From positions 1 through 64,000 of the IMG/VR virus record IMGVR_UViG_3300020394_000003: 64,000 nt of DNA; one strand, written 5' to 3'. Under the pieces are notes generated by a model. The model was not told the DNA's origin and ran no database searches. It worked only from the letters and a program-made list of their open reading frames with translations. How positions within the stretch are numbered: position 1 is the stretch's first letter; each line of letters starts with the position of its first letter. This stretch comes from a virus. Positions 1 to 64,000 of the stretch are shown piece by piece. The position numbers were made by a program, and so were the translations under genes.

Positions 1-1
1 T

Positions 2-349
2 AGCCGGGTCAACGATGCGTTTGTTCCTACCAAGAAGCAGTATGATGCGATCACCGGCAACAAGTATGCTGCGAAGATCCTCGCGGGTTGGGAGTCTGCA
101 CCGAAGTTCGCGGTCGGCTCGATGGCTCTGGTGCGGTCTACAAGCGCCCGTGCTTCCGCTCTGTGGCGCGCCGCGGGCAACGGCAAGCTACCAGTCGTCA
201 TCGTCGCTCAGAACGCTTCAGCGCCCTCTAGCGCCTGCAAGGGCAACAAGATTTACAAGGTGCTGCCAGTCGGCTGCGCTCAGACCTTCATGGTCGAGGA
301 ACGTGACCTCAAGACCTACCGCGCCACGAAGAAGAGAGGCAAAAGGTAA
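2..349 (+). CDS. hypothetical protein, 5'-truncated (SH3-like 'FAVGSMALV' motif)
   Basis: Frame of track ORF 122..349 is open back to the window edge (SRVNDAFVPTKKQY...); GC-rich codon usage like its neighbours. Confidence 0.7.
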   Translation, partial: SRVNDAFVPTKKQYDAITGNKYAAKILAGWESAPKFAVGSMALVRSTSARASALWRAAGNGKLPVVIVAQNASAPSSACKGNKIYKVLPVGCAQTFMVEERDLKTYRATKKRGKR

Positions 350-358
350 CCTTTCGCT

Positions 359-397
359 GGCCGGACAGAAGTTGTCCGGCTGGCCTTCATTTTTTCC
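359..397 (+). terminator. probable intrinsic terminator
   Basis: GCCGGACA-GAAGT-TGTCCGGC hairpin with a T7 run shortly after. Confidence 0.55.
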
Positions 398-426
398 TTG
401 ACTCTAATCCTCGCCTGTGCGATAAT
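398..426 (+). promoter_or_regulatory. sigma70-type early promoter
   Basis: TTGACT-17nt-GATAAT with extended -10 TG. Confidence 0.7.
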
Positions 427-473
427 ATAGTTGATGGTTGGGAATGACCCCAGCCATCGAGAACGAGAACCGA

Positions 474-659
474 ATGACCATCAAGCCCCCTCGACACGTC
501 AAGCCTCCCGCTGATTATCCCGGCCGCCCTGCGTGGCTCAAATCTGGCCCGTTCGCCGATCCGAAGGCTCGTACCCTGATGGTTCGCATGTGGCGTGCAA
601 ACAAGGGGTTTGACGGTGATGACGAGTCCTTGACAACTTCTTTACAAGATCGGGCTTGA
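474..659 (+). CDS. hypothetical protein
   Basis: ATG at 474 after a purine-rich leader; in frame with track ORF 438..659. Confidence 0.55.
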   Translation: MTIKPPRHVKPPADYPGRPAWLKSGPFADPKARTLMVRMWRANKGFDGDDESLTTSLQDRA

Positions 660-684
660 TCTTTTCCCCCGCCCGTGCTATATT
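656..684 (+). promoter_or_regulatory. sigma70-type early promoter
   Basis: TTGATC-17nt-TATATT with TG extension. Confidence 0.7.
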
Positions 685-753
685 ATATATGTAAGGTGAG
701 GAAACGTCCTCGCCATCCTTCCAACCCCCCGATTCAAAGAGAGAGAGAATCAC

Positions 754-1827
754 ATGAGCATCGACTTCCGCACTTTCCGCACCGTCGTCCCCGCCGTCAT
801 CGCGGCACGTTTCCCCGTCCTTATCCGTGGCCGTCACGGTGTGGGCAAATCGCAGGTGGTCTATCAGACCGCCGCTGATCTTGGCCTGCCTGTGGTCGAG
901 CGCCGCGCTAGCCAGATGACCGAGGGTGATCTTCTTGGCCTGCCTGACAACCGTGACGTTCAAGTCAACGGTCGCAAGGCTACCACGTTCAACCCGCCTG
1001 AGTGGTTCCTGACCGCTTGCACCGAGCCGGTTGTGCTCTTCCTCGATGAGGTTGATCGCGCTACCACCGAGGTCCGTCAGGGTATTTTCGAGTTGTGTGA
1101 TTCTCGCAAGCTGGCCGGTAACGTCTTGCACCCTGACACGATCATCATCGCTGCCGTCAACGGTGGCGAGCACGGTGCTCAGTATCAGGTCGGTGAAATG
1201 GATCCGGCAGAGCTTGACCGTTACACGGTCTTCGACGTTGAGCCTTCCTGTGAGGATTGGCTTGACTGGGCAAAGAGTAACGTTGACTCTGTTCTCTGGG
1301 ACTTCATCAATCAGAACCGCATGCACTTGGAGCACAGCGAGGACTTTGAGCCTAACAAGGTTTACCCTTCCCGTCGCTCATGGGACCGCCTCAATACTAC
1401 TGTGGTGCCCGCTGGCTGCTTCTCCGAGGGTGGCGACCTTGATCTCCTGTTCAACCTCACCACGGCATTCTGTGGCTTTGAGGCGGCTGTCGCCCTTCGC
1501 GACTTCGTTGCTTCCTATGACCGTCAGGTGACTGTCGAGGATATTCTTGACAACGGTGAGATCGACAAGACTGCCGACTGGACGATCAACGAGCACTCCG
1601 CTCTGGTTGAGAAGATGGAGGCCGCTGAGACTTTCAAGGCCGAGTTGACTGATGATCAAGTGGTCAACCTCGCAACCTACTTTGTAACCTTGCCTAGCGA
1701 GGTGGCTATGAAGCTGTGGACTGTACTCGGTGACGGCGACGTTCAGAACGTCATCCGTACTCACCAGACCACGTTGCCCGATGGCACCGCCATCAGCGAC
1801 CACCTTGTGACCATTCTCGGCGGCTAG
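754..1827 (+). CDS. MoxR-like AAA+ ATPase
   Basis: Walker A GRHGVGKS, Walker B LFLDE, DPAELDRY arginine-finger region; adjacent vWA gene. Confidence 0.9.
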   Translation: MSIDFRTFRTVVPAVIAARFPVLIRGRHGVGKSQVVYQTAADLGLPVVERRASQMTEGDLLGLPDNRDVQVNGRKATTFNPPEWFLTACTEPVVLFLDEVDRATTEVRQGIFELCDSRKLAGNVLHPDTIIIAAVNGGEHGAQYQVGEMDPAELDRYTVFDVEPSCEDWLDWAKSNVDSVLWDFINQNRMHLEHSEDFEPNKVYPSRRSWDRLNTTVVPAGCFSEGGDLDLLFNLTTAFCGFEAAVALRDFVASYDRQVTVEDILDNGEIDKTADWTINEHSALVEKMEAAETFKAELTDDQVVNLATYFVTLPSEVAMKLWTVLGDGDVQNVIRTHQTTLPDGTAISDHLVTILGG

Positions 1828-1838
1828 TCCGTCAGGGG

Positions 1839-1896
1839 CCGTCAGGGGGCGACAGAGGCTCTTTCTCTCTCTCGCCTACCTGTCACCCTCTGGCGG
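1839..1896 (+). other. long stem-loop with a CU-repeat loop
   Basis: 1839-1855 pairs with 1880-1896 (16/17 counting G-U); AGGC/GCCT inner stem; loop TCTTTCTCTCTCTC. Confidence 0.7.
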
Positions 1897-1965
1897 TTTC
1901 CTATGGCCTCTGCGAGGCCCTGAGAGCCTTGCAAAGTAAACTTCAATCCCTTGAGAGAGAGCCCA

Positions 1966-2070
1966 ATGACCCACATCGAGCCCGTTGCCGTGATACTCTT
2001 GATCGCCTTCATCGCCGTCTTCCTCCGAGTACTCGGTCACGCTATTTCAAAGGCCAATATCGGGTCTTGA
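1966..2070 (+). CDS. small single-TM protein (34 aa, MTHIEPVAVILLIAFIAVFLRVLG...)
   Basis: Manual translation; GAGAGAGAG leader like that of the ATPase gene; hydrophobic stretch. Confidence 0.55.
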   Translation: MTHIEPVAVILLIAFIAVFLRVLGHAISKANIGS

Positions 2071-2092
2071 CATTCTCTTTACAAAGTTTCCC

Positions 2093-2121
2093 TTGATTAT
2101 CCCCCGCACCTATGCTATATT
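2093..2121 (+). promoter_or_regulatory. sigma70-type early promoter
   Basis: TTGATT-17nt-TATATT with TG extension. Confidence 0.7.
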
Positions 2122-2145
2122 ATAAGAGTAGCTAGGAGATCACAC

Positions 2146-3420
2146 ATGACTGACCAGACCACCACAACCGGCTCCGCAGACGCGACCCTTCCAGAGTTCG
2201 ATCTGAACATGCACGCGGCGCGCCTTCTTATGAAAGAGCCATTCTTTGCAGCTATCAGCCGCCGTATCAACAAGCGTGCTAGCAAGGCCATCCCGACCGC
2301 CGGCGTGACAGTCACCGAGGCAGGTCAGTTTGAGTTGATTTACAATCCTGAGTTCATGGGCAAACTGGAGGACTCTCACAAGCTGGGTGTGCTCAAGCAT
2401 GAGTTCTATCACCTTATCTTTGAGCACGTTACTGGCACCCGGTTCGCTCACTTCCGCGACCTCGACTCTTCCGAGCGACGGATCCACAATATCGGCATGG
2501 ACCTCGCGATCAACAGTCACCTTCAGGGTGAGCTGCCCGAACAGTGTTGCATGCCCGGTGCTGGCCCATTCGCTGAGTACGAGCCTTTCCTTTCTGCCGA
2601 GCAGTACATCGCGAAGCTGCGCGAGGACAAGAATCAGCAAGAGCAAGAGCAGCAGGATGGCGACTCCGGTGAGGGTGGCGACGGCGAGGGCGATGGCTCT
2701 GGTGATGGCTCTGGTGGCTCTGGTGACGGTCAGTTCGATGACCATGATGGTTGGGGCGAGGCAGGCGACAGCGCCAGTCAGGTGGCCGCAGAGCGCCTGA
2801 AAGATACCATTCGCAAAGCTGCCGAGGAAGCCGACCGCAGCCGGACATGGGGATCTGTATCCTCTAGTGTCCGTGAGGATATTCGCAAGGCTCTCCGGTC
2901 CCATGTTGACTGGAAGAAAGTTCTTCGATACTTCATCAAGACTAGTCAGCGCGCTAACAAGTCCAGCACTGTGCGACGGCTCAACCGTCGTTATCCTCGC
3001 GTCCACGCAGGCAGCAAGGTCAACCGTCAGGCTCGCATCGCTATCAGTATCGACCAGTCGGGATCGGTAGATGATGTTATGCTCTCCGCTTTCTATGCAG
3101 AACTAGACAAGCTGGCGACCCTTGCCGAGTTTACTGTGGTCCCGTTTGACACTGAGGTTGCCGAGGATCACGTATACGTCTGGAAGAAGGGCGAGCGCCG
3201 CAAGGCCGAGCGTGTTCGCTACGGTGGCACCGACTTCAACCCGCCGACCGAATGGGTAAACAGCCGCGGCTTCGATGGTCACATTGTCCTGACCGATCTG
3301 TGTGCGCCTAAGCCAGTTGCTAGCAAGTGCCAGCGTATGTGGATGACTACCCGGTACTATGCCGAGCGTCCATACTTCAAGACTAATGAAATGATTGTAG
3401 CCATTGACACGGAGGGCTGA
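2146..3420 (+). CDS. DUF2201-type putative metallopeptidase (HExxH) + vWA domain protein
   Basis: KHEFYH zinc motif, acidic Gly/Ser linker, MIDAS DQSGS, GGTDF and TD motifs. Confidence 0.88.
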   Translation: MTDQTTTTGSADATLPEFDLNMHAARLLMKEPFFAAISRRINKRASKAIPTAGVTVTEAGQFELIYNPEFMGKLEDSHKLGVLKHEFYHLIFEHVTGTRFAHFRDLDSSERRIHNIGMDLAINSHLQGELPEQCCMPGAGPFAEYEPFLSAEQYIAKLREDKNQQEQEQQDGDSGEGGDGEGDGSGDGSGGSGDGQFDDHDGWGEAGDSASQVAAERLKDTIRKAAEEADRSRTWGSVSSSVREDIRKALRSHVDWKKVLRYFIKTSQRANKSSTVRRLNRRYPRVHAGSKVNRQARIAISIDQSGSVDDVMLSAFYAELDKLATLAEFTVVPFDTEVAEDHVYVWKKGERRKAERVRYGGTDFNPPTEWVNSRGFDGHIVLTDLCAPKPVASKCQRMWMTTRYYAERPYFKTNEMIVAIDTEG

Positions 3421-3424
3421 GAAC

Positions 3425-3859
3425 ATGAGTAGAAATAAAGTGTTTGAGAAGGGGTGCCTGTATGCACTCAAGGGTCTGGCAAAGAACAAACAATATATTG
3501 GGATGATGAACTACAACGGTGTGCTATACCTCACTGACGGCAAGGGCTATGCAGGTAATAGACCTACGTTTTATGATGGTGATCTATTCGTTGCACTAGA
3601 TGACATCCATGCGTTTGACCGTGAGGAAGCCCGCAGGGAAGCCGCTGAACGTATCGGAAACGGGTCTAGGCATGGTTTCGCAGACGAGGCATCAGAAGAG
3701 CGATGGTTAGACTCTCAGGCCGCACGATCCCAACGAAACTGGGCTAGGTCCACTAACATTAGACTACTAGCGCCTGATGGGAACATTGTTAGCATGATGC
3801 TGAAGGGCAACATGGGCAAGTTCAAGAAAGTGACAAAGCGCACAAGAAAGGTAAAGTAA
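3425..3859 (+). CDS. hypothetical protein (paralog of 4590..4922)
   Basis: GGAGG RBS; shares KGL, DGD-hydrophobic and C-terminal patterns with the 4590 ORF. Confidence 0.7.
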   Translation: MSRNKVFEKGCLYALKGLAKNKQYIGMMNYNGVLYLTDGKGYAGNRPTFYDGDLFVALDDIHAFDREEARREAAERIGNGSRHGFADEASEERWLDSQAARSQRNWARSTNIRLLAPDGNIVSMMLKGNMGKFKKVTKRTRKVK

Positions 3860-3864
3860 AGTAT

Positions 3865-4098
3865 ATGCAGGTTGGAGACTTCATCGAGGACACTTATAAA
3901 TCTTTTGATGGTCACATTGTAGCAGTAACGCGAGGTGTGATCACAGAAGTAATCGGAGACTGTGTAAAATATCATTGTTCTCAGATACACTTTAGTGAGA
4001 ACGAAAGTTCATTAGATGGTATGCTAGGAACGATTATAGACAGACACAGTAGAAACATTGTAGTGTTATCACAGCGTAGTGGTGGTAAGGTGGTATAA
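3865..4098 (+). CDS. small SH3/KOW-like hypothetical protein
   Basis: MQVGDFIE start. Confidence 0.55.
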   Translation: MQVGDFIEDTYKSFDGHIVAVTRGVITEVIGDCVKYHCSQIHFSENESSLDGMLGTIIDRHSRNIVVLSQRSGGKVV

Positions 4099-4124
4099 AA
4101 TGGAGTAAAGTGGGAGAAGGTGGA
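4079..4124 (+). repeat. TGG repeats at ~10-bp period (MraZ-box-like)
   Basis: TGG at 4080, 4091, 4101, 4111, 4121. Confidence 0.6.
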
Positions 4125-4222
4125 TTTAGAAAATCTGTAGTTGTCACACGATGTTACAGGTGACTATAAAGGGTGAGCAAATAGACGTGATACTAGCAAA
4201 GAACCTTATACCTAGGTGCTTC

Positions 4223-4280
4223 ATTTGTCAAGTGACATTATTTGTCAAGGTCTAAACTTGTCCGAGGACAAAACCTGTCC
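4223..4280. repeat. operator-like direct and inverted repeats
   Basis: ATTTGTCAAG twice (4223, 4240); TGTCA-AG-TGACA and TTGTCC-GA-GGACAA inverted repeats. Confidence 0.55.
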
Positions 4281-4391
4281 GTAACACACACATGCTACAA
4301 CGTGAGCATGCGCATCGTGTAAATCCCCGTTACAACTGGCTTTTCGAGGACCGTAACTCACGAAAACATGCGAGAGTGCTACAAAAAACCC

Positions 4392-4420
4392 TTGACAAAC
4401 CCACTAGAATGTGCGATAAT
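4392..4420 (+). promoter_or_regulatory. sigma70-type promoter
   Basis: TTGACA-17nt-GATAAT with TG extension. Confidence 0.75.
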
Positions 4421-4443
4421 AGTATAGTAGGAGAGCGAAAGAG

Positions 4444-4560
4444 ATGAGTGATATAGAGATTGTGATTGCAGCAATGGGTAAGATTGCCTACAACTTTTGG
4501 CCGGTGGTTGCTACTGTAGCCATTTATGCGACATGGGAAATGATCAGTAATAACAGGTAG
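4444..4560 (+). CDS. small hydrophobic protein (38 aa)
   Basis: AGGAGAG RBS downstream of the promoter; manual translation MSDIEIVIAAMGKIAYNFWPVVATVAIY... Confidence 0.55.
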   Translation: MSDIEIVIAAMGKIAYNFWPVVATVAIYATWEMISNNR

Positions 4561-4589
4561 TTAGTTTAAACTGCTCCTAGGGGAAGCAA

Positions 4590-4922
4590 ATGAAAGTAGG
4601 CAGAATGTATCAGATCAAGGGGCTCGGCTCGTTACGCAAGAATGATTGTATGGTTGTGTGTAGCTGGACCGGCATGCTTGAGACTGGTGAGGCCAACGCG
4701 CCGTATAACAGACACAACGGTAAACAGATATACCGTGATGGTGACGTGGTTGTGTGCGTAGGTAAAGAGTACAAGCGAACAGCACACTATGAGCCGCAAC
4801 CGTTCTGGAAGGTACTAACCACTAGCGGGGAACATGCGACAGTTAGCCGAGGGGCTAGAAAATACTTTAGTGTAGTATCAGAGAAAAGTAAACTTTGCGG
4901 ACATGGAGTTGACAGTGAGTGA
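4590..4922 (+). CDS. hypothetical protein (MKVG-type)
   Basis: ORF with RBS; paralog of the 3425 ORF. Confidence 0.7.
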   Translation: MKVGRMYQIKGLGSLRKNDCMVVCSWTGMLETGEANAPYNRHNGKQIYRDGDVVVCVGKEYKRTAHYEPQPFWKVLTTSGEHATVSRGARKYFSVVSEKSKLCGHGVDSE

Positions 4923-5118
4923 GCCGTGGGAATGGCGAGAGCCTAGGTTACAAGCCAGTAATCAGAGAGTGAGACAAACAGTGAGGGGTGTAACAAATAA
5001 TGTTACACAGTTAGCACAGGTAGCTAGTGGACTAGTCGGGTATACAACTGTAGCATTATTTGTATACATGAGTATGTTACGGCGTGACTATCGTGAGGGT
5101 AAAAGGTATAACAAATAA
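4903..5118 (+). CDS. hypothetical membrane protein
   Basis: ORF with a C-terminal hydrophobic segment. Confidence 0.45.
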   Translation: MELTVSEPWEWREPRLQASNQRVRQTVRGVTNNVTQLAQVASGLVGYTTVALFVYMSMLRRDYREGKRYNK

Positions 5119-5274
5119 AGTGTAGTTATTTCAAACACTTACAGGTACTCCTCCCCCTACCCCCCTACCCCCGGGGTATATGTCCCATACTGTCACATAG
5201 GGTGCTACAGGCGCTCAGATACATTCGCGATGCGTATGAAAAAATGCGAGATTTGAAAAATGCCCAAAAAAAAT

Positions 5275-5303
5275 TTGACAGATTTAAGAAAGCGTGTTAT
5301 AGT
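5275..5303 (+). promoter_or_regulatory. sigma70-type promoter
   Basis: TTGACA-17nt-TATAGT with TG extension. Confidence 0.75.
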
Positions 5304-5322
5304 AGGAGAGTAAGGAGTGGGC

Positions 5323-5508
5323 ATGAGGTACCAGAGCAACACTAGCGCGATCAAAGCAGCGGGCGGTGTGTTACTGTTTACAGCATGCCTAGGACTATGT
5401 TGGATCCTAATGGGGTTAAATCCCAGTGTGGAAAGAGGTGAAGAAGATGAAGCGGAAGCAGGTAGTGTTGAGTTGCGTAGTAGTGATGCTAATGAGTATA
5501 GTAGGTAG
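5323..5508 (+). CDS. small membrane protein
   Basis: TAAGGAG RBS; hydrophobic segment followed by an acidic tail. Confidence 0.55.
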   Translation: MRYQSNTSAIKAAGGVLLFTACLGLCWILMGLNPSVERGEEDEAEAGSVELRSSDANEYSR

Positions 5509-5577
5509 CTTATGTTGGACAGGATGAAAAGGAGAAGTTGAGTAAATAATGCGGAGAGCATAATGGCCCAGTGTTCA

Positions 5578-5675
5578 TGGGAGGTGGCGGAATTGGCAGA
5601 CGCGCCCGGTTGTTTCCCGGGTGGTGATAAGGCGACAAGCCCACCTTGGAGGTTCGAGCCCTCCCCTTCCAGCCA
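5578..5675 (+). tRNA. tRNA with GUU (Asn) anticodon and an atypical long variable arm
   Basis: Acceptor TGGGAGG/CCTTCCA, discriminator G, encoded CCA, anticodon stem CCCGG/CCGGG with loop TTGTTTC, 26-nt variable region, GGAGG-TTCGAGC-CCTCC T arm. Confidence 0.8.
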
Positions 5676-5676
5676 T

Positions 5677-5750
5677 TGGGGTATAGTGTAAAGGCAACAC
5701 CGCGGTTTTTGACACCGCTATTCTAGGTTCGAATCCTAGTACCCCAGCCA
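5677..5750 (+). tRNA. tRNA-Gln(UUG)
   Basis: Acceptor TGGGGTA/TACCCCA, anticodon loop TTTTGAC, TTCGAAT T-loop, CCA. Confidence 0.93.
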
Positions 5751-5779
5751 ATTATGCTAATAGCGCACTATTTATTTAC

Positions 5780-6034
5780 ATGAAGATAGGTGAAGGCGCA
5801 TATGTACGAGTTGAAGCAGCTAACTTTACTTGCCCGCTGTGCGGTTCACCCATTGAATGGAGATGCTGGCCCGACAATGGATATGCCCACTGTACGAAGT
5901 CGTTAGAGGCCTCTCGTAGCTGGGTAGGACCCAGTAACCCCGCGCACTGCGGGTGGTCTGGAAGGACCAAAAGAGCTAAAAACGGTAGAGTGATGATCTT
6001 ATACAGATTAGGGATTGGTAATGACAAAAAATAA
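5780..6034 (+). CDS. small Zn-ribbon-like protein
   Basis: CPLCG plus further Cys/His; preceded by ACTATTTA. Confidence 0.6.
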   Translation: MKIGEGAYVRVEAANFTCPLCGSPIEWRCWPDNGYAHCTKSLEASRSWVGPSNPAHCGWSGRTKRAKNGRVMILYRLGIGNDKK

Positions 6035-6302
6035 TGTGCCGGATATAATGGATTACACGCACGAATATATTTTATCAAAGAGGGACGGGCCCGAGGAGCC
6101 ATTGGCCTACTTGGGCAAAAACCAAGTATTGTCCCTATTGGGGCCTCGCGAAGATTCACAATTACTACTAGAATCGCTGCCACCGGCGATGGAATTGTTA
6201 GATGGGCCTACTAGGGTACCTATCTACTTGTGGCATGATGTGTATGCTCTTTTAGTAAAAGAAGGGCTAGATGAACGCCAACTTACGGATTCTATACTAT
6301 AA
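6021..6302 (+). CDS. hypothetical protein
   Basis: ORF, coupled to the upstream gene. Confidence 0.55.
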   Translation: MTKNNVPDIMDYTHEYILSKRDGPEEPLAYLGKNQVLSLLGPREDSQLLLESLPPAMELLDGPTRVPIYLWHDVYALLVKEGLDERQLTDSIL

Positions 6303-6353
6303 AACAGCTAAAAATTTTTCCGAAAAATAAAATTTTTCGATTTCGGGGGCCCG

Positions 6354-6548
6354 ATGGCACAATACTCACAATCACAAATCGACCTTCTGCACGCGACCCA
6401 CGACCTGCCGCCGGAGGAAGCGCCGCCGCGATATAAGTACACATGTGCCCATTGTCGTTATGGGTATGTGCCTTTTTTGCCTTGCGAATGCCCAGAGTGC
6501 GGCGTTTGGCTAAATGAGCCAGTAAAAAAAGAAAAAGACGAAGGCTAG
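6354..6548 (+). CDS. small Zn-finger protein
   Basis: CAHC...CPECG. Confidence 0.6.
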   Translation: MAQYSQSQIDLLHATHDLPPEEAPPRYKYTCAHCRYGYVPFLPCECPECGVWLNEPVKKEKDEG

Positions 6549-6579
6549 CAAATTAGATTAATACCGCTCTAATTAAAGT

Positions 6580-6897
6580 GTGAGTGGATCTAATCAGCAG
6601 ACAACCAGTAGCCACACTGGTTGGAACTTTAATGTTGGTGATCTTGTGGGCCTTGCTCCTACAAGAGTTCATCTTTATGACTATGACGGTTATTATTATC
6701 CCGGGATGGGTCGATATGGTTATAAAGATAAAGAGCACCGCGATGTGATAGGGGTCGTTATCGAAGTTTATGAAAAGTATGGATATTTTTCTGACCGGTA
6801 CTACAAAATTAAATGGTTTGATAATAAAACATTTTCTAATGAACGTCACGAAGACTTAATGTTGATTTCAGCCAAGCCATTAAAAGATAAAGATTGA
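6580..6897 (+). CDS. SH3/KOW-like hypothetical protein
   Basis: FNVGDLV...GVVIEV...YKIKWF. Confidence 0.65.
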   Translation: MSGSNQQTTSSHTGWNFNVGDLVGLAPTRVHLYDYDGYYYPGMGRYGYKDKEHRDVIGVVIEVYEKYGYFSDRYYKIKWFDNKTFSNERHEDLMLISAKPLKDKD

Positions 6898-6915
6898 TAT
6901 GCAACTAGTTATAGC

Positions 6916-7143
6916 ATGGAACAAGAGCGTTCAGATAATCAATATATTGCAGGTGATTTGGTTCAGAGTACTGTTGTAGGTCTAAAAGATTTTGAATACA
7001 ATTCTTTTGGAACACTAGGTATTTTGATTGAAGTCATTGGCACCCGTGAAGCTGCTAAAGTGTGGTGGTTTGGTTCTGAAAAACCTTCTACTGTGCTGTT
7101 TCGTAATTTTAAGTTATTATCTAGAACATCTAAAGCTAGCTGA
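6916..7143 (+). CDS. SH3/KOW-like hypothetical protein
   Basis: AGDLV...GILIEV...KVWWF; preceded by ACTAGTTA. Confidence 0.65.
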   Translation: MEQERSDNQYIAGDLVQSTVVGLKDFEYNSFGTLGILIEVIGTREAAKVWWFGSEKPSTVLFRNFKLLSRTSKAS

Positions 7144-7166
7144 GACTCCATGTTTAATCATTTGTT

Positions 7167-7460
7167 ATGTCAAAAACTAATCCAAAAAATCAAAGTATAC
7201 GATTAGGAGTTGGTGATTTAATAGTCAACACAGATTCTCAAGCTGTTGGCATACTGCTAGAAAAACACCGGTTAATTAAACCATCTTCTGAGTCTACTGG
7301 TTCATCTTGGGAGTGGGCATGGAGTATAAGGTGGTCAAAAACAACGCCTAATGCTTCGATAAAATACTCAAATTGGATAAAATCTTATGCTTGTACAGAA
7401 GAATCAATTATTAATGAGATAAGAGAAGGTCAAGTTGAACATTATAGTGTTAAACAATAA
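7167..7460 (+). CDS. SH3/KOW-like hypothetical protein
   Basis: LGVGDLI...GILLE...IRW. Confidence 0.6.
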   Translation: MSKTNPKNQSIRLGVGDLIVNTDSQAVGILLEKHRLIKPSSESTGSSWEWAWSIRWSKTTPNASIKYSNWIKSYACTEESIINEIREGQVEHYSVKQ

Positions 7461-7527
7461 CAATTTTACTAGAAGTGAGTCGATATTCGGTGTATAATAA
7501 ATTTAAAATCCATAAGGAGAGTAAAAA

Positions 7528-7758
7528 ATGAGTGAAAAAGACAATAAAAATACCATGAACCCAGTGGCTTTTGAGGCTTTTCTTAAAGAATTGTCTTTAC
7601 AAATGGCTGATTTTAACATTAGCAGCCGCCAAACTGCTGATTTTTTTAATGAAGCAATCCGTACTGTCAAATCTACCTTTCCAAACACTGAAAGTATTAG
7701 GGAATTTGATAATCCAGAAGAAGATGACCGCCCTTGGATAGACCAAGACGAAGATTAG
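7528..7758 (+). CDS. hypothetical protein
   Basis: TAAGGAG RBS. Confidence 0.65.
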   Translation: MSEKDNKNTMNPVAFEAFLKELSLQMADFNISSRQTADFFNEAIRTVKSTFPNTESIREFDNPEEDDRPWIDQDED

Positions 7759-7771
7759 TTGCTTTTTTTTC

Positions 7772-7800
7772 TTGACAATGCCTTCGAAATGCGGTATATT
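7772..7800 (+). promoter_or_regulatory. sigma70-type promoter
   Basis: TTGACA-17nt-TATATT. Confidence 0.75.
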
Positions 7801-7817
7801 TATAGTGGAGGTAAGCA

Positions 7818-8045
7818 ATGAAATACATTATTGGTAATTTAATCATCCTAGGGTCTGTTGCACTCTCAATTCTTGCACTTGTTATCGCTTGTGCTTCTAT
7901 TTTTGGCTTCGGGCCGGCCGTTGTACTGTTTATTTTTTGTTTACCGGGCATGTTTGCTCATATTGTTATTGGTACTGCCGGTACTAGGGCTGCGATGCAG
8001 AAAAGAGACCACTATTTTGAACGAAAAGCGAAGCGAGGTTGGTAG
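7818..8045 (+). CDS. membrane protein (2 TM)
   Basis: GGAGG RBS; long hydrophobic segments. Confidence 0.7.
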   Translation: MKYIIGNLIILGSVALSILALVIACASIFGFGPAVVLFIFCLPGMFAHIVIGTAGTRAAMQKRDHYFERKAKRGW

Positions 8046-8494
8046 ATTTGTGGTCAAAAATAAAAAAAAGGATGAAATCCTTGCTTGAAAATCTAGTTAC
8101 AGAAGTGGAAGAGTCTGAAGTCGCTACTGTAGAGAACGAAAGTATCGAAAGTGAGACAGAAAGGCCTTCCCAATCACCAAAAATAGTAAAGGTTTCTGTT
8201 TTGTCTGACGACCAAAAGAAAATAACCATTGATGAGCTTGAGGGAATGCTGCGAGAAATGTTGGGGAGCAGTAAAGGTTCTAAAAAAAGCCCTGATGCTT
8301 CTCATATTCTTATTACGGATGGCGCTCAATGGTACTACGACCCAATTAACAAACAAATGATCAGAGTACATTCCGGTACCGAGGTCGTTTTGTCAAATCC
8401 TGACCCAGATGACGACGGTAGAGTGCTCTGTTACTGCGATTTAGGCTTTATTATGGTGCCATACGACAATATTTCAGAATTAGGGTTAAATTAA
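8039..8494 (+). CDS. hypothetical protein
   Basis: 151-aa ORF; start uncertain. Confidence 0.65.
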   Translation: MVDLWSKIKKRMKSLLENLVTEVEESEVATVENESIESETERPSQSPKIVKVSVLSDDQKKITIDELEGMLREMLGSSKGSKKSPDASHILITDGAQWYYDPINKQMIRVHSGTEVVLSNPDPDDDGRVLCYCDLGFIMVPYDNISELGLN

Positions 8495-8653
8495 ATGTTT
8501 TTTTCTTTCTTTCAAAGCCCTTTTTGGAGAGGTGTTCTCTGGATTGGAGGATTTTTAACACTTTACGCCTTTTTAGGTTTTGAAATTACAACAATTACGG
8601 CCCTAGCGGTCATTGGAATGAGACAAAAAGAGCCAAAAGACTACTTCTTTTAG
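8495..8653 (+). CDS. small membrane protein (52 aa)
   Basis: Manual translation MFFSFFQSPFWRGVLWIGGFLTLYAFLGF...; ATG directly after the upstream stop. Confidence 0.55.
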   Translation: MFFSFFQSPFWRGVLWIGGFLTLYAFLGFEITTITALAVIGMRQKEPKDYFF

Positions 8654-8686
8654 TAAAACCTAATACTTAGTGTTGGCAAGGGGGGT

Positions 8687-9211
8687 TTGGCTGTGAAATT
8701 TCTTGAATTAGTAAATTATGAAGTTTTAGAGGCCAATTATGGTGAACTTTGTGAACCTGTTGAGGAAATTAATGATGAAATTGTTAGATTTTGTCATAAT
8801 TTAGCTCAAATCATGTACAATCACGACGGGATTGGTATTGCAGCACCTCAAGTTGGCGTAAATAAACGAATTATCATAATTGATTGCTCCCCAAACAAAA
8901 ATGAGACTGTTTATTTGATAAATCCCGAAATTTTGTGGCAATCTCCTAAAGAATCTCAAAAAAAAGAAGGTTGTCTTAGCTATCCCGGGCTAGCACTGCC
9001 TGTTTCTAGACCACATAGAATAAAAGTGCAAGGTTTGGGGCTAGACGGAAAAATTATTGAATTTGAAGCAGTTGGTATGTATGCTCGCTGTATTTATCAT
9101 GAAATTGACCATTTAAACGGAATTTCTTTCACAAGAAGAGCTACTAGGCAGGTTAGAAGACATCTTATGAGAAAATGGCAAAAAAAACAGGATAATGGAC
9201 ATGAATTCTAA
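8687..9211 (+). CDS. def: peptide deformylase
   Basis: GIGIAAPQVG, EGCLS, HEIDHLNG motifs. Confidence 0.95.
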   Translation: MAVKFLELVNYEVLEANYGELCEPVEEINDEIVRFCHNLAQIMYNHDGIGIAAPQVGVNKRIIIIDCSPNKNETVYLINPEILWQSPKESQKKEGCLSYPGLALPVSRPHRIKVQGLGLDGKIIEFEAVGMYARCIYHEIDHLNGISFTRRATRQVRRHLMRKWQKKQDNGHEF

Positions 9212-9407
9212 TAATTGGGAAGAATGGATGGGATATTCCGTTCATTACATGAATTGGGACGGAGAGGGGCCCTTTATTGACCCTTCCACCGACTACGGAA
9301 TTCCTATGGTGACGGCTTTAACCACTATGAAGGCTATTTTATTAACCGGTCGTTGTGCTTGGGTGGCAAAGGTAGACCCCGAATCGGCTTTGGAAGTTCC
9401 GTTTTGA
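9195..9407 (+). CDS. hypothetical protein (paralog of the next gene)
   Basis: GPF...G.CAW shared with the 9404 ORF. Confidence 0.6.
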   Translation: MDMNSNNWEEWMGYSVHYMNWDGEGPFIDPSTDYGIPMVTALTTMKAILLTGRCAWVAKVDPESALEVPF

Positions 9408-9640
9408 AAAGCTACCAATTAGACTTTTTTAATGATGTTATGTATATAAATGTCTATTTTGGTGGCCATATTGTAGAACTAGGGCCCTTCTTTTGTTTTG
9501 AAAACGCTAGATCAGCACTATTTACTCAACTGAACGCAGGGATGTGTGCTTGGATGACACTTAATGGACGAAAAACCAAGTCTAGGAGACTCAAAAAAAA
9601 TAAAGATCGGAGATCTTGTACAGTGGAAACATTGGAATGA
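9404..9640 (+). CDS. hypothetical protein
   Basis: ELGPFF...GMCAW; start uncertain. Confidence 0.5.
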   Translation: MKSYQLDFFNDVMYINVYFGGHIVELGPFFCFENARSALFTQLNAGMCAWMTLNGRKTKSRRLKKNKDRRSCTVETLE

Positions 9641-9821
9641 TGGCTGGGTGCCTATTATAGGCATTGTTACCGCAATCTATACAAAAAAGATGTCTGGCCG
9701 TCGAGTAACAATGGTAAAGGTTACAACAACAACATCGTCTTCTCAAATTAGAGTAGGAGAAGAGCTAGAGTTAAATCCTTTGAGTTTGCAAATTATTTCA
9801 TCTCAAACGATATCAGATTAA
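9564..9821 (+). CDS. SH3/KOW-like hypothetical protein
   Basis: IKIGDLVQW...GIVTAI. Confidence 0.6.
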   Translation: MDEKPSLGDSKKIKIGDLVQWKHWNDGWVPIIGIVTAIYTKKMSGRRVTMVKVTTTTSSSQIRVGEELELNPLSLQIISSQTISD

Positions 9822-9838
9822 TTAAAGACTATTTACTT

Positions 9839-10021
9839 ATGGTAAAAGTCATGAAAAAGCTCTTAAGAAATATTTGTTATGTTGCATTTGGCATCAATTT
9901 GGCTATTTTAGGACTATCGGTCTACCTAGCAGACCTAAATTTACTTCTTCTCTCAGGCTCCTCAGCGGTGTTAACGTTGTTTGGGGCCACTTTTGTATTT
10001 TCAGAGGAACCTATTAAATGA
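9839..10021 (+). CDS. small 2-TM protein
   Basis: Hydrophobic; preceded by ACTATTTA. Confidence 0.6.
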   Translation: MVKVMKKLLRNICYVAFGINLAILGLSVYLADLNLLLLSGSSAVLTLFGATFVFSEEPIK

Positions 10022-12429
10022 ACATTAATGATTGGCGCAGTTTTTTACAAGAATCTAAAGAATCATCGGAAAAACTTCTTAGAGAAGTCACCGAAGACGA
10101 GCTTGGACACATTCAGCAGGCGCTAGATGAAATGGATAATGAAGATCTTGCATTCAATAAAATTTTTGATGGCAAAATGCGCGTTATCTTAGACTTTAAA
10201 ACAATGGACAGAACAAGTGCTTTGGGCACTTTTGTAGATTTCTTTAAACTTAACGGTTATGAAGTTGATTGGAATAAGGGAATGCTTTCGGGCGTTCAAG
10301 AATTGCATGATACAAGTATAGCTAACCAAGTGGCCGGCCTAGGCTTGGGAACAGCTACCCAGAAATATAAGCCTCCACAAAAAAAGAAAATTCAAATGAA
10401 GGTTGGCAAGTACCTCAAAAAAGTTGCCGACCTTCATGCAAAACAACAACAGTACTTTCAGAAGATTGTTGCATATAGCAGAAAAAATCAAATCTATGGA
10501 GCGACCCCTAATACTCCCGGGCAAGTAACAGGCACACTAGAGAAAAATGCACTAACCCCCGAAGAGCAAGAAAACTATCGCAGAATTGGTGCACATTTAG
10601 ATATGTACGATCCAAAAGTTGGTAGAGGAATGGCTAAGCAGTTCGCTGAATATTGGGCTAAGAATGCTGAGTATATTAAAGACAAAATTGATACTCTGGA
10701 AAACGATAAGTACAGCATCGTAATCACGCGACATCCTATCGACGTTCTTCGTATGAGTGACTTTGATAGCATTACTTCCTGCCATTCTCCACCCTCTAGA
10801 GGCTCAGGAGAGAGCTATTACAAGTGTGCGGTAGCAGAAGCTCACGGACACGGCGCAGTGGCTTATGTGGTCCATACAGACCAGCTTAAGGAGTGGGGTG
10901 GGCGACCAGATTTGAGCCTTGAAGAGATTGAGGAAGAAATGCAAACAGGCGAAATTTTTGAAGATACAGAGAGGTATGATGCCGGCACGATCAATCCAGT
11001 TTCTCGACTGCGTTTACGACAAGTTAGATATTATGAAGCTGCAAAGGGTAGCCAGCCTAAAACAGACGATTATAAGAAGGCCGGCCGTAATCCTTTTGAG
11101 GGGATCCAGCTAGCAGTACCAGAAAAACGTGTTTATGGACAGAAAATCCCGGGCATTCGAGACCGTGTAATGAAATGGGTAACCGAGGCTCAGCAAGAAC
11201 AGATGCAGATTGTCAGAAGAGATTCAGAACCCGACAATGAAGAGAGAGTAATTCAGCTAGATAAATTTATTAAGTTTGGCGGCTCGTATGAAGATAACCA
11301 AATTTCTGGCCTTATTGCTGATTTATTTGGCAATGAAGGTGGTGATGGCCTTCCGGCGAACACTTCCGGTCGAGTCATACAAGATACAACCACAGAAGAT
11401 GAACTAGATGCAAATCTTGTTGGTGGCCTTATGGAACAATATGAAGAGGAATGTGAAAATACAGCTGATCAATGGAATTACAGATATCAAGCTGTAGAAG
11501 TTTCCTATGATGTTCAAGATGATGGTGGAGGAGGTGTCTACATTAGTGTCCGCGGCGGCATGTTAATTAAATGGGATCTAGACGATTTCAATAGTCTTCC
11601 GAATTATATGACCGCCGGCTATGCAGCTAGTGAGCTAAATGACGTGGGATACGGATATTTTGATGATGACAGTGCCTCAATAAGTCGTCGAGGCGATGAA
11701 GTTCATATGTATATCGGTATTGAAACTGAAATGATTCCTCGCACAAATGGAATGGGGTTTGCTGTAGACCCTGAAGATTTTGAGGATTATTGCGTTGGTC
11801 TAAACGAAATTGATGATATGTATGACGGAATTAAAGAGATGCTTACACGCTTCTTTAAACGTGAAGGACATATGGCCGGCTCTGCTTTTTACGAGCTAGC
11901 AGTTGAAGTTGTTGACAACGGAGAGTATGACGGATATGAGTATTCTGCATGGGATGTTGAAGCTGATGATCGGTATGATTCTTCTGAAGCTTATACTATT
12001 GAAGCTACAACAGCTATTGATACTCATGAGATTATGGATGAACTTCCAGAAATTAATCCTGAAGTGCTTTTAAAAATTATTCAAAGCAGAGAATATCAAA
12101 CTGCTGTTCGTGTTGCTTTATCTCGGGCAGCCCGGGAAGAATTAGGAACTGAGTATTATGTCGACACCAGTCACACTGCTCACCTTGATAGCTCAAATGA
12201 CGTTATCCATAAAGTTACTTTTAGTGTTGATCAAAGCAGCTACCCTGAACAAATTGAATTGTTTAAAAAGATTCTAGAGTTAAATGACAGCGAGGATGAT
12301 ATCTTATCAGAACTTATATTGCCGGTTTTGTTACAAGCTATAAATTCTCGCATGCCCTCTAGCATGCAGCAGAATCTAGATGAAAATGAAAGAATTGTAA
12401 AAAGCTGGAAGAGTTTCCTAAGAGGGTGA
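10018..12429 (+). CDS. large acidic protein with a W-leader motif at both termini (probable virion-internal protein)
   Basis: 803-aa ORF; MNINDWRSFLQE start and VKSWKSFLRG end. Confidence 0.8.
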   Translation: MNINDWRSFLQESKESSEKLLREVTEDELGHIQQALDEMDNEDLAFNKIFDGKMRVILDFKTMDRTSALGTFVDFFKLNGYEVDWNKGMLSGVQELHDTSIANQVAGLGLGTATQKYKPPQKKKIQMKVGKYLKKVADLHAKQQQYFQKIVAYSRKNQIYGATPNTPGQVTGTLEKNALTPEEQENYRRIGAHLDMYDPKVGRGMAKQFAEYWAKNAEYIKDKIDTLENDKYSIVITRHPIDVLRMSDFDSITSCHSPPSRGSGESYYKCAVAEAHGHGAVAYVVHTDQLKEWGGRPDLSLEEIEEEMQTGEIFEDTERYDAGTINPVSRLRLRQVRYYEAAKGSQPKTDDYKKAGRNPFEGIQLAVPEKRVYGQKIPGIRDRVMKWVTEAQQEQMQIVRRDSEPDNEERVIQLDKFIKFGGSYEDNQISGLIADLFGNEGGDGLPANTSGRVIQDTTTEDELDANLVGGLMEQYEEECENTADQWNYRYQAVEVSYDVQDDGGGGVYISVRGGMLIKWDLDDFNSLPNYMTAGYAASELNDVGYGYFDDDSASISRRGDEVHMYIGIETEMIPRTNGMGFAVDPEDFEDYCVGLNEIDDMYDGIKEMLTRFFKREGHMAGSAFYELAVEVVDNGEYDGYEYSAWDVEADDRYDSSEAYTIEATTAIDTHEIMDELPEINPEVLLKIIQSREYQTAVRVALSRAAREELGTEYYVDTSHTAHLDSSNDVIHKVTFSVDQSSYPEQIELFKKILELNDSEDDILSELILPVLLQAINSRMPSSMQQNLDENERIVKSWKSFLRG

Positions 12430-12439
12430 GCTAGTTATT

Positions 12440-12859
12440 ATGTCACTGTTTCAAGATAAATGGAGAGAGTTTTTGGAAGAAGATAAAAAAGGTAAAGATT
12501 CCGATAAGATTGCAAAGGCAGTGCTTTATAAGGACGATAAGGTTTTATTGCTTAAACGTTCTTCTTATATGAAAAAGCATGCTAAAGAATGGGATCTCCC
12601 GGGCGGGCACGTTATGGAAGGCGAAAATCTAGAAGACGGACTTTTGCGAGAAGTCTGGGAGGAGACCGGGCTTCACATCAAAAACCCAGTAAAGCTTCAT
12701 TCAAGAAAAAACGATACTTATTACATGGCAGACCTGCCAGATACAGAAATTAAACTCAGCGATGAACATACAGAGCATAAAATGTTCTCATTAGATGAAA
12801 TTGATGATATTAATTTGCCAGATAAATATGCTAGAGCAGTTAAGGATACACTATCATGA
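12440..12859 (+). CDS. Nudix hydrolase with W-leader
   Basis: Nudix box GGHVMEGENLEDGLLREVWEETGL; starts MSLFQDKWREFLEE. Confidence 0.92.
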   Translation: MSLFQDKWREFLEEDKKGKDSDKIAKAVLYKDDKVLLLKRSSYMKKHAKEWDLPGGHVMEGENLEDGLLREVWEETGLHIKNPVKLHSRKNDTYYMADLPDTEIKLSDEHTEHKMFSLDEIDDINLPDKYARAVKDTLS

Positions 12860-13458
12860 ACAAGCAGTGGAAAAACTTTATTAAAGAAAAAAAGTACGCC
12901 GATATTTCAAAAGGCAAAGGTCAATGGACCGATATTGACAAATCTGATCTTCAAGGTCAAGAAAACATTGACTTATCTATGGAACTTTATGATTTAATTG
13001 CAACCGCATATGCAAATATTGGTGGAAACTTTGATTTTCAGTCACCAGATGACATTCCGGGCAAGTCTGATATGTGGACCGCAGTCGATGTTGATGGCGA
13101 CGATGAACCCGATGCTCTCCGAGTTGGTAAAACCAAACCATATGGTAAGAAATTAACTGCTAGTGGTCACGACGGCTCCAAGCCCGGTATTGATGCATAT
13201 GTTGCAAAAACAGCAGAAATGTTAAATACTAAAGGCTATTATGCAGAAATGTCTAAAGGTATCGCTCATATTATGATAAAATATCATCAAGTACCACATG
13301 TTGCAGACGAAGAAACAGTTAGAAAAGTTTTAGGAAAAGAGTTAGAATGGTTAGGCCCGCACCCCGAGGGCAAATACCCAGACTATAACGGATGGTATGT
13401 TCGTGATATTAGCGGACACAGAGAAATGAAAATCATGTTAGGGACACCTAATATTTAA
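12856..13458 (+). CDS. hypothetical protein with W-leader
   Basis: Starts MNKQWKNFIKE. Confidence 0.8.
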   Translation: MNKQWKNFIKEKKYADISKGKGQWTDIDKSDLQGQENIDLSMELYDLIATAYANIGGNFDFQSPDDIPGKSDMWTAVDVDGDDEPDALRVGKTKPYGKKLTASGHDGSKPGIDAYVAKTAEMLNTKGYYAEMSKGIAHIMIKYHQVPHVADEETVRKVLGKELEWLGPHPEGKYPDYNGWYVRDISGHREMKIMLGTPNI

Positions 13459-13470
13459 AAGGAGTAGAAG

Positions 13471-13659
13471 ATGGCTAGAACAACGACAAAAGAACTCACA
13501 GAGCAAAATGAAGTTTTGCAAGAAAAGCTTGATAATGCTAGGAATAGAGCTAGTTCTGTCCTCGCAAAAATCGGAGGCCTGCGCGCTCATGTAGCAGCAA
13601 ACAATCCTACTAGTGAAGACGTTATTCGTATTCTTGATTCAATTATCGCAGATTCATAA
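13471..13659 (+). CDS. small coiled-coil protein
   Basis: AAGGAG RBS. Confidence 0.7.
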   Translation: MARTTTKELTEQNEVLQEKLDNARNRASSVLAKIGGLRAHVAANNPTSEDVIRILDSIIADS

Positions 13660-13686
13660 TAGAATATTTTAAAAAATAATATTTTT

Positions 13687-13713
13687 AAGCGGGGATAATA
13701 CCCCGCTTTTTTT
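13687..13713 (+). terminator. intrinsic terminator
   Basis: AAGCGGGG-ATAATA-CCCCGCTT followed by a T run. Confidence 0.85.
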
Positions 13714-13748
13714 GTTTTTGTTTGAAAAACGGACTATTTATTACCGCT

Positions 13749-13988
13749 ATGAAACATCTAGACGAAGTAGGGGAAACCTACTGGGAACATATGAGGGCCG
13801 CTCTCGCCATTACGGGGCGCCTCGCTTTGGCAACTCACTGTCAGCTATTGCATGCTGTTTTTCCTTTTATCAAGCCTCCTTTAGAAAATGATTTAGAAAG
13901 TTTAATTAAATTTCTTGAAAATCGTTTAACAAAGGTAAAAATCGATGAAGAAGAGGAGGAGTTGTACACAATTTATGGAGGAGATTAA
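13749..13988 (+). CDS. DUF6356-like protein
   Basis: HLDEVGETYWEH...LLHAVFPF pattern; ATG after ACTATTTA. Confidence 0.65.
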   Translation: MKHLDEVGETYWEHMRAALAITGRLALATHCQLLHAVFPFIKPPLENDLESLIKFLENRLTKVKIDEEEEELYTIYGGD

Positions 13989-13989
13989 T

Positions 13990-14190
13990 ATGATAAAATG
14001 TTTTGGCACAGTACGTACCTCTAGTCCTTTAGACAGCTATATTGCATCTAGCACTGGACAATCTAATGAATCGGAGGCCCAATCAAATAGTTCAAGGGGC
14101 CTATCTGTACCTTCCGAACCAGAAACAAGAAATGGGCCACGTATAAAAGAGATCAAAAGAAGGTACATGATGATGATGAACACTATTTAA
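13990..14190 (+). CDS. hypothetical protein
   Basis: GGAGGAG RBS. Confidence 0.45.
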   Translation: MIKCFGTVRTSSPLDSYIASSTGQSNESEAQSNSSRGLSVPSEPETRNGPRIKEIKRRYMMMMNTI

Positions 14191-14223
14191 AAAAAAGACC
14201 TCTTGGGCACGGAGAAAATATCT

Positions 14224-15405
14224 ATGGAACATATTCTAAAAAAATGGAATAACTATCTTGTCGAGTCTCACTCTAAAGAAGATGAGGAAGAGCTTAAAAA
14301 AATCAGCGATGAACTGAAAGGTGCAGTAAAAGCGCATCAAAGCCAAGCTGACCGCATTGATAAAATTCTTGACAGCACAGACGACGAAGAGCTTGAAGAG
14401 GGCAAAAAGAAAAATTGTGGTTGTGGTCAAGACCCCTGCATCACTTATGGTATTCAAGAAGTCAAAGGCGGTGACAAAGAAGACGGTGAGTATCAAGACA
14501 CTGTTGATGACTCTTTTGATGACGCACTAAATGAAGATGAACTAGATGAAAAGAAAAAGAAAGGTGGTAAGAAAGATGCTTGCTATCATAAGGTTAAATC
14601 TCGCTACAAAGTCTGGCCTTCAGCATATGCCTCGGGTGCCCTAGTAAAATGCCGCAAAGTTGGTGCTAAAAATTGGGGCAATAAATCTAAAAAGAAAAAT
14701 GAAAGTTTCGATATCTTTGGAGACATGGTAATTGAAGAAATCTTTACTGCTCTTATTAATGAAGAGGGTCTTAAAGATTGGTTTGATGATGCTGATGGAG
14801 ATGGTCAAAAAGGTTGGGAGCAGATTGGTGGCAAGTACGACGGTAAACCGTGTGCTAAGCAGCCCGGTCAAAAAACCAAGCCTAAGTGCGCGTCTCCTGA
14901 AAAAGCTGCATCAATGTCTAAGAAGGAAAAGGACAATGCAGCAAAAAGAAAGCGTGCTAAAGACCCTAACCCTAATAGAAAAGGCAAAGCTAAAAACGTA
15001 AACACAGACCCCAAGAAGGAATCAATTGAAATGATCACAAAACAAGAATTAACAGAAATTATCCTAGATGAACTAAGCGACAATGTTTACTATCATATCA
15101 CAGACGCAACTTACGATGATGGAACAGTTGCAGAAGATGTGGAATTTTGGGATGATGTTCTTGAAGAGGCCGAGTATCAGGGCCGCAAGGTAACTCTCAA
15201 TAAACCCATGAAAGGTGATGTTAAAAAGTCTAAGGTTTATGTAAAAAATGCTAAAGGCAATGTTGTCAAAGTCAACTTTGGTGACAAAAAGATGAAGATC
15301 AAGAAATCAAATCCCAAACGACGCAAGTCTTTTAGAGCTAGGCACAACTGCGATAACCCCGGGCCCAAGTGGAAGGCAAGGTATTGGTCTTGTAAAGCGT
15401 GGTAA
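14224..15405 (+). CDS. modular basic/acidic protein (probable polyprotein) with W-leader
   Basis: MEHILKKWNNYLVE; Cys/Lys-rich modules such as KDACYHKVKSRYKVWPSAYASG and EAEYQGRKV...KARYWSCKAW, separated by L-x-E sites. Confidence 0.8.
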   Translation: MEHILKKWNNYLVESHSKEDEEELKKISDELKGAVKAHQSQADRIDKILDSTDDEELEEGKKKNCGCGQDPCITYGIQEVKGGDKEDGEYQDTVDDSFDDALNEDELDEKKKKGGKKDACYHKVKSRYKVWPSAYASGALVKCRKVGAKNWGNKSKKKNESFDIFGDMVIEEIFTALINEEGLKDWFDDADGDGQKGWEQIGGKYDGKPCAKQPGQKTKPKCASPEKAASMSKKEKDNAAKRKRAKDPNPNRKGKAKNVNTDPKKESIEMITKQELTEIILDELSDNVYYHITDATYDDGTVAEDVEFWDDVLEEAEYQGRKVTLNKPMKGDVKKSKVYVKNAKGNVVKVNFGDKKMKIKKSNPKRRKSFRARHNCDNPGPKWKARYWSCKAW

Positions 15406-15406
15406 A

Positions 15407-16099
15407 ATGAAACTTCTGTTTGAAAATTGGCGAAGGTATTTAACAGAAGCTGCTGCTAGCCCGCAGGATCTTGCGGATAAAAATTACCATATTAAATTTA
15501 ATGAAGTCGGTGATGATTATGTTAACTGGGTATTGATGCATCAAGATAAACATGGTCTTTATGAAGCTGGCTCAATTCATATTCAGCGTACTGAGTATGG
15601 TAGGAAACAAAATGGGCCATGTCTTGATGCGTGGATGATAGAGGCTGTTGACGCACCAGACGGCTTTGGTCCTTTAATGTATGATGTGGCTATGGAGTGG
15701 GCTACCCAAAATGGTAGTGGGCTTATGCCAGATCGCTATGATGTGTCCGGTGATGCCCGAGAGGTCTGGAGATATTATATTTCTCATCGCAGCGATGTAA
15801 CAAATAGCCAACTAGATGATCTTAAAAACACGCTTACCCCTGAACCAGAAGATAATTGTGCTCAAAACTCTGCCGGTGTGCTTGATTGGCAAGATAGTCC
15901 GTTAAGTAAAGTTTATCAAAAGTCCCCCGCTTCAACAACTCAAGAATTAAAAGATATGAATCTCTGGAAAGAAGAAACACTAGACGAACGTTGTCAGAAG
16001 GGTTACAAAACTCACGAAAAACGTAAAACCAAAAAAATGTATGGTAAAACTTATAGAAACTGTGTAAAGGCAGAAAACAAAAATGAAACTTCTATTTGA
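15407..16099 (+). CDS. GNAT-like protein with MKLLFENWR leader
   Basis: GFGPLMYDVAMEWA...S.DA..VW pattern; C-terminal CQKGY...NCVK module. Confidence 0.65.
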   Translation: MKLLFENWRRYLTEAAASPQDLADKNYHIKFNEVGDDYVNWVLMHQDKHGLYEAGSIHIQRTEYGRKQNGPCLDAWMIEAVDAPDGFGPLMYDVAMEWATQNGSGLMPDRYDVSGDAREVWRYYISHRSDVTNSQLDDLKNTLTPEPEDNCAQNSAGVLDWQDSPLSKVYQKSPASTTQELKDMNLWKEETLDERCQKGYKTHEKRKTKKMYGKTYRNCVKAENKNETSI

Positions 16100-17021
16100 A
16101 AATTGGCGTCAGTATTTAAATGAAAAAGTTTATGGAAACTTAATTTCTGTTTTTTCTCGTACAACTAGTGAAAAAAACATTGCCAATATTGTAAAGAATG
16201 GGTGGAAGACACAACAGTATGGGGATTATGGCCCAGCTATTTATATGATTTATCAATTTGATCCCAACGACCGGGCTGATAGAGGTTATGGCACCCATGT
16301 TATGAGATTTGGCCTTAAGGCTAACAATAAGTTGTTGGTCCTTGGAGACCCTGAAGCTGCTACAAAAATATTTGGAACCGACTTGTCTGTTGAAGAACAA
16401 GTAAAGACTATGGCGCCAGAGGCGCTTCAGGATAAAAAAATAGCGAAATGGATAGAGAAGTCTAGTCAAAGCGGCTCTTATCGCTTTATGTTTCCTGCCG
16501 ATGAGTTAAAAAAATATTTTAACGGGTTTTTAATGAAATCTGGCAAAGATGCGCATTTGGCTGTTATTTACGCTCCTGAAGATGTCTTGAATATGACTTC
16601 GTGGGCCAAGATCCCGAAAGATTATGAATTCAAGTCTGATGAAGAGATGCTTAAAGCTCAAACTGAAGAGGCTGCCATGGAGGATATTCGTGCGGCCGTA
16701 ATGGAAGAATACTTGGGTGAAGATCCATATGAATCAGACCCTAGCTTCGACCCTAGATTAGAAACTCCAGAACAAATTATTAAAATTGTACAAGAAGACG
16801 ACCCCGAAGTATCAACAATTGCAGATGTTGTTGAGTTGTTAAAACAAAAAGGGTATGATTATATAAGTTTAGAGCCGGCAGAAGGAGATCATGTTTCTAG
16901 AAGGGATGTAGAGCTTAGTCATACTAAAGATTTTTCCGATGTTCAATATGATAAAGATTCATTACAATGGAACAAAGAAATAGCCGGAATTAGATTACCA
17001 CAAAGGATATCGATGCAATGA
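16083..17021 (+). CDS. ADP-ribosyltransferase-fold-like protein with MKLLFENWR leader
   Basis: SRT..I...GW...YGPAIY...YG..V pattern. Confidence 0.5.
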   Translation: MKLLFENWRQYLNEKVYGNLISVFSRTTSEKNIANIVKNGWKTQQYGDYGPAIYMIYQFDPNDRADRGYGTHVMRFGLKANNKLLVLGDPEAATKIFGTDLSVEEQVKTMAPEALQDKKIAKWIEKSSQSGSYRFMFPADELKKYFNGFLMKSGKDAHLAVIYAPEDVLNMTSWAKIPKDYEFKSDEEMLKAQTEEAAMEDIRAAVMEEYLGEDPYESDPSFDPRLETPEQIIKIVQEDDPEVSTIADVVELLKQKGYDYISLEPAEGDHVSRRDVELSHTKDFSDVQYDKDSLQWNKEIAGIRLPQRISMQ

Positions 17022-17650
17022 AACTCCTACTTGAAAATTGGCGAAAGCACATCATTATCAAAGAAGAAAAGGGTAAGCACCAGATCTACTGTGATATGGA
17101 TGGTGTTCTAGTTGATTTTGTCAAGGGAGCAGTTCAGCAAATTAACGCAGACCTTAAAAACGAATCATTAACCGGAGATGATATTGAAGCCCTTCGCAAA
17201 AAACTGTCTGAGATGGGTAAGAAACGCATCGAAGAGAAAGATCTACACATCAACTCGTCTTTGGCCTTAGATGAGGCTAGAAAGTACATGTACCGTCGTC
17301 TAGCGGGCGATAAGAAGTGGTGGGCGGAACTACCTTGGATGCCTGATGGCAAACGCCTGTGGAATTTTATTAAAAAGTATGATCCGCTTATTCTTACCAC
17401 ACCAATGAAAAACAAAGCCTCAGAAGAAGGCAAACTTATTTGGGTTGAGTATAATCTTGGTATTGCTCGAAGCAAAGTTTATTTTTCTCACAACAAATAT
17501 GAATATGCTAAAGATGGCGATAACCCTAATATCTTAATTGATGACTTTTTAAAAAAGAACATTATTCCATATCGCGAATCTGGAGGGATTGGTATTCATC
17601 ACACTAGTGCTGATTCTTCCATTGCGGAGCTTAAAAAACTAGGCTTTTAA
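17018..17650 (+). CDS. 5'(3')-deoxyribonucleotidase-like HAD protein with MKLLLENWR leader
   Basis: CDMDGVLVDF, ILT, GK..W, LIDD motifs. Confidence 0.88.
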   Translation: MKLLLENWRKHIIIKEEKGKHQIYCDMDGVLVDFVKGAVQQINADLKNESLTGDDIEALRKKLSEMGKKRIEEKDLHINSSLALDEARKYMYRRLAGDKKWWAELPWMPDGKRLWNFIKKYDPLILTTPMKNKASEEGKLIWVEYNLGIARSKVYFSHNKYEYAKDGDNPNILIDDFLKKNIIPYRESGGIGIHHTSADSSIAELKKLGF

Positions 17651-17710
17651 TAAAAAGCGGTTTTGTCAACTTTTTAACTATTTACTGAAGCAACAGAGGA
17701 GCCCATTTAA

Positions 17711-20008
17711 ATGAACTTCCAAGATTATAACTTATTAACACAAGATGAAATTGATGCCGTCGTCGCTGAAGTGTTACAGGAAAACGGCATTGGAAGAATT
17801 TCCGAAAAGGACGAGGATGACGAATATCTAGAAAAAGATGGACCCAAGTCTAAGAGAGATAGAACTGCCGGCGCAGGTACACCTACAATGGGCAGAGGAC
17901 AAACAACTTACGACCCCAAAGGCGGATTACAGTATACCGGAACTCAAACTGGCAAATTAGGCGCTAGTGGTAAACAGCGTGGAGAAAAGGTAACTGACGA
18001 TGATTTAGTCGACGGACCATCAAGGTTGCCTGCACCGGGTGCCGCTGGCAAGGCTGTATCAAAACTGGGTGATAAAATTGCAGGAGATCCGGGTGATGAT
18101 TCTATGATGGGCAAAGCGCGCCGTGCAGTCGGTGGCGCTGTAAAGGGCGTAGGAGCGGCTGCAGGGGCTGTAGCAGGAAACACAGGAACTAGTCCCGACA
18201 TGTATGCACAAGGCGCTCAAGACAAGGCTAAGGCCCGGGCAAGAGGTAATATTGGTCCCGGCGGTTTACAGAGAACTGCTGACAAGGTAAACCCAAATGA
18301 TGCCTATGATGCAGGCGATGGCAGAGAGGGCTCCGCAGGTCGCGAAGGTGCCAAAAGAGTTGATATGACCAACACTTGGCACAACCCGGGTGCGTCATCA
18401 GTGCCACAATCTGTCAAAGCTGATATTAACTCAGTTTTTCCCTCTAGAATGCAAATGAGTATTGAGGACGTTCTTGACGGTTACCTTAAGTTAACATATG
18501 GAGGTGATGAATCTTCAATGTCACGCGAAAATGCTAGAGCGCATTGGTTGAGTAGATTTAAGCAGTTGGTAAACAGAATTGATCAACAAAAAGATCCAGA
18601 AATGGTATCCGCAGCTGAAGATGCTGTCGCTCGACAATTAGACTCTATGTTGCATAAAGCTGTGCTATTTGGCCAAAACAATAACGTACCTCCAGAAAAA
18701 ATTCAACAAGCCGTCAATGACGACACACCCGTTCCACCACCGGATCGCGATTCGGAAGAAGGCGGGGGTGGTTCAGATATTCCAATTCCTGTCAACAAAA
18801 AACTTAGTGGTGATCAAAGAGATCAAGCTGGAATGTCTAAGGGAGCCGCAGGCAGTTTGGCTAGCCAGCTATCAAAACTTTTTCCCGATGTTGACAAAAG
18901 TATTATCACCCAGATTCTTAAAGATGTGGCTGGCCAACTAAAAGCTAACAATATCCCAGTTCAAGAAGGAAAACGTTTAGCTTTCAGACTTATTTTAGAG
19001 CAACAAGTTAAAAGCATGATTCTTAATGAAAAACGGTATGATACTGACAAGGACGCCGAAATAGTCAAAACGCTAGTTCGTCAACTTGCACTTGGTAAGG
19101 GAGAAGTTAAGAAAGTCAATAAGGTTAAAGGCGTTGTTAAGAAACCAGCCCTAGTAGCCGTCAATAAAGATGGTGTACCAAGAGTATACTCTGTAGATAA
19201 AGGAAAGGATGGGCAAGACTCTGCTGAAGCTGGATTTACTCAGGCTAAAAAGTGGGCGTCGTCCGGGGGTAGTCAAGACTCAGACCTGTTCAAAAAATTC
19301 AAAGAAACTCTCAAACGTCTAGATTTACATACTTCAGAGGGTCGGGCCGCGGCTAAGGAAGACGACCAAGCTTTCTTAGGTGCTTACAGATATTATAAAG
19401 CAATGGTTGTCGCACTTAAAGCTTTAAAAACAGATCGACTTGAAAAAAGTACTCCTAAAATTATGAAGATGGTCGAGCCATTAAATGAAAAGTCGTTTGA
19501 GCATGAGGGAGCCGCTGGTAAAGATTTTAAAACTTGGCTAGCTAACATGATTAACATTTTTAAAGAAGAAGGTTTTGCTGATAAAGAAACTGGTATGGGT
19601 AAAGATACACCAGCTAAAGACAGAGCAATGAAAGCAATGAGAGCAGCAAGAAAAGGCCGTATGCCGGGTTCTGACTCTAAATCTCCTGAAACTAAGGCTG
19701 ATAAAGTTGCCGCAGGTGAAACCGAAAAGGCTGCAGGAGCAGAAACATCTAGGCGTAGCGGTTCTGCTGGTACCATCAATATGAAATCAGTAGTGGGTCC
19801 TCGCCTCAAGCAAGGTGGAATCGATCTCAAATCTCCAGAAGGCCAAGCCTTGCAGAAAAAAATGCAGAAAGTTATTCGACGATTTATTAAGAAAAATCTT
19901 CAAAGAGTTGGTAAGGGAGATCTTAAAGTTATTGCCGAAAACAAACAACTTCAAGCAGAGCTTAAGAATATAATTTTGGAACATTTAAGACAACATGAGC
20001 TTCTATAG
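17711..20008 (+). CDS. large low-complexity protein (probable virion-internal)
   Basis: 765-aa ORF, G/A/K/D-rich, with VLQE, ILNE and ILEH motifs. Confidence 0.8.
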   Translation: MNFQDYNLLTQDEIDAVVAEVLQENGIGRISEKDEDDEYLEKDGPKSKRDRTAGAGTPTMGRGQTTYDPKGGLQYTGTQTGKLGASGKQRGEKVTDDDLVDGPSRLPAPGAAGKAVSKLGDKIAGDPGDDSMMGKARRAVGGAVKGVGAAAGAVAGNTGTSPDMYAQGAQDKAKARARGNIGPGGLQRTADKVNPNDAYDAGDGREGSAGREGAKRVDMTNTWHNPGASSVPQSVKADINSVFPSRMQMSIEDVLDGYLKLTYGGDESSMSRENARAHWLSRFKQLVNRIDQQKDPEMVSAAEDAVARQLDSMLHKAVLFGQNNNVPPEKIQQAVNDDTPVPPPDRDSEEGGGGSDIPIPVNKKLSGDQRDQAGMSKGAAGSLASQLSKLFPDVDKSIITQILKDVAGQLKANNIPVQEGKRLAFRLILEQQVKSMILNEKRYDTDKDAEIVKTLVRQLALGKGEVKKVNKVKGVVKKPALVAVNKDGVPRVYSVDKGKDGQDSAEAGFTQAKKWASSGGSQDSDLFKKFKETLKRLDLHTSEGRAAAKEDDQAFLGAYRYYKAMVVALKALKTDRLEKSTPKIMKMVEPLNEKSFEHEGAAGKDFKTWLANMINIFKEEGFADKETGMGKDTPAKDRAMKAMRAARKGRMPGSDSKSPETKADKVAAGETEKAAGAETSRRSGSAGTINMKSVVGPRLKQGGIDLKSPEGQALQKKMQKVIRRFIKKNLQRVGKGDLKVIAENKQLQAELKNIILEHLRQHELL

Positions 20009-20510
20009 TATTAAAAACAACTCAGGACTTGAGCTTGAAGAAATGGAAAAGTTGCTAGGCAACTTTATGCCTTTTTCTAAAAAACGTATGGGTTATGATC
20101 AGCCTGTTAGTATCACTTTTGAAACAGACGAAAGAAATGGTGGAAACATGCTAGGCAAAACTGCATACTATAATCCTGAAGATATGAGTGTTACAATATT
20201 TACAGACTATCGTCATCCAAAAGACATGATGCGGTCTCTTTCTCACGAATTAGTTCATCATACACAGAATTGTAGAGGTGAGTTTAATAGAGAGATGAGC
20301 GTTGGCGAAGGTTATGCTCAACAAGATGAACATTTACGAAAAATGGAAGAGGAAGCCTACTTAGTAGGCAATATGACTTTCCGTGATTGGGAAGATACAT
20401 ATAAACACGATTTGGCTACTAATTATACTGACGTTAATTCACTAGTCACTGAAAAGAGAGAGCGCGTTTTTAGCGCATTAAAAAATAAAATCATTAAGGA
20501 GAACAAATAA
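19995..20510 (+). CDS. zincin-like metallopeptidase
   Basis: SHELVHHTQ...EEEAY. Confidence 0.75.
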   Translation: MSFYSIKNNSGLELEEMEKLLGNFMPFSKKRMGYDQPVSITFETDERNGGNMLGKTAYYNPEDMSVTIFTDYRHPKDMMRSLSHELVHHTQNCRGEFNREMSVGEGYAQQDEHLRKMEEEAYLVGNMTFRDWEDTYKHDLATNYTDVNSLVTEKRERVFSALKNKIIKENK

Positions 20511-20511
20511 A

Positions 20512-21381
20512 ATGATTCACGGTAAAAAGAGAAATAAAGACCTTTTTAGACGTTTAACTGAAAGCTGGGGCTACACAAAGCCCGGTGAGGCTACCCCCCT
20601 CGATGAGCAAATGGCCGAAGAAGTTGAAGACGTTGTAGAGGCTAAGGATGAGGAAGAACTTGAGGAAGGCGTTTTTGATGCTAACCACTATTGTATTCAC
20701 CATGGCGGAGTTCATCACAACGGTAGTGTTGAGATGGCAGAGGCTGTCCAGCACGTTAAGCCCGATGCGAACGGTCACATTAGCCACTATGATATGAAGC
20801 TTGAGGATGGCACTATTCTTGAGAACGTTGCTGCTGAAGATATTCAGGTAACTAACGCTTCTCTAGCTAAAGAGCACCAGATGAAGCGAGATCATGATGC
20901 AATGAAGGACAAGGACGAAGACGAAGAGCTTGACGAAGGTGGAGCCGCCCATAAGAAGGACCCCAGAAATCGCAGACAAGATGATGAAAGAGCAAGACCC
21001 ATGGAAGAAGCTGAGGAATTAGAAGCTGAAGCTGAAGAATTAGAAGAAATGGACATGAGTAGATATACTCAAAGCGATTCAATTGATTCTCACGAGGTAG
21101 CGCAAAAATTAGAAACGCTAACAGGCAAAGTAATTGATGATGATATCGTGAAAAACATGCTCAGAACTTACGGCGCCGGCGGCCCCGATGCCCTAGAACA
21201 ATTTTCATCAACCGTAGAGTCGATAACAGGAAAAGCTATTGATTTTGACGTTTTAAGAAACATGCTAGATCACGGAACAGGCGTTAAAATCAGAGAAAGG
21301 CAAGAGCAGAACGAAGGTCTTGAAGAGGCAATCCGTCGTGTCGTATCAAGGGTGTTAAGCGAAATTAAACCCACTAAGTAA
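20512..21381 (+). CDS. acidic His-rich protein with many L-x-E sites
   Basis: TAAGGAG RBS; ELEE, ELDE, PMEE repeats. Confidence 0.8.
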   Translation: MIHGKKRNKDLFRRLTESWGYTKPGEATPLDEQMAEEVEDVVEAKDEEELEEGVFDANHYCIHHGGVHHNGSVEMAEAVQHVKPDANGHISHYDMKLEDGTILENVAAEDIQVTNASLAKEHQMKRDHDAMKDKDEDEELDEGGAAHKKDPRNRRQDDERARPMEEAEELEAEAEELEEMDMSRYTQSDSIDSHEVAQKLETLTGKVIDDDIVKNMLRTYGAGGPDALEQFSSTVESITGKAIDFDVLRNMLDHGTGVKIRERQEQNEGLEEAIRRVVSRVLSEIKPTK

Positions 21382-21397
21382 ATTAAGGAACTCTACG

Positions 21398-21661
21398 GTG
21401 AAAAAAGTTGATTTAAACAGAATGACCCGTGAATTTCTTATGGGTAATGAATTGGAAGAAGGTCGCAAAGCTGACGCTTGGGATTATCTTCACAGCATTG
21501 CTGAAACACTTCAGTCGATTACCCCGAGGACTAAAGCCGGCGAACGTAAAGTTCAGCTGGCCTTAGAACACTTGCGTTCATTGCGTCGTCATACTAGACG
21601 GCTTGAAGAGCGTGTGAAAATCCTAGAAGAACAAGTACAAGTACTAGAAGAGGGAAGCTAG
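21398..21661 (+). CDS. coiled-coil hypothetical protein
   Basis: AAGGA RBS, GTG start. Confidence 0.7.
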   Translation: MKKVDLNRMTREFLMGNELEEGRKADAWDYLHSIAETLQSITPRTKAGERKVQLALEHLRSLRRHTRRLEERVKILEEQVQVLEEGS

Positions 21662-24600
21662 ATGCGAAGATTATTATTAGAAGGTGGCGTTGCAGGTCAC
21701 CTTTCACATCTTTATGATAATAGGCAACTTACTGCCAATAAAATGGGTAAAATTTTATCTTTAGCATCAAAGGGCGAACTTGAAGGTACTGAAAAGACTG
21801 ATGGTTTTAATATTTATTTAGGATATCGCGATGGTGAAACTCGATATGCACGTAACAAAGGTGATATGCGCGCCGGCGGGCGAGTTATGCAAGACTTGCT
21901 TGATCGTGTATTTGCCGGCGGTGATCAAATTAAAGATGTATATGTTAAAGCATTTACAGCTTTTGGAAAATTTGTAGAAAGACTCCCCCCGAATGTTCAA
22001 GCGAATATCTTTGGTGAAAATGGAGAAATTTTTTATAATACTGAAATTCAAGGCCCGGGCGCTAATAATGTAGTTACTTACGACGCTAATGTGGTTTCTA
22101 TTCATCATGGAAATCATAAAAGGTATAATCCAGATACGGACACTGTTGAAATCGTTGATGCAGAAGCAAACTCTAAAGCTCTTGATCGTGTGTTGAACTC
22201 TATTGAGCAAAAAGTTGCAGGCGATGATTTTCGCGTTGCACGAACAGCAATGATGCGTTTACGCAGATTAGATGATGACACTGATTTAAGAATTGTACTA
22301 GCTAAAATTGAAAAAGCTGGTTTTGTTGGCGACATGACTATGGAAGAGTATCTTGTCTCGAAAGTAACGCCTCAAGTTGAAGCTCGTTCTCCGCATTTAA
22401 ATCCTGCCATACATCAAATGATGGTTAATTATATTTTAAATATTCCCGGTGAAGACGGTCAAAAAGTAAAACTAAACAACATCTATAAAGGCTTTCCTGT
22501 TGATCAAAGAAAACTGATTCGAAATATTGTTAAAGAAGAAGGTGGTTCAATGGTTAAAAAATCAATTTGGCCTATTGAAACAGCTATTCATGATTTTGCA
22601 GTCGAGCTTCTTAGAGGCATGGAGAGTGCATATATTCTCGATAATAATTCTCAAGTCAATAGACTTAAAGCAGAGGTTGAAAGCGCTATTCGTGGTATTC
22701 AGTCTTATAAAGGTGAAGGTGATGATATTGCTAGGAGTGTTTTAGCTCAACAGCTTGAAAAGATCAAGCATTTAGATAATATCAATTCAACCGTAGAAGG
22801 ATTTGTATTTAATTACGAAGGTCAAATGTACAAGTTCACTGGTAATTTTGCCCCTATCAATCAAATTTTAGGATTATTTAAGTATGGCCGCGGTGGAGTA
22901 CCGGCAATCAAAAAGCAAGATTCATCAGAGCCAGAAGAACTTGATGAAATGGAAGAAGTGCCAGCCGGAGCAACTGAAACAGTTGTAGCTGTATTACCGG
23001 GCGCTTTTAAACCACCTCATCGAGGTCATTTTGCAATGGCCTTACACTATGCTTCTATTGCAGACTCGGTAAAAGTCTATATCAGCAGAATTCCTAGAGA
23101 AGGAGTTGATTTTAACGTATCAAAAGCAATTTGGAATATGTATGTTCAAGGTTCGTCAGACCCCAACGCTTCCAAAATTGAAGTAATCCCAGAGCCCTCC
23201 GACAATAGTTCTCCTGTCGGTGCGGCATTGGAGTATGTTGGCAACGAGCATGGAAAACCACATTTGGCTCAGCCGGGTGAAGCCGTAATTCTCGGTGCTA
23301 GCAACAAAGCAGATAAAAGAGGGGCGCCTGACTTCATGAGATTCAAGAACGCCGGCAAATACTTTGCTCCGGGCGTCAAGGGCGGCGATCCTGACCCTTC
23401 TACTGGTGTACCTACCCTTACAGTGCAGAATGTATTCAAAGTCAGTCCAGAAGCCCTCAGCGCATCTGATTTAAGAAAGGCGATTCGCAATTCAGATCTG
23501 AAAACGGTTATGAGTTATATGCCTAAAGATGTTGCTAAAAATGAAACTGCTTTACAAGCTATATTTGATATTTTAGATATTGGTGCAGCACCTAGTGTGG
23601 ATACGCCATCTATTTCAGAAACTCTGATGGCTGTTGTAGAAGAAGTTCTTAACGAAAAACTAAAACCTTCCCAAGGTGCCGGAGCCTATGTAAAAGATTT
23701 TTATAAATCTGACGCTCCCCAATTTAAAGGCAAGGATAAAAAGAAAAGACGTGAAATGGCAATTGCTGCCTTTTTGCAAGATAAAGAAGAAACGAACGAG
23801 GCTGTTCGACTAGACGAAAGCTCTAGGAGTTTGTTACAAAACCCAGAATATATCACAAATGTTCTTGGTATTGATATGCCTCTTAACGAATCATATCCAT
23901 ATTCTGCACAATTAAATGAACAAATTGTTAAAGAGCAGATGTTGCTAGAAGGTTTTTTTAATGATCTTAAAGCTATGGGTGGGCAAGCAAAACAACTATT
24001 TGCCGCTCTCAAAGAATTGCTTACTGATCCAAAAAGAGTTCAATACTGGACCAACGCCGCTTATCGTATGATGGTAAAGGCTCCAATCAATAAAATTTAT
24101 CAACTGCTAAATTATATTATTGAACAACTATCAACTATGCCGACTATTGTGCAATGGGCTCAAAAATCAAAAGCCATGCTACAAGGCATTCAACAAAGCG
24201 TTGGTAATGCAAAAGGCTGGCAGGGCGCCATGCTCATGACATCTCTCGGGCTTGGATTTAAATGGTTGTGGTCTCAGGTTGGAGAAATTATTGATGGGGC
24301 TGTTGGAAAAATTGGTGAACTAGTAGGAGCCAAGGCGATTCAAGAAATTCAAAAATATATTCAAGATACTGTTATTGGTAAAGCTTGGAAGGTAATTCAA
24401 GACAAATTTACTGGCTTAATAAAACAAGCCGGTGCAGCGTTATCTGGGGTCGGTGCTTGGTTCAAGTGGGCTAGCACAGCCTTCCAAGGTGCACAGTTTG
24501 TCTTAGACGCCCTTAAGGGTACCCTAAGCCGGTTTGGAGGCCTACGGGTCAATGAGTTATCGGCCATGGCCGGAGGAGCCGTTCAAGGGGCTGCTATCGA

Positions 24601-24760
24601 CTCAGATGAAGGCGATACACCATGGCGAGGATTAGACGCTAACAAAGAAAATAAGAAGCAGGAAAAAGCACAAAGACTCAAAGGTACAAAACTTACTAAA
24701 GAAGAGCTAATTCAAAAAGTAATGGACTACTTATTAGTACAGGAAAAAAGCTATGGATAA
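21662..24760 (+). CDS. multidomain protein: ligase-like nucleotidyltransferase + HIGH-family nucleotidyltransferase + helical C-terminus
   Basis: EKTDG, EGFVF, YK motifs; PGAFKPPHRGH and SASDLRKAI motifs. Confidence 0.7.
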   Translation: MRRLLLEGGVAGHLSHLYDNRQLTANKMGKILSLASKGELEGTEKTDGFNIYLGYRDGETRYARNKGDMRAGGRVMQDLLDRVFAGGDQIKDVYVKAFTAFGKFVERLPPNVQANIFGENGEIFYNTEIQGPGANNVVTYDANVVSIHHGNHKRYNPDTDTVEIVDAEANSKALDRVLNSIEQKVAGDDFRVARTAMMRLRRLDDDTDLRIVLAKIEKAGFVGDMTMEEYLVSKVTPQVEARSPHLNPAIHQMMVNYILNIPGEDGQKVKLNNIYKGFPVDQRKLIRNIVKEEGGSMVKKSIWPIETAIHDFAVELLRGMESAYILDNNSQVNRLKAEVESAIRGIQSYKGEGDDIARSVLAQQLEKIKHLDNINSTVEGFVFNYEGQMYKFTGNFAPINQILGLFKYGRGGVPAIKKQDSSEPEELDEMEEVPAGATETVVAVLPGAFKPPHRGHFAMALHYASIADSVKVYISRIPREGVDFNVSKAIWNMYVQGSSDPNASKIEVIPEPSDNSSPVGAALEYVGNEHGKPHLAQPGEAVILGASNKADKRGAPDFMRFKNAGKYFAPGVKGGDPDPSTGVPTLTVQNVFKVSPEALSASDLRKAIRNSDLKTVMSYMPKDVAKNETALQAIFDILDIGAAPSVDTPSISETLMAVVEEVLNEKLKPSQGAGAYVKDFYKSDAPQFKGKDKKKRREMAIAAFLQDKEETNEAVRLDESSRSLLQNPEYITNVLGIDMPLNESYPYSAQLNEQIVKEQMLLEGFFNDLKAMGGQAKQLFAALKELLTDPKRVQYWTNAAYRMMVKAPINKIYQLLNYIIEQLSTMPTIVQWAQKSKAMLQGIQQSVGNAKGWQGAMLMTSLGLGFKWLWSQVGEIIDGAVGKIGELVGAKAIQEIQKYIQDTVIGKAWKVIQDKFTGLIKQAGAALSGVGAWFKWASTAFQGAQFVLDALKGTLSRFGGLRVNELSAMAGGAVQGAAIDSDEGDTPWRGLDANKENKKQEKAQRLKGTKLTKEELIQKVMDYLLVQEKSYG

Positions 24761-25700
24761 AATTGAATTACAAAGATTAGAGTTCCTTAAGGAACTTAAA
24801 GAGCGAAAAGTTTTACGTGAAGCAGTAAGAAAAGCTATTCGTATTGCATTAGAAAAAAGAGAACTAGCAGCTTATAACAAAGAAGTGGCTGAGTCGCAAA
24901 GACTTGAAGAAGAGGCAGTACTTAGAGGCTATCTACGACAGTACCTTAAAGAAAGTGCAGCAACCCAAGACAACGATCCCTCACCTCACAGATCAACTGG
25001 TATCAATGTACTATCCGATTTACTTAAAAAGATCATCCCAGTTCTTGAAGATGACTATAAAATCTTAACGACCGATGCAGATCAACGATCATCATTTCGA
25101 GCACATGTTATTCATGGTGTAAAAAATTCCTTAGCGCCACTCCAAGCTACAGACGATGTTGGTCCTGATGCTGATACTAGTAATCAATTAGAAGAAGACG
25201 TGGGAGTTACCGTAGGCGGTGGCGATGAGGACGAAAGATTCATTGACATCGCTGATGATGGTGATACAGGGGAAGAGCTATCTCCCGAAGAAGAATTTGC
25301 TACCGGTCTTAGCGGACAAGATCTAACAGGTCGAAATATGGCATATTCTTCATTTAAAAAGATTGAAAGAAACATCTTAGATGCTTATGAGCTTTTGAGC
25401 AATGACGAAGATCGAGAGTTGTTCTATGACTATCTTATTACCAACCTTAAGCTTTATTTTGATAAGTTTGAAGATGAGCTAGCAGGTAATTTAGAAGAAC
25501 CTACAACTCCTGAGTATGAAGACGCCGCTGCAGAAGCCGGTGATATGGATGGAGATCAGGAAGATTTTTCCCCAGCAGAAGAAGAGCCAGCGTTAGACGA
25601 TGAAGAACCACTTGAGGAAAAGTGGTATACCGCTAGCATCAGTTTTGGTGGCGGTGCTGGAGATTCTAAATTTAAAGTCAAGGGGCCTAAGAAGAAATAA
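24753..25700 (+). CDS. acidic hypothetical protein (core/scaffold-like)
   Basis: 315-aa ORF; preceded by ACTACTTA. Confidence 0.75.
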   Translation: MDKIELQRLEFLKELKERKVLREAVRKAIRIALEKRELAAYNKEVAESQRLEEEAVLRGYLRQYLKESAATQDNDPSPHRSTGINVLSDLLKKIIPVLEDDYKILTTDADQRSSFRAHVIHGVKNSLAPLQATDDVGPDADTSNQLEEDVGVTVGGGDEDERFIDIADDGDTGEELSPEEEFATGLSGQDLTGRNMAYSSFKKIERNILDAYELLSNDEDRELFYDYLITNLKLYFDKFEDELAGNLEEPTTPEYEDAAAEAGDMDGDQEDFSPAEEEPALDDEEPLEEKWYTASISFGGGAGDSKFKVKGPKKK

Positions 25701-25717
25701 TTTGACATAGGAGGGCG

Positions 25718-26050
25718 ATGTTTAAGAGGTTTAAAAGCCTAAACAACATTACGCTGCAGCTGAAGTTAACTGCGGTGATGACTTTCTTTGACCTTTTTAT
25801 GACATTATGTTGGGTGTATACTGGAACAGCTGACGAAGCAAACCCTATCCTAGAATATACTCTACGGTTTGGTGCAGCTCATTTTACTCTAGCTAAATTA
25901 ATCATGGGCCTTGGTTCTCTCTGGATCTTTTACAGACGCCAATATCATTGGCTAGTTAAAAAAGTGGTGCCTATTGTTTTTATTTTCTATATTTTTCTTA
26001 GTAGTCTTCATTTGTCTGGTTTAATTTATTATTTAAGTTATCTAAGTTAG
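25718..26050 (+). CDS. DUF5658-like membrane protein
   Basis: D...T....G...EANP...F...K pattern, 3 TM segments. Confidence 0.7.
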   Translation: MFKRFKSLNNITLQLKLTAVMTFFDLFMTLCWVYTGTADEANPILEYTLRFGAAHFTLAKLIMGLGSLWIFYRRQYHWLVKKVVPIVFIFYIFLSSLHLSGLIYYLSYLS

Positions 26051-26126
26051 TATAAATTATTATAGTTTATTATATAATATATTATATTACTACTCCAAGT
26101 TTGAAGACTAGAAAAGGAAAAAAGAT

Positions 26127-26468
26127 ATGTCAGGAAGGCAGAAGGGCAAGTACAGTAATTATTCTATCTCAAGATCACTAAAGATTGCAGGAAAATCTTC
26201 AGAAGAATTTGAGGTTATGCTGGGCCAATTAACGCTAGAAGAAATAATTGCATTAAAGCTTGAAATCTCAGCAAAAATGATCAATAATAAGTTATATGGG
26301 CTTGAGCTTTGGAAGGCAATCCCCAGAATCACAAAAGATGCTCTTTTAAAATTTGCGGTGTCAGCGGCGCAGACTCAACAAGATGCATGTAGAATACTAG
26401 GAATTAAGCCTGCTGAACTAAGAAAATTAAAAGATATTTACAATTTTGAAAATTATTTTGAAAAATAA
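26127..26468 (+). CDS. protein with a C-terminal Fis-like HTH
   Basis: TQQDACRILGIKPAELRK. Confidence 0.65.
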   Translation: MSGRQKGKYSNYSISRSLKIAGKSSEEFEVMLGQLTLEEIIALKLEISAKMINNKLYGLELWKAIPRITKDALLKFAVSAAQTQQDACRILGIKPAELRKLKDIYNFENYFEK

Positions 26469-26470
26469 GT

Positions 26471-26499
26471 TAGACAACTCAGGACACCTGTGCTATAAT
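26471..26499 (+). promoter_or_regulatory. sigma70-type promoter
   Basis: TAGACA-17nt-TATAAT with TG extension. Confidence 0.75.
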
Positions 26500-26568
26500 A
26501 GTTTCTATAAGCAGGAGCAGAAGCATGAACAAAAAATGTACTCCAGAGAGGTTTCTTTGAAGTACTAG

Positions 26569-26837
26569 AGAGTTGGCTTAGGTCGTCTATGCGTTTTGTT
26601 ATTTAGGTTCTAGGTCCGTATGAACCTTGCCGAATGCAATGAAATGGAGGATTCCCATTTAGAAGGGCGGCGAATTAAAATCGGGCTGGCATGGTGATGA
26701 GCGAGGAGATTCACCCGACCTACCAACTCTTGCCCCCACGCGCATACAAGATACGATAAGGGCACGTATTACTTAATGATATAATTGATAAAGATATAAA
26801 GTGACGGCAAAAAACACTAGGCATGCACCCTTCCTAG
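26569..26837 (+). ncRNA. candidate structured ncRNA of unknown class
   Basis: 15-bp closing helix 26569-26585/26716-26730, several internal hairpins, possible pseudoknot; no ORF in the track. Confidence 0.55.
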
Positions 26838-26855
26838 TTAAAAAAAGAGAATGAA

Positions 26856-27107
26856 ATGTGGCAGCTTTGGGAATGGAACGGAAGATATATACAGGGCAAT
26901 TTAGTAAGCAAGCACAAAACCGAAGCTGCCACTATTTCTAAAGCAAAAAAAGTACTAGGCGAAGATATAAGATTAACAAAAGAAGAAAAAAAGAAGGAAA
27001 CAATAATTTGGATTGATAGTTCTGAAGGAGTTCCAGTAGGGCTCATCAGAAAACCCAAGGGGGCGCAACGGCTTCGACAGGGTAAGAAAGAGAAAGAGTG
27101 CAAGTAG
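26856..27107 (+). CDS. hypothetical protein overlapping the tmRNA 5' end
   Basis: 83-aa ORF; last 49 nt lie inside the tmRNA. Confidence 0.55.
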   Translation: MWQLWEWNGRYIQGNLVSKHKTEAATISKAKKVLGEDIRLTKEEKKKETIIWIDSSEGVPVGLIRKPKGAQRLRQGKKEKECK

Positions 27108-27390
27108 GTTAGACACGACCTTAACAGTTCAAAAACAATAGTTGCAAATAACAACAACCACTTCGAACAGCGCTTAGCCGCTTAGTAGGGAGGCGGACTA
27201 GGGCCTTCTATCCAATCTAGTCAAAACAACAGATAAGTTGTAAAAATCAAAAAAACTTATCGCAACAGGATGGTAAGCGATATTTTATAACCATCTAGCT
27301 TTTCAGTTAGTGATTAAAACTGAATAAACTTGTGAACGACTTATATTGGACTTATTTTGGACGCGGGTTCGACTCCCGCCGCCTCCACCA
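27059..27390 (+). ncRNA. ssrA: tmRNA, tag ANNNNHFEQRLAA
   Basis: Acceptor GGGGGCG/CGCCTCC with G3-U70, ACCA end, GGCTTCGAC near the 5' end, GCGGG-TTCGACT-CCCGC T arm, tag ORF 27144-27185 ending LAA*. Confidence 0.95.
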
Positions 27391-27408
27391 AATTAATTTA
27401 AAAAAAAC

Positions 27409-27437
27409 TTGACTTAAGTGTTAAGATAAGTTATATT
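27409..27437 (+). promoter_or_regulatory. sigma70-type promoter
   Basis: TTGACT-17nt-TATATT. Confidence 0.65.
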
Positions 27438-27466
27438 AAAACAACAACTAAAAGGAGATCTTAATA

Positions 27467-27580
27467 ATGAGATATGTTGTACCCATCCTAGCCTGCGTGT
27501 TTGCTTGTGCATGTGGCGATAAGGATTCAGATGATACAGGCACCGATACCGCTGCAACGGATACTGCAGCTGAAGAGTAG
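27467..27580 (+). CDS. small lipoprotein (37 aa)
   Basis: AAGGAG RBS; MRYVVPILACVFACACGDKDSDDTGTDTAATDTAAEE, lipobox-like. Confidence 0.7.
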   Translation: MRYVVPILACVFACACGDKDSDDTGTDTAATDTAAEE

Positions 27581-27593
27581 ATAGGATAAAATT

Positions 27594-28058
27594 ATGAAGA
27601 CTGTTACACCAAATAGTACTGTTACGGTACACTACAAGGGAACCCTTAACGACGGAACTGTTTTTGATGACTCCAATGTTAGAGGATCGGCAATCGAAGT
27701 TGTAATGGGAACTGGCAGAGTAATTCCCGGTTTTGAAAATGCACTAGTAGGAATGACCGAAGGTCAAAGCAAGAATGTTACAATTTCTGCTGCAGAAGCC
27801 TATGGTCCAACTAATCCTGATGCAATTCAGGCAGTGCCGCGCACCGCATTTCCCCCTGACTTTACTCCCACGCCCGGGGAGACTGTACAGGGCACTTCTG
27901 AAACTGGCCAGCCGCTAGTAGCTAGAGTTGTCGAGCATGACGACAGTAGCGTTACTTTGGATTTTAATCATCCTCTTGCTGGCGAAGATCTTACATTTGA
28001 TCTTGAAGTAGTGGGAATTGAACAAGAAGTCGCAACAGAGAACAACGAAGAAGAGTAA
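27594..28058 (+). CDS. FKBP-type peptidyl-prolyl isomerase (SlyD/FkpB-like)
   Basis: VHYKGTL.DGTVFD, IPGFE.AL.GM, AYG, DFNHPLAG.DL.F. Confidence 0.93.
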   Translation: MKTVTPNSTVTVHYKGTLNDGTVFDDSNVRGSAIEVVMGTGRVIPGFENALVGMTEGQSKNVTISAAEAYGPTNPDAIQAVPRTAFPPDFTPTPGETVQGTSETGQPLVARVVEHDDSSVTLDFNHPLAGEDLTFDLEVVGIEQEVATENNEEE

Positions 28059-28312
28059 TGTCGGATTCTGAAAAAGAATTCGTTCAAGCGGTCGGCGCCG
28101 CAGTAGCTAAGAGCATTTTATATATTTGCTTGACTGTTACTGCGGCGCTTTGTCTTTATGAAAGACGTTTAAACCCGAAAATGATTGAACAGTGTGAAGA
28201 ATCTTGTAGTGGCACAAATACTCACATGGAATCGGTAACTTATACTAAGTGCGAGTGTGCTCCGCTAGGCGATATAAGTAAGGAACAAAATATTTGGGCT
28301 CTACCACGATAG
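28058..28312 (+). CDS. small Cys-rich membrane-anchored protein
   Basis: TM segment followed by CEESC...CEC. Confidence 0.6.
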   Translation: MSDSEKEFVQAVGAAVAKSILYICLTVTAALCLYERRLNPKMIEQCEESCSGTNTHMESVTYTKCECAPLGDISKEQNIWALPR

Positions 28313-28385
28313 GTCAGTAAAGCTGCAGTTTGTTTAACAAGGAACTAATTACAACGTCTATAGTAATAGACAGGAGGAAATTAAT

Positions 28386-28520
28386 ATGTTAGGTAAACTT
28401 AGAGATGGCGCACTTTGCGCTTGGGCAGACCTTATGGGTGGAGAACACCGTTGGTGCGTCCGCGGAGCACTTGCAGTAGGCCTTGTTGCCGGCTGGTGTC
28501 TTGGCGCGCTTGCCTGCTAA
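28386..28520 (+). CDS. small hydrophobic protein (44 aa)
   Basis: CAGGAGG RBS with ACTAATTA upstream; MLGKLRDGALCAWADL...GLVAGWCLGALAC. Confidence 0.65.
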   Translation: MLGKLRDGALCAWADLMGGEHRWCVRGALAVGLVAGWCLGALAC

Positions 28521-28626
28521 AACATAGTAATACAATGGCGTCCCTAGTACACTAGGTGGTAAGAACAAGCTTGTGGTAAGTTGTTCATATATTGAAAAAA
28601 AAATCATTTTGTGTTAATATTTATAT

Positions 28627-28908
28627 ATGGAAACAAGATGGAAGTACGGAATGATCAAGGTGGCGGAAGAATTTGATCTTGAAACAAATGAATTTTTAGA
28701 TGATATTTGTGAATTAGTAGAATTATATGAAGATATAGAAGGTAATTGGTCATCTTTCTGTCGCCCGTCACTGACCTCACCAGAAAACTTAAGTGTAGCA
28801 ATGGTAGAGGTTATGAAAGATGGAATTAATACATGGTTTTGGGAAAATGGCACGTTTAGATGGTCAATGGAAAACAGGTTCTGGGAATGGACCCCGGCAA
28901 CTAACTAA
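28627..28908 (+). CDS. hypothetical protein
   Basis: 93-aa ORF. Confidence 0.65.
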   Translation: METRWKYGMIKVAEEFDLETNEFLDDICELVELYEDIEGNWSSFCRPSLTSPENLSVAMVEVMKDGINTWFWENGTFRWSMENRFWEWTPATN

Positions 28909-29095
28909 AAAAGAACTAGCTGGTTTAACCGTCGTAGTAGTTCATATTGGGCTTATATTATTTTTTGTGTCATGTATATCTTCATTAACAAAATGGTATA
29001 AAAAAATTAGCGCTAGTATGAAAAATAGGTTAAAATCTAAACATAAAGTTGATATAATTGATGTAGAATACGAAGAGGTGACAAATGAGCAATGA
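28820..29095 (+). CDS. hypothetical membrane protein
   Basis: TM segment and IIDVEYEE tail; start uncertain. Confidence 0.5.
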   Translation: MELIHGFGKMARLDGQWKTGSGNGPRQLTKKELAGLTVVVVHIGLILFFVSCISSLTKWYKKISASMKNRLKSKHKVDIIDVEYEEVTNEQ

Positions 29096-29330
29096 TGAAG
29101 AAAAAGAACTAGGGGATTCACCCCAGTTTTATATTTTAGGATTTCACAAAGAGCCTGATTCTGACGAGGTTCGAATTGACTATCAGGTAACCGAAGAATT
29201 TAAAAAATGGTATAAATCAAAGAATAATCTTAAAAGATGGTCACGCAAGCATTTTGAAAAAAAACTTGTTGAGTTGGTAGGAAATGACATCAGATCACAG
29301 TTGAAAAAAAACAAAACAATCCAAAAATAG
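29085..29330 (+). CDS. hypothetical protein
   Basis: GAGGTG RBS. Confidence 0.65.
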   Translation: MSNDEEKELGDSPQFYILGFHKEPDSDEVRIDYQVTEEFKKWYKSKNNLKRWSRKHFEKKLVELVGNDIRSQLKKNKTIQK

Positions 29331-29359
29331 TTGACTCAGACCTTGCCATGTGGTATATT
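29331..29359 (+). promoter_or_regulatory. sigma70-type promoter for tRNA-Ile
   Basis: TTGACT-17nt-TATATT with TG extension. Confidence 0.75.
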
Positions 29360-29371
29360 ATATAAAGATGA

Positions 29372-29447
29372 TGGCCGGTAGCTCAGTGGTCAGAGCAGTC
29401 GTCTTATATGCGATTGGTCGTGGGTTCAATCCCCACCCGGCCGACCA
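29372..29447 (+). tRNA. tRNA-Ile(UAU)
   Basis: Cloverleaf; anticodon loop CTTATAT; discriminator A; CCA. Confidence 0.9.
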
Positions 29448-29468
29448 AAACTAGGTGTGGTAAAAAAA

Positions 29469-30317
29469 ATGAAAAATATTATACTTTTTGACATGGATGG
29501 CACCTTAACAGAGCCGAGACAAACAATTGAAGAACCAATGATCCATCAATTGATGGAAGTGCTTCGATTAGGGCATGATGTTGGAGTGGTTACAGGCTCT
29601 CCCGAAAAATATGTTTTTGAACAAATTGGTAGCTTTATCGAAAGATATCAAGACACTAGCAAAGGAACTAATGTAAATAGCAGATTGCATATTATGCCTT
29701 GCAATGGTACCCAATACTCATATTACGTGGGAAAGTATAGAAGTGAAATAGTCCCAGAAAATATGATAGATGAACTTGGAGAGAATAATTTTTATGATTT
29801 AACAGCAGCTTTGGTATCTTTGCAGGCAGAAGTACTAGGTCAGCTGAAGTTAAATAATTTGGCTCTTACTGGAGATTTTATTCAGTATAGAGGTTCGATG
29901 ATTAATTGGAGTCCAATCGGTCGAAACGCAAATACATTACAAAGAAAAGAATTTGTTAAATATGATCTTAGAACAAATTTTCGTAATGTATACAAAAGTG
30001 TGCTAGAGGGCTGGCTAGTACATAAAAAAATGCAGGATCAAATTACAGTAGCATTAGGTGGTTCAACCTCCTTTGATGTCTATCCAAAAGGATGGGACAA
30101 GACTTATGCTATGAGTTGGTTTGCTGCTCCACTAGCTGGTAAAGAATATCAGTGTTGGTTTATTGGTGATAAGTGCCAGCCCGGGGGTAATGACTACCAT
30201 TTATATGAATTGTTAGAACCTCATGGTCGAGGTTTTGAAACAAAGAACCCTGAAGAGACTATCGAAATCGTAAAAAATATTTTATCAATTTTAAGCCCCG
30301 ATAGCTCAGCTGGATAG
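29469..30317 (+). CDS. eukaryote-type (HAD IIB) phosphomannomutase
   Basis: FDMDGTLT, RGSMINWSPIGRNA, GGSTSFDVYPKGWDKTY, GDKCQPGGNDY. Confidence 0.9.
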   Translation: MKNIILFDMDGTLTEPRQTIEEPMIHQLMEVLRLGHDVGVVTGSPEKYVFEQIGSFIERYQDTSKGTNVNSRLHIMPCNGTQYSYYVGKYRSEIVPENMIDELGENNFYDLTAALVSLQAEVLGQLKLNNLALTGDFIQYRGSMINWSPIGRNANTLQRKEFVKYDLRTNFRNVYKSVLEGWLVHKKMQDQITVALGGSTSFDVYPKGWDKTYAMSWFAAPLAGKEYQCWFIGDKCQPGGNDYHLYELLEPHGRGFETKNPEETIEIVKNILSILSPDSSAG

Positions 30318-30371
30318 AGCAACGGCCTTCTAAGCCGTGGGCCGCAGGTTCGAATCCTGCTCGGGGTACCA
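30295..30371 (+). tRNA. tRNA-Arg(UCU)
   Basis: Cloverleaf; loop CTTCTAA; CCA. Confidence 0.95.
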
Positions 30372-30447
30372 TTCACAACTAGTAAAAGGAACAAACGTGG
30401 GTTATCATTATGGAGACTTTTTAGGTCTAGGGAGGAATAATAGAGAA

Positions 30448-30909
30448 ATGACAAGAACGCCTTATGATACAGTTATGGTTAGTGGTGGGTTTGACCCCAT
30501 CCATATTGGTCATGTAAGAATGATTCAAGATGCTGCAAGAGAATTTGGAAATGTAATTGTGGCAGTAAATTCAGACGATTGGCTTTTGCGTAAAAAAGGG
30601 TATGTATTTATGCCTTGGGAAGAGCGCGCCGAAATCGTTAGAGCAATTACGGGAGTGACAAAAGTTGTCGCTTTTGACGATTCTGATAATACGGCCTGCG
30701 ATGCTATTAGGAAACATCGACCAACATACTTCGCAAACGGAGGAGATCGCACAACTGACAACACCCCAGAGCAAGACGTATGTCAAGAACTCGATATTGA
30801 AATGGTATGGGGTGTCGGCGGTGGAAAAATTCAAAGTAGCAGTGATCTAGTAAACGATTCATCAGGCCATTTATTAGATAAGAAACAAAATTGGCCTAAC
30901 GGAGTATAG
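30448..30909 (+). CDS. cytidylyltransferase-like protein (RfaE/TagD family)
   Basis: SGGFDPIHIGH, FANGGDR, KIQSSS; GGAGG RBS before ATG 30448. Confidence 0.9.
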   Translation: MTRTPYDTVMVSGGFDPIHIGHVRMIQDAAREFGNVIVAVNSDDWLLRKKGYVFMPWEERAEIVRAITGVTKVVAFDDSDNTACDAIRKHRPTYFANGGDRTTDNTPEQDVCQELDIEMVWGVGGGKIQSSSDLVNDSSGHLLDKKQNWPNGV

Positions 30910-30927
30910 AGAGAACTATATACTAGT

Positions 30928-31218
30928 ATGGAATACATGCCAGTATATCAATATATATTTGAAACAGAGTTTGAAAAATATCACTACTATTTTTCATATA
31001 ATGCGAAACCTGCGGATGTCATGGAAATATGTAGCCAAATTTTTGATGGCAGAGCAGATTTGTATGATATATTTCCTGAACCACATTCTAAAAAGGGAGA
31101 GTTAAAAGAACCATTAAAACTTATAAACAGCCTAGGTAAAGAAATGTATTTACCAACTGGCTTTAATGTTGAAATAATAAGTAAATATCGATTATTGTTT
31201 CAATATAATGATGGATAA
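30928..31218 (+). CDS. hypothetical protein
   Basis: ORF preceded by ACTATATA. Confidence 0.55.
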   Translation: MEYMPVYQYIFETEFEKYHYYFSYNAKPADVMEICSQIFDGRADLYDIFPEPHSKKGELKEPLKLINSLGKEMYLPTGFNVEIISKYRLLFQYNDG

Positions 31219-31224
31219 TGATAT

Positions 31225-31300
31225 GCCGCTTTAGCTCAGTTGGTAGAGCAACGGTTTTGTAAACCGTAGGTCAACAGTTCAAGTCTGTTAAGCGGCTCCA
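31225..31300 (+). tRNA. tRNA-Thr(UGU)
   Basis: Cloverleaf; loop TTTGTAA; CCA. Confidence 0.93.
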
Positions 31301-31356
31301 CATTAAAAAATGATTTTACATCTAAATATAAATGAGACTTTTGTCTCATAAGAGGT

Positions 31357-31953
31357 GTGAAAATGAAAACATTATTTAGTGTATTACTTATTTGGCTCGC
31401 AGCATGCGGACCTGCAGAATTAGAAACTTTAGAAGAGATTGAAAATGAAAAAATTGAAGAAGTTAACACAACAGTGGGTTTTATTCAAACTAGCGATTGT
31501 GGATGGATGCTAGGAGAAAAAGCCTGTGATTTTCAACTACCAGATCAAAATGAAGAATTGTGGAGATTATCTTCTGAAGAAGGAGATTTGATTTTACTAG
31601 ACTTTTCAGCAATGTGGTGCGGACCTTGTAATATGGCGGCACAGACAGTACAGCATGTGCAAGAACTATATGAAGATCGCGGTTTTCAATACGTAACAGT
31701 ATTGATTGCTGACTCGCAAAATAGCACTGTTGAAAAAGAAGATGTTGATTCATGGAATTTAATGCATTCAATTGAAACAGCGCCAGTCTTGCGCGGTGAT
31801 AGAGCCATGTTGTACAGTCCAACTGTAACGCATGGCTTTCCTGTTTCTAGTTGGCCAACATTTGTTCTTATTGATCGTGCTGGAAATGTTGTTTATGGAC
31901 TACACGGATATAATGAAGCTTATATCCTTGAAGAAATTGAAGCAAATTTATAA
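31357..31953 (+). CDS. TlpA/redoxin family lipoprotein
   Basis: Lipobox LAAC; DFSAMWCGPC; WPTFVLID..G. Confidence 0.88.
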   Translation: MKMKTLFSVLLIWLAACGPAELETLEEIENEKIEEVNTTVGFIQTSDCGWMLGEKACDFQLPDQNEELWRLSSEEGDLILLDFSAMWCGPCNMAAQTVQHVQELYEDRGFQYVTVLIADSQNSTVEKEDVDSWNLMHSIETAPVLRGDRAMLYSPTVTHGFPVSSWPTFVLIDRAGNVVYGLHGYNEAYILEEIEANL

Positions 31954-32036
31954 ATTTATATGTTAACCTGAAAATATACATAAACTGTAGAATTTACTAT
32001 GTATAGATGTACAGTTTTGGAGTGATTCTGTAACTG

Positions 32037-33389
32037 ATGAAAAAGAAAAATTATATTCTCGATACAAGCGTTTATTTAACAAACGCAAGAGCAATTTACG
32101 ACTTTGGAAGAAATGACATTATTATACCTTTAAAGGTATTAGAAGAAGTCGACAAACATAAAAAAAGACAAGACGGTGTTGGCTCACAAGCACGTCAATT
32201 TATTCGAATCTTAGATGCACTGAGAGAAAAAGGTTCATTAAGTAAAGGCGTCCGAATTGATACTGGAAAAGGGCTAGTCAAAGTATATGATCGTGGCGCC
32301 ACAGATGCCTCACTCTTGCCTCCTGACCTAGATCCTAGTGTACCTGACCACATCATCATCGCAACAGCCCTAACAGTAGCTGAACAAGATTCTAGTCGTA
32401 AGAGTATTATGGTCTCGCGTGATATTAACATGCGTGTTATCTGCGATTCAATTGGATTAACAGCAGAAGACTACAATGCAGCAAAAGCTGTTGACGATTT
32501 AGAAAAACTATATTCTGGATTTGATACTTACCTAGTCGATGATCAAACAATTGATAGGTTCTACTCAGGAGAAGATGTTTTTGTAGAAGAGGATGCACAA
32601 GCTCCAGAAAACAAATTCCAACCTAATCAGTATTTATTGTTAGTTTCGAATGCTAACGATAAAAAGACCGCACTAGCAAGATTTATGAATCACAACACAG
32701 CATTAAGAAAGGTTGTGCATGATAAACTGCCATCTTGGGGAATTCAATCTAGAAACAAAGAACAGGCATTTGCAATTGATCTTTTAATGGACCCGACGGT
32801 AGAGGTTGTTTCTTTAATTGGAAAAGCCGGCTCTGGAAAAACTCTGTGCGCTATTGCTGCTGGAATGGAACAGACACTAGGAACCAGCCTTAAAGCAGGC
32901 AAAAATAGTTTATATTCTAGAATGATTGTATCTAGACCAATTATGCCAATGGGTAGAGATATTGGTTTTCTTCCCGGCACAATGGAAGAAAAGATGCATC
33001 CATGGCTAATGCCAATTCAAGACAATCTTCAATTTCTCATGGGAAATGATAAGACCATGCTAGAGCAATACACTGAAAAGGGCTTGATTGAGATTGAAGC
33101 ACTAACTTATATTAGAGGGCGATCAATTTCTAATGCGTATATAATTATTGATGAGGCGCAGAACTTGACTGCGCATGAAATTAAAACAATTATTACTCGC
33201 GCCGGCGAGGGCACCAAGATCGTCTTAACAGGAGATATTGAACAGATTGATAATGCTTACACTGACGAAACGTCAAATGGCTTAGCCTATGCTATTGAAA
33301 AGTTTAAGTATTATGAAGTTTCGGGCCATATTACACTGCAAAAGGGAGAGCGCTCTAGAGTTGCCACGCTAGCTGCTAAGATTCTATAA
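32037..33389 (+). CDS. phoH: PhoH family ATPase with N-terminal PIN domain
   Basis: ILDTSV PIN start, GKAGSGKT, FLPG, RGRS, IIDEAQN, GDIEQID. Confidence 0.95.
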   Translation: MKKKNYILDTSVYLTNARAIYDFGRNDIIIPLKVLEEVDKHKKRQDGVGSQARQFIRILDALREKGSLSKGVRIDTGKGLVKVYDRGATDASLLPPDLDPSVPDHIIIATALTVAEQDSSRKSIMVSRDINMRVICDSIGLTAEDYNAAKAVDDLEKLYSGFDTYLVDDQTIDRFYSGEDVFVEEDAQAPENKFQPNQYLLLVSNANDKKTALARFMNHNTALRKVVHDKLPSWGIQSRNKEQAFAIDLLMDPTVEVVSLIGKAGSGKTLCAIAAGMEQTLGTSLKAGKNSLYSRMIVSRPIMPMGRDIGFLPGTMEEKMHPWLMPIQDNLQFLMGNDKTMLEQYTEKGLIEIEALTYIRGRSISNAYIIIDEAQNLTAHEIKTIITRAGEGTKIVLTGDIEQIDNAYTDETSNGLAYAIEKFKYYEVSGHITLQKGERSRVATLAAKIL

Positions 33390-33404
33390 GGCAGGAATAG
33401 AACA

Positions 33405-33902
33405 TTGGAAATCAAAGTAGCTTTTTATAGAGGCAAAGGAAGTTGGAAAAATAGATTAATTCGATGGTGGACAAAAAGCCCATACAGTCACGCAGAACTG
33501 GTAATGCCAGATGATATTACATGGGTGAGTATTTCACCATTTCTCACCGCTACAGTTTCTGCACGCTCAAAATACGAAATAAAAAATTTAAACGATTGGG
33601 ACTTTATTAGTTTTCAGCTAAGCTGGAGAGAACCAGTCAGAGATTATCAAATTAAGCAACTCAATAATTTTATAGACGACACAAGTGGAGCTAAATACGA
33701 TTGGACAGGAATGATTTTATCACAAATATTTCCTTATCTAATAAAGCATAGAGATCGATGGTATTGTTCCGAATGGATTGCTCATGCACTTGTAAAAGCT
33801 AGAGTAGTAAGTTGGGAAAAGCTGCAGATTTACAGAACACCAAATTTGTCACCCGGCAAACTTTATGAAATATTGAAAGATTATAAACCAAATTATCAAT
33901 AA
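33405..33902 (+). CDS. permuted papain-like (NlpC/P60) amidase
   Basis: YSHAE, G.KYD, WYCSE. Confidence 0.75.
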   Translation: MEIKVAFYRGKGSWKNRLIRWWTKSPYSHAELVMPDDITWVSISPFLTATVSARSKYEIKNLNDWDFISFQLSWREPVRDYQIKQLNNFIDDTSGAKYDWTGMILSQIFPYLIKHRDRWYCSEWIAHALVKARVVSWEKLQIYRTPNLSPGKLYEILKDYKPNYQ

Positions 33903-33928
33903 CATTTAAATAAAAAGTAAATTTTTAA

Positions 33929-33956
33929 TTGACACTGGGTTATAATATGTTATACT
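33929..33956 (+). promoter_or_regulatory. sigma70-type promoter
   Basis: TTGACA-16nt-TATACT. Confidence 0.55.
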
Positions 33957-33973
33957 TTAATAGGAGTAAAAAT

Positions 33974-34297
33974 ATGAATGATCAACCTGAAGCAAAGATT
34001 CAATCAATTTCTTTAGAAGAATATCATGCTCATCTAGAAAATGAAGAAGAGTGGGAATCAGGCCCGCTTAAAGACGTATTGTTGGAATATGTTGGCCAAT
34101 CAAAAGATAGTGAAGAGATTACAGTTGAGATGATTGTAGAAACTATGGCTGATGAGTTTCCTGAGTTTTTGATGGCTGTGGCCGAAGAAAATTGGATTCG
34201 TGGATATCGACAAGCTATTCATGACATTGATCAAGGCCAGCGAATGCTAGCTGAACAAGCTGCTGAATCTGGCGAAACAGCAGAAGCCGATGTCTGA
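33974..34297 (+). CDS. hypothetical protein
   Basis: AGGAG RBS before ATG 33974. Confidence 0.75.
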   Translation: MNDQPEAKIQSISLEEYHAHLENEEEWESGPLKDVLLEYVGQSKDSEEITVEMIVETMADEFPEFLMAVAEENWIRGYRQAIHDIDQGQRMLAEQAAESGETAEADV

Positions 34298-35003
34298 TTT
34301 AGAAAAGCAAGATTTACGAGAGTATGTGAAAAGTTCAGCGGTGCTGTCAGAAAAAAATAGAAGAGAATATACACTGTATGGACATGTTTACGTATATATT
34401 CAAGATTTTTTACCTGAACATGTTGATATAGTAAAAGTGCTAGAAATGATCGAAAATACAATTCCTGCACACCTAGTGAACGAAGTAGATACGATCTTTG
34501 TTGGTGACTATCAAGAGCTTAACAACGGTTCGTTTACGGCAATGTATGACTCAGGAGCGATTTACGTTTCCAATGAACAGACAGACGAAAGCGATATGGT
34601 GGATGACATTATTCATGAGATTGCACACTCGCTGGAACATCCGTATGGTTGGTATATTTACTCAGACGAAATGCTAGAAAAGGAATTTCTACGAAAAAGA
34701 ATGCAAGCATTTGAAGTATTATATGGACATGAATACGTTGAAAAAAAGCATCGAAATATGTTTATGAACGTAGAATATGATAAAAAACTTGATGATTTCT
34801 TGCATAAAACTGTAGGATATGATAAGCTATTACATCTATTAATGGGAATTTTTATTACGCCATATGCAGCAACATCGTTAAGAGAGTACTTTGCTACAGG
34901 CTTAGAAGATTATTTTATTAATGATAGGGCATACCTAAAAAAAGTTTGCCCAATATTGTATACTAAGATTAATAAACTTACAAAAGGAGATTACGATGAG
35001 TAA
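34290..35003 (+). CDS. HExxH metallopeptidase-like protein
   Basis: IIHEIAH...YA..SLREYFA. Confidence 0.7.
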   Translation: MSDLEKQDLREYVKSSAVLSEKNRREYTLYGHVYVYIQDFLPEHVDIVKVLEMIENTIPAHLVNEVDTIFVGDYQELNNGSFTAMYDSGAIYVSNEQTDESDMVDDIIHEIAHSLEHPYGWYIYSDEMLEKEFLRKRMQAFEVLYGHEYVEKKHRNMFMNVEYDKKLDDFLHKTVGYDKLLHLLMGIFITPYAATSLREYFATGLEDYFINDRAYLKKVCPILYTKINKLTKGDYDE

Positions 35004-35343
35004 TAACAAATATGATTTTGTTCAAGCAAGCGTTGAAGATAATAAAAACGGAACAGTAACAGTAACGGCAAAGGTGCCAGCGTGCAATCCTAGGAAAAAC
35101 ATTCCAATGATTCGTTATGATGCCGATGATGCATTTGCGTTTGCTCAAAAAGTGTTTGGTGAAAACTTAGGTGCGATGGTTGGCAGTAATACGGTCTTGG
35201 AAAATCGTCGATATCCCGATAGACTGCACGGAGAGTGGGTGTTTGAACTCAATAAGCCGTCCTCTACCACTACTAGTAAGCCGAAAACAGCCACTCGTCG
35301 TCGACGTACCCGACGAACTACTAAAAAAAGCACTGCACAGTAG
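34996..35343 (+). CDS. hypothetical protein with a basic tail
   Basis: AAGGAG RBS. Confidence 0.7.
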   Translation: MSNNKYDFVQASVEDNKNGTVTVTAKVPACNPRKNIPMIRYDADDAFAFAQKVFGENLGAMVGSNTVLENRRYPDRLHGEWVFELNKPSSTTTSKPKTATRRRRTRRTTKKSTAQ

Positions 35344-35351
35344 AGAATTAA

Positions 35352-36119
35352 ATGAAGCCTCACATTTCTTTTAGTGAACTTAAAGATTGGAACACTTGCC
35401 CCTTCTATCACAAGCTTAAGCATGTTGAAGGACTCAAGGGTTTCGTTGGAAACGAATATACAGCTTTCGGCACTGCAATTCATACTATTTGCGAAAACAA
35501 GCTGTTACAAAAACAGTCCGATGAACAGTTATTCCTGTCAGAATTTGAAAAACAAATTAAAATCCTAGAAGATGATAGTGTAGAACTAAGGTCCGAGTTG
35601 GTAAATACTCTTCGTGGACAAGCAGCTAAAATTATTCCCCTAATTCAGCCTGCACTAGAGAAATATTTTAACGAGGGATATGAGGTTTTAGAAACCGAAG
35701 AACAACTAATGGTTCAGATTCCTGAACAGGATAAAAAATTTAAAGGGTTTATTGATGCAGTTTTTAGAACGCCAGATGGTAAAATACATATCGTGGATTG
35801 GAAATCCTGTTCTTGGGGATGGGACGCTCGTAAGCGTTCTGATCCTATGGTTGTATATCAGCTTGTCCTCTACAAGCATTTTTACGCGCTAAAGCATAAT
35901 ATTGATCCAAAACAGATCGAGACACACTTTGCACTACTAAAAAGAACAGCAAAAAACAACAATGTAGAATTTTTTCGAGTTACATCTGGCCCCAAAAGAG
36001 TAGACAATGCACTAAAACTTTTGAAAAATGCATTGTATAATATTGCTAGTAAAAGATATATGAAAAATAAATTGTCATGCACAAGGTGTGATTTTCACAA
36101 AACACACCATTGTCCTTGA
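35352..36119 (+). CDS. PD-(D/E)xK (Cas4/RecB-like) exonuclease
   Basis: SFS...CP, G.AIH, GFIDAV, IVDWK, QL.LY, C-terminal CTRC...CP. Confidence 0.88.
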   Translation: MKPHISFSELKDWNTCPFYHKLKHVEGLKGFVGNEYTAFGTAIHTICENKLLQKQSDEQLFLSEFEKQIKILEDDSVELRSELVNTLRGQAAKIIPLIQPALEKYFNEGYEVLETEEQLMVQIPEQDKKFKGFIDAVFRTPDGKIHIVDWKSCSWGWDARKRSDPMVVYQLVLYKHFYALKHNIDPKQIETHFALLKRTAKNNNVEFFRVTSGPKRVDNALKLLKNALYNIASKRYMKNKLSCTRCDFHKTHHCP

Positions 36120-36133
36120 CATTGGAGTAAAAA

Positions 36134-37411
36134 TTGAAATTAAAAACTGATAAAAAAACTATTGTAACACTGTCGGACCATCCACTAAGTCCCTCTGGAG
36201 TTGGCACGCAGACAAAATATGTAATGGAAGCATTGCTGCAAACAGGCAAATATAGGATCATATCTTTTGGCGGAGCTATTAAGCACTCTGATTATACTCC
36301 CAAGATGGTTGAGCCATACGGAGAAGATTGGATAATCCACCCAGTAGATGGATATGGAAATCAAGAAATGATTCGTTCTGTGTTAAGAACAGAGCGTCCT
36401 GATATTTTATGGTTTATGACAGATCCTAGATTTTGGCCATGGCTGTGGGAAATGGAAGATGAAATTAGATCGGTATGTCCAATGGTTTACTATCACGTCT
36501 GGGACAACTACCCTTACCCAGACTTTAATGCAAAATGGTATAACTCTACAGATGTAATTGCTTGTATCTCAAAGTTAACACATGACATTGTTCAAACGGT
36601 AGCACCAGATGTAGAATCTCATTATTTACCACACGCGGTACAATCTCAAATTTTTAAGCCACTTGACTCAAACGATGTTAAGGAATTTTCAAAGGCACTT
36701 TTAAATGATGGAGATAAGCTAGAGGATAAGGTAACTTTCTTTTGGAACAACAGGAACGCTCGTCGCAAACAGAGCGGTTCTTTGATTTATTGGTTTAACG
36801 ATTTTCTAGATAGGGTTGGTAGAGATAAGGCAAGATTGATTATGCACACTGAGCCAAGAGATCCGAATGGACAAGATTTAATTGCTATTCTAGAAAACTT
36901 AAATTTAACTAATGGAGAAATTTATCTTTCTACAAACAAGCTTCCTGCGGAATCTCTGGCGTTGATGTATAACATGGCAGATGTAACTGTGAACATCTCT
37001 GATGCCGAAGGGTTTGGACTAGCAACACTAGAATCATTATCTTGTGGCACGCCAATTATCGTGACAATGACTGGCGGTTTGCAAGAGCAAGTAACTGATG
37101 GCGAAAGCTGGTTTGGAATTGGCTTGGAACCGACTTCAAAATCAATCATTGGTTCACAACAGGTACCTTATATCTACGAAGATCGTCTTTCACAAGAACT
37201 AGTCGTCGGAGCACTAGAAGAAATGTTTAATAAAACCGCGGAAGAAAGATTGCAAATGGGCCTTGCAGGTCGAAATCATGTTTTGGTAAATTATGGCTTT
37301 GAATCTTTTTGTAAAAGCTGGGTTGAATTAATGGACAATGTAGTGGAAAATTATGGATCATGGAACGAGAGAAAGAATTACAAAAATTGGTATTTTGCGG
37401 AGGTAGCATAA
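36134..37411 (+). CDS. GT4 glycosyltransferase
   Basis: EGFGLATLESLSCG. Confidence 0.9.
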   Translation: MKLKTDKKTIVTLSDHPLSPSGVGTQTKYVMEALLQTGKYRIISFGGAIKHSDYTPKMVEPYGEDWIIHPVDGYGNQEMIRSVLRTERPDILWFMTDPRFWPWLWEMEDEIRSVCPMVYYHVWDNYPYPDFNAKWYNSTDVIACISKLTHDIVQTVAPDVESHYLPHAVQSQIFKPLDSNDVKEFSKALLNDGDKLEDKVTFFWNNRNARRKQSGSLIYWFNDFLDRVGRDKARLIMHTEPRDPNGQDLIAILENLNLTNGEIYLSTNKLPAESLALMYNMADVTVNISDAEGFGLATLESLSCGTPIIVTMTGGLQEQVTDGESWFGIGLEPTSKSIIGSQQVPYIYEDRLSQELVVGALEEMFNKTAEERLQMGLAGRNHVLVNYGFESFCKSWVELMDNVVENYGSWNERKNYKNWYFAEVA

Positions 37412-38731
37412 ATGAGTACGCAAAAAAAGAAAGTTTTAATTAGAGGCCCACTACTCACCAGATCAGGATATGGCGAGCAAGCTAGATTCGCATATAGAGC
37501 ACTAAAATCTAGGCCTGATCTATTTGATGTATATTTGGCTCCAACCAATTGGGGGCAGACTGGATGGATTAGCGACGACAATGATGAGCGCAGAGAGATG
37601 GACAGTGTAATCAGAAACACTACAACCCATGCTCAACAGTGTCAGCAGCAAGGTGTCTTAGCATTTGATGCGTCTATTCAAGTAACCATTCCACAAGAAT
37701 GGCAAAGAATTACACCAAAAAATATTGGATATACAGCAGGCACAGAAACAACCCTTATTTCACACAAATGGGTTGAGTCATGTCAAAATGTAGACAGGAT
37801 TATTGCAGTATCTGAGCACACTAAAGCAGCATTTGAAAATACTGAGTACGAAGGCAGAGATTCGGCCGGAAATACAATCTCAGCTAGGTGTACTACGCCA
37901 ATTGATGTTGTAGGATTCCCAACCAAACAGTTAGAACCAGTCGAGCTAGACTTCAAGCCTGAAACAAAATTTAATTTCTTAGTGGTTGCTCAGTGGTCTG
38001 ACCGTAAGAATTTGCCCGAAACCCTTCAAGGTTTTATGCGAGAATTTAATGATAATGAAGATGTTGGTCTGATTATTAAAACTAGTCTAGCTAAGAACTC
38101 TTACGTGGATAGGATTTATACTGAGGCTAGGTTAAAGCAATATCTTAAAAACTATGATAAAGCACCTTGGAATGGAAAGCCTAGAAAATGCAAATTGTAT
38201 TTACTTCATGGAAATATGTCCGATGAAGAGATGGCTGGACTCTACAGGCACCCTAACGTTAATGCCTTTATCAATCTTGCCCATGGTGAGGGCTTCGGGC
38301 TTCCTATTTTTGAAGCTGCCCAAGCTGGACTACCAATTGTTGCACCCAACTGGGGGGGTATAAAGGATTATATGAATGCGTATGTCACAACTAAGAGAGG
38401 CGCCGGCAAGAAAGCTCGTAAATCGCATGGCCGCATGCGTTTTCTGGGACAAAAGGTAGACTTTAGTGTCAAACCAATTCAAAAAGAAGCAGTATGGGAT
38501 GGAGTGCTGATTCCTGAGTCTAGCTGGTGTTTCCCACATGAAAAAAGTTTTATGCGCGCCATGAGAAAAATTTACAAGTCATATGATTTGGCTCTAAGCG
38601 ATGCTAAAAAATTAAAAGCTCACGTCGAAAAAGAATTTTCAGAAGAGATTCAACAAAATAAATTTGTAGAGTCAGTCCTAGAGACACTTGAGGCGTCTTC
38701 TCCACAATCTACTTCGGTTATTACTTTATGA
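37412..38731 (+). CDS. GT4 glycosyltransferase
   Basis: SGYG, RKN, GEGFGLPIFEA. Confidence 0.9.
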   Translation: MSTQKKKVLIRGPLLTRSGYGEQARFAYRALKSRPDLFDVYLAPTNWGQTGWISDDNDERREMDSVIRNTTTHAQQCQQQGVLAFDASIQVTIPQEWQRITPKNIGYTAGTETTLISHKWVESCQNVDRIIAVSEHTKAAFENTEYEGRDSAGNTISARCTTPIDVVGFPTKQLEPVELDFKPETKFNFLVVAQWSDRKNLPETLQGFMREFNDNEDVGLIIKTSLAKNSYVDRIYTEARLKQYLKNYDKAPWNGKPRKCKLYLLHGNMSDEEMAGLYRHPNVNAFINLAHGEGFGLPIFEAAQAGLPIVAPNWGGIKDYMNAYVTTKRGAGKKARKSHGRMRFLGQKVDFSVKPIQKEAVWDGVLIPESSWCFPHEKSFMRAMRKIYKSYDLALSDAKKLKAHVEKEFSEEIQQNKFVESVLETLEASSPQSTSVITL

Positions 38732-39987
38732 CAAAAAAGATATTATATCAAGGCCAGCTAGGTGATCCTAGCGGATACGCCGTTGCTGGTCGCGGCTATT
38801 TGCGTTCTATGTATGACTACATTCAAGAAAAAAAATTAGATATTGATTTAAAAGTACTTTCTATTAATGCGGATGAGCAGAGTGCTTTAACACAAGAAGA
38901 AGCTGAATTTCTCAATATGCTTTCTTTTGACAGCAACGAAGAGATAGATGCTTGGACTGAGGCCGAGGACTTTCATTACATATTCCATCATCCTCCTGTT
39001 TATGCTTGGAAAATAGACGCAACTAAGTTTTTTGCATCGAAATCAGCGACCACAACCTGTGTTACGGTGTGGGAGACAGATGCAATGCCACCGGTATGGA
39101 ATGATATCCTTAAAGCATTTGAAGTAGACAGAATCGTGGTCCCGTGCCAGTGGAACAAAGATTCTTTTGAAGCTAGTTTAGAGAAATTTGACAATTCGAT
39201 GCCTGTAAAAATGGTGCCTCATTTAATTAATGACGATTTTGTCGGCTCTGCGGAAATTGAACCACTACCTCAAGAGCTTTTGTCCCCTGACCACTTTAAC
39301 GTCTTAACAGTAGGGCAGTGGACCGACAGAAAAGCCCTGATGAATGTCGTCAAAGCATATCTAATGGAATTTAAAGATAACGAAGATTGCTCTTTAGTTG
39401 TTAAAACGTATGGAAATATTCAAGATTCTAGACCTGAGTATCAACAGCAGCAACAACAAATGATGGCTAATGAAATTACTCTTTTAAAAAGATCAATCTT
39501 GAACGACAGTCTATCCAAAACTCCTAGCTGCAAAATTCATCTTCTTTATGGCTTGTTTCCAAAAAGTCAAATGAATTATCTATACAGGGAGAGCGATCTG
39601 TTTGCGCTTTTTAGCCGCGCAGAAGGATTTGGTTTGCCAATTGCTGAATCTCTAGTCCACGAAACTCCTGTAATTGTACATGATAAGGGCGGACATGTAG
39701 GCTTTGTAGATCCTAAAAACAACTATATTGTAAACAGTTATCTAACGCCTGCCCACTGCAAAATCTTTCCATTTGTATATTCGTGTGACAGTAACTGGTT
39801 TGAGACAGACTATATTTCAGCAAGAAAGCAATTGCGATCCGCCTATAATGAATGGAAACACGAGCCTGAAGCATATGCCCAACGAGGCCCAAATGCAAAA
39901 GAATATATGCTTGAAGTAACTGGTGATAGTTTAAAAATTGGTAAAGAGCTAGTTGAATTTGTATTAAGTGAAGATGAAGAAGACTAG
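38728..39987 (+). CDS. GT4 glycosyltransferase
   Basis: SGYA, WETD, RK, EGFGLPIAES. Confidence 0.9.
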   Translation: MTKKILYQGQLGDPSGYAVAGRGYLRSMYDYIQEKKLDIDLKVLSINADEQSALTQEEAEFLNMLSFDSNEEIDAWTEAEDFHYIFHHPPVYAWKIDATKFFASKSATTTCVTVWETDAMPPVWNDILKAFEVDRIVVPCQWNKDSFEASLEKFDNSMPVKMVPHLINDDFVGSAEIEPLPQELLSPDHFNVLTVGQWTDRKALMNVVKAYLMEFKDNEDCSLVVKTYGNIQDSRPEYQQQQQQMMANEITLLKRSILNDSLSKTPSCKIHLLYGLFPKSQMNYLYRESDLFALFSRAEGFGLPIAESLVHETPVIVHDKGGHVGFVDPKNNYIVNSYLTPAHCKIFPFVYSCDSNWFETDYISARKQLRSAYNEWKHEPEAYAQRGPNAKEYMLEVTGDSLKIGKELVEFVLSEDEED

Positions 39988-40744
39988 ACAATTAAAACGA
40001 GAGTTGAGGCGATTAAAGACGTATGATGAAAGAATCGCCTTTTTAAAAGATACATACGCAAATGAACGTTTGTTTATACTCGCATCTGGTCCGTCGTTAG
40101 GTCACGTCGACAAGCAAGAATTGAAGAAAAAAATGTCAAACTCTTTGACGTTTTCAGTTAAACAGGCATATTTGGAGTATGAGAAAGAGACTGATTTTCA
40201 CTTCATAAACGACTGTAACTTACCAATGATAAATGGATACGCGGGGTATCGTTACGGGGTCAAGTCTGGGCCCATAGTAATAGCCTCCAGTGGCTACACA
40301 GAATCCTATGCAAAAACAAGGTTTGCTCCCCAACAACAGTGGGATATATTTTGTAGAGTTTTGGATCCACTAGTATATCCAAAAAGTAACCTTGGGCGCC
40401 TCTGTGAAAATAATAATTTTGATGAAGGTCTTTTTGATAAAAGAGTTGATAGGCCTTGTGGTCCAAGTATCACCCTAGAAACCGTTATTTATATGGCAGT
40501 TCATGTAGGTATAAAAAATATATATGCAATTGGGTGGGATAGTGGCGACAAGGTAGGTGAGCATTTTTATAAATCCAAGACCCATTTAACAAGTAATCGA
40601 AATTTTGAATATGAAATGGTACAAAAAGGCTCAGGACCGTTGTATAATTGGTTGAGAGATAAAAATGTTAATTTGCACCTAGTAAGTAAGGTTAGTGCAC
40701 TTAGTGAAGAAATTCCAAGAATAGAGTTAAAGGATATAAAATGA
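39968..40744 (+). CDS. Maf/DUF115-like (possible nonulosonate transferase)
   Basis: ILASGPSL...GIKNIYAIGWD...HFY. Confidence 0.65.
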   Translation: MKMKKTRQLKRELRRLKTYDERIAFLKDTYANERLFILASGPSLGHVDKQELKKKMSNSLTFSVKQAYLEYEKETDFHFINDCNLPMINGYAGYRYGVKSGPIVIASSGYTESYAKTRFAPQQQWDIFCRVLDPLVYPKSNLGRLCENNNFDEGLFDKRVDRPCGPSITLETVIYMAVHVGIKNIYAIGWDSGDKVGEHFYKSKTHLTSNRNFEYEMVQKGSGPLYNWLRDKNVNLHLVSKVSALSEEIPRIELKDIK

Positions 40745-41571
40745 AAAAAACATATATTATCGCAGAAATCGGGATTAACCATAATGGCTCACTAGCTGTG
40801 GCCAAAAAACTAATTGATATTGCAGCGGTAGCAGGATGTGATGCTGTTAAATTTCAAAAACGAAATCCAGATGTTTGCGTTCCAGAACACCAAAAACAAG
40901 TTATGCGTGAAACCCCATGGGGCACCATGACCTATCTTGAATACAAGTATCGTGTTGAATTTGGAAAAGAAGAATACGACGAAATCGATCAATATTGTCG
41001 TGATAAAGGTATTGCTTGGTCCGCATCACCATGGGATATGGATAGTCTAGAGTTCTTGAGCCAATATGATTTACCTTTTATTAAGATGCCATCTGCAATG
41101 ATTACAAATGAAGAGTTAATGAGAGGCTGCGCACGCACAGGAAAGAAAGTAATTTTTTCAGCAGGAATGTCTACACTTGAAGAGACTGATCAAGCAGTTG
41201 AATGGATGCGCGAAGAAGGAGCAGAGTTTGCACTATTGCACTGCAACTCAACTTACCCAGCCCCTATCGAAGACTTAAACTTACAGTGCATTAAGACTTT
41301 ACAAGATCGATATGAGTGTGAAGTTGGCTACAGTGGCCATGAGTTTCGTCTTGGAACAACAGTCGCTAGTGTGTATTTAGGTGCTACGATCCTTGAGCGT
41401 CACATCACATTAGACCGTACCATGTGGGGGTCTGACCACTTAGCATCTGTAGAGCCACAAGGTCTCATTAAGCTTGTAAAAGGTGTTAGAGAGCTTGAGA
41501 CTGCCTTCGGCGATGGTGTAAAGCGGGTCACAGAAGGTGAAATTAAAGTTAGAAAGAAGTTGAGAGGTTAA
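40741..41571 (+). CDS. neuB: N-acetylneuraminate/nonulosonate synthase (no SAF domain)
   Basis: IIAEIGINHNG, AVKFQKR, LLHCNSTYP, GYSGHE, ERHITLD, GSDH.AS. Confidence 0.93.
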   Translation: MKKTYIIAEIGINHNGSLAVAKKLIDIAAVAGCDAVKFQKRNPDVCVPEHQKQVMRETPWGTMTYLEYKYRVEFGKEEYDEIDQYCRDKGIAWSASPWDMDSLEFLSQYDLPFIKMPSAMITNEELMRGCARTGKKVIFSAGMSTLEETDQAVEWMREEGAEFALLHCNSTYPAPIEDLNLQCIKTLQDRYECEVGYSGHEFRLGTTVASVYLGATILERHITLDRTMWGSDHLASVEPQGLIKLVKGVRELETAFGDGVKRVTEGEIKVRKKLRG

Positions 41572-41572
41572 A

Positions 41573-42862
41573 ATGGATTGGACCGTAAAAGATAGATCAG
41601 TAAAAGAAAAATCACCATCACCGAAGGGCCATCTCCGCGAAGCCGTCGGGCAAAAAAAATGGAATCACTCGGCGAGGGACATCCCTGTAGATAAGTTGGG
41701 TGTTTCAATGGCCAATGGTATAGAGGATGATCATGATTTAAAATACAGAAACATTGACATTAACAATGCTTTACAAGAAGCTCAAGCGTGGGGTGATGGA
41801 AATCGTCTATATGGAAAGATCTGGCACAAGCACACACGGCAAGTTTTAACAAATCTTTTTTCCTCTGGCGAAGCCGGCCATGGTCACTTACAGACGATGG
41901 TAAGACAGTACATAAGAAGGCACCCATCAGCGGTTCATGAAAATATCTGGTTTGACCAGTTGCATCAAAAAATATTTAGCAACGCTCAAACATATTGCTC
42001 GGGCCTAGATCCTATTGAACATAGCTTTTGTTCACCTCGACAAAGTTTTGCAAATCAAACTTGGAACTCAATTGCATCAGAAATGGGCAGAATGATAGAA
42101 AATATGGTAGTTGCCTATAACGCGAAAGGTCAGGTACCTAGTGCTGATGGTGTTACTTCTGACGATATTAATGAAGGCCGTTGTTATGGAGACTTAGTAT
42201 TTCCTGATTTAAGAATTGGTCTATGTCCTGCGGTTACTGGGTTGGCTAATCAAGATAGTGTTTTGATTATCGGTGGAGGGCCATCGACTAATAATATTGA
42301 TTTTTCACAGTTTCAAGATATACCTGTATGGACAATGAATAATTATTATAAGAATCCTTTGTTTGATCAATTTAACAACATTCAGGTTGCCTCTTTTTTA
42401 GATGAGGTTGATGTGTTTTACAATGATCCACTATGGGAGTATGTAAACGATAGAGATACTATCGTACTGCAGGAGATTACAGACTGGGGAACTGAACGAT
42501 TGTCTTATGTCAAAGAAGCAGCGAATTATTCAAGCTACTTTCATACTAGATATAGAAGCAAGCTCGGTATTGGACCTCGCTTGATGATTACTGCAATTAT
42601 TCTGGGGATTAGAAATATTTATTTTTGTGGTTTTGACGGCTACAATACTGAAGATGTTTCCAATAATCATTCATTTGAGTTAGGAAAAGACCTTCCAAAT
42701 TGGATTAAAAACTCTGATCCGGGCACACAAGAGAGACAATATGTGATGCTTTTCGACTATTTGTTAAATGATTTAAAATTGTCTCGGAGTTTTAAATTAC
42801 ATGACCTTTCAGCAGGACAGCCCACATTACAATATGAATTTTTAAGACAGATAATCAGATGA
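41573..42862 (+). CDS. protein with a C-terminal Maf/sialyltransferase-like domain
   Basis: LIIGGGPS...MN...GIRNIYFCGFDG. Confidence 0.6.
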   Translation: MDWTVKDRSVKEKSPSPKGHLREAVGQKKWNHSARDIPVDKLGVSMANGIEDDHDLKYRNIDINNALQEAQAWGDGNRLYGKIWHKHTRQVLTNLFSSGEAGHGHLQTMVRQYIRRHPSAVHENIWFDQLHQKIFSNAQTYCSGLDPIEHSFCSPRQSFANQTWNSIASEMGRMIENMVVAYNAKGQVPSADGVTSDDINEGRCYGDLVFPDLRIGLCPAVTGLANQDSVLIIGGGPSTNNIDFSQFQDIPVWTMNNYYKNPLFDQFNNIQVASFLDEVDVFYNDPLWEYVNDRDTIVLQEITDWGTERLSYVKEAANYSSYFHTRYRSKLGIGPRLMITAIILGIRNIYFCGFDGYNTEDVSNNHSFELGKDLPNWIKNSDPGTQERQYVMLFDYLLNDLKLSRSFKLHDLSAGQPTLQYEFLRQIIR

Positions 42863-43536
42863 AAAATGTAGAAGATATAGCCGTCGTAATCCAAGCAAGA
42901 TTAGGCTCACAAAGAGTCCCGCAAAAGATGATCAGATCTATTGCGGGAACTACTTTAACAGACATCGCGCTAGAAAAGATTAAAAAATGTACAAGTTTTC
43001 CACAAGAAAACTTTTATTTGTCCGTGCATGAACCTGAACTGCTTAAAATTGGCGAGAAACATAATGTTAATATTTATCGTCGAACAGAAAAATCAGCCAA
43101 GTCAGAAGGCACACCTATGACAGATATGTACGAATGGTGGGATAAATTACCTCATAAATATTGTGTGCTAGTAAATGCTTGTGCTCCGTTCCTAACTTCA
43201 AAAACAATCGACGCGTTTGTCAGAGCATACTCTTACACAGAATCAGATGGAATGTTTGGCGTAATTAGAAAAAAGAATTACTTTTGGAATTTTAACAAGG
43301 ATCTGATAACTCCATTAACGGAAGCAGTAATGAATACCAAGACAGTCGCACCGGTGTATGAAGCGGCACATTGCCTTTATGCCGGCCGCCTAGACAAAAT
43401 TGGAGAAGGGATATGGATGGGAGATTTTAATACTCCCGGTGATATTAAGTTGTTTCATATGGAAGAACAGGAAGTTTTTGATATTGATTATGAGTGGCAA
43501 TTTACAATGGCTGAAAGCTTGATGGAGACAAAGTGA
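42859..43536 (+). CDS. CMP-nonulosonate synthetase-like cytidylyltransferase (NeuA-like)
   Basis: IQARLGSQRVPQK, FDID. Confidence 0.82.
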   Translation: MKNVEDIAVVIQARLGSQRVPQKMIRSIAGTTLTDIALEKIKKCTSFPQENFYLSVHEPELLKIGEKHNVNIYRRTEKSAKSEGTPMTDMYEWWDKLPHKYCVLVNACAPFLTSKTIDAFVRAYSYTESDGMFGVIRKKNYFWNFNKDLITPLTEAVMNTKTVAPVYEAAHCLYAGRLDKIGEGIWMGDFNTPGDIKLFHMEEQEVFDIDYEWQFTMAESLMETK

Positions 43537-44321
43537 CAAATTTGCCTCCTAGTAAAGAAGAAGTTAGAAAATTTATGGACACCATTGACCTACCGCCCAA
43601 GCCCCGCGGTAGAGGAATAATGGAGGTTTTATTAACAAAATATTATAATGACTTTCAGACAGTGTTAGATGTTGGTTCTGGAGGCGGTCATCACATTAGG
43701 ACCTTTAAGCACTTTGGCAAAGATACATTTGCATGCGATATGTCAGAACACAGGAACCCTGATTATCTAGGAAATTTTTTAGAAATTAGTTCTCAGATTC
43801 CAGATGGCCATTTCGATTGTGTATGGTGCAGCCATACTTTGGAGCATCAAATAAATGTTGGCGTGTTTTTAAAGGAACTGAAAAGAATTATCAGAGATGA
43901 TGGTATCCTAGCTTTGACTGTACCTCCAGCTAAGCATATGATTGTCCCGGGCCACTTATGCATCTGGAACGGTGGGCTGTTATTATACAACCTTGTCACA
44001 GTGGGCTTCGACTGCTCAGAGGCTATTGTGAGGGATCATAAACCGTCGGCTTACATTGACAGCAAAGGTCGTGAGTCAATTAAACCATATGACGTGTCTG
44101 TGCTAGTAAAAAAGAAAGACATCAATTGGAGTCCAAAAGTATTAGATGCACTACCTAGGGTAATTGAGTTTTCCGATGCAACAGTTCATGATGGAATCTT
44201 GTATATGAGTGGAAAGGGTATGATTAATATTAAGAAATTTTTTCCAAAAGATATCAAGTGGATCAGAAAAGGAAAACAGGGAGATATCCAGCTTGATGGA
44301 AGGGTGGGCAATATAGGTTGA
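43533..44321 (+). CDS. class I SAM-dependent methyltransferase
   Basis: VLDVGSGGG, FDCVWCSHTLEH. Confidence 0.88.
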   Translation: MTNLPPSKEEVRKFMDTIDLPPKPRGRGIMEVLLTKYYNDFQTVLDVGSGGGHHIRTFKHFGKDTFACDMSEHRNPDYLGNFLEISSQIPDGHFDCVWCSHTLEHQINVGVFLKELKRIIRDDGILALTVPPAKHMIVPGHLCIWNGGLLLYNLVTVGFDCSEAIVRDHKPSAYIDSKGRESIKPYDVSVLVKKKDINWSPKVLDALPRVIEFSDATVHDGILYMSGKGMINIKKFFPKDIKWIRKGKQGDIQLDGRVGNIG

Positions 44322-44324
44322 GCG

Positions 44325-45134
44325 ATGAAAAAAAAGTTATGTTATATAATACCTTGTTTATATACGAAACAAAATGGGTTTCACATATTTAACTGCGTCA
44401 AATCTGTTAGAAAACAGTTTTCAAAAGTTGATATCTATGTGGTTGACAGCGGCTCATCTGACACTAGCTATCTTAATGTTTTAAAAAAGAAATATGACAT
44501 TATTCCTTTAGATGTGAAAAACAAAAACTTTCCTACTGGTGCCTTGTGGTATGTATACGAGTCAACAAAGGATCAATATGAAAATTACTTTTTACTACAT
44601 GATTCCACAATCATTAAGCAACGAGCTAGGATTGATGAAATTCTACAGGAAGATTACAAAGTGGCCCCAATAACAACATACGAAAAATGGAGTTGGCCAA
44701 AAAAAGACCGTTATGATGATAAATCAAGATCAAGCGCATGGCCCCGAAAGAAGTTTAGAGAAAATGAATTAGAATTTCCAAAAAATAAAAAATTTCTTTC
44801 TATTTTAGGGCCAATGTTTATGATATCGAAAGAGGTACTAGATGAAATTAGTAATACTACATTTTATAATATAAGGCCTAAAATCAAGTATCATTCAATA
44901 TGTATGGAAATTTTGTGGGCCTACACATTCCAGCAGCTTGGGTATAAAGAAAACATGCTTAAATATTCAATTATGCGACCAGAGCTTAAATCAGACGGTA
45001 GAAAAATATATGTTAAAGATAGCAGATATGGTGTGCCTGATCTAAATATCGATACTGAACAGCACAGATGCAAGACTCATGAAGAGCATGATTTTGATAA
45101 CACATTGCAAAAATTTTGGGCAACTAGGCAATAA
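44325..45134 (+). CDS. GT2-like glycosyltransferase
   Basis: IIP, VVDSGSSD, LLHDS. Confidence 0.65.
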   Translation: MKKKLCYIIPCLYTKQNGFHIFNCVKSVRKQFSKVDIYVVDSGSSDTSYLNVLKKKYDIIPLDVKNKNFPTGALWYVYESTKDQYENYFLLHDSTIIKQRARIDEILQEDYKVAPITTYEKWSWPKKDRYDDKSRSSAWPRKKFRENELEFPKNKKFLSILGPMFMISKEVLDEISNTTFYNIRPKIKYHSICMEILWAYTFQQLGYKENMLKYSIMRPELKSDGRKIYVKDSRYGVPDLNIDTEQHRCKTHEEHDFDNTLQKFWATRQ

Positions 45135-45135
45135 G

Positions 45136-45753
45136 ATGAACAGTATAAGATTAGTAATTTTTGATTTAGATGGGGTAATTGTTGATGCGTGCGAATGGCA
45201 TCGAGTTGCACTAAATAAAGCACTAGCAGAAGTATGCGATTACACAATTTCAATGGAAGACCATTACACTACTTTTAATGGAATTCCAACAAAAGTAAAG
45301 CTGTCAAAATTAACGGAAATGGGCATAGTAAAACCTGATCAGCATGAAGAAATTTATGATCGAAAACAACAACTAACAGTTGAAACAATTAATTTATCTG
45401 CACCAAGAAGGCAAGAAAAGATTGATTTAATTAAGTATCTGCGTGAGCAAGGGTGTTATGTCGCGTGTTATACAAACAGTATAAGAGAGACAGCTACACT
45501 GATGCTTGACAAGACTGGTGTGCTAGAGCAGATGGATTATTTACTAACAAATCAAGACGTTGAAAACTCAAAACCACACCCGGAAGGGTATAACTTTTTA
45601 GTTGAAAAATTCAATTTAAAAAAGCATCAAGTGCTAATTATAGAAGATTCTCCAAAGGGTAAGCAGGCTGCATATGCATCTGGATGCAATGTATTAGAAG
45701 TAAAGGATCCCGATGAGGTAACGATTGACACATTAAGGGAGTATTTTGAATGA
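45136..45753 (+). CDS. HAD family phosphatase
   Basis: FDLDGV, KPHPEGY, IEDS. Confidence 0.9.
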   Translation: MNSIRLVIFDLDGVIVDACEWHRVALNKALAEVCDYTISMEDHYTTFNGIPTKVKLSKLTEMGIVKPDQHEEIYDRKQQLTVETINLSAPRRQEKIDLIKYLREQGCYVACYTNSIRETATLMLDKTGVLEQMDYLLTNQDVENSKPHPEGYNFLVEKFNLKKHQVLIIEDSPKGKQAAYASGCNVLEVKDPDEVTIDTLREYFE

Positions 45754-46466
45754 AGATTTTAATTCCAATGGCAGGCGAAGGAAGTCGTTTTGCTAAAGAA
45801 GGGTATACCTTTCCTAAGCCGCTTATTGATGTACGCGGCAAACCCATGATACAGACAGTAGTGGAAAACTTGGATTTTGATTCCGAGTATGTTTTTCTAG
45901 TAAGAAAAAAACATATTGAACAATACACTGGCTTGTTAGATACGCTAGACAGAATTACAAACGGTCGATTTAACTATGTTGAAGTTGATGGACTAACAGA
46001 GGGTGCTGCCTGCACTGCGCTTTTGGCTGAAAAATATATTGATAACGACGAAGGGTTGCTGATTGCCAACTCCGATCAGTTTATCTCATATGAACCAGAA
46101 AACTTTAATACCATCAAGAGTTTAACTAATGTTGATTCTATCGTATTTACATTTAATGATGTACACCCAAAGTGGTCATTTGTAAAAACAAACTCTCGTG
46201 GATTTATCACTGAAGTCGCCGAAAAAAAGCCAATTTCAAATATTGCAACTTGTGGAATTTATTGGTATAGGCGTGGTTCTGACTTTGTAAAGTATGCCAA
46301 ACAGATGATTGATAAAGATATCAGAGTCAATAATGAGTTTTACATCGCACCAGTGTATAATGAACTGATAGGTGATGGCAAGTCATTGATTCCTTTTTAT
46401 GTTAGTGAGATGTGGGGACTAGGAACACCTGAAGACCTCAAGCGATTTTTAGAGAATCATAGATGA
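45750..46466 (+). CDS. sugar-phosphate nucleotidyltransferase
   Basis: IPMAGEGSRF...PKPLI, EK, GTPEDL. Confidence 0.9.
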   Translation: MKILIPMAGEGSRFAKEGYTFPKPLIDVRGKPMIQTVVENLDFDSEYVFLVRKKHIEQYTGLLDTLDRITNGRFNYVEVDGLTEGAACTALLAEKYIDNDEGLLIANSDQFISYEPENFNTIKSLTNVDSIVFTFNDVHPKWSFVKTNSRGFITEVAEKKPISNIATCGIYWYRRGSDFVKYAKQMIDKDIRVNNEFYIAPVYNELIGDGKSLIPFYVSEMWGLGTPEDLKRFLENHR

Positions 46467-47299
46467 AGATAAAAATTTATATAGTAACATATAATAACGC
46501 TGAAGATATCAATAACAATTTAAGAATGCTGCTTGATAGTGATCTGAGTGGCCACGAAGTAGAAATTAACGTTATCAACAATCATTCGAATCTTCACATA
46601 AAAGAAGAATATTTAGAGCGAATTAATATTTTACATAATACACTTAGGCCGGACTTCAGCACAGGTCACTTGTCTAGAAATTGGAATCAAGCAATTATAA
46701 ACGGCTTTAAAGACCTGAATGAACCAGACTGCGATATTCTAATTCACACTCAGGATGATGTTGTGTGGAGTAAGGATTGGCTAAAACACACGATTGAGGT
46801 ACACAAGGAGTACACTTTCTTCAGTGGTCAGGTTGGGGACGCATTTTGTAGCTATACTGCCGAAGGCGTAAAAAACATTGGACTTTGGGATGAAAGGTTC
46901 TGTAATATAATGTATCAAGAATTCGATTACTTTTTAAGAGCATTGCTTTACAATAGAGAAAAGTCGAGTATAAATTCTTATGTTTATATGCCGGTAACAG
47001 GTGAAAGAAAGATTGATCTGTTGCTAAATCCCATAGAAGACATAGAAAAAAAGTTTCCTAGGAGACCGGACAGAAACCTAGAACGAGAAGCTGCGCATAC
47101 TAAATCGGGTAGATGGATAAAACAATCTAAATTATTATTTCGTGAAAAATGGGGAATACAACACCCACGACCAGTGTTTCAGGATAATGCTAAAATTGGA
47201 AAACCATCTGTGAAAAACTTCATATACTATCCTTATTTTGAGAAAGACATATATGAACTAGATAAGAAAAATTATGTGGCAGACCTATCAAAAAAATGA
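46463..47299 (+). CDS. GT2-like glycosyltransferase (paralog of 48926)
   Basis: IVTYN, WNQAI, QDD, IGLWDERF. Confidence 0.75.
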   Translation: MKIKIYIVTYNNAEDINNNLRMLLDSDLSGHEVEINVINNHSNLHIKEEYLERINILHNTLRPDFSTGHLSRNWNQAIINGFKDLNEPDCDILIHTQDDVVWSKDWLKHTIEVHKEYTFFSGQVGDAFCSYTAEGVKNIGLWDERFCNIMYQEFDYFLRALLYNREKSSINSYVYMPVTGERKIDLLLNPIEDIEKKFPRRPDRNLEREAAHTKSGRWIKQSKLLFREKWGIQHPRPVFQDNAKIGKPSVKNFIYYPYFEKDIYELDKKNYVADLSKK

Positions 47300-48111
47300 A
47301 ATATTTCAATAGTATGGGTGAGGTCGAAGAACACCGAAAAACAAATCCAGACATACCAATCTGGCAAATAGTATGTGATACACCGCATGCAAAAAACATT
47401 CATCTAAACCCGAATATACCCGTAGGGGTGAGGGATGGATACTACCCACTTGCGGTTGCAGCATCTGTCAATGAAATATACACACTAGTTAACAGCTATC
47501 ACATTATCGGTAAAGAGATAACAGTATTAGAGCACCATGTGGAACAGCTAGCTAAACCTTTGGAGTATGACAATAAATACAGCCATCCAAAAATGAAAGT
47601 AAACAAAGACATTATAGATCCTCTAAGATTTTGTATAGACCTAGATATTTTTGAAAAAGATCTCGCGGGGAACACACCAGATGAAATTGCAAAGCAAAAA
47701 ATAGATAAGATAATCTCAATTTTAAAAAAGAAAAGCGTCTTGTCTGAAATGCAAGATTTCATAGTCTTAAGCTCTCCGTTTGATAAGCAGCGTAAAAAAT
47801 ATAGCTTTCATATAATTTTGGCAAAAAAAAATTTACTAGTTAAGAATCAATATTCTTTTTTAAAGCTACTGAAAGAAGTAAAGCAGCAAGATAGTAGAAT
47901 AGATAAAATGTTTCCGGGGTTTATAACTAGAGTTTACAAAACAGGAAAATATCCGATGAACCAAAGCAAAGGAAGAATTTTTAGCTGCTATACCGGCATT
48001 CCTGAGACAAAAACATCAGACGCGTTTGATAGTGATAGACATTTTTTTGAGCACACATTAATGTACGCACACGATTACCATAATGATAGTGAGGCATATG
48101 TATTGTTATGA
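47296..48111 (+). CDS. AEP (PrimPol-like) domain protein
   Basis: FCIDLD, KYSFHII, ID...R motifs. Confidence 0.5.
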   Translation: MKYFNSMGEVEEHRKTNPDIPIWQIVCDTPHAKNIHLNPNIPVGVRDGYYPLAVAASVNEIYTLVNSYHIIGKEITVLEHHVEQLAKPLEYDNKYSHPKMKVNKDIIDPLRFCIDLDIFEKDLAGNTPDEIAKQKIDKIISILKKKSVLSEMQDFIVLSSPFDKQRKKYSFHIILAKKNLLVKNQYSFLKLLKEVKQQDSRIDKMFPGFITRVYKTGKYPMNQSKGRIFSCYTGIPETKTSDAFDSDRHFFEHTLMYAHDYHNDSEAYVLL

Positions 48112-48929
48112 AAGAATATCACGCATTTTGTCTTTGGAGAGAACATAAAGAACTTAGAGAACTGATATACAAATCTTTTAAGGTAGTGGAGTCAAAAAAG
48201 TATGATTTGGCTCCCGAAGTAAGAGCCAAAAAGGTCAGAGATATATATGAAATATTTATCGTTGCTGAGGATGAGAGAATCTGGTCCAAACACCCAATAG
48301 AGATAATTGTTGTTGAAGTTGACGCTGAATACGGAATAAGAACCACAGGGGGTACAAAGAATACTAGGTTTGTTAACACTGAAGTTTTTGACTTTAAAAC
48401 AAACTCAAGAAAAAAATTAGGAATAAATTTTAGATATATTCACGCTACAGATCACGTTTTAGAATCAAACAAAGTTTTTAAGTCTTTTGAGTTACCACAA
48501 TACATAACAGATTTTACAATGGTTAATTTAAGAGAAGCTAGGGCTGTAAAGTGGCACGTTAACCCTTTTAAGCTGGGCCTTAAAGCATATGAAAATACTG
48601 AAAATTACGATTTTTTAAAAATTACTGAATGTCCTCACTACAATTTTTTACAAGGCCAAAAAGATGAATACTTGAAATATGTAAAAAAAATAGATACTGT
48701 GCATAGTGATGCTGATCGATATAGAAAATTAATAGAAAAATTTGATTATAAGAAATACAATTCAAGTGAAAAAAAAGATCTGATACAAGTCTCGTATATC
48801 GACGAAAAGCCAGTAATAATTGACGGTCTTCACCGAGCTAGTATTTTAATATACAATTATCAGCAGCTAGATGATATAGTAGTAAGGGTAAGAATAAATG
48901 ATAATCATCAATATAGGAACAAGAAGTGA
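48108..48929 (+). CDS. hypothetical protein with an NDK-like His motif and a ParB/Srx-like motif
   Basis: YIHATD; IIDGLHRASIL. Confidence 0.55.
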   Translation: MKEYHAFCLWREHKELRELIYKSFKVVESKKYDLAPEVRAKKVRDIYEIFIVAEDERIWSKHPIEIIVVEVDAEYGIRTTGGTKNTRFVNTEVFDFKTNSRKKLGINFRYIHATDHVLESNKVFKSFELPQYITDFTMVNLREARAVKWHVNPFKLGLKAYENTENYDFLKITECPHYNFLQGQKDEYLKYVKKIDTVHSDADRYRKLIEKFDYKKYNSSEKKDLIQVSYIDEKPVIIDGLHRASILIYNYQQLDDIVVRVRINDNHQYRNKK

Positions 48930-49792
48930 AAATAAAAATATACATTGTTACCTACAAGAACCCTCCTGATCTTAATAGAAACCTTAAATCCATATTTGAA
49001 TCAGATTGGCGAGATTATGATGTCAGCATTAACGTAATCAATAATCATTCTGATTTTCATTTGGATTCCAAATACGAAAAAAAAGTAAATATAATTCACA
49101 ATTCTTTACGTCCCGACTGGAGCACAGGTCACCTAGCAAGAAATTGGAATCAAGCAATTATAAATGGATTTAAAAGTCTAACAAATCCAGACTGTGATAT
49201 CTTGATTCACTGCCAAGACGACAACACATGGTCTAAAGAATGGCTAACAAAATTGGTTGAAATTCACACAAAGTATACATTTTTTACTGGGCAGGCTGGC
49301 GATGCGATGTGTAGTTACACACCGGAAGCTGTGCGGCGAATTGGTCTTTGGGACGAAAGGTTTTGCAGTATTGGGTTTCAAGAATTTGATTACTACACTA
49401 GAGCATATCTGTATAATAAGAACATGTCTAGTATAAATGCTAAGACTAACTTGCTTAATAGCATGCCTGACGTTCAAAGGTATTTCCCGTACAGACCAGA
49501 TAGAAACTCAGAAAGAGAAGCGGAGCATGTACGATCTTCTTCTTATCATACTATAAACTGGAATTTATTAAAATCAAAATGGCTTCCCGATAATATTGCT
49601 GTGGAGCCAAAACAATACTGGAAAACGTTCTTGCAAAACTCAAAAAATATAAAACATTCTAGGGTGCCAAATTATGTATTCTATCCGTATTTTGAAAAAG
49701 ATGTATACAGGCTAAAAGAAAAGAATTATGTAAACATACCAGACACTAATTCGGACGAGGGACAAAAGCTAGCTGGAGTAAAGAAGAAATGA
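48926..49792 (+). CDS. GT2-like glycosyltransferase (paralog of 46463)
   Basis: Near-identical N-terminus and shared motifs. Confidence 0.75.
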   Translation: MKIKIYIVTYKNPPDLNRNLKSIFESDWRDYDVSINVINNHSDFHLDSKYEKKVNIIHNSLRPDWSTGHLARNWNQAIINGFKSLTNPDCDILIHCQDDNTWSKEWLTKLVEIHTKYTFFTGQAGDAMCSYTPEAVRRIGLWDERFCSIGFQEFDYYTRAYLYNKNMSSINAKTNLLNSMPDVQRYFPYRPDRNSEREAEHVRSSSYHTINWNLLKSKWLPDNIAVEPKQYWKTFLQNSKNIKHSRVPNYVFYPYFEKDVYRLKEKNYVNIPDTNSDEGQKLAGVKKK

Positions 49793-50586
49793 ACACTCTT
49801 TGTTATATTTTTCATGTGCATAATACTTTTGGAAAACGGCATATTGATATGGCGCTAGAAAGTATTGCAAATCAGGTAGGTGCACCACCCCGGTTCAAAA
49901 CCTTTATTGTATACAATGTCTCGGACGCTATTGACAACGATTATATCGAAAACAAATATGAAGAATATAACCTAAATTTAAGATTTGAAAACTTTGAAAT
50001 ATTTGAAGTTACCAAAAGAACAGAGTCAGTCAGTGAAGACTTCAGAATTCACGTAAAAGAAATTAGCGGTTACGATTGGTATATGGTTCACAAATCGGAC
50101 TTTTATTTACCAAATAGTTTATTCTCCCAAGTTAATCAAAAGATGCTAGCATGCAATAGTAGCACAGAAGCAGAGTATATTAATTTTTCTAAGTTTGATC
50201 TTAGAGAATATGTTACTGCGAAAGATATAAGAACAATGGCAGAGTTTCCTACCTTTGAATCTCTTTCTGCACAAAAATATGCTTGTCATTCTGATTATTA
50301 TTCTTCGCACAAATGGAGCCCTGAGTTATCTCTTGAACATATAGCAATTGGATATCGAGGTAGAAACAAAAAGGGCGAAAATATTTTTGATGGAGTAATG
50401 CATTATTATAATGAATCTGCGAGAAAGAAGATTCAGTTCAACAGCTACTGGGACTCGAAAGATATATTTGAAAATAGAAATCGTGGGATTAAGATGGAAA
50501 TAGACAGAAACCAATATGTTCTCCACATGTTTCATGACATCAATAGAGCAACTTCTCAGAAAAACACAGAAGGTCATAGGTTTTAA
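49789..50586 (+). CDS. putative GT-A-like protein
   Basis: Island context; LESIANQ, SDFY, HMFH. Confidence 0.5.
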   Translation: MNTLCYIFHVHNTFGKRHIDMALESIANQVGAPPRFKTFIVYNVSDAIDNDYIENKYEEYNLNLRFENFEIFEVTKRTESVSEDFRIHVKEISGYDWYMVHKSDFYLPNSLFSQVNQKMLACNSSTEAEYINFSKFDLREYVTAKDIRTMAEFPTFESLSAQKYACHSDYYSSHKWSPELSLEHIAIGYRGRNKKGENIFDGVMHYYNESARKKIQFNSYWDSKDIFENRNRGIKMEIDRNQYVLHMFHDINRATSQKNTEGHRF

Positions 50587-51021
50587 ATGATCCTAATCGC
50601 CCACAGAGGAAATATTGCTGGTCCTGTACCTAAATTAGAAAACAGACCAGAGTACCTTTCATTAGCCATTGGAAGTGGATATAGTGTAGAGGCAGATGTA
50701 TGGTACCATGACGGACAGATTTTTTTGGGACATGATGAGCCATCTTATCCAATATCATTGCAATTTTTACAAAATGAAGCTATTTGGTGTCATTGTAAAA
50801 ATGTGGAAGCAGCTAGGCTGTTAATTGACAATGATATTCATTGTTTTTACCACAACATTGATGATATAACCATAACGTCTAGGGGATATATCTGGACATA
50901 TCCAAACAAAAAACTGGTAGAACGCTCGGTATGTGTAATGCCCGAACTAGGGTACAGCGGAATTATTGAAAACTGCAGTGCAATATGCAGTGACTACATC
51001 GAAAAATACAAGGATTTATAA
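50587..51021 (+). CDS. GDPD-like phosphodiesterase
   Basis: IAHRGN, EN, VEADV, LGHD, ICSDY. Confidence 0.8.
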   Translation: MILIAHRGNIAGPVPKLENRPEYLSLAIGSGYSVEADVWYHDGQIFLGHDEPSYPISLQFLQNEAIWCHCKNVEAARLLIDNDIHCFYHNIDDITITSRGYIWTYPNKKLVERSVCVMPELGYSGIIENCSAICSDYIEKYKDL

Positions 51022-51362
51022 TGTATACAGAAGAAAGACCATGGGGAATGTTTGAAAACTTGTTAGAATCTGAATACTGCAAAGTAAAAAGAATAACAGT
51101 AAACCCCGGTCAACGTTTGAGTTACCAATATCACCACAAGCGCTCAGAAGTGTGGACAATTGTGCAGGGTAAAGCTCTTATCACTCTTGATGATATAACC
51201 ACAAGATACAAAGCTGGGGACACCATTACGATTCCTACTAGTATGAAACATAGGATCGAGAACGACACAGAAGAGGCTGTAATCTTTATTGAAGTACAAC
51301 ATGGTGAATATTTTGGAGAAGATGATATTGTGAGGATTAGTGATGACTACAACAGATCCTAG
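51021..51362 (+). CDS. mannose-6-phosphate isomerase type II cupin
   Basis: RPWG, VKRITVNPG, QYHHKRSEVW, HRIEN, EDDIVR. Confidence 0.92.
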   Translation: MYTEERPWGMFENLLESEYCKVKRITVNPGQRLSYQYHHKRSEVWTIVQGKALITLDDITTRYKAGDTITIPTSMKHRIENDTEEAVIFIEVQHGEYFGEDDIVRISDDYNRS

Positions 51363-52026
51363 GCAGCTAAACAGAGTAAGAACTTTAATAGGGCCGTTTA
51401 AAAGAAATAAGATGTTCTTTGTGCACATTCCAAAAAATGCAGGAACCACAGTGATGAGGGTGTTGTTACAGCATCCGCAAGGGGCTAGCTGTCATGCTAC
51501 TGCAACACAAATCAATGGATTAGACGAGTATAAAGATTGGAACAATTTTATTTTTTGTAGAGATCCCCTCGATAGATTTATTAGCGTATACCTTTGGCGC
51601 CTCAGAAAAGACGAGCTTATACAAAACATTTCAATGAATGAAGTTGTCGAGAGGCTAAGCAAAGAAAATATTAGACAACCAAAAGAATTATGGGATTTCG
51701 AAACAGACCCTGAAAAGCTTGATCGAATGTTTAACAAGCAGGTAACATGGATAAACAATAAGACTGTTTATGTGGGACGTGTTGAAGCCGTCGGTAATCA
51801 CATGCATTACTTACGCGATCATTACGGTCTACGTATTCCTTGGACAATGACAGAATTTCGAAGACACGAAAACCCAGCAAAAACGTTTGGCCCTCAAACA
51901 CCAGAAACTAGAAAAAAATTAATTAACATTTTAAAGGATTCTACAACTTTACGCAACAATTTTTTTGATTATTATGCTGAAGATTATGAAAGATTCGGGT
52001 ATAATATACCAAAGGGTTTAAAATAA
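51340..52026 (+). CDS. sulfotransferase family protein
   Basis: FVHIPKNAGTT (5'-PSB), RDPLDRFISVY, YAEDYERFGY. Confidence 0.85.
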   Translation: MMTTTDPRQLNRVRTLIGPFKRNKMFFVHIPKNAGTTVMRVLLQHPQGASCHATATQINGLDEYKDWNNFIFCRDPLDRFISVYLWRLRKDELIQNISMNEVVERLSKENIRQPKELWDFETDPEKLDRMFNKQVTWINNKTVYVGRVEAVGNHMHYLRDHYGLRIPWTMTEFRRHENPAKTFGPQTPETRKKLINILKDSTTLRNNFFDYYAEDYERFGYNIPKGLK

Positions 52027-52973
52027 TGTACACCAAAGATCTGTCTCAAACAAAATATGGGATAAACCAAAGCCTGCAAACAGCTCAATCATGGATTGAG
52101 CCAAACAATCCTGATTATTTTTATCGAGGTGGCACTAGGTTTTTGAATCATTGGATACAGCTGCAGAGGCAACGCAGAGAAGAGCATTCAGCACAGATGG
52201 ATAGAATTACTCCTGAAGTTTTGGATATTGTCAAGACAATTGAAGAACAGGGTTACTACAAAATTGAAAATTTTTGGGACACTGAACTGCTAGACGAAGT
52301 AAAAAATCAGACAATTGAGATGATGAGAAGTGCAGATCCTAAAAAGGTGAATTATCCTCAAAACGGAGTTCATACAAAAATCATTCATCCATTAAAAAAT
52401 ATACCAATAACAAACAAGATGGCAACACACCCAAAGATTCAAGCCATCGCAGCGGCATTCCTAGGAGCCCCGGCGGGCCTAGGAACTACAAATCTCAGGA
52501 TGAGCACCGCCGACAAATCTAAAAATGTCGGAACTAACATGTTTCATAAGGACTTTAATAGCCCTATCAGGCTTATTAAGTTTTTTACATATTTTAACGA
52601 CGTTACAAAAGAAAACGGACCTTTTACTTATGTAAAAAATTCAAATCGCATGATGCCATCTGATCCTCCATGGTGGTCAATTCACCGTTGGCCGGATGAC
52701 AAAATTGAAAGCATTTATGGGAAAGATAGAATTATAAATTTAACAGCAAATTACGGAGATCTGATTGTTGCAACTACAAATGGGTTTCACAAAGGCCTTA
52801 AGCTAGAATCGGGAGAAAGGCTGATGCTGACCCTTAATTATCTTATTCATCCCGAGTGCGGAGACAGAGGATTTGATGCACCGCCAGAGGCAATTCATCC
52901 TGTTTTGAAAGATACTTTTGATGACCTTGCCCCCGAGGACAAATATTTATATGACTTTATGGAGAGAGTATGA
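52026..52973 (+). CDS. PhyH-like 2OG-Fe(II) dioxygenase
   Basis: FHKD, NGPF.YV..S, GD, HKG, R. Confidence 0.82.
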   Translation: MYTKDLSQTKYGINQSLQTAQSWIEPNNPDYFYRGGTRFLNHWIQLQRQRREEHSAQMDRITPEVLDIVKTIEEQGYYKIENFWDTELLDEVKNQTIEMMRSADPKKVNYPQNGVHTKIIHPLKNIPITNKMATHPKIQAIAAAFLGAPAGLGTTNLRMSTADKSKNVGTNMFHKDFNSPIRLIKFFTYFNDVTKENGPFTYVKNSNRMMPSDPPWWSIHRWPDDKIESIYGKDRIINLTANYGDLIVATTNGFHKGLKLESGERLMLTLNYLIHPECGDRGFDAPPEAIHPVLKDTFDDLAPEDKYLYDFMERV

Positions 52974-53281
52974 TTGTATATATTGATATTGATGAGACAA
53001 TCGCAAAAACCCCTGATAGTAGAGATTATAGCTTGTCTAAGCCTATTGAAGAAAATATTAAAAAGGCAAACAAGTATTATGAAGAAGGACACACTGTCGT
53101 GTACTGGACTGCTAGAGGTTCAGGAACCGGCATTGATTGGTATGATGTTACCAAAAAACAACTTAAGTCATGGGGAGTAAAACACCATGAGCTGAGATTA
53201 GGTAAACCAGTCTATGATTTGTTTATAGACGATAAAGCAATGAACCCATCAGTATGGGAGAACAAAGGAGAAGCCAAATGA
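52970..53281 (+). CDS. small HAD-like phosphatase
   Basis: DIDETI, WTARG, GKP.YDLFIDDK. Confidence 0.85.
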   Translation: MIVYIDIDETIAKTPDSRDYSLSKPIEENIKKANKYYEEGHTVVYWTARGSGTGIDWYDVTKKQLKSWGVKHHELRLGKPVYDLFIDDKAMNPSVWENKGEAK

Positions 53282-53472
53282 GCAACAACGAAACAAACAA
53301 CCTGCACCTTTCAGATCAAGCCATTGGAGCCGTTATGATGGCTTTACAGCGCAGCCTGTTGGAACAATCAGATATTGTCCCAACACTTAAGGAAATGAAG
53401 CTTAAGCAGTCGGAACAGGGTCTAGTGGTCTTAAACCCGCCAATTGTCCGAGCAGCATCTGACGCTGAATAA
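53278..53472 (+). CDS. hypothetical protein
   Basis: AAGGAG RBS before ATG 53278. Confidence 0.7.
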   Translation: MSNNETNNLHLSDQAIGAVMMALQRSLLEQSDIVPTLKEMKLKQSEQGLVVLNPPIVRAASDAE

Positions 53473-53732
53473 TGCCGCGATACTCTTATTATTGTGAATC
53501 TTGCGAAACTGTATCAAAGGTGTTCCACTCTATGAGTACGGTTTTACAAGAATGTCCACAGTGTTTGGCGCAAGATGGATTTTACAAAATGTTATCTAAG
53601 CCATCTTATAATAAAAGCAAGAACACAAAAGAAGAACCAAAAGAAAAAGTGGAACAACATATTCAGGAAGCTAGAGAACAACTTGACAAGCAAAAGCGCA
53701 ATATGAGAAATGAGGAGCTAGTAGAAAAATGA
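53472..53732 (+). CDS. FmdB-like zinc-ribbon protein
   Basis: MPRYSYYCESC...CPQC. Confidence 0.8.
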   Translation: MPRYSYYCESCETVSKVFHSMSTVLQECPQCLAQDGFYKMLSKPSYNKSKNTKEEPKEKVEQHIQEAREQLDKQKRNMRNEELVEK

Positions 53733-54088
53733 CAATACCTATACAATACGTTGTACTAGTATGCTTGCTATTTTTAATTTCTTTGATCATTAATGCTGTA
53801 TTAATTTGGTATGCGCGCAATTCAATAATTCAATTAGCGTTTATTTCTGATAATTTAAACGATTTAAGAAACTCTGTCAGCGTGTATGCGAAGCACCTAA
53901 GAAATGTATATGAGCTAGAGATGTTTTATGGTGATGAAACCCTAGGAGCCCTGATGCAGCACACTACTGAGCTAGAAGCATCTTTGGAACTATATGAGGA
54001 TTTTTATGATTTATTTGAAACTGAAGACGGGGTGACTGAAGTAATGGTAGAAGAGGAGGAAGAAATAGATGCCGCCCCGCAGACGTAG
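53729..54088 (+). CDS. membrane-anchored hypothetical protein
   Basis: N-terminal TM, acidic tail. Confidence 0.7.
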   Translation: MTIPIQYVVLVCLLFLISLIINAVLIWYARNSIIQLAFISDNLNDLRNSVSVYAKHLRNVYELEMFYGDETLGALMQHTTELEASLELYEDFYDLFETEDGVTEVMVEEEEEIDAAPQT

Positions 54089-54770
54089 CAGCAAGAAAGA
54101 TCCAAAAAAACAATATTTTAGAAAAGAACATGAAGACGCAATCATCAAATACGCTCAAACAGATGATCATCGAGAGAGGACATTTTTATACGAAACACTA
54201 ATTGGTCCTGCTTTTTCTGAAATGGTTGACAAAATTGTATTTACATATAGATTTACAAACTTGCCAAACATTGAAGAACTGCAAGAAGAGTGTAAAATTT
54301 GGTTGACAACAATTTTAGATAAGTATGATCCAAGTAAAGGTTCAAAAGCATTTTCATATTTTTCGGTAATTACTAAAAATTGGTTTATTCATAAAGTTAA
54401 AAGACAGCAAAAAAGACTAGTAAGAGAGACAGATTTAGAGTCTTTGTCGAGCCAAGCTCATTTAGACCACATGTCAACAACAAACAAATATTTGCCGGAA
54501 AGAATTGAAAGAGAATTCTGGGAATTGTTGTGGAAAGAGATGGAGTCATGGGATGTGGCAACCATGAAAGAAAATGAAAGAAAAGTATACGAAGCAGTTA
54601 AAATTCTACTATCGAACCCAGACGACATAGAAATTTTTAACAAAAAAGCTATTTATCTTTACTTGAGGGAAATCACTGGATTGAATACAAAACAGGTTGT
54701 CAATAATCTGAATAAAATGCGTAAGAGATATAAGACCTTCAAAGAAAAGTGGAATGGTGGAGAATTGTGA
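54069..54770 (+). CDS. phage late sigma factor (T4 gp55-like)
   Basis: KYDPSKGSKAFSYFSVITKNWFI region-2 pattern. Confidence 0.75.
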   Translation: MPPRRRSSKKDPKKQYFRKEHEDAIIKYAQTDDHRERTFLYETLIGPAFSEMVDKIVFTYRFTNLPNIEELQEECKIWLTTILDKYDPSKGSKAFSYFSVITKNWFIHKVKRQQKRLVRETDLESLSSQAHLDHMSTTNKYLPERIEREFWELLWKEMESWDVATMKENERKVYEAVKILLSNPDDIEIFNKKAIYLYLREITGLNTKQVVNNLNKMRKRYKTFKEKWNGGEL

Positions 54771-55057
54771 AATTAGATCAATACATATCAGAAGTCGTTG
54801 ACAATATTCGTGCCGATAGAGAGGTTACGAAAGAATTGTTGAATGATGCGATTAACTATATGACTTCAAAAGCAGACGCACACGAATCAGTGGGTCAAGT
54901 CGCCGCGAAGTATGTAGAGACTCTACAGCGTTCAAACGAGCAACTGGTAAAGATTGCAAGCCTAGTTCACAAACAAGAGCAAGTCAAGTCGGATTCACTA
55001 TCTGATCAAGATAAACAAGAACTTATGGACATGATCAATACGGGAGATACAATGTAA
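54767..55057 (+). CDS. helical hypothetical protein
   Basis: GGAG RBS; GTG overlaps the sigma gene stop. Confidence 0.7.
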   Translation: MKLDQYISEVVDNIRADREVTKELLNDAINYMTSKADAHESVGQVAAKYVETLQRSNEQLVKIASLVHKQEQVKSDSLSDQDKQELMDMINTGDTM

Positions 55058-56541
55058 TGGCTGAAAAAGGTGATGATAGATATCTTCCCGGCACACTAAA
55101 TCCTAGTGCTATACAATCCCCGGGTGATTATAAAGAAACTGTTGGTCCATCAATGGACAACAACAACTTTTTTACAAAGTTTCACGAAACGATGCAAAAG
55201 GGCGCATCCCTTAATACCTTTAAGGGTGTTAACAGATACAAAGCAATGGTAATCAGTGAAGTCAAGACTACAAAATCTGGTGGATTTCTTGGTTTTGGTG
55301 GTAAAGAAAGGTATGAATTTAGAATCAGAATACCGGAGCTACACAGCGGTATTCAAGACCCATGTGCTCTTCCTCCCGATGGTGGCGGCGGCGCCAACTT
55401 TAACGACAAGGTAAAGAAACTAGTAGGTATGCACCCAATGGCCTATAGTGCTTCAGACAAAGAGGGCGGCGACGGAAATTTGCCAGAGCCAAAAATGGGG
55501 GATATTGTATGGGTTGAATTTGAAAAAGGCCCATCTGCTGGTAAAATGTCTGCGCCAATCTATGTTGGAAGATTCAGCAAAGGAAAGGGTACAAACAATA
55601 TCTCGGAAGTTTGTGACGGCCTAGCAGAATCTATGAATGCAGCAGGTAACCGAAGTACCGTAGGTGGTAATCATGCCAATGTCGGAGGATATGGAGGAGA
55701 TCCCTCCTCATGGCCCGTGAGCGACTCTTCTGAACATATTGAAGGTGAGGCCGCATCGGGCCTCCACGACGTAGCTAGAGCTTATTATGAAGAACTAGGG
55801 TATACTTGGTATGACGATCCATTCATGTTAAATCTTATGGGAATCAGAAATACAAACACTAGATCTAACAACTCTTTTGATGATAAGATTATTTGTATGT
55901 ATACTGATGATGCTGGTACACAGCATGTCTATGTCTGGCCCGGTACCACCCGTCCCGGCCGGCCAGCAATGATGGATGGTCGAACAGGTGGTATTGCTAT
56001 TATGACACCATCTGCCCCACAGTACCATGCAGACTTTCCTACTAGTCACGGCGCATATCCGGGCCGTACCGCATCGGCTGGCCAAAAAACATACTATAAA
56101 GGCGCCCCTTCAGATGGTAAGGTGCGAGGTAGGAACTCGGATAGCGGCACTGGTTTTGCTGGTGATGGACCTGACCCAGTTCAAGCTTATCGAGACACCA
56201 ATAACGACGATGTATTTGACTATGATCCAAATTCAATTAAAGGTTGTGCACAGTGTCAAATTCACGGTACCGGGCCTCACATGGGAGATGGAGTCGCTGC
56301 CAACGTTGGTGGTTTAAGAGCAGACGGCTCAGCTTGGGCATGGTCTGAAGGTTGTCAAGTTTGGGGTTCATGGGCAGATTATACCTTCTGGTTATCTTTG
56401 TGGTCGCAGCAAATTCAAAATGGTCGCGAGTACATTGATTATGTTCTGATTAGAGCAGAAGATTCTCCAGAGTTATGGGGCACCCAAACAGAATCAGGGG
56501 CACCATCCGACGAACCGCAAGCCGGTGATCCGATAGAATAA
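55057..56541 (+). CDS. gp5-like OB-fold baseplate protein fused to an L,D-transpeptidase-like domain
   Basis: RIRIPELH, PKMGDIVWVEF; C-terminal IHG...WSEGCQV. Confidence 0.6.
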   Translation: MAEKGDDRYLPGTLNPSAIQSPGDYKETVGPSMDNNNFFTKFHETMQKGASLNTFKGVNRYKAMVISEVKTTKSGGFLGFGGKERYEFRIRIPELHSGIQDPCALPPDGGGGANFNDKVKKLVGMHPMAYSASDKEGGDGNLPEPKMGDIVWVEFEKGPSAGKMSAPIYVGRFSKGKGTNNISEVCDGLAESMNAAGNRSTVGGNHANVGGYGGDPSSWPVSDSSEHIEGEAASGLHDVARAYYEELGYTWYDDPFMLNLMGIRNTNTRSNNSFDDKIICMYTDDAGTQHVYVWPGTTRPGRPAMMDGRTGGIAIMTPSAPQYHADFPTSHGAYPGRTASAGQKTYYKGAPSDGKVRGRNSDSGTGFAGDGPDPVQAYRDTNNDDVFDYDPNSIKGCAQCQIHGTGPHMGDGVAANVGGLRADGSAWAWSEGCQVWGSWADYTFWLSLWSQQIQNGREYIDYVLIRAEDSPELWGTQTESGAPSDEPQAGDPIE

Positions 56542-56553
56542 AAGAGGAAGTAA

Positions 56554-57609
56554 ATGAGTCTATTCAGCAAAGGAAGAGACAAAGGTCGAGAAACTAAAAA
56601 TATTGAAGGAAGCAAGAAGAAACGAATCGACGATATTTCTGATGATTCGATAGGGACTGGTTCTGATGAGGCAAAAGAAGCCCGCCGCCGTGTTATGGGT
56701 GGTGTTGGCTGTGAGTCGATGATAGAGCCGGTACCTACTTATGATCAGGCTCCCTGCGAAACTGTTATTAATGGGGCGAATAACCAGTGGATTGTTTTAG
56801 GTCGCGACCGCCCGGGCAACAGGGCCTCTGGTTATGGTGGTGCCGGCCACACTCACTGTGGACACATCGATCTCTGTGTTGGCCGAGCATCCAGCAAAAA
56901 CAACGGATTGAAAGCAGCAGGACCTAGCGATGATGATATCGTAGGAAACAACTTTTTTAATGATGCTGCAAGAATTTATATTTCTTCAAAAACAGATATT
57001 GATAAAAACTTTGGATTGTCAAGAGGAAGACAAGGAAACAAAAAAGCTCATTCAGGTATCGGTATAAAAGCCGACGCGGTAAGAGTAATCGGGCGCGCCG
57101 GCGTAAAGATAGTTACAGGAAAAGCGCAAAATGTCAAAGCTGGCGCCGGCGGCGAAAAATTATCAATGGGCTCTAAAGATATTCGGCCTTCACCAAAAAT
57201 TGAATTGATTGCGGGTAATCAAGATGGCTCATCAAGACATTTTTCTATAGACAAAGGGTTCTTTACAGTAAACAATATCCAACCGGCAGTACTGGGCGAT
57301 AACATGGTTGAAGCTGTAAGCGAACTGGTTGAGCTAGTTAATCAGTTACAAGGAGCTTTAGTAAACTTTGCAGCTCAGCAATCAATTTTAAATGGTATTT
57401 TGGCAATACACACACACCCAGTCGCACTTGCATATACGACACCATCACCAGAACTAGCTGCAGCAGGAATCAATAATACAATTAAGATGGTGACAGATGT
57501 TCACATTCCGCTATTTTCTCAAAAAGTGAATACAATGTTTTATGAAATGAATTATCTACAGCCTTTCGGTATGCAATATATTAACAGCAGAAATGTTAAT
57601 ATTACTTAG
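56554..57609 (+). CDS. baseplate spike-like protein
   Basis: IVLGRDR, IGIKADAVRVIGR beta-repeats, C-terminal HTHP metal-binding motif. Confidence 0.6.
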   Translation: MSLFSKGRDKGRETKNIEGSKKKRIDDISDDSIGTGSDEAKEARRRVMGGVGCESMIEPVPTYDQAPCETVINGANNQWIVLGRDRPGNRASGYGGAGHTHCGHIDLCVGRASSKNNGLKAAGPSDDDIVGNNFFNDAARIYISSKTDIDKNFGLSRGRQGNKKAHSGIGIKADAVRVIGRAGVKIVTGKAQNVKAGAGGEKLSMGSKDIRPSPKIELIAGNQDGSSRHFSIDKGFFTVNNIQPAVLGDNMVEAVSELVELVNQLQGALVNFAAQQSILNGILAIHTHPVALAYTTPSPELAAAGINNTIKMVTDVHIPLFSQKVNTMFYEMNYLQPFGMQYINSRNVNIT

Positions 57610-57619
57610 GAATTAAAAA

Positions 57620-60600
57620 ATGGCAACTCACGACAAAGAAACATCAACTAGTAAATCTGAAACTAGTACGACAGAGACACAGGGCAATGAGTATGACTAC
57701 ATTGATTATCAATCACTTCCTGCTGATGATAGTAATTGTGATGTCACCGCTGTAGATGTTGAAGAATTAATCGAAGATTGTCCAACTTGCGTACCAAATC
57801 CAAAAGCCCCAGTAATTGACTGGACCAAAAGAACAGATTCAGAGCCGTTTCTAAACGAGAGAAAATGCACATACTCAATTGTTTTACGAACAAAGTATGA
57901 AGGAACCGGCGGCACAGGTGAACTGCAGGATCGTCTGGATGAATATACTGAAGAGGGCGTCATTAAGTTGCTAGCTCATTATAATAAGGCCTTGGATGCT
58001 AATACGGTTGCTGCTATGCTTAGTGTTGCCGGCGCTACGGATCACTTCGTACCACCTAGACCAAAGCTTAAAATGAAGGTGCTCATCGAAATCCCAGCTA
58101 ATGATTTTGATAAAATGCCATCAGCACAAGAGGTGCCAGAAGATAGTACACAAAGCGAAGAGGATGCAGCTGCAGATGAGCAGTCTATTGTTTACACAGC
58201 AACTCTTGAAATAGAAGGATTAGAGGAAAAATTTAAACAAATCGAGCACGGCCTATCAGCATACGCTAGGTTTCAAGTTATTTATCTAAAAACACAAGGT
58301 GGCCAAGTTAGATTCCCCGGTGGTCAAATGGTCAATCTACTGCAAGAATCTAGACACTTTAAAAAAGTATATCCGGCCATTGTAAACTTTTTGAGAGATA
58401 AGGGTTTTAGTTTACGTGAAGGCCGCGGCAATAATACATTAGGAAAAATTCCCGGTGGTCCTAAGCTAGCAAACAAGGTTGTCATTGATTTTGATGACGG
58501 ATACGTAGTTAAAAAAGTTACTGTACTACGACACGGTACATGTGAAGAAAAGCCGACTGTATTTAAGGGCAACAAACTATACACATTAAAAAACACATAT
58601 CCATTTGATCGGCCCACCACAATGGCATTTCTTCCCAAGATTGAAGAAATGACAATGGATCTTCGCCGCCGCGAAGGAATGATGCCTTGGACGGAATTTG
58701 CTAGAACTTATGTATGGCCCACGCCATCTATTGCTAGTGGAGTTGATCTAACCTCTGCTATGGCAGCGTTCGCGTCAGCAGCAACAGGGCAAGCCACTGA
58801 TAAAGACATGGAAACGCTAGCAAAAACAGCTGTGACCATGAGTGAGGCGGACAAGATTTCTTCACAGACCCCCGGTTCGTGGAAGGCTGCAGAAGATGCG
58901 TATGCCGACTATAAGGAAAGATCAGGACAGGATAATTACAGAGGTAGTGCTCTTGAAAACAGGCTAGAAAAGTGGAATGATCCAGATTATACCTATGAAG
59001 ATACGATCAATGACAAGACACTAGATTCAAAAGAGCAGGCGGCTATTGCTTGTGCAATTCATGAAGACGGTTTGAAGTCAGTCGTCGGGGAGGCTTGGGA
59101 CGATTTTAGCGAAGGGTTCATGGATGAGCTATTCAGCATTTGGGACGCGGTATCGTATCAATTTCAAAATTATCTTTGTATGTCTCCCGAAGAGCGCGCT
59201 AAATTATTAGCAGATCTACAATCGATGAGAAGCCAAGCCATGGTAGCCGCTTTCGCAGAAATGATGGCTCTTATGTTTGGATTCGTGGAAATGATTCAAT
59301 CATTCCAAGAAAGTTTAGACGAGATTAAGGATCTTAAGAATCTCTACTCTTTCGCATTTGATGAGATTAAACTGTGCGGTCTATTCAACTTGTTAATGGC
59401 CTTCATCGAATGTCTTGCAATGGGCTTAGATTTAGAAGAAATGCTTCAGCCACTGCTAGCTGCAGCACTTGCTAACATGGATGTTGTTCCATTCGAAAAA
59501 CTGTTTGTTGGCCTGCCTCCCGAAGTACAGGCTGAAGTCATGGCCAAAGTCGAAGCAGACCTAGGCAGTCATATGATGCCATGGGATGCAGCAAAAATTC
59601 AAGGAAAACCCGACCCAGCAGCGGAAACATCATTTGCAAACAAGCCATCTGCAGGAACGGTAGTCTCATGGGGTGGTCCCGGTACACCGCTCAATGCTGA
59701 AAAGAGCGCCGCTAGACAAGACCCAGATAATATTAAAGCTTCAGATCTAGCAGTTGCTCGCAAACTAGAAAATGCCGCAAAACAAATTAGAGAAGGATCC
59801 GTATATTATACAGATCCCGATGAGAACGGAAACTCAGAGAAAAAATATGCTCTAACAGAGGCTCAAGCTTTTGAGCAAGCTGTTATGACTAACGCCGCTG
59901 GAGTAAATGATAAATTACGCGCTTTTGCTGAGGCCTACAATATAGATCCTTATATGGATAGCGTTCAAATTGCTCAAAAATTAGTTGATTTTGCAAACGG
60001 GTCAAGCACGATGTCTGTCAACAACCTCGGCGTCACCCAAGCTGGCACAGTAGAAGCGGATCAGACAGTTGAGTATCAAACTAGATACGAACAAGCAATA
60101 CAAGAGTATTGTAAAGCGAACTACGAACTCCAAATGGCGCAATTGGCCGACGATGATCCAAAGCCATCTTATGACGAATTTAAAGTAAGCTGCAGAGACA
60201 CCTCAGAAGCTAAAGCCTATGCAGAAGCTCTAGCTACCGCATATAACGCCGGCCTAGCTGATGATGGAACGATTGGTTCCAATGGACCTTACGGCACAAG
60301 AGGTTCACTCGGCGCTGCTCTAGGAAGTTCGGTATCAACTCTGATATCTGCATATGCGCAGGCTATTTTAGACTATTACGTTGTTAATGGGATATTAGAA
60401 GACCTCAAAGACTTTATTGAGGAACTACCCGGTGCAGCATTTGTTGCAAAAATCATTGCAGCTATTGACTGTATTGTTCCACCATTATTTGATCCGCCCT
60501 TGTTTGATTTCTTAAACACATTAGAAATTGATTTCTGTAATAACCAATATGGTATTGTGCTGCCCCGATTCTCGGGTATTCAACTACCAAACTGGAAAGA

Positions 60601-63600
60601 CTTTTTTAAATATCTGCTGGAATATGCAAAAGAGATTCTATTATATATTTTGTTTAGGCTACTGCTATACGTCCTAACTAAGATTGTGTTGATGCTGTTT
60701 GACTCGCTATGCAAGGCCTTACAGAAGTTAGGCGAGGCTGCTAGTAACGCACTGGCAGACGCAGCTTGTAATGCTATGTCTAACGCCGGCGGATTCTTGT
60801 CAGATGTATCGGATGAGATGCAAAAGGGAGAAACTACTGTTAATCGTGAAACGGGAATGACAGAAAACGTAGCCGGCTCTGCAATGTGTGAGACACCCCC
60901 ACGCGGCTTTGGAGACATGATCAGGGAAGCTTTCTGTGGCAAGGATGCTACGGATGCAGATGTGGAGGCAACAACCAACGAAGTTATGCGCGCAGTTGGT
61001 GGTGTCACGGAGGCCGACGCAGCGCGGATGGCAAATTCTGATGGCGTAAATCAGCTAGTTGCAGATATATCATCTGTACTTACCGGTGATGAGTTGGCCG
61101 ATCTTCTTCTTGGAAATCCAAACCCCGGCGCAATTCAAATGATAAGCGAGGTTGTCCAGACGGAAAATCCTGACTATATCCCAGCGTTTAACTCTCCCGG
61201 TCAAATCCGAGATATGATGAAAAGCATTGGTAACATGATGCCTATGGAGTTCCGTGCACAATTGCGAGATGAGTTGAGTGTTCCAAAGGGAGAAAGGCCC
61301 GCAAATCCAAACCTATGTACAACCCCAAATGACATTCAGAGGTTTAGAGACCTGCGCAATATGATTTTGACATCAAAAGATGGTACAACACTCGATCAGG
61401 CAAATCAACAATTTGATGCCTTAAGAGGCCGTGCACTTAACGATCTTGCTGAAGCTGGAGATTTATTACAAGGCGGTGTAGAAAACTTTATTGCTAACAA
61501 CCTTCCACCTATTTTGGGAGAACCAGATGAAAACGGGTGCGTACCACCAAATGCAATTATTCCTCGTGAACCAGAAGAACTGAGTGATTTGCTAGCAGCT
61601 TCTACAGACGCGTTATATGAAAACGTCAGAAGAGGATTTCGAAGAGATTTAACTGGAAGAAAGGGAGTATTAGACATGATTTTGTCTGATACTTGTGGTA
61701 TACCATATTCTAGGCATGAAAGAAAATCAAGTAGGTCTCTTCACTATTCTGATTATGATAGCGAAATTTTAGATAAAATCTTAGATGGTGATGATTCTGA
61801 TTTGCCTGTATTCATAGAAAACTTGCTTGAAAGAGAAAAAGGCGCTTATCCAAAATATGTCGCCCAATGGCTTGTCGACTACCTCAGAGAATCAAGGCAT
61901 TTAGGTGCCGGGTACCAATCAACGACAGAGTATGATCCAACTCAATATATGACTTATACTGGCGGCGATGAATACCCAACAGATGACAGAGGGGTTCCGT
62001 ATGGAACTGAAGAAAATCCAATTGTTATTGAGGGCGAAAAAGAACCCGATTTAATTTTGGAATTCCGAGATAATAATAAGGGTGTAGAACTAGATTACAT
62101 TACATCAACAGATTATCAATTTTCTGAAGGGTTTAATATAGAATACGGCTCTTATATCATAAATGAAGATGAAGATGGAAATCCTGTACCAAATACAGAT
62201 AACATTTATAAATTAAAAATTCTTGATGTCACAAATCAACTAGCAGATTTGCCTCGCCGCGCACGAAAGATCAAAGTAGATGAGCCACCAGATTTTAATA
62301 TGGATGAAGAGATCGCTTTAGAAGATGAGGTAATTGATCTAGAGATCTATGGCTCGTTATCTACTGAGGCAGAAGAACTTAGGCAACAATATGATCTCGG
62401 AGCGAACACTTCGGCTAGTCCTCAAAATAATCTGTGGAGCCAATACATGGCTGAAAAGTTTGCGTCGTTAGGGCTTAATGACGAGCAACAGGCCTTGTTC
62501 CAGACTAGCACATTGTTCTCTCCAGAGAATGCAAATCAAACATATGATAAAATTGTAAACTCTTTGATGGCATTTATGGGTCAAAACATCGCCGATAACA
62601 CACCGGCATGGTCATTTGGTTTTGACCCAGAAGACGACGGTGATTTAAATACATTTGATAAAGCATACATGTCGCCGGACTACCCTGAAGACAATAGATT
62701 GTTTCTTGAATGGGCTGGAACTACCTTGGTTGATCAACTTCATACTGAAGATAATAGGTACCGTCGCAATAATGGTAAACCAATTTGGTGGAAAATTAAA
62801 AGATACATCAAAGAAAATCAAATTATGGGCAAGTCAGCACATGACCGCATGTTTTTCTTAAGTCCTGCAGAATTTGGCGGAAGCTGGATGTGGCCACCAT
62901 ACTACATCGAGCCACCAAAATCTGAAGGCTGGCTAGCCATCCGCGAGGCTCTGGTTCCTGAGATTGATGGAAAAGAGCCAAAAAGAACTTCCGTATGTGG
63001 ATTTCAAGATATTAAAGATCGAGTAGACGAGCTAACAAAAAAGATGCCTGACGATCCTAGATTGTCAGAATGTCCAGACTGTGTTGTTGAGCTTCCGTAT
63101 TCTAGGATTCTTGACCGCGCCGCGGCATCAGGAATGGAAGGCCCTATTTTATCTATAATTAGAATTTATGTGCTCGAAGAAATGTTAAAGGCGATGCCTG
63201 TGTTCTCTAACTTCAAAGCAGTGATCCCAGATGTCATGGACTATACATATGTTGAATATATTATTGCAAAGATGAAAATTGATTTTACTGAAAATCTCGG
63301 CAGAAAACGTGGTTTCTTAAAAGGCGATGCACTATGGTACACCTTCCTAGAACAGTGTGTGCAATCTTACGGGCGCAGAATTCAGCTTGATGGCCTTGAA
63401 CCAACTGAGGATATTATGCAAGCCATGAATGCGCTTAACATTGTCCAAAAAGATTTTCACTATCCCGACGAAGAAGACCTAGCAAGAGCAAAATTCGCTG
63501 CTGGCTTAAACCCATGGGCCGACTTTGGCGTTGAGGTTGACGAGACTACACCTGAAATTATTTTTGGAAGAGAAGTCAAGTTGTTTACTAAGCTGGAACA

Positions 63601-64000
63601 CTACCGTCGATGGCACTTATTACAAGCTGTGAAAGACTCAGAGCAACACGCAAATGTAATTGTTCGTGCTCTTGTTGAAGAACAACTGGAATACATGGCA
63701 GAAAAGTTTGAAGAAGCATTAAAAAAGGTTGATCTTGCACCTGAAATCAAAGATATTCATCAATATTTTGTGGGCTCTAGTAACTTTGTTGCTGGTAATA
63801 ATGGTTTTGCGCCTGACCTGATGTCTTATACGGGCAACGGGGATGTTCTTAATGTTGCTGAAAACCTAGAAGATAATCCATTCAACACATATCAATCAGA
63901 GGATTGGGCACCACTACCAGTTGATGTGCAAGTTACTGATCAGGGTGAAACTCAAGCAGCGTCCATTAATCTTAGTTCTAGGATTGTAACGGGTGATTTT
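57620..64000 (+). CDS. very large protein (>2100 aa), 3'-truncated, probably structural
   Basis: ATG 57620 after AGGA; frame read as open at the start, at 60002 and at the window end; absent from the track because it has no stop. Confidence 0.8.
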   Translation, partial: MATHDKETSTSKSETSTTETQGNEYDYIDYQSLPADDSNCDVTAVDVEELIEDCPTCVPNPKAPVIDWTKRTDSEPFLNERKCTYSIVLRTKYEGTGGTGELQDRLDEYTEEGVIKLLAHYNKALDANTVAAMLSVAGATDHFVPPRPKLKMKVLIEIPANDFDKMPSAQEVPEDSTQSEEDAAADEQSIVYTATLEIEGLEEKFKQIEHGLSAYARFQVIYLKTQGGQVRFPGGQMVNLLQESRHFKKVYPAIVNFLRDKGFSLREGRGNNTLGKIPGGPKLANKVVIDFDDGYVVKKVTVLRHGTCEEKPTVFKGNKLYTLKNTYPFDRPTTMAFLPKIEEMTMDLRRREGMMPWTEFARTYVWPTPSIASGVDLTSAMAAFASAATGQATDKDMETLAKTAVTMSEADKISSQTPGSWKAAEDAYADYKERSGQDNYRGSALENRLEKWNDPDYTYEDTINDKTLDSKEQAAIACAIHEDGLKSVVGEAWDDFSEGFMDELFSIWDAVSYQFQNYLCMSPEERAKLLADLQSMRSQAMVAAFAEMMALMFGFVEMIQSFQESLDEIKDLKNLYSFAFDEIKLCGLFNLLMAFIECLAMGLDLEEMLQPLLAAALANMDVVPFEKLFVGLPPEVQAEVMAKVEADLGSHMMPWDAAKIQGKPDPAAETSFANKPSAGTVVSWGGPGTPLNAEKSAARQDPDNIKASDLAVARKLENAAKQIREGSVYYTDPDENGNSEKKYALTEAQAFEQAVMTNAAGVNDKLRAFAEAYNIDPYMDSVQIAQKLVDFANGSSTMSVNNLGVTQAGTVEADQTVEYQTRYEQAIQEYCKANYELQMAQLADDDPKPSYDEFKVSCRDTSEAKAYAEALATAYNAGLADDGTIGSNGPYGTRGSLGAALGSSVSTLISAYAQAILDYYVVNGILEDLKDFIEELPGAAFVAKIIAAIDCIVPPLFDPPLFDFLNTLEIDFCNNQYGIVLPRFSGIQLPNWKDFFKYLLEYAKEILLYILFRLLLYVLTKIVLMLFDSLCKALQKLGEAASNALADAACNAMSNAGGFLSDVSDEMQKGETTVNRETGMTENVAGSAMCETPPRGFGDMIREAFCGKDATDADVEATTNEVMRAVGGVTEADAARMANSDGVNQLVADISSVLTGDELADLLLGNPNPGAIQMISEVVQTENPDYIPAFNSPGQIRDMMKSIGNMMPMEFRAQLRDELSVPKGERPANPNLCTTPNDIQRFRDLRNMILTSKDGTTLDQANQQFDALRGRALNDLAEAGDLLQGGVENFIANNLPPILGEPDENGCVPPNAIIPREPEELSDLLAASTDALYENVRRGFRRDLTGRKGVLDMILSDTCGIPYSRHERKSSRSLHYSDYDSEILDKILDGDDSDLPVFIENLLEREKGAYPKYVAQWLVDYLRESRHLGAGYQSTTEYDPTQYMTYTGGDEYPTDDRGVPYGTEENPIVIEGEKEPDLILEFRDNNKGVELDYITSTDYQFSEGFNIEYGSYIINEDEDGNPVPNTDNIYKLKILDVTNQLADLPRRARKIKVDEPPDFNMDEEIALEDEVIDLEIYGSLSTEAEELRQQYDLGANTSASPQNNLWSQYMAEKFASLGLNDEQQALFQTSTLFSPENANQTYDKIVNSLMAFMGQNIADNTPAWSFGFDPEDDGDLNTFDKAYMSPDYPEDNRLFLEWAGTTLVDQLHTEDNRYRRNNGKPIWWKIKRYIKENQIMGKSAHDRMFFLSPAEFGGSWMWPPYYIEPPKSEGWLAIREALVPEIDGKEPKRTSVCGFQDIKDRVDELTKKMPDDPRLSECPDCVVELPYSRILDRAAASGMEGPILSIIRIYVLEEMLKAMPVFSNFKAVIPDVMDYTYVEYIIAKMKIDFTENLGRKRGFLKGDALWYTFLEQCVQSYGRRIQLDGLEPTEDIMQAMNALNIVQKDFHYPDEEDLARAKFAAGLNPWADFGVEVDETTPEIIFGREVKLFTKLEHYRRWHLLQAVKDSEQHANVIVRALVEEQLEYMAEKFEEALKKVDLAPEIKDIHQYFVGSSNFVAGNNGFAPDLMSYTGNGDVLNVAENLEDNPFNTYQSEDWAPLPVDVQVTDQGETQAASINLSSRIVTGDF

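Follow-up and report, generated by a model that had tools for sequence, protein, structure and literature searches.

A previously uncatalogued structured RNA preceding the tmRNA gene in uncultured marine T4-like phages

The analysed stretch of DNA (referred to as the window) corresponds to the initial 64 kb of an IMG/VR virus record of 161.7 kb, and the virus encodes a T4-type major capsid protein of the Gp23 family. A one-piece phage tmRNA gene is located on the plus strand at positions 27059-27390 (Rfam RF00023, 130 bits; also identified by ARAGORN) and specifies the tag ANNNNHFEQRLAA; SmpB was looked for in the window virus and was not found. The tmRNA gene is preceded by a small ORF of 83 aa (MWQLWEWNGRYIQG...; 26856-27107, plus strand), the last 49 nt of which overlap the tmRNA gene, with the stop codon lying inside the tmRNA. 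The encoded protein belongs to a conserved family (8 close clusters, 61 representatives at E<=0.001), and its gene directly precedes the tmRNA in 18 out of 25 viral loci. Searches of Pfam and the PDB with this protein did not reveal any match, and the flanking small proteins gave no usable match in Pfam, PHROGs or the PDB. On the other side, a conserved gene encoding 113 aa lies upstream of the element described here and ends at a promoter. In the absence of expression data, we take the tmRNA to be the downstream product of the same transcript as the leader element.

The promoter is of the sigma-70 type with an extended -10 TG (TAGACA-17-TGcTATAAT; 26471-26499, plus strand). A strong promoter at this place had been proposed in an earlier note on this DNA; it was the best sigma-70 match of the region (11/12), and its -35 and extended -10 elements were conserved in every close relative. 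In most family members the -35 hexamer TTGACA is placed within the final codons of the upstream 113-aa gene. Transcription is predicted from the promoter to start near 26506, and no terminator-like site was found between the promoter and the tmRNA in the window. A Shine-Dalgarno sequence (AGGAG, 26513-26517, plus strand) is located 7 nt upstream of an 11-codon leader ORF (MNKKCTPERFL, stop TGA; 26525-26560, plus strand). This ORF with its ribosome-binding site had also been reported in the earlier note, and it proved to be conserved in close relatives: an in-frame ATG-to-TGA ORF with the same end point was present in seven of eight distinct sequences, the single expanded copy without an ATG-initiated leader ORF being L058, a contig of ~1x coverage. 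Among the expanded copies the ORF has 7-12 codons, the C-terminus of the peptide reads E-x-F-[FLW], and the ORF ends 6-7 nt before the closing stem P1 (6-8 nt for the window). The last codons and the stop are held in hairpin P0 of the MFE fold (GTACT..CAGAGA / TCTTTG..AGTAC; 26538-26565, plus strand), whose outer stem is compensated among relatives (GTAC/GTAC, ACAC/GTGT, CACC/GGTG and GGC/GCC). Since this outer stem covaries, the conservation of the leader peptide may partly reflect RNA constraints. The listing of ORFs of >=30 aa overlapping 26505-26855 contained only a 40-aa plus-strand frame (26446-26568) and minus-strand frames of 51 and 34 aa, the leader ORF being too short to appear in it.

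The structured region was compared with all 4227 models of Rfam 15, which include RNase P, 6S, SRP, riboswitches and self-cleaving ribozymes, as well as Y RNA/YrlA, GOLLD, ROOL, HEARO, raiA and EAR. Between 26300 and 27100, only the start of the tmRNA and two chance matches outside the element were obtained at E<=10, in line with the earlier note, which regarded the RNA as unrecognised and could match it neither to RNase P, 6S or SRP nor to known ribozyme cores. At the gathering score, the whole window yielded the tmRNA and tRNAs only, and 20 other diverse copies of the element likewise yielded only tmRNA and tRNA. Matches to tmRNA_permuted (RF04321) over the element in other loci were set aside: they represented the 5' half of the tmRNA, with the element skipped as an unaligned insertion. 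Membership of the element in the tmRNA family (RF00023) was rejected as well, the window tmRNA being complete and separate at 27059-27390. The glnA RNA (RF01739) and the Downstream-peptide RNA (RF01704), for which an E-loop, a pseudoknot and a conserved GGAAGUAGG-type core are characteristic of the glnA-type model, gave no match at E<=10, nor at the gathering score in 20 loci. A literature search, restricted to open-access text, did not find a description of such a motif, and we know of no family that would fit P1, a pseudoknot from the P2 loop to the junction, P6 and the conserved motifs.

One relative, L002, was reached through the upstream 113-aa gene, and more relatives were obtained from the contigs of the 8 close protein clusters of the small ORF and from one metagenome pattern scan. 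The resulting nine distinct close sequences, all of them metagenome contigs and several explicitly marine, share the whole arrangement, from promoter and leader ORF through the structured region to the small ORF and tmRNA. Single-sequence folding of the window region gave a stability not above that of shuffles (z -0.74); it was thus uninformative, and the structural case rests on comparative data.

The strings quoted in the earlier note were all located where it had placed them, and most of the stems that it had drawn were supported by comparison (all coordinates below refer to the plus strand). The closing stem P1 comprises 15-16 bp. Its 5' strand occupies 26569-26585 (AGAGTTGG at 26569-76, CT, then TAGGTCG at 26579-85) and pairs with CGACCTACCAACTCT at 26716-26730. 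The sequence of P1 differs by lineage while its pairing is kept, e.g., CTGATCGGCTG/CAGTCGATCAG plus GAGGT/ACCTC in L002. P1 was missed by RNAalifold on the raw MAFFT alignment because its strands were out of register; the RNAalifold helix GGnCUGG/CCnACC was rejected, as it clashes with P1 and lacks covariation. Hairpin P2 (26605-26627; AGGTTC 26605-10 / GAACCT 26622-27, loop TAGGTCCGTAT) is a family-wide helix, and its loop contains GTCCG (26614-26618), the 5' strand of the core pseudoknot, which pairs with CGGGC at 26682-26686. It is followed by an insertion characteristic of the expanded form and missing from short forms (26629-26671), consisting of P3, P4 and the strand GAAGGG (26662-67). 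P3 (GCCG 26629-32 / CGGC 26668-71) encloses P4 and shows a change from C-G to U-A in L055 and L002, while in P4 (AAATGGA 26642-48 / TCCCATTT 26653-60) the outer AAAT/ATTT is replaced by CAA/TTG in L076. P3 is the covarying helix at the place where the earlier note had seen a TTGC/GCAA hairpin, which is not conserved. The AAATGG/CCATTT hairpin listed in the same note lies within 26642-60.

Three features fall within the junction AATTAAAA-TCGGGC-TGGCAT (26673-26692): a run rich in A, the core pseudoknot's 3' strand (26682-86) and a (C)URGYRU motif placed before P6. The junction is invariant in close relatives, and the pattern RUUR-AAR-[6-mer]-UAGYRU recurs throughout the family. Hairpin P6 (26693-26715; GGTGA 26693-97 / TCACC 26711-15, loop TGAGCGAGGAGAT) directly adjoins the 3' strand of P1. 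Beyond P1, helix P7 (TGCCC 26731-35 / GGGCA 26760-64) has its 3' strand GGGCA in the loop of hairpin H (ATACG 26751-55 / CGTAT 26765-69). Both helices are compensated in close relatives, with the variants TGCCC/GGGCA, GCTCA/TGAGC, AGCTC/GAGCT, TGTCC/GGACA and TGCTTC/GGAGCA for P7 and ATACG/CGTAT, GGATAT/ATATCC, GGTTG/CAACC and ATTATG/CGTAAT for H. As the 3' strand of P7 lies in the loop of a covarying hairpin, the region 3' of P1 is assigned as an H-type pseudoknot (26731-26769). Covariation support was strong for the TGCCC/GGGCA stem of the earlier note, and likewise for P1, P2 and P6. A possible complementarity of the P6 loop and the P1 3' strand to the tmRNA 5' end was considered and dropped (GCCCCC at 26732-37 against GGGGGC, in the window only).

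The pseudoknot that the earlier note had put forward, here called PK1, joins TATGCG (26588-26593) to CGCATA (26741-26746), the latter lying between the 5' strand of P7 and hairpin H. Both strings are present and RNAalifold picks PK1, but its support is weak and it is not the main pseudoknot: 83% of cells were paired, one change was compensated (L002) and one lineage (L064/L065) was uncompensated. PK1 is confined to the expanded form and remains tentative. Two better-supported pseudoknots, GTCCG/CGGGC and AAGGG/CCCTT, had been missed. The second of these, PK3, involves the last hairpin of the leader (CTAGG 26817-21 / CCTAG 26833-37; 26817-26837), which is situated 18 nt before the ATG of the small ORF and whose loop CCCTT (26828-32) can pair with AAGGG of the core (26663-67). 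The stem, loop and target bases of PK3 did not vary in the nine close relatives. In the divergent relative L076, the stem of the last hairpin is GCCG/CGGC and the docking pairs GAAGG/CCTTC are replaced by GTAGG/CCTAC, a compensated change; P6 (GGCGCA/TGCGTC) and the core pseudoknot (GTTCG/CGAAC) are also both compensated. Since all four changes in L076 are compensated, the expanded form is inferred to have at least three long-range contacts. The extra arm of the core and the hairpin next to the ribosome-binding site co-occur in the expanded form.

IMG/VR was also searched with alignments of the small ORF and of the 113-aa neighbour. The 113-aa gene preceded a tmRNA or a tRNA-Gly in many uncultured phage contigs, and the gap after it was often filled by a shorter RNA of the same design. 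Through neighbour genes and DNA patterns, ~45 related copies were recovered from uncultured marine phage contigs, the minimal form having ~110-130 nt. The window copy is an expanded member of a wider phage family and not unique to the window phage. Manual dissection of ~30 copies gave a consensus beginning with P1 (7-18 bp), a variable linker, P2 with a loop of 10-12 nt and a variable middle part of 4-90 nt. The 3' part consists of RUUR-AAR, a 6-mer pairing with the P2 loop, (C)UAGYRU, P6 and, within 0-2 nt, the 3' strand of P1. The loop of P6 reads GGAGCGAGAGA or GYGAAGA, and its core GYGAR is conserved in all subtypes.

A covariance model (R1) was built from P2 to P6 with the pseudoknot left out. 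It detected 42 copies in the fetched loci, further copies in a later scan and exactly one copy in the window's own genome. The window copy scored 88.6 bits against R1 (E 1.6e-19), with all four helices present and in the same context as other copies. As the core pseudoknot is outside the search model, the alignment cannot have been fitted to it. For P2, P6 and the pseudoknot taken together, 93.2% of cells were paired, compared with 67.1% in shuffles and 34-52% with slid partners, and compensatory changes on both sides were observed at 15 of the 17 pairs. The covariation score was 0.68 versus 0.20, and none of 500 shuffles reached as high a value. Taken singly, P2 had compensatory changes at 4/6 pairs (91.5% of cells paired), P6 at 5/5 (99.5%) and the core pseudoknot both-side changes at 6/6 (89.7%), the last with variants such as GTCTCT/AGAGGC, GTCTAC/GTAGGC, GACTCT/GGAGTC, GGCTC/GAGCC, GTTCGT/ACGAAC and GTCCG/CGGRC. 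P1 was formed at the same place by entirely different sequences in nearly all 42 members, as a stem of 8-18 bp (median 14 bp); when its 3' strand was shuffled for comparison, the median z was -3.95. The frequent G-U pairs fix the transcribed strand as the plus strand. Collecting homologues and checking them for covariation, as the earlier note had advised, thus had a clear outcome: homologues exist and their helices covary. We are very confident that this is a genuine new structured RNA family. The family fold is modelled as a three-way junction in which P1 would close the domain and P6, with its conserved purine-rich loop, would stack next to P1. In the same model, the P2 loop and the strand 5' of the UAG-type motif are predicted to form an H-type pseudoknot with the A-rich strand adjoining. 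The name phage tmRNA-leader pseudoknot RNA is used provisionally for the family.

The genomic context of the element was uniform on its upstream side. Every copy was in the sense direction and headed a unit, preceded by a sigma-70-type promoter or, in some loci, immediately by the stop codon of the 113-aa gene. What followed varied and included a tmRNA at a distance of 3-45 nt, a tRNA-Gly at 0-7 nt or, in the ORF-linked copies, an ORF with its ribosome-binding site at 12-40 nt. Such an ORF was the small MWQ/K ORF, a cytidylyltransferase-like ORF or a thioredoxin-like one, the last with the small ORF and tmRNA behind it. In other phages, the slot after the 113-aa gene holds a small Flp-pilin-like ORF or nothing. 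Comparison of the copies did not reveal any conserved alternative pairing that could act as an expression platform. U-rich tracts after the 3' strand of P1 were only mildly enriched (4.3 of 10 nt, base rate 2.7), and the window has none; P1 followed by a U-tract was consequently rejected as a terminator. An ATG mini-ORF of 1-12 codons with a Shine-Dalgarno sequence was present in 18 of 47 family leaders, compared with 5.4+-2.1 in shuffles. This count is inflated by relatedness, about eight or more lineages contributing to it. The spacing between mini-ORF and P1 ranged from 6 to ~50 nt across the family, and more than half of the leaders had no mini-ORF. The comparative evidence establishes the RNA as real, conserved, strand-specific and always heading a transcription unit, no expression data being available.

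The family was not encountered outside uncultured phages. A family-specific pattern gave 26 matches in IMG/VR, while two pattern scans of 185,579 prokaryotic genomes (596 Gb) gave 0 and 3 matches, none of the three being confirmed by the model. A single weak R1 match elsewhere in L178 (13.7 bits, E 0.028) looks like chance. Blastn with the window region and two other members against 50,697 cultured phage records returned the tmRNA 3' end or nothing, and in these records tblastn gave no match to the 113-aa neighbour. Two simpler patterns were discarded: AATTAAAATCGGNCTGGCA had one match in viral contigs, a chance occurrence in an integrase gene, and the 39 matches of GGTGANGAGCGAGGAGA were all due to chance except for a known relative. 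The family is previously uncatalogued and confined to an uncultured marine T4-like phage lineage.

The interpretation that we favour, with a confidence somewhat short of even and without expression or ligand data behind it, is that the element acts in cis as a leader. According to this proposal, 26506-26855 would be the 5' leader of an early transcript carrying the small ORF and the tmRNA, with the core at 26567-26731 as the family member. The inserted P3/P4 arm may present GAAGGG to the loop of the hairpin just before the ribosome-binding site of the small ORF. The folded or unfolded state of the element would then set the amount of downstream product made. What fixes this state could be a ligand or protein as yet unknown, or a ribosome that completes the leader ORF 6-8 nt ahead of P1. 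In the window, this would bear on small-ORF translation and on how much tmRNA is produced or how it matures. The cis-acting reading is preferred because of the invariable leader position, the wiring of PK3, the stop of the leader ORF beside P1 and two precedents discussed below; the enrichment of mini-ORFs with a Shine-Dalgarno sequence in family leaders was also counted in its favour. Several observations count against it. There is no expression platform and P1 does not cover the ribosome-binding site, U-tracts are only mildly enriched and are missing in the window, and the window sequence folds no better than shuffles. The majority of leaders lack a mini-ORF, and those present lie at variable distances from P1. 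Furthermore, the downstream partner varies, so an independent module fits as well as a regulator. Judged as a riboswitch, the element has a conserved, covarying and pseudoknotted domain in a 5' leader, but no conserved expression platform was found. A leader-peptide attenuator was rejected: a leader ORF with a Shine-Dalgarno sequence is present, but the window has no terminator-like site and no alternative pairing.

The main rival is an early non-coding RNA, transcribed within a longer RNA, that acts alone, e.g., by binding a host or phage protein, after being cut free by RNase P at the 5' end of the tmRNA or tRNA or by RNase E before the ORF. We hold this to be possible and on balance unlikely. 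P1 closes a self-contained domain and, in many loci, its 3' strand ends 0-20 nt before the RNase P site, as would suit a released RNA, and strong Shine-Dalgarno mini-ORF elements close to the 5' end could serve to shield a stable RNA. The varying identity of the downstream gene, the unrelated small genes in the same slot of other phages and the lack of a conserved expression platform point the same way. Phage T4 offers a precedent, as two stable RNAs of unknown function arise from its tRNA cluster. Independent release is harder to reconcile with the ORF-linked copies and the window, which lack a terminator or obvious processing site before the downstream ribosome-binding site, and with PK3, which wires the expanded form to a hairpin adjacent to that site. 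The occurrence of a single copy per genome, always in sense and at the head of a unit, also speaks against it.

The remaining explanations seem to us improbable. As a processive antitermination or anti-Rho leader, the RNA might modify or shield the polymerase while still being transcribed, whether or not a ribosome occupies the mini-ORF, permitting read-through of a long, structured and largely untranslated tmRNA/tRNA cluster in the manner of HK022 put or EAR. The element is indeed promoter-proximal and heads a stable-RNA gene cluster whatever the first gene, its size and pseudoknot content resemble those of EAR, and translated mini-ORFs would hinder Rho loading. Nevertheless, nothing in it matched the put or EAR families of Rfam in sequence or structure, some copies head ordinary protein-coding genes, and there is no direct evidence for downstream terminators. 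No greater chance is given to a passive structural leader without any sensing, which would stabilise the 5' end against RNase E or, as a folding aid, leave the 5' strand of the tmRNA free up to cleavage by RNase P. The 5'-proximal position, the 'stabiliser' sequences of the Shine-Dalgarno type and the nearness to RNase P sites are what such a role would predict. However, a simple hairpin would suffice for it, and selection for a specific three-dimensional fold is indicated by the junction and loop positions that do not vary, by the covariation of the pseudoknot and by the docking contacts. It is very improbable that the element is a divergent member of a described family missed by Rfam, such as a riboswitch class, a self-cleaving ribozyme, Y RNA or RNase P. 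Covariance models can overlook remote or permuted members and the literature was covered in open-access text only, but no such family was detected at E<=10 in the window or at the gathering score in 20 diverse copies. The only overlapping match, tmRNA_permuted, reflected the tmRNA 5' half with the element as an insertion, and the architecture and motifs fit no family known to us.

Known systems resemble the element in part. In leader-peptide attenuators and ribosome-dependent leaders (trp, pyrBI and erm), a short ORF with a Shine-Dalgarno sequence has its stop a few nt before a downstream helix, and the mini-ORF of the window and the expanded copies likewise stops a few nt before P1. Unlike these leaders, the element has no alternating terminator and antiterminator hairpins and no recognisable regulatory codons, many members carry no mini-ORF or one distant from P1, and the product is often a stable RNA. 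HK022 put and Bacillus EAR are structured RNAs close to a promoter and function regardless of the gene behind them; EAR is of similar size and pseudoknotted. The element has no sequence or model similarity to either, and read-through of terminators has not been demonstrated for it. The T4 stable RNAs C and D are small RNAs cotranscribed with tRNAs and released by tRNA-processing enzymes; they lie inside the tRNA cluster, whereas the element stands at the head, and it has no blastn similarity to any cultured phage.

Closer to the cis-acting reading are two cases that we regard as precedents for leaders acting on tmRNA. A glutamine riboswitch (glnA RNA motif) has been linked to the phage ssrA gene in the OM43 phage Melnitz and in pelagimyophages (PMC9004378). 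Like the window element, it is a structured, pseudoknotted RNA that accompanies a tmRNA gene in an early transcription unit of marine T4-like myophages. The window element differs from it in being larger, in its fold and motifs, in the lack of a glnA or Downstream-peptide match and in its one-piece tmRNA. An FMN-responsive maturation of the B. subtilis pre-tmRNA was reported in a PARCEL study (PMC5876405). There too, a precursor part and not the mature RNA carries the structure that can influence maturation. That case is bacterial and without a defined conserved motif, and its ligand was found experimentally, whereas no ligand or processing effect has been demonstrated for the window element.

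Phage tmRNAs are common in marine myophages and their role and control are unknown; the element provides a handle on the regulation or exploitation of ribosome rescue. It adds a well-supported orphan RNA class, restricted to phages, which has three or more pseudoknot contacts in the window phage. Going beyond the cis-acting reading as such, it may be a new sensor RNA, either a riboswitch or a sensor of the ribosome or translation state via the mini-ORF, gating the tmRNA and the small protein; alternatively, RNase P may release it to act as a novel phage ribozyme or to sequester a protein. This remains a speculative and rather unlikely proposal. If the sensor reading were true, a T4-like phage would be able to match its ribosome rescue and protein tagging to conditions in the infected cell. 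A mini-ORF with a Shine-Dalgarno sequence in the leader of a stable RNA and a stop codon of a small ORF inside a tmRNA are both unusual; together they suggest that translation and tmRNA biogenesis are connected.

A second good promoter of the sigma-70 type (TTGACT-17-TATATT, 27409-27437) was located directly 3' of the tmRNA, at the head of the genes that come next; the tmRNA unit therefore seems to be transcribed early and on its own, as a short RNA. Upstream of the unit lies a gene for a 113-aa protein (26127-26468), which was also present in L094-L173 of the viral contig loci compared with the window and was kept in at least 143 viral loci, and was not found in cultured phage records. The C-terminal part of the protein bore a weak likeness to the helix-turn-helix of the Fis/NtrC type (PDB 4l5e, E-value of only 0.33). 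The -35 element (TTGACA) of the promoter of the tmRNA/tRNA unit was usually situated within the last codons of this gene.

In L096, L116, L123, L126, L140 and L143, the slot taken by the structured RNA in other phages contained a small ORF instead, located between the 113-aa gene and the tmRNA and adjoining the 5' side of the latter; this ORF carries a motif resembling that of Flp pilins (..GATAIEYG..). An 83-aa ORF starting MWQLWEWNGRYIQG... was identified at 26856-27107 and also in L066, L068 and L070-L093. Its product has no match in Pfam or PDB and is a member of a protein family that is widespread among phages (61 representative clusters); the tmRNA was found directly 3' of the family ORF in 18 of the 25 viral loci. 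The stop codon of the ORF falls within the tmRNA gene, and cleavage by RNase P would therefore strip its mRNA of the stop. In L102, L128, L144, L148, L152, L164 and L166, the first G of the tmRNA was abutted by a linker of the GWTCTTTWAAAAnTAT type, kept among several phages divergent in other respects. This linker might be a leader signal for RNase P or RNase E, or the remnant of a T4-late-like promoter.

In the close relative L055, which carries the expanded form of the structured RNA, the segment of hairpin H (GAGATGAGCAC(G/A)TATT) was present as a tandem duplicate in the tail following P1', the 3' strand of the closing stem (approximately 700-800). This duplication shows that, in the expanded form, the 3' domain is evolutionarily plastic.

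Elsewhere in the window, the tRNA-Asn(GTT) at 5578-5675 was called at 98 nt with a low Rfam score (40.8 bits), exceeding the usual length by about 22 nt, and may contain an insertion or intron. An equally long tRNA-Asn was observed in a related phage locus (L073, 2131-2228).
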